In this document: in pieces, positions 1-6,614 of the stretch
Numbering within the stretch: position 1 is the first letter of the stretch
Layout of the letters: every line of letters starts with the position of its first letter
UHGV virus genome: UHGV-1349127
Source of the DNA: a virus
Length of the DNA stretch: 6,614 nucleotides
Reading direction: 5' to 3' (one strand)
The notes under the pieces: generated by a model
What the model saw: only the letters and a program-made list of their open reading frames with translations
The model's database searches: none
Told to the model about the DNA's origin: nothing
Made by a program: the position numbers and the translations under genes

Positions 1-606
1 AGACCAAGCCTGATGAACAACCTGATACACATCCATAGAAGACATATGAATAGGCATATTCCACAAAATAAGATGGTAATGAGGCAGTTTTGTATTACTG
101 CCATATTCAGCGGCGGCAAAATACCGAATTTTCTCATCATAACCATGGTCTCTAATAAGAATTTGACGCAAACGTTTAAGAAAATCTTGTACATGTTTTT
201 TATCTACACCGTCCGCGGGACGGTGTATGGGATTGTAAGTGAGGGTAATAAAATAGGGGACAGAACGGGACGACTGCGTTTCTGCAACAGCTCGAAACAT
301 CCATTCACGGGCGTTCCTCTTTCGACAAAGACCACATTTACGGCATGGAGTTGCCAAGAACATAGGTACGACGTCACCATCGCGGTCAATGGCATAAAAA
401 CTGTCTTGCCATGAAGCAAGGCCTTGAAAATCAATGTTTTTCGGCGAAAACAGGGCATACGGAAAGTTCCAACGCCATGCAGCGAGTTGCATTTCCGGTA
501 CAAAAGTTGCATTTCCATCATAAACATATTTTCCAGTTTGTAAAAGTGCATCCTTAAAAGCAGGATTTAAAATATATTTTGGTTTTTCACAAAGAATATT
601 TGTCAT
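1..606 (-). CDS. Replication initiation protein VP4 (rolling-circle HUH endonuclease), N-terminal 202 codons. Start ATG is the complement of 604-606. The ORF has no stop before window position 1 and appears to continue at 6614 if the molecule is circular.
   Basis: Hand translation of the minus strand gives MTNILCEKPKYILNP...ATPCRKCGLCRKRNAREW...SVPYFITLTYNP...EYGSNTKLPHYHLILWN...QAWS. This carries the microvirus VP4 hallmarks: N-terminal C-x2-P...NP, a CxxC zinc-finger-like PCxKCxxC, RCR motif I (FITLTY) and motif II (PHYHLIL). The start has an A-rich leader (AAAAATAAAAAACTATG). It is absent from the ORF track only because no stop falls inside the window. Confidence 0.85.
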   Translation of the reverse strand, partial: MTNILCEKPKYILNPAFKDALLQTGKYVYDGNATFVPEMQLAAWRWNFPYALFSPKNIDFQGLASWQDSFYAIDRDGDVVPMFLATPCRKCGLCRKRNAREWMFRAVAETQSSRSVPYFITLTYNPIHRPADGVDKKHVQDFLKRLRQILIRDHGYDEKIRYFAAAEYGSNTKLPHYHLILWNMPIHMSSMDVYQVVHQAWS

Positions 607-619
607 AGTTTTTTATTTT

Positions 620-775
620 TAATTTGGGCGTCCGGGCGGGCTATCCGCTCAAACAAATCGGCTTCGCCGATACTCGCTCCTATCCCTGACGCGCTTCACT
701 TCGTTACGCTATGCATTCCGGCGTCATCCGAGATGACAGAGCGGTGTTCGCGCTCCCGCGCTCACGAATTTCATA
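620..775. other. GC-rich structured island (~59 % GC against ~40 % for the genome) immediately upstream of the Rep start.
   Basis: Counted 88 G+C in the 150 nt at 621-770. It contains several short GC hairpins: ATCGGC-TTC-GCCGAT (657-671), GTCATC-CGA-GATGAC (723-737), and GAGCG-GTGTTCG-CGCTC (739-755). A 16-codon minus-strand uORF (MKFVSAGARTPLCHLG, 774->724) starts in the same AATTATG context used by three genes. Confidence 0.5.
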
Positions 776-800
776 ATTTCCTTTTATCTCTCAAGATGTG

Positions 801-808
801 CAAAGATA
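801..808 (-). promoter_or_regulatory. Weak candidate -7 promoter element TATCTTTG (TAnnTTTG) on minus strand, upstream of the GC-rich island and Rep.
   Basis: It matches the Bacteroidetes -7 consensus but has no convincing -33 TTTG at the expected spacing. It would give Rep a ~190-nt structured leader. Confidence 0.15.
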
Positions 809-844
809 AAGTGTAGGCTAAAATATCGTTTATCAACCTGAGCC

Positions 845-884
845 AAACTATGTTAAAGTCGCTGCGCTTGGTTTAACATAGTTT
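845..884. repeat. Perfect 13-bp inverted repeat AAACTATGTTAAA / TTTAACATAGTTT separated by a 14-nt GC-rich spacer (GTCGCTGCGCTTGG).
   Basis: Seen directly. Arms are 845-857 and 872-884, with 13/13 complementarity. Stems are AT-rich and the loop is GC-rich. No U-tract follows on either strand. It is intergenic, ~240 nt upstream of the Rep ATG on the coding strand. Confidence 0.6.
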
Positions 885-984
885 ACCACAGAACGCCAAA
901 CGCTATTTTTTCCTACGCATTGTTTTATTGCACGTCTCGAAAGAAAAAAGGAAAAATATGCTTTGATGTTTGCGATAGATAAGA

Positions 985-1025
985 GACAGAAAGAATAAGA
1001 ACGCAAACCGAAGTTGGGAACTTCG
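985..1025 (-). terminator. Candidate intrinsic terminator: hairpin CGAAGTT-CCC-AACTTCG (1025->1009 on minus), followed on minus by the U-rich GTTTGCGTTCTTATTCTTTCTGTCTCTT.
   Basis: A 7-bp perfect stem with a 3-nt loop is followed immediately on the coding strand by a T/pyrimidine-rich run. It lies downstream of the VP1-VP2-93aa block and upstream of the Rep regulatory region. Stem GC content is modest. Confidence 0.3.
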
Positions 1026-1059
1026 TAGGGCCGTAGCCTTATAACAGTTATTGGACAAG

Positions 1060-1076
1060 GGAGCGCAAGGCGCTCC
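1060..1076 (-). other. GC-rich hairpin GGAGCGC-AAG-GCGCTCC (7-bp stem, 3-nt loop).
   Basis: Perfect inverted repeat seen directly. It lies ~60 nt downstream (minus strand) of the 93-aa ORF stop. No U-tract follows immediately, so it is not a canonical terminator on its own. Confidence 0.5.
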
Positions 1077-1117
1077 ACATTCAGATCTATTCACACAAGC
1101 TGAGCAATGTGTCAGTT

Positions 1118-1137
1118 GTGCTAAATATATCAAGTTA
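1118..1137 (-). promoter_or_regulatory. Candidate Rep nick site / viral-strand origin. The minus strand reads TAACTTGATATATTTAGCAC.
   Basis: Compared with the phiX174 origin CAACTTG^ATATTAATAACAC it matches 15 of 20 positions. A contiguous 10-mer AACTTGATAT spans the phiX nick position (G^A). It occurs once in the window, on the coding (virion-sense) strand as in phiX174. It sits at the head of the long intergenic region. Confidence 0.35.
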
Positions 1138-1416
1138 GACAATGCTGGATGTTTCACCCAGTCCACAAGTTAACTGACAAAAGTCAGTGTAAGAGAATAC
1201 TGCACGAGTTGTGCGGCCACAGTATGCTGCATCGATAATGCCTACAAATAGATATGTAGATCGATATGTTTGCTGCATATGATCCGTAAAAGATACAGCT
1301 CTATCCGCTATTTCTAAACCTAAAGCATGATAAGTTGTATTACAAGGTATATCTGTAACTTTTATATACTCTTGTTTCTGCTTCCTAATGTTTAAATACT
1401 GTAAAAGAATGTCCAT
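1135..1416 (-). CDS. Hypothetical protein, 93 aa, downstream of VP2 (positional analogue of gokushovirus VP3).
   Basis: ATG start in the same AATTATG context as the VP1 and 103-aa starts. A sigma(ABfr)-like promoter match precedes it. Non-repetitive sequence with 4 Cys. No recognisable family. Its stop codon is embedded in the phiX174-ori-like motif. Confidence 0.35.
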   Translation of the reverse strand: MDILLQYLNIRKQKQEYIKVTDIPCNTTYHALGLEIADRAVSFTDHMQQTYRSTYLFVGIIDAAYCGRTTRAVFSYTDFCQLTCGLGETSSIV

Positions 1417-1462
1417 AATTGTAATGTTTTAAAGGTTAATAATTTTGTTTCTTTCAACACTA

Positions 1463-1494
1463 CAAAAATAGACATTCTTTGGGTATTCGCCAAA
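1463..1494 (-). promoter_or_regulatory. Candidate Bacteroidetes-type promoter. The -33 TTTG is the complement of 1491-1494. The -7 TATTTTTG is the complement of 1463-1470. Spacer is 20 nt.
   Basis: Minus-strand sequence reads ...CATTTGGCGAATACCCAAAGAATGTCTATTTTTGTAGTG... This fits the Bacteroides consensus (-33 TTTG, 19-21 nt spacer, -7 TAnnTTTG). It lies in the VP2 to 93-aa-ORF gap, ~45 nt upstream of the ATG at 1416. AT-rich DNA can produce such matches by chance. Confidence 0.3.
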
Positions 1495-1507
1495 TGTTTT
1501 GTATTAA

Positions 1508-2626
1508 TTAATCATAATAATCATACTCAACATATTTCCGAGTTCTATCTCTAGAAGTTGTCTCCTTACGCGTTTTAGGTTTACCGGAGTTACTTGCACG
1601 AGGGTTCGCAAAGGGAATGAAGGATGCAATGTCGCCTAAAATAGCATGAATCTGATTCATGGTACGTTCAAAATCATCCCAATTCATATCCTGCATAAGA
1701 TCGAAGCGGAGGCGGTCCGCTTCTGCGCTTACCTTATAGCCTAGGTCTTGATAGAATGAAGATATAGCCTGATTTCGTTTTTCCTCGGACTTCATAAGAG
1801 GCAATTTACCTGCAAGTTCTTGGAAAGCAATCTTTAGTTGTCCTTCAGACACTTTTAATTGACCTTGCATAACTTCAAGTTTGCCATGTTCAATAAAAGA
1901 ATCCAAAGCAACACGAACATGACGTTCCCAAATACGAGAATCAACGTCAGCAGCTTGAGAAATCAAAAGGTCAATTTCAGAATCTATCTTACTGATATTA
2001 GCATTGATCTGTTCAATCATACTACGAGCCTGTGAAGCCTGAGCATCATTAAGTTTAATTTTACTACCATTAACAAGAATAGTACTCTCCATAGTATCAA
2101 GCTGGCCTTGATTAAATGCGTCACGGAACGAAGCATCAGAGGCAAGAATGTCATTAGTATGTTTCTGACCTTCTGTTTCGGCAGTAGTCTTACCAACCTG
2201 GGCAGAAAGGGCAGTGTCAGCAAGAGCTTGAGAAGCAACACTTCCGAGAGGTTCATATCTATTCCATGCAGAAGTATCAGCAACAGGACCAGATGGAGTA
2301 TGTCCACCTTGTGCCTGAATAGAAGAACCTTGCAAAGATCCATTAGTAGAATATAAATCCGGATTAATGCCAGCAGCTTTCAAACGAGCTTGGACAGCAG
2401 CAGGAGTATTATACTCATTATTAGCCTGCCAAAGCTTGTAATTCCAATCATTCTGTGCTTCACGTTCAGAGGTTTGCCATTTACGAGTTTTCTCAGCTTC
2501 TTCACGCGCCGCCGCGAGCTGTTTTTCAACAGACTGATTCTGAGAACTAGCACCGAATAAATTAGAAATGCCGGAAAGTGCGCCACCAATGAGCGCACTA
2601 CCAGCACCTTGAAAGAATTTTCCCAT
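1508..2626 (-). CDS. Minor capsid / DNA pilot protein VP2, 372 aa.
   Basis: It sits immediately downstream of VP1, as in gokushovirus/alpavirus genomes. The N-terminus is Gly/Ala/Ser-rich (MGKFFQGAGSALIGGALSGISNLFGASSQ). This is followed by ...EKTRKWQTSEREAQNDWNYKLWQANNEYNTPAAVQARLKAAGINPDLY, which resembles the conserved VP2 segment (R-x-WQE-x-MSNTAYQR-x-V-x-DLK-x-AGLNP). The central region is a long Q/S/A-rich predicted coiled coil. Confidence 0.75.
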   Translation of the reverse strand: MGKFFQGAGSALIGGALSGISNLFGASSQNQSVEKQLAAAREEAEKTRKWQTSEREAQNDWNYKLWQANNEYNTPAAVQARLKAAGINPDLYSTNGSLQGSSIQAQGGHTPSGPVADTSAWNRYEPLGSVASQALADTALSAQVGKTTAETEGQKHTNDILASDASFRDAFNQGQLDTMESTILVNGSKIKLNDAQASQARSMIEQINANISKIDSEIDLLISQAADVDSRIWERHVRVALDSFIEHGKLEVMQGQLKVSEGQLKIAFQELAGKLPLMKSEEKRNQAISSFYQDLGYKVSAEADRLRFDLMQDMNWDDFERTMNQIHAILGDIASFIPFANPRASNSGKPKTRKETTSRDRTRKYVEYDYYD

Positions 2627-2937
2627 TATTGTAACTGCTTACGCTTTTCATTGTAGGCGGCTACAATCTTAGCGCGGGCATCACGTTGAGCATTCCAAAT
2701 ATCAGCAATATCCTGACCTCGACGATATTCAACAGGAACAATCCAAGACTCTTCATCCGTAAAGTCATTAGCGGGTAACTGTGAAATATTCTGAGAAGAA
2801 ATAGGTACACCAGCTTTAGCAGCTTCATACATTTGGGCGGGAGTGTAGGCAAGGTCACCACGTACGGGAAGTTCACCCGGCTTCCGAGTACATGTACACG
2901 TGTGTGTGTTCCAAGCATGAATTACAACTTGTTTCAT
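2626..2937 (-). CDS. Hypothetical protein, 103 aa, between VP1 and VP2.
   Basis: ATG lies 2 nt after the VP1 stop (TAATTATG). Its TAA stop overlaps the VP2 ATG by one base (TAATG). It fills the VP1-VP2 gap exactly with non-repetitive composition and a mixed-charge C-terminal tail (RDARAKIVAAYNEKRKQLQ). No recognisable family. Confidence 0.55.
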   Translation of the reverse strand: MKQVVIHAWNTHTCTCTRKPGELPVRGDLAYTPAQMYEAAKAGVPISSQNISQLPANDFTDEESWIVPVEYRRGQDIADIWNAQRDARAKIVAAYNEKRKQLQ

Positions 2938-2939
2938 AA

Positions 2940-5207
2940 TTATTCAATATGAGGTATAGAGTTACGAGGAATAGTAGTTTTCTTAGTAATATCAAAAGCA
3001 ATACTACCTAAAATCTTATCGCCATTTTCGGAAGTCATAGCAAATACATCATTAACATGATCGGGGTTCACAAGTAAGAAATCATTTGATAGTTCAGGAG
3101 CTTTATCGAATACACGATTGATAAGGAAGTTTCTCATAGAACCACGGAATTCACCATGTACTTCATCAAACGAAGCAATCAGATCCCAATATGCGCGCTG
3201 ATAACCAAATACATTATCAACGTGCTGAGGATTCACAGCATAGGCCTGATACGGACATAAGTGCTTATAAAGCATAGGTTGATAACTTATGTTATTGAAT
3301 TGTGGGAAATGCCAATCCAAAAGGTTCATGCGTGTGAAATGAGGAGGTAACAACTGTGAATAATTCGCAGCAGGTACAACAGACATAACACCAAGTATAT
3401 AACCGTCTTCCGGACAATACTTACGAATAACATGTCGCATACCAGACTGTAGAGAACCTTGGCCAGCAAAACTACCTAACGGATTACCCTCGGTAGGCGT
3501 AGTTTGAGTTACCTTATATACAGGGATAGTATCAGAAATACCACCAAGAAACTCAGGCATCATAAGTTCATCATAATCCAAATCAACATTAAAAAGACCT
3601 TTTGCAAGATTCTTATAACGCGGGGATTGACGAACGCGAATCTCAAGGAAACGCTGGAGTGAGTTAACGTTACGAATATCCGAGATAGATACACCAGAAG
3701 TAGCCATACCTATAAGATTTCGAACGACATCAGAAGGAGCATTAGAACTCTTAACTTGGAAACCTGTAACAGTATCTCCATCTTCGGCAGTCTCAAGTTG
3801 AGCATGATATTCAGTTCCAGCAGCATCACGGAATGTAGCTTCACCAAGAGAAGTAATACCTACGAGAGGAGCAATACCGGCTTGAGGAGACTGTAAGGCA
3901 GTAGTATAAGCGTCAGGCTCCCAATTAGCATAATGTAACTGATATTTATAAGTATCTCTACCACCTTTTACAGAAGGTACATAACGATTATATTCAGGTT
4001 TACCGTCTACAATAAACGGGTTATTACGAATATCACGACCAAAAGCATTGTAATATGCTTCGTATGCACGGAAAGGCAAAGCAGACAACGGAATAGCAGG
4101 AAGCTTGTCGGTAGCAGCGGTATAAAATGGACAGTTCGGGCCCGTGGGTTTCGTCCATTCAAAAGACCGATAAATAACAGAGATAGGAGAAGCATAGAGT
4201 TGAGAAATAAACTCTTGTGTAAGGCCTGCACGAATAGTTGTTGTAGAACCAAGTTCGTACAAAGAGTACATGTAAGGTTTCTGATAAAGTTCATTACGAA
4301 ACTCGAAGACCATGCACAGCTTAAAAGAAGTAAGACTCTTGCCTAAATCAACATTGAAAGTAAGGGTATCACCTTTTATATCAATCTCATTAAACTGAGC
4401 TGACCAAATCTTAGGAGCATTCTCATTTTCATAAATAGTAAAACCGACAATAGGCTTACTATCATAATCAGAAATCATTTGGCGTAAAAGAGCAAACCGA
4501 GTCAACGGAATTTGTAGAGTAACATTTTGTGTAGGCGTGTCATAACGAACACTGTAAGGAATAGCCATACAACGAGGCGCAGCGTAACCGTAAGAGCCTG
4601 TATTTGCAAAGTCCTGTACAAAAACATCTCTGAAATTAGCAGTAGAATTAAGAACGGTACTCAAAGTAGTAAAAGCAACACCACTTGTAACCGGAGAACC
4701 GACCAAAGGAGCTTTCAAGGCAGGTACATCAGACTTAAAATTGAACAAATCAGCAGTACGAGCAGCGATAACAGAACCGCCATAAGTACCAGTAATTGTC
4801 GTTGGTACACCAAGGTAATCAGCAAGAGTACCGGTTTGTAAGTCATCATCAACATTAAATTGTTTATGACCTTGCACAGTATCTTCAGCAGTAGGGTCCA
4901 TCCATGGAGGAGTCACAGTTTCATCTCCACCGAAGAAAGACATCCAATCTTCCCAAAGAGTACGAGTGCGGACATAAACAAAATGTAACCGTGCATAGAG
5001 TTGAGTCTGTATCGGGAATACAGTCGGAAGGAGTTGGAGATTAAAGCGCGCACTTATCTGAAATGAGTCACCAAACGATACCGGAAGCAAACACACGGGA
5101 GTAATAGCTCCGAACTTCATTGTAAGGTTATTCACAAACGAAAGGTCAAACGTAGAACGATTAACACGATCTACATATGCGTCTTTTTTACGAAATACAT
5201 TAGCCAT
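2940..5207 (-). CDS. Major capsid protein VP1 (Microviridae F-protein family), 755 aa.
   Basis: The N-terminal region MANVFRKKDAYVDRVNRSTFDLSFVNNLTMKFGAITPVCLLPVSFGDSFQISARFNLQLLPTVFPIQTQLYARLHFVYVRTRTLWEDWMSFFGG matches the conserved gokushovirus/alpavirus VP1 N-terminus (R-S-x-FDLS...G-x-L-x-P...V-x-PGDSF...R...P...P...L...FVP-R-LW-NW-x-F). It is the longest ORF in the window. Size 755 aa fits the Alpavirinae-type VP1 range (650-780 aa). ATG start with an A/T-rich leader. Confidence 0.93.
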   Translation of the reverse strand: MANVFRKKDAYVDRVNRSTFDLSFVNNLTMKFGAITPVCLLPVSFGDSFQISARFNLQLLPTVFPIQTQLYARLHFVYVRTRTLWEDWMSFFGGDETVTPPWMDPTAEDTVQGHKQFNVDDDLQTGTLADYLGVPTTITGTYGGSVIAARTADLFNFKSDVPALKAPLVGSPVTSGVAFTTLSTVLNSTANFRDVFVQDFANTGSYGYAAPRCMAIPYSVRYDTPTQNVTLQIPLTRFALLRQMISDYDSKPIVGFTIYENENAPKIWSAQFNEIDIKGDTLTFNVDLGKSLTSFKLCMVFEFRNELYQKPYMYSLYELGSTTTIRAGLTQEFISQLYASPISVIYRSFEWTKPTGPNCPFYTAATDKLPAIPLSALPFRAYEAYYNAFGRDIRNNPFIVDGKPEYNRYVPSVKGGRDTYKYQLHYANWEPDAYTTALQSPQAGIAPLVGITSLGEATFRDAAGTEYHAQLETAEDGDTVTGFQVKSSNAPSDVVRNLIGMATSGVSISDIRNVNSLQRFLEIRVRQSPRYKNLAKGLFNVDLDYDELMMPEFLGGISDTIPVYKVTQTTPTEGNPLGSFAGQGSLQSGMRHVIRKYCPEDGYILGVMSVVPAANYSQLLPPHFTRMNLLDWHFPQFNNISYQPMLYKHLCPYQAYAVNPQHVDNVFGYQRAYWDLIASFDEVHGEFRGSMRNFLINRVFDKAPELSNDFLLVNPDHVNDVFAMTSENGDKILGSIAFDITKKTTIPRNSIPHIE

Positions 5208-5209
5208 AA

Positions 5210-5410
5210 TTAAAATTTTACATTAATATCAGAAGTTTTCAAAGTATCCACACGCGTAGTAGTAGACTGTTGCGTGCCTTGAGAAGAATTCTGGTTTTTC
5301 CAGAATAAGGACATAGATGCTGTGCAACTATCCAAAAGAATAGCCGCGGCTACTCCCAAAATGAAAGTAGTCGCGTGCTCAATGATTTTATAAATCTGCT
5401 GTTTAGTCAT
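5210..5410 (-). CDS. Small membrane or secreted protein, 66 aa from ATG at 5410. The ORF track's 70-aa version starts at a TTG at 5422. Sequence: MTKQQIYKIIEHATTFILGVAAAILLDSCTASMSLFWKNQNSSQGTQQSTTTRVDTLKTSDINVKF.
   Basis: N-terminus has a basic n-region (MTKQQIYKIIEH), then a ~16-residue hydrophobic core (ATTFILGVAAAILLDS) followed directly by Cys, then a polar S/T/Q-rich tail. This is a signal-peptide or lipoprotein-like (L-D-S-C) or N-terminal anchor architecture. Its start overlaps the stop of the upstream 74-aa ORF (ATGACTAA). Its stop is 2 nt before the VP1 ATG (TAATTATG). Confidence 0.4.
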   Translation of the reverse strand: MTKQQIYKIIEHATTFILGVAAAILLDSCTASMSLFWKNQNSSQGTQQSTTTRVDTLKTSDINVKF

Positions 5411-5627
5411 CTTCCGGTTCAATTAGATACTGTTCATACATACCATCAGGAAGCTGGCGATCGGTAACAATCAACTGCATAGCAGCAGAGAGAGGAATGT
5501 GTTCACGAACTGTAACAACAGTCGGCATCTCTTCCTGAGCAGACAGGAATTTGCGAGTTGTAAAAGTAACACGGGGTTCATTGTCTTGTGCTGTAACCGA
5601 ACAGCAATCTACATTTAATTTTACCAT
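5403..5627 (-). CDS. Hypothetical small acidic protein, 74 aa. C-terminus is EPEDD.
   Basis: ATG start. Its stop overlaps the start of the next ORF (ATGACTAA, overlapping ATG and TAA in different frames), which implies translational coupling. It occupies the position of gokushovirus small proteins (VP5/VP8/VP3) between Rep and VP1. No recognisable motifs. Confidence 0.4.
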   Translation of the reverse strand: MVKLNVDCCSVTAQDNEPRVTFTTRKFLSAQEEMPTVVTVREHIPLSAAMQLIVTDRQLPDGMYEQYLIEPEDD

Positions 5628-5640
5628 AACGTAAAAGTTT

Positions 5641-5820
5641 TTAAGTGAAACAAAAATTATTAGAAAGGACTATCAGGTAATCATCCTGCATAAGTCCGGG
5701 TAATTCAAAATTCACAAATAAGATGTAATCATCAAGAGTTTCAAAAGTACGATAAGAAATCTTATCCTTTTCGTAGTTTAACATCACCTTCGGATATATC
5801 TTAGCATAAATGTACGGCAT
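5641..5820 (-). CDS. Hypothetical small protein, 59 aa: MPYIYAKIYPKVMLNYEKDKISYRTFETLDDYILFVNFELPGLMQDDYLIVLSNNFCFT. Below the ORF-track size cutoff.
   Basis: ATG (complement of 5818-5820) lies 2 nt after the Rep stop (TAACTATG). The ORF fills the gap between Rep and the 74-aa ORF, ending 11 nt before that ORF's ATG. Composition is non-repetitive. No recognisable family. Confidence 0.3.
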   Translation of the reverse strand: MPYIYAKIYPKVMLNYEKDKISYRTFETLDDYILFVNFELPGLMQDDYLIVLSNNFCFT

Positions 5821-5822
5821 AG

Positions 5823-6614
5823 TTACAAAGTTTCTTTATAAATAGCAAGAATATTCTCGTTATCTGTTTTATATTTAACATACGTTATATCAATCTCGGG
5901 TAGCGTTGACATATATTCACTCATGAACTCGTGATGTTCACGCTTAGCAGAAGTCATCATTTTGTAATATTCGAGATCAAACTCATAAGCGTCAAGCATA
6001 GCTAAAAGAGGTTCAAGAATATGTTCCATGACGATAAGACTATCTTCCTGATGAATAGCATAAAAGTTTTTCGCGTTATCAAAGATAAAACGAGGGAAAC
6101 GTTCTACGCAAGTGTCAAAATTGTAGAAAGGATACTTGTCTCGAAGGCGTTTACGAGTCACATTAACTTCTTTATCAGGCATATGAAGATGTATCTGCCA
6201 GAGACAGGCACGAAGTGACAAAAAGTAATCGGCAAGCTGAATAGTATCGCGTATCTCTTTCCGAATAAGCATAGAGGGGGTCGGATAAAGTTTTCGACGG
6301 AAATATGCAGGAATATACGAGGTAAAACGTTCACCTGTAAACTTATCAACGATTTCAACGGTCAAAACGTCAGGATTCTGATAGAACCACATAACATGGT
6401 CGAGACACCATTTATAACCAAGACCGCCGCCACGGCGGGAGGATAAGTAAAAGGTTGGTTTAGAACCTTTAGGAACATCACTTTCTTTACGCATATATTT
6501 CATACAATACTGAATACCACCTTGAGTACAGGGTTTACAATAGACAAAACCAAGTTCACCTATATAATCCCAATCAAAGCGATGAGCAAGTTTGTTATAA
6601 ACTCGTTTTCGAAC
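5823..6614 (-). CDS. Replication initiation protein VP4, C-terminal 263 codons (37 codons from 6614 to 6504, then the 226-aa track ORF). Contains RCR motif III. Stop TAA is the complement of 5823-5825.
   Basis: Minus-strand reading from 6614 has no stop: VRKRVYNKLAHRFDWDYIGELGFVYCKPCTQGGIQYCMKYMRKESDVPKGSKPTFYLSSRRGGGLGYKW... The YCMKYMRK segment matches the Microviridae Rep active-site motif III (Y-x-x-K-Y-x-x-K, compare phiX174 A FYVAKYVNK). The following FxxSRRxGxG also resembles the conserved post-motif-III segment. The frame is exactly contiguous with the Rep N-terminal part ending at position 1 (606 and 111 are both multiples of 3). Spacing from motif II to motif III across the junction is ~47 aa, as in known VP4 proteins. 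The M at 6503 in the ORF track is an internal methionine inside motif III. Confidence 0.8.
   Translation of the reverse strand, partial: VRKRVYNKLAHRFDWDYIGELGFVYCKPCTQGGIQYCMKYMRKESDVPKGSKPTFYLSSRRGGGLGYKWCLDHVMWFYQNPDVLTVEIVDKFTGERFTSYIPAYFRRKLYPTPSMLIRKEIRDTIQLADYFLSLRACLWQIHLHMPDKEVNVTRKRLRDKYPFYNFDTCVERFPRFIFDNAKNFYAIHQEDSLIVMEHILEPLLAMLDAYEFDLEYYKMMTSAKREHHEFMSEYMSTLPEIDITYVKYKTDNENILAIYKETL

Follow-up and report, generated by a model that had tools for sequence, protein, structure and literature searches.

A circular gut Microviridae genome opened within its replication initiator gene and carrying a long, conserved non-coding control region

The viral sequence UHGV-1349127 (6,614 nt; hereafter the window, meaning the whole stretch of DNA that was analysed) begins and ends within open reading frames that run off its edges, which raises the question of whether the two edges belong to one gene of a complete circular genome. 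The first-pass annotation had proposed exactly this, a microvirus genome opened inside the Rep gene, and its proposal is borne out by the in-frame join of the edges, the collinear alignment of the joined Rep and the recovery of independent 6,614-nt circles. Based on these comparisons, the window is very probably the whole circular genome of a gut Microviridae phage, linearised by the assembler in the replication initiator gene. Apart from its non-coding control region, which is long and highly conserved, the genome is ordinary.

The reading frames at the left edge (606 to 1) and the right edge (6614 to 5823) join in frame to encode a single 465-residue rolling-circle Rep. The window gives the genome as its reverse complement, opened between Rep codons 202 and 203. 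As had been annotated, motifs I and II are located on the left of the join and motif III on the right. Codons 1–202 encode a Cys-rich N-terminal segment, HUH motif I (FITLTY at residue 119) and motif II (HYHLILW at residue 176), and motif III (YCMKYMRK at residue 238) contains two tyrosines, residues 238 and 242. The spacing of about 47 residues given for motifs II and III has to be corrected to 55 residues between the motifs, or 62 from H176 to Y238. Profile PF23343 matches residues 118–246 as one stretch over the join (Pfam, E 2.8e-18), and phrog_942 matches residues 46–360 (PHROG, E 3e-56). The match to PF23343 and the presence of motifs I–III agree with a Superfamily I HUH initiator of the Microviridae, and the three motifs with the two tyrosines in motif III identify Rep as a HUH endonuclease. 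The joined protein aligns collinearly, gapless at the join, with VP4 of KX513875 (466 residues) and Rep of PP511798 (464 residues). Among 31 distinct loci of relatives containing the gene, 28 show full-length Rep as one HSP, spanning residues 1–465 or, in three loci, starting at residue 3 or 4; the other three are contigs that start or stop within the gene.

Comparison of independent assemblies, opened elsewhere, shows that the genome closes as a circle, in frame. Two ENA contigs from different samples (L006 and L007; SPAdes, coverage 658x and 523x) are each 6,669 nt long, contain the intact 465-residue Rep gene and have 55-nt terminal overlaps, which give circles of 6,614 nt. They are 99.95–100% identical to the window (one to three SNPs) and have different opening points. 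The ends of contigs had been suggested as a check of circularity, and the two ends of the window indeed adjoin each other in the interior of both. A terminal overlap matching the k-mer size of the assembler can also be produced by tandem repeats. The 40-mer spanning the junction also has an exact counterpart in IMG/VR, in a circle that is 85% identical to the window and carries a direct terminal repeat of 89 nt. The size of the circle is within the range of about 4–7 kb of Microviridae genomes.

All eight genes are encoded by the minus strand of the window (Table 1), in the order Rep, 59-, 74- and 66-residue ORFs, VP1, 103-residue ORF, VP2, 93-residue ORF, about 530 nt of non-coding DNA and again Rep, and annotated relatives have the same gene order. 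The succession VP4, small ORFs, VP1, VP2 and small ORF had been recognised before, but the conserved 103-residue gene in the interval between VP1 and VP2 had been missed. The GC content, previously put at about 40%, is 39.9%. The coding strand contains 33% T and 27% A. The viral strand of phiX174 is also T-rich, and by analogy the packaged genome is presumably single-stranded DNA of the T-rich, coding sense.

Table 1. Positions of genes and non-coding elements in the 6,614-nt window
Feature	Position	Strand	Basis or remark
Rep (VP4), codons 1–202	1..606	-	ATG at 606; ORF open to base 1
GC-rich segment	607..771	-	directly upstream of Rep ATG
Hairpin A, 74-bp imperfect long hairpin	772..960	-	DNA fold -40.5 kcal/mol, z -6.0
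Second short stem-loop (CGAAGTT CCC AACTTCG), then GTTTGCGTTC	1009..1025	-	z -2.4
7-bp stem-loop (GGAGCGC CTT GCGCTCC)	1060..1076	-	z -4.8; just downstream of ori-like block
Conserved ori-like block	1080..1165	-	conservation in KX513875 and PP511798
93-residue ORF, fast-evolving accessory gene	1135..1416	-	stop-free alignment in relatives
Hairpin B	1401..1487	-	between VP2 stop and start of 93-residue ORF; inverted repeat I3
VP2, DNA pilot protein, 372 residues	1508..2626	-	pilot-protein PHROGs
103-residue ORF after VP1	2626..2937	-	clade-wide conservation
VP1, major capsid protein, 755 residues	2940..5207	-	PF02305, phrog_514, PDB 8des_A
66-residue ORF	5210..5410	-	66–69% amino acid identity in KX513875 and PP511798
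74-residue ORF	5403..5627	-	57–62% amino acid identity in KX513875 and PP511798
59-residue ORF	5641..5820	-	40–42% amino acid identity to KX513875 / PP511798 slot; called in relatives
Rep (VP4), codons 203–465 and stop	5823..6614	-	motif III and C-terminal domain; 263 codons

Profile matches identify VP1 as an F-type capsid protein and VP2 as a pilot protein. VP1, whose annotated length of 755 residues was confirmed, matches PF02305 (Phage_F; E 2.1e-48; 165.8 bits, where the cut-off is 25) and phrog_514 (E 3e-101). It contains a hypervariable insert at about residues 108–372 (window ~4091–4885), and no nucleotide HSP with the relative L003 was found in 4091–4885. VP2 matches the pilot-protein families phrog_8689 (E 1.5e-11) and phrog_31272 (E 6.9e-11) and is 61–62% identical to the proteins annotated as pilot proteins in PP511798 and KX513875. 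The 103-residue ORF has no match in Pfam or PHROG, and eight genomes encode a protein with 35–76% amino acid identity at the equivalent slot. From its position, it is a candidate internal scaffolding (VP3-like) protein, and a VP3-like ORF was proposed at the corresponding position in Bacteroidetes proviruses (PMC3091885). The interval between Rep and VP1, which contains a peptidase in distant relatives, holds the three small ORFs in the window. The 66-residue ORF, counted from its ATG (ORF calling places the start further upstream, at the TTG at 5422), contains the hydrophobic segment FILGVAAAILLDSC and might encode a membrane or lysis protein. The 93-residue ORF aligns without stop codons in 29 of 33 loci of relatives (the 33 include two repeat entries of the same contigs), from residue 1 to residues 88–93, with 37–86% amino acid identity.

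The closest complete GenBank genomes are KX513875 (Human gut microviridae SH-CHD12) and PP511798 (Dulem virus 258), which are circular, 6.36–6.39 kb long and share the gene order of the window. Their VP1 is 63–79% identical to that of the window, VP2 about 61%, the 103-residue protein 70–76% and Rep about 51%. PP511798 has four small ORFs after Rep (70, 59, 76 and 66 residues), three of which match the three of the window. Both genomes lack the 93-residue gene, the 74-bp hairpin and the GC-rich segment of the window, and their spacer between VP2 and Rep is about 460 nt, compared with 900 nt in the window. The phage belongs to a separate family-level gut clade whose members include SH-CHD12, Dulem virus 258 and MG945169.

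The first-pass annotation called the phage Alpavirinae-like, which holds for gene content and order but not in the strict sense of the name. As in Alpavirinae, only VP1, VP2 and VP4 are recognisable, a small conserved ORF follows VP1, Rep is located upstream of VP1 and the genome exceeds 6 kb (layout as in PMC3091885 and PMC3394797). These features are not diagnostic, because several other gut microvirus families have them too. Alpavirinae, or Kirchberger Family 5 (MG945397, phiHBP1 and the Bacteroides and Prevotella proviruses BMV1-7), resemble the window in the two-tyrosine motif III, a genome above 6 kb and the association with Bacteroidota. However, the similarity of Rep is confined to about 46 residues around motif II, and the window has no peptidase, dif-like site or integrated relatives. 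VP1 is 23.7% identical over 232 residues (53 bits) to that of MG945397, the one labelled Family 5 genome compared, and 19% identical to that of the Bacteroides fragilis phage phiHBP1, whereas protein clusters at the family level have amino acid identities above 30% (PMC9239249). VP1 of phiHBP1 clusters with MG945397 (31–38% identity), and that of the window does not. Therefore, the name Alpavirinae, taken strictly, does not cover the clade.

Gokushovirinae share with the window the order VP1–VP2–...–VP4 and a homologous C-terminal half of VP1 (phiMH2K, 26% identity over 394 residues; PDB capsid structures 8des, chain A, E 2.9e-24, and 9cgm, E 1.2e-15). The genome of 6.6 kb and the VP1 of 755 residues contrast with 4.6 kb and about 530–565 residues in that group. 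Homologues of VP3, VP5 and VP8 were not detected in the window, and its small ORFs have no matches to phiMH2K. Membership in Gokushovirinae (Kirchberger Family 3) was rejected on the basis of VP1 identity below 30% to phiMH2K, the genome size (about 4.5–5 kb in the family) and the missing VP3, VP5 and VP8. Kirchberger Families 10, 11, 12, 13, 16, 18 and 19, as labelled in the entries of Tables S1 and S2 of PMC9239249 used here, were also rejected, with VP1 identities of 22–30% in partial alignments of at most 87 bits. The window and phiX174 (Bullavirinae) both encode a HUH Rep with two catalytic tyrosines. Unlike phiX174, the window has no homologues of the external scaffold, spike, J or lysis E proteins.

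Four contigs of relatives (8.9–18.8 kb) are head-to-tail concatemers throughout and carry no bacterial genes, and they bear on two other explanations of the window. The window could be an assembly artefact: one unit of a linear tandem array, or else Rep halves of two strains fused into a chimera. The concatemers would fit the former, and strain mixtures and mosaicism are evident from the disagreement of Rep and VP1 identities between relatives. However, a circular genome with strain variants is expected to assemble into concatemeric contigs, the two assemblies from different samples arrived at the same 6,614-nt unit with one to three SNPs and different opening points, and three independent Rep homologues show neither a gap nor a duplication at the join. 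We consider an artefact extremely improbable. It is also very unlikely, though slightly less so, that the phage is temperate and represents a Bacteroidales prophage, integrated or excised, that uses the host XerC/D at a dif-like site, as has been proposed for BMV1-7. Alpavirinae were first found as proviruses without integrase, flanked by dif-like sites (PMC3091885); the window encodes no integrase detectable in Pfam or PHROG either, and its Rep gene is preceded by a long non-coding stretch, the place where Alpavirinae proviruses have their att sites. Against this, the window contains no match with three or fewer mismatches to the bacterial dif consensus, from which the dif of Bacteroidota may differ, and its VP1 is distant from that of Family 5, the family with proviruses. 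No contig longer than 19 kb occurs among the 120 closest VP1 clusters, and the single match in genome collections is a stand-alone 6.7-kb contig. Neither the window nor the contigs of its relatives have the form of a dif-flanked Bacteroides or Prevotella provirus. The long contigs of relatives have no bacterial flanks, and the excised prophage considered in the first-pass annotation is therefore unsupported.

The circular, non-integrated phage probably infects a member of Bacteroidota, which is plausible on indirect grounds. As annotated earlier, the A/T-rich regions upstream of all eight genes contain no Shine-Dalgarno core, as judged by eye. The Bacteroidetes-like promoter motifs of the same annotation did not hold up: the -7 word TAnnTTTG is not enriched (nine occurrences where 6.8 are expected, a count reached in 46 of 200 shuffles). 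For PP511798, iPHoP gives scores of 98.2 for Bacteroides and 95.7 for Phocaeicola (PMC11281440 Table S3). An 81%-identical, full-length genome is present as a contig in the isolate assembly of Chitinophaga silvisoli K20C18050901, itself a member of Bacteroidota. This contig could instead indicate that the host of a genuine circular microvirus is another member of Bacteroidota, such as Chitinophaga, or lies outside the phylum. In line with such a host, the analysis yielded neither CRISPR nor prophage links to Bacteroidales, and VP1 shares just 19% identity with its counterpart in the sole cultured Bacteroides microvirus. However, the relatives in GenBank were obtained from faeces of humans or animals, and the iPHoP assignment of PP511798 is to Bacteroides and Phocaeicola. 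The occurrence of gut-type microvirus contigs in assemblies of unrelated isolates is a recognised problem; Kirchberger et al. (PMC9239249) name similar contigs for which CRISPR-based host prediction disagreed. The last 60 nt of the Chitinophaga contig bear no relation to the phage and suggest a chimeric contig end, and the contig may be contamination. We regard a host of this other kind as unlikely.

The non-coding region (607–1180; about 570 nt) is the best-conserved part of the genome, above any gene. Its ori-like block is 89–90% identical in KX513875 and PP511798, compared with about 51% for Rep and 9–54% for other intergenic DNA. The block contains TAACTTGATA (1137 to 1128), a spacer and AACTGACACA (1117 to 1108), and a phiX174-like nick position in TAACTTGATA would be located between G1131 and A1130. 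The sequence AACTGACAC is also present in the spacer between VP2 and Rep of four more distant genomes. The candidate origin and the phiX174 origin (4299–4328; rep_origin annotated at 4306) share a 10+10+10 layout and AACTTGATAT across the nick position. The candidate would be intergenic, whereas the phiX174 origin is inside the Rep gene. The match of 19 of 30 positions to the phiX174 origin is within chance, since 81 of 300 shuffled genomes reach it, and another site in the window equals this score. The local stem-loop around the proposed origin is no more stable than in shuffles, and the origin motifs were not found in the other microvirus families examined.

Several folded elements accompany the block. 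The 7-bp stem-loop has six different stem sequences among relatives, each forming a perfect 7-bp stem in the same place. The surroundings of the second short stem-loop (1029–962) are 81–97% identical in close relatives, and the folds of KX513875 and PP511798 contain its equivalent. Hairpin A, whose 3' arm contains TATCTTTG (801–808) and whose opposite strand folds at -36.7 kcal/mol, is 93–99% identical in 25 relatives. In the covariation analysis, 98.6% of cells are paired and five pairs have compensatory changes in 24 cells, compared with zero to one pairs in slid controls. KX513875 and PP511798, whose folds were compared, lack this long hairpin, and it is therefore lineage-specific. Hairpin B (-16.2 kcal/mol, z -4.05) contains TATTTTTG (1463–1470) and is 85–93% conserved in close relatives. 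The GC-rich segment folds no better than shuffles (z -0.24) and is partly deleted in two relatives (L019 and L029); KX513875 and PP511798 have a different GC-rich stretch at the corresponding place upstream of Rep.

We tentatively propose that 607–1180 is a compact two-origin control region, combining a clade-wide plus-strand origin with the 74-bp hairpin, located on the viral strand, for complementary-strand priming, although we put the chances of this somewhat below even. The nick-site word AACTTG/ATAT followed by AACTGACACA would be common to a family-level clade of microviruses associated with Bacteroidota and might, with similar reserve, be an echo of the phiX174 origin.

Based on the biology of phiX174, gokushoviruses and other Microviridae, a replication cycle can be proposed. 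The T-rich coding-sense strand would be packaged, and after entry a host enzyme would convert it to the double-stranded replicative form, with hairpin A as the candidate priming site of the complementary strand. Rep would nick the plus strand at the origin, for which the block with TAACTTGATA...AACTGACACA is the candidate, and stay covalently attached through a tyrosine of motif III. Rep-driven rolling-circle synthesis would follow, and the second tyrosine would close each unit circle. The unit circles would then enter procapsids of VP1, in which the 103-residue protein may serve as the internal scaffold. Lysis may depend on one of the three small proteins found in place of the peptidase of distant relatives. 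The literature searched describes no origins for microviruses outside the phiX174 group; therefore, if the proposal is true, this two-origin region may be the first described for them.

In the 6,614-nt window every sizeable ORF is on the minus strand, and the two that run off the window's edges are one gene. Joined across the window ends, they form a 465-aa Rep (VP4) without a frameshift, as the first-pass annotation had proposed. The join, at aa 202/203, separates motifs I (FITLTY, aa 119) and II (HYHLILW, aa 176) from motif III (YCMKYMRK, aa 238), which holds two tyrosines. The spacing between motifs II and III is 55 aa, in place of the approximately 47 aa given earlier. The Pfam profile REP_ORF2-G2P (PF23343) produces one match that crosses the join (residues 118–246, E 2.8e-18; 66 bits, cut-off 27.8), and residues 46–360 match the replication initiation protein family PHROG 942 (E 3e-56). 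Full-length alignments of the joined protein to VP4 of Human gut microviridae SH-CHD12 (KX513875; 466 aa) and Rep of Dulem virus 258 (PP511798; 464 aa), both from circular genomes, are free of gaps at the join (QAWS/VRKRVYN, with the slash at the join, against DAWSIKQRVYN). Searches with tblastn recovered Rep in one HSP that spans residues 1–465 (starting at residue 3 or 4 in three cases) in 28 of the 31 distinct relative loci that contain the gene; the remaining three are contigs that start or stop inside it. No relative of Rep with a solved structure was detectable by sequence.

Two SPAdes contigs from ENA, assembled from different samples, are nearly identical to the window. ERZ807458 NODE_23 (coverage 658x) and ERZ807440 NODE_36 (523x) are both 6,669 nt long with 55-nt terminal overlaps, and trimming turns them into circles of 6,614 nt, with three and one substitutions relative to the window, respectively. 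Both circles are opened elsewhere than the window and encode the intact 465-aa Rep, and window bases 6614 and 1 adjoin within the interior of both contigs. An IMG/VR genome of 85% identity, which carries a terminal repeat of 89 nt, also has the exact 40-mer spanning the junction. Cluster P0001, whose identity rounds to 100%, led to the near-identical contigs; looking up the exact window VP1 gave no match, and GenBank phages searched by megablast with the complete window sequence yielded two partial matches only. The observation and its central interpretation, that the window is a complete gut microvirus genome whose circle was opened in Rep, stand on four lines of evidence, with closure judged from assemblies. 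The window is an ordinary gut microvirus genome, of which almost verbatim copies are already present in public assemblies.

An excised prophage had been offered as an alternative to an episomal genome. Contigs of 13–19 kb from relatives were considered as prophages and ruled out, being concatemers: four of the relatives' contigs (L008, L040, L041, and L042; 8.9–18.8 kb) consist of head-to-tail copies repeating about every 6.6 kb, free of bacterial genes. These contigs are assembly products from mixed strains of a circular genome. Variant copies sometimes occur within them, such as VP1 proteins of 758 and 736 aa inside one contig. The window contains neither an integrase gene nor a match to the dif consensus, and no integrated relative was found, which leaves the prophage form unsupported.

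The clade probably infects Bacteroidota. The iPHoP predictions for PP511798 are Bacteroides (98.2) and Phocaeicola (95.7) (PMC11281440 Table S3). The Shine-Dalgarno core is missing upstream of all eight genes, as noted before, and the upstream regions are A/T-rich, which fits Bacteroidota. The promoters described as Bacteroidetes-like did not hold up, since TAnnTTTG occurs at chance level, with two copies in the two intergenic regions; the same holds for sigma-70 promoters and intrinsic terminators, both at chance level. A full genome 81% identical to the window is the 6,689-nt contig41 of an isolate assembly of the soil Bacteroidota Chitinophaga silvisoli (NZ_QTJV01000041.1, L004/L009), which makes this species a possible true host. 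Its ends overlap by 14 nt, and beyond the overlap lie 60 nt with no relation to the phage. Because gut-type microvirus contigs are listed by Kirchberger et al. in unrelated isolate assemblies (PMC9239249), we treat it as possible contamination.

The order of genes on the coding strand is Rep, ORFs of 59, 74, and 66 aa, VP1, a 103-aa ORF, VP2, a 93-aa ORF, and a non-coding region leading back to Rep. The order described previously is thus correct, except that it omitted the 103-aa gene. By its position, this gene appears to be the counterpart of an ORF that was put forward as a VP3-like scaffold in Bacteroidetes proviruses (PMC3091885). No tRNA genes were found in the window.

Features of the window, with positions and strands where assigned
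Feature	Position	Strand	Size	Remarks
Left-edge ORF	606->1	minus	202 codons	open at edge
Right-edge ORF	6614->5823	minus	263 codons + stop	
Rep			465 aa	PF23343 and PHROG 942 matches
Small ORFs			59, 74, 66 aa	40–69% aa identity to their SH-CHD12 and Dulem 258 counterparts
VP1			755 aa	PF02305, E 2.1e-48; nearest capsid structures 8des and 9cgm
103-aa ORF			103 aa	35–76% identity at the equivalent position of eight genomes
VP2 pilot protein			372 aa	phrog_8689, E 1.5e-11
93-aa ORF	1135–1416		93 aa	alignable without stop codons, nearly full length, in 29 of 33 relative loci; 37–86% aa identity
Gap before Rep			~530 nt	no credible gene
GC-rich segment	607–771			directly upstream of Rep start, in a 40% GC genome; no significant fold
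Imperfect hairpin	772–960		74 bp	
Stem-loop	1060–1076		7-bp stem	
Conserved block	1080–1165	minus	86 nt	carries TAACTTGATA-TATTTAGCAC-AACTGACACA (1137->1108)
Candidate origin words	within 1108–1137	minus		AACTTGATA and AACTGACACA

The 93-aa ORF remains open in most close relatives despite its low sequence identity, and it is therefore a real but fast-evolving gene. It is missing in three relatives' contigs (L014, L020, and L030) and leaves only an 18-aa match in a fourth (L034), and distant relatives lack it altogether. Its nucleotide identity is 55–70%, in contrast to the adjoining conserved non-coding region, and it has the look of a hypervariable accessory gene. VP1 owes its large size to a hypervariable insert at residues ~108–372 (window 4091–4885), which has no nucleotide similarity even to the 85%-identical genome and presumably forms a surface protrusion that sets the host range. 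Between Rep and VP1, distant relatives (VP1 37–40% identical; L043–L048) encode a peptidase, and the window has three small ORFs in its place (5210–5820), one of them with a hydrophobic FILGVAAAILLDSC segment, which suggests a different lysis strategy. The relative L018 is 96.6% identical to the window in Rep and 70% in VP1, and L030 is 93% identical in VP1 (residues 350–755 only) and 79.6% in Rep. Such discordance indicates module exchange between lineages, possibly by way of the conserved non-coding region.

The description of the phage as Alpavirinae-like is defensible for its architecture only. "Alpavirinae" is not an NCBI taxon, and it corresponds to Family 5 of Kirchberger et al., whose families are protein clusters above 30% identity (PMC9239249). 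With family labels from Tables S1 and S2 of that paper, the window VP1 is 23.7% identical over 232 aa (53 bits) to Family 5 (MG945397) and 19% identical to phiHBP1, a cultured microvirus of Bacteroides fragilis, whereas the VP1 proteins of phiHBP1 and MG945397 are 31–38% identical to each other. A search with the phiHBP1 VP1 protein for named Bacteroides provirus capsids found metagenome relatives only. The alignments of the window VP1 to labeled Families 3, 10, 11, 12, 13, 16, 18, and 19 are all partial and below 30% identity. The window groups with SH-CHD12, Dulem 258, MG945169, MG945493, MG945433, OM869666, OM869684, and MZ089798. Therefore, this clade does not belong to Alpavirinae in the strict sense. 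Roux et al. (PMC3394797) applied the name more broadly, and some of their genomes are now in Kirchberger Families 4 and 15. In place of Alpavirinae, the window should be labeled as a member of a family-level gut clade that is unassigned among Families 3, 5, 10, 11, 12, 13, 16, 18, and 19. An Alpavirinae call made from size and gene order can err at the family level.

The sole feature of the genome worth follow-up is its non-coding region, which is both conserved and structured. Positions 607–1180, between VP2/orf93 and Rep, have 85–94% column identity across about 27 relatives, above that of any coding region; the VP1 proteins of the same relatives differ by up to 30% and their Rep proteins by up to 21%. 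Rfam gave only sub-threshold, miRNA-precursor-shaped matches, which reflect the hairpins. The GC-rich segment is partly deleted in two relatives (L019 and L029), and in SH-CHD12 and Dulem 258 another GC-rich sequence takes its place. A 16-aa basic peptide within it (GTG start), considered as a J/VP8-like protein, was rejected since both its start codon and its sequence lack conservation in alignments inspected by eye.

The 74-bp hairpin has a DNA folding energy of -40.5 kcal/mol (z -6.0), and 98.6% of its alignment cells are paired. Compensatory changes affect five pairs in 24 cells (22 distinct sequences), compared to 0–1 pairs in slid controls, and the coding strand is favored by five invariant G.T pairs and 3.8 kcal/mol. 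SH-CHD12 and Dulem virus 258 lack this hairpin. The stem at 1060–1076 has six different sequences among the relatives, including these two, and its pairing is always perfect. Hairpins recognized by PriA, primase, or RNA polymerase occur in phiX174, G4, and filamentous phages. By analogy, the 74-bp hairpin may be a complementary-strand priming signal, a candidate that we put forward tentatively, as somewhat short of an even chance.

In SH-CHD12 and Dulem 258 the 86-nt block retains 89–90% identity, against only about 51% for Rep and 9–54% for the remaining spacer. In MG945169, MG945493, OM869684, and MG945433 (VP1 37–40% identical), AACTGACAC is again present on the coding strand of the VP2-to-Rep spacer, usually after an ACTTGAYA-like word; it was not found in this spacer in the other families examined. 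The arrangement TAACTTGATA-N10-AACTGACACA mirrors the layout of the phiX174 origin, CAACTTGATA-TTAATAACAC-TATAGACCAC, with which it shares AACTTGATAT across the nick position. As statistical evidence this similarity was discarded: the 19/30 match was reached in 81 of 300 shuffles (27%). Therefore, the proposal of an origin rests on position, strand, and conservation, from which we consider it an evenly balanced matter whether the block is the plus-strand origin.

The genome as such matters little, since thousands of gut microvirus genomes are public. It nonetheless supplies a clean, verified complete reference for a lineage common in the human gut, which GenBank represents only in part and at no more than 82% identity. 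We found no description of the replication origins of non-phiX microviruses in the literature searched. The window offers concrete candidates for both origins, which would be needed for Bacteroidota replicons or phage engineering.

Follow-up and report, generated by a model that had tools for sequence, protein, structure and literature searches.

The window, meaning the whole 6,614-nt stretch of viral DNA analyzed in this article, is a complete circular genome since the rep ORF reads in frame across both of its ends, without terminal redundancy. Every long ORF is located on the minus strand. The rep gene begins with an ATG at 606, occupies positions 1..606 with its 5′ part, wraps around the circle to 6614, and continues with its 3′ part over 5823..6614, yielding an ORF of 465 aa. 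A capsid protein of 755 aa is recognized by the Pfam model Phage_F (PF02305, E 2e-48), and the ORF listing adds a VP2-like ORF of 372 aa, a 103-aa ORF, and three small ORFs. A further ORF of 93 aa (1135-1416) terminates with a TAA at 1137-1135 and is separated from rep by a non-coding region of 528 nt (1134-607). No credible Rfam match is found anywhere in the window. The closest GenBank records are human-gut Microviridae, and relatives of the window are integrated in Bacteroides and Phocaeicola assemblies. Its Phage_F protein is nearest to those of gut microviruses of ~6 kb, and it combines a VP2 and a VP4-type Rep with a circular genome in the range of about 6.3-6.6 kb. It is here called an Alpavirinae-like microvirus, the "like" expressing that this assignment follows capsid, gene content, and circular genome and not a phylogeny.

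The element under study lies at the junction of the 93-aa ORF and the non-coding region. On the minus strand, positions 1111-1140 read GTCTAACTTGATATATTTAGCACAACTGAC. They include AACTTGATAT as a single exact copy in the window (1127-1136), on the strand of every gene; this agrees with the initial annotation, which had proposed a phiX174-like origin core on the virion-sense (coding) strand, as in phiX174. The architecture of the element is bipartite. Box 1, TAACTTGATA (1128..1137, minus strand), is the predicted Rep recognition and cleavage core and holds the TAA stop of the 93-aa ORF. It is followed on the same strand by an AT-rich variable spacer, TATTTAGCAC (1118..1127), with a fixed length of 10 nt and a sequence that varies by lineage, and by box 2, AACTGACACA (1108..1117), the predicted Rep-binding ("key") box. 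Around both boxes extends a conserved block of 89 nt on the minus strand, the putative origin block (about 1078..1166, which is -29..+59 relative to the motif). The extent of 1118-1140 given initially covers box 1 and the spacer but leaves out the second box at 1108-1117. The AT-rich spacer described therein is present, but the CAC placed behind it falls within the variable spacer itself. The motif does contain the stop of the 93-aa ORF, but this arrangement is specific to the clade of the window.

The origin of phiX174 (NC_001422), where the gene A protein has a 30-bp target, reads CAACTTGATATTAATAACACTATAGACCAC, with the rep_origin annotated at A4306. Compared with its decamer CAACTTG^ATA, TAACTTGATA at 1137-1128 is identical in 9 of 10 bases, the first base being T in the window and C in phiX174. 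The claimed run of 10 identical bases spanning the nick position and the total of 15 matches in 20 are also found against NC_001422. The cut in the window is predicted, from the register with phiX174 G4305/A4306 only, to separate G (1131) from A (1130) on the minus strand. As in the phiX174 type of origin, the spacer is AT-rich, of fixed length, and tolerant to substitutions, and a second conserved domain lies 3′ of the nick at constant spacing, with AACTGACACA at +10. In phiX174, it is the second half of the origin that binds the Rep (gene A protein). Of the 19 bases that follow the shared 10-mer, 9 equal those of phiX174 (P ~0.04 at a per-base chance of 26%), and the similarity of the two sites is confined to the two boxes. 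Such a similarity could reflect a chance resemblance to the phiX174 origin without any function. At least one exact AACTTGATAT on either strand is present in 7 of 200 dinucleotide-preserving shuffles (3.5%), close to the 1-3% initially estimated for 6.6 kb, and the full phiX174 30-mer finds no match in the window at up to 3 mismatches. What decides this question is the conservation of the element in other genomes.

Close relatives were collected by a Rep-based scan of IMG/VR, which gives 28 loci. In 25 of them, TAACTTGATATA[T/A][G/A/T]TAGCACAACTGAC occurs 476-566 nt upstream of rep. Conservation at the same position in close relatives had been suggested as a check, and TAACTTGATA-N10-AACTGACAC is kept in all of the 25 relatives that contain the region. 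The other three loci are a chimeric contig (L016) in which tailed-phage-like DNA is joined at the rep start and the region is missing, so it was dismissed as a relative without the motif; a partial contig that also misses the region (L027); and a distant locus with a variant of the motif (L028). In the clade alignment, the 30 nt of the two boxes and the spacer exhibit the highest mean pairwise identity at the locus with 98.5%, compared with 95% for the 89-nt block, 80% over the initial 220 nt of rep, and 60% within the 93-aa ORF body. Most members of the window's clade retain a second TAACTTG near the motif, which is not kept beyond this clade.

Box 1 is invariant in the 25 close relatives as well as in lineages with Reps of 50% identity. 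Between lineages at ~50% Rep identity, the 89-nt block is nearly invariant and its flanks are unalignable; herein, three loci with Reps 50-53% identical (L030, L031, and L071) keep CCAGCATTGTCTAACTTGATA-GAAAATGC-ACAACTGACACATTG. At 32-42% Rep identity, only TAACT[T/C]GATA, a different 10-nt AT-rich spacer, and AACTGACAC are retained, surrounded by unrelated flanks. Overall, the motif persists in genomes with Reps that are just 28-52% identical. The spacer occurs in ~20 distinct sequences per group, with 66-70% A+T and a constant length of 10 nt, and in Alpavirinae-like as well as gokushovirus-like genomes, box 2 has an invariant TGACAC at constant spacing from box 1. The conserved core comprises TAACTTGATA and AACTGACACA, always 10 nt apart, and the Rep proteins are far less conserved than this site—meaning that a cis site is kept far more strictly than the protein presumed to read it. 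The exact 23-mer has zero matches in IMG/VR because the spacer of the window is unique, and the exact 20-base pattern TAACTTGATA-N10-AACTGACACA is found in 45 IMG/VR contigs, all of them 4.1-8.3 kb long. With a looser 16-base pattern, at least 71 new IMG/VR loci are obtained; among the matches listed, 48 of the 71 loci encode an MCP or Rep of microvirus type, in every case on the strand of the motif, and the remaining 23 belong to other viruses and match by chance.

A further set of microvirus genomes was selected by Rep. A profile of nine Reps retrieves loci by protein alone, and these loci were combined with six GenBank genomes found by Rep similarity and four reference gokushoviruses to a total of 77 genomes. 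Within this sample, which comprises only lineages sharing two peptide patterns and is dominated by one clade in its gokushovirus-like part, CTTGATA (at most 1 mismatch)-N13-TGAC is present on the coding (Rep) strand of 70 of the 77 genomes. The opposite strand carries it in 2 of the 77, and shuffles expect 2.1 per strand. According to a position matrix, most of the remaining genomes contain variants in which the spacer is longer by one base or the core differs at two positions, and CTTGATA is at least 90% conserved over 61 distinct sites. By capsid similarity, the ~6-kb genomes cluster with the window, and the genomes of 4.0-4.8 kb cluster with Chp2 and phiMH2K at 31-42% identity, for which reason the latter are termed gokushovirus-like. 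The site is intergenic in all sampled genomes. It is situated 43-530 nt upstream of rep in Alpavirinae-like genomes and ~1.25 kb after the rep start, that is, after rep, in gokushovirus-like genomes. The reference genomes are more heterogeneous. In phiMH2K, the variant ACTTGTTGTA is located in a hairpin loop with a 9-bp stem around CTACTTGTTGTAA, and SpV4 presents the variant ACTTGTTATA in a hairpin loop together with ATTGAC in the same layout as the gokushovirus-like genomes. No convincing coding-strand site is found in Chp1 and Chp2; a high-scoring antisense site of Chp1 lies inside a gene and is taken as a chance match. The element is hence widespread and not universal.

The same element can be traced in phages with an established origin. 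The 30-mers of phiX174 and G4 are identical, and alpha3 with CAACTTGATA-ATAGTAAC-ACTATAGACCAC differs from them in the spacer only. In all three, CTTGATA is followed by 14 bases and then GAC, a register shared with the window. A two-box matrix trained on non-Bullavirinae sites only and scanned over both strands ranks the true origin first in each case, out of 10,774 positions in phiX174, 11,156 in G4, and 12,176 in alpha3. A 2026 preprint describes the cleavage between G4305 and A4306 of phiX174 and the roles of Tyr343 and Tyr347. It also reports that synonymous changes in the codons Q107-D115 of gene A (CAA CTT GAT ATT AAT AAC ACT ATA GAC) are detrimental and co-localize with ori+ (2026 preprint), whereby the functional element of phiX174 reaches the GAC triplet. 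The extreme strand- and position-specific conservation over Reps that are 28-97% identical, and the cross-prediction of the mapped phiX174 origin by a matrix derived from other phages, leave a negligible probability for a mere chance resemblance, which is excluded in practice because of this conservation.

The protein that might act on the site belongs to a fitting family. The Rep of the window matches Pfam PF23343 (REP_ORF2-G2P, E 2.8e-18), which also matches Chp2 ORF4 and phiX174 protein A. The segments FITLTY, H176-Y-H178, and Y238-x-x-K-Y242-x-x-K are invariant in nine diverse Reps. The tyrosine motif of the window is Y238-C-M-K-Y242-M-R-K, with its two tyrosines spaced as in protein A of phiX174. 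BLASTP barely aligns the window Rep with protein A, finding only a stretch of 32 residues at the HUH motif with 28% identity (E 0.03). The genome therefore appears to encode a cognate HUH initiator with two predicted catalytic tyrosines.

The position of the site between the last late ORF and rep also raises the idea of a transcription signal, either as a promoter or operator of rep or as the point where the late operon ends. The hexamer TTGATA is similar to a -35 element, and terminator-like hairpins are located 85 nt downstream (1025-1009) and at 671-657. However, promoter prediction yields nothing sigma-70-like at the motif on the minus strand, and in gokushovirus-like genomes the site lies ~1.25 kb after the rep start and not upstream of rep. 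Moreover, the element is equally conserved in gut, environmental gokushovirus-like, Spiroplasma virus, and coliphage genomes. Conservation over such different phages fits a phage-encoded reader and not the host RNA polymerase, and a role in transcription is thus very improbable.

Another possibility is that the element is a dif-like att site for XerC/D-mediated integration. The pattern is present in six bacterial assemblies, including Bacteroides and Phocaeicola. Dif-like att sites have been proposed at the ends of Bacteroides microvirus proviruses, one of them upstream of rep (Krupovic and Forterre), and the spacer of one sublineage, ATAATGTATA, resembles the dif center. In Bacteroides sp. 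f07, however, VP2, the motif, and rep are contiguous in a contig of 3.7 Mb, and the bacterial genes (BatD, TPR, and Usp) start just past the rep stop. This puts the junction elsewhere and the motif inside the provirus. Furthermore, dif is a 28-bp quasi-palindrome, but the element lacks palindromic arms and has no match to the XerD arm. The dif-like spacer is limited to the one sublineage, and the motif is found in many gokushovirus-like genomes; in Gokushovirinae, dif-motifs are reported to be rare outside enterogokushoviruses. An att site is accordingly an extremely improbable explanation.

The two main groups of genomes differ in how the core is presented. In gokushovirus-like genomes, CTTGATA is located in the loop of a stem at 61 of 89 distinct sites, counting as hairpins those in which the core lies in a loop closed by at least 6 uninterrupted base pairs. 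The stems occur in 34 distinct sequences with compensatory change, have a median dG of -9.5 kcal/mol, and reach z-scores of -4 to -7 in individual folds. By the same definition, none of the 46 Alpavirinae-like sites forms a hairpin (median dG -2.25). The DNA fold at the site of the window has a dG of -2.3 kcal/mol and a z-score of -0.3, and the site does not constitute a stem-loop origin. Being devoid of a stable fold, it resembles phiX174, where no hairpin is involved. A weak CTAA/TTAG stem at the site was discarded, as it is absent from relatives and folds no better than shuffles.

Three hairpins on the minus strand flank the core of the window. The hairpin h1 (ACTGAC-TTTT-GTCAGT, 1173..1188) precedes the core and falls within the 93-aa ORF; 5 of its 6 pairs show changes on both sides in nine sequences. 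The hairpin h2 (CTGGGTG-AAA-CATCCAG, 1145..1161) lies directly 5′ of the core, with 95% of cells paired and one compensatory pair (UA/CG), and h3 (GGAGCGC-CTT-GCGCTCC, 1060..1076) lies ~30 nt away from box 2 on its 3′ side, where 5 of the 7 hairpin pairs have changed in both partners. Taken together, 88% of cells are paired in h1-h3, compared with 73% in shuffles and 34-42% with the partners slid. The ACTGAC copies in h1 were dismissed since they are not kept in relatives. Farther 3′ of the motif are a long hairpin (777-954) and a structured, covarying GC-rich element (610-692), which may form a second, mobile module and a candidate complementary-strand origin. A 13-bp inverted repeat, which the initial annotation had named as a possible alternative nick site, is the apex of a ~190-nt hairpin within a ~400-nt insert; it is rejected in this role because lineages with a short VP2-rep intergenic region have no room for the insert.

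These structures bring up the reading that the conserved site is a cis signal for another step, for example packaging or complementary-strand priming. Besides the covarying hairpins next to the core and the long hairpin and GC-rich element 3′ of it, the coupling of packaging to origin processing in phiX174 would agree with such a function. Priming signals, however, are normally host-specific hairpins, whereas the conserved part of the element is unstructured (z ~0) and identical to a known cleavage core. In addition, the hairpins differ by lineage and the two boxes are constant. Packaging or priming as the actual role of the boxes is therefore very improbable, though sequence comparison alone does not fully tell a packaging, priming or termination role apart from initiation.

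The preferred reading is that the motif serves rolling-circle replication as its viral-strand (+) origin and is organized like that of phiX174; a probability of about 85% is assigned to it. The comparative evidence thereby supports the interpretation of the initial annotation, at the level of sequence. In the proposed mechanism, the HUH Rep with Y238 and Y242 would bind the double-stranded replicative form at box 2 (AACTGACACA), and the AT-rich 10-nt spacer would melt under negative supercoiling. Rep would then cut the virion strand in box 1, TAACTTG^ATA, between 1131 and 1130 (minus strand), and remain linked to the 5′ A, with the 3′-OH of the G priming the host polymerase. After one round, the second tyrosine would cut the regenerated site, the first linkage would be resolved, and a circular single strand would be released for packaging. 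The binding of Rep, the melting of the spacer, the precise place of the cut, and the way a round is terminated are predictions of this mechanism.

On a broader scale, one bipartite code, CTTG^ATA-N13-(T/A)GAC, may be ancestral to most Microviridae and may have persisted while the Reps diverged almost beyond recognition. It would be used in two modes, in a hairpin loop in the gokushovirus-like genomes and in a linear AT-rich form in the Alpavirinae-like and phiX-like ones. The odds of this generalization are judged to be even. If true, the origins of thousands of uncultured microviruses would be readable from sequence, and subfamilies might to some extent be able to exchange their Rep/origin modules.

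That the origins of gokushoviruses and alpavirus-like phages are poorly defined, as remarked initially, is borne out by the literature and by GenBank annotation. No literature was found that joins Alpavirinae with "origin of replication" or CTTGATA with Microviridae. Combining gokushovirus with "origin of replication" leads to virome surveys, a paper on ssDNA-virus evolution, and a phage review, which is silent on a microvirus origin. The papers on Alpavirinae, on 81 genomes, and on enterogokushoviruses make no mention of an origin, nick, or hairpin, and the GenBank records of Chp1, Chp2, phiMH2K, SpV4, and gut microviruses contain no rep_origin feature. No described replication origin was found outside the phiX174 group, though older literature on Chp2 and phiMH2K may mention one. 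The CTTGATA core itself is already known, and its probable use as an origin in these phages is, as far as found, undescribed. Microviruses are among the most abundant phages of the human gut. A sequence-readable origin would give thousands of metagenomic genomes a natural zero coordinate and strand, and the motif would provide a specific marker for microvirus DNA, proviruses included. With it, Rep proteins could be assayed on an oligonucleotide of defined sequence, and the development of single-strand DNA vectors for Bacteroides could start from Rep and its origin.

Several known systems can be compared with the site of the window. Origins of the Rep_1/pC194 type are documented to be nicked at CTTGATA. 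The origin of pC194 reads TTCTTATCTTGATAATAAGGGTAACTATTGCC, with the core segment ...TTATCTTGATAATAAGGG..., and the CTTGATA core, common to phiX174 and pC194-type origins, is characteristic of these rolling-circle replicons as a group. Origins of the pC194/pUB110 type (Rep_1, PF01446) share CTTGATA and the HUH-type chemistry with the window, but they are used by a different Rep family, lack a TGACAC box at +13, and belong to plasmids and not to phages. The active site of Rep_1 consists of one tyrosine plus a glutamate. The stem-loop origins of CRESS-DNA viruses (circovirus and geminivirus) offer another comparison. Here too, an HUH Rep nicks a short conserved sequence on the coding/virion strand and stays covalently attached. 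However, these origins have a different nonanucleotide as well as an obligatory hairpin and iterons, and their Rep possesses a single tyrosine and a fused helicase; all of these features are absent from the window.

Compared with the window, the gokushovirus-like genomes exhibit the same CTTGATA-N13-TGACAC geometry, strand, and intergenic placement, but their core is in a hairpin loop and their site comes after rep, whereas the window has no hairpin at the core and its site precedes rep. Relative to the phiX174 group, box 2 differs (AACTGACACA in the window versus ACTATAGACCAC in phiX174, with just GAC and a few other bases in common), and three covarying hairpins flank the site, unlike in phiX174. 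The window site is intergenic and 528 nt upstream of rep, whereas that of phiX174 is inside gene A; location within the initiator gene is a trait of Bullavirinae and not of the mechanism. In the following respects, the site corresponds to those of phiX174, G4, and alpha3: the common core AACTTGATA with a cut expected after the G, a substitution-tolerant AT-rich spacer on the virion/coding strand without a hairpin, a second box with GAC in register (CTTGATA-N14-GAC), and an HUH Rep of the PF23343 family with two tyrosines in the arrangement Y-x-x-K-Y.

The surroundings of the predicted phiX174-type origin contain, on the minus strand, a second TAACTTG (1166-1172) that is followed by TGGAC and lies 35 nt upstream of box 1, the first of the two origin boxes. 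This copy is present in most of the clade formed by the close relatives of the window; it reads GAGCTTG in one compared genome (L001) and TTCTTCG in the lineage whose Reps are about 50% identical to that of the window. It may be a pseudo-site or a component of the conserved origin block. The predicted 93-aa ORF (1135-1416, minus strand) has no match in Pfam. Among relatives that share 78-97% identity in Rep, identity in the body of this ORF is only about 60%. The final ~30 codons of the ORF overlap the origin block and the covarying flanking hairpins h1 and h2. For two genomes at 50% Rep identity (L030 and L031), the GenBank records carry no annotated CDS at the position of this ORF.

Downstream of the origin by 85 nt, a terminator-like hairpin with a T-rich tail is found at 1009-1025 (minus strand), which could mark the end of the late operon. 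It is followed by an imperfect hairpin of ~190 nt at 777-954 on the minus strand (folded as single-stranded DNA within the region 760-970; ΔG −40.5 kcal/mol, z −6.0). The latter shows almost no variation within the clade; its apex, which carries compensatory changes, is the 13-bp inverted repeat that the initial annotation had named as an alternative nick site. The hairpin is part of an insert of ~400 nt that separates the origin from rep and that would not fit into the VP2-rep intergenic region of those lineages in which this region is short.

Positions 610-692 on the minus strand, directly upstream of the rep ATG (606), hold a GC-rich structured element (59% GC over 625-774), GCGTCAGGGATAGGAGCGAGTATCGGCGAAGCCGATTTGTTTGAGCGGATAGCCCGCCCGGACGCCC, and after it an A/T-rich leader. 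RNAalifold predicts 22 pairs, 11 of 22 with compensatory changes, and the inner hairpin (657-671, minus strand) is itself terminator-like and followed by a T-rich tail. Microviruses that are otherwise distant carry copies with 77-84% identity; three of them have the copy 3' of the capsid gene, with the ATG of a 107-aa gene directly after it. The element has no match in Rfam; its possible roles are that of a complementary-strand origin or that of a 5'-UTR RNA.

A complete relative of the window (L152; Rep 78% and VP1 85% identical) forms a separate contig of 6,689 nt, contig41, in the assembly of a Chitinophaga silvisoli isolate; the same contig also entered the comparison as L025. Its occurrence there reflects either contamination or a hint of a host beyond the Bacteroidales. 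A 3.7-Mb contig of Bacteroides sp. f07 (L147, around 5080-5200) carries an integrated microvirus with a Rep 62% identical to that of the compared locus L034. Its right junction lies at most about 70 nt past the rep stop, where it adjoins a universal-stress-protein gene and a Bat/TPR cluster. In an IMG/VR contig (L016, 1-5426), the third codon of a microvirus rep is the exact point of fusion to tailed-phage-like DNA; this contig is most likely an assembly chimera.

In further lineages, the origin motif lies inside a hairpin, as TTAGCATAA...TTATGCTAA at 4969 of a Phocaeicola vulgatus MAG, where the gene order is different and the motif is located 3' of the capsid gene, and as GCCTGTTACATA...TATATAACAGGC at 6593 of a 'Rickettsiales' MAG. 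Among the classical gokushoviruses, no equivalent was found in Chp1 and Chp2, and candidate origins were found in phiMH2K (TTCGGCTAC-GGACCCTACTTGTTGTAA-GTAGCCGAA-CTCACAG, 3295-3345, between annotated genes) and SpV4 (GGGGCATAT-ATTACTTGTTATA-ATATGCCCC-ATTGAC, 510-560). The SpV4 record annotates the capsid gene alone. Both candidates have the core ACTTGTT, as opposed to ACTTGAT.
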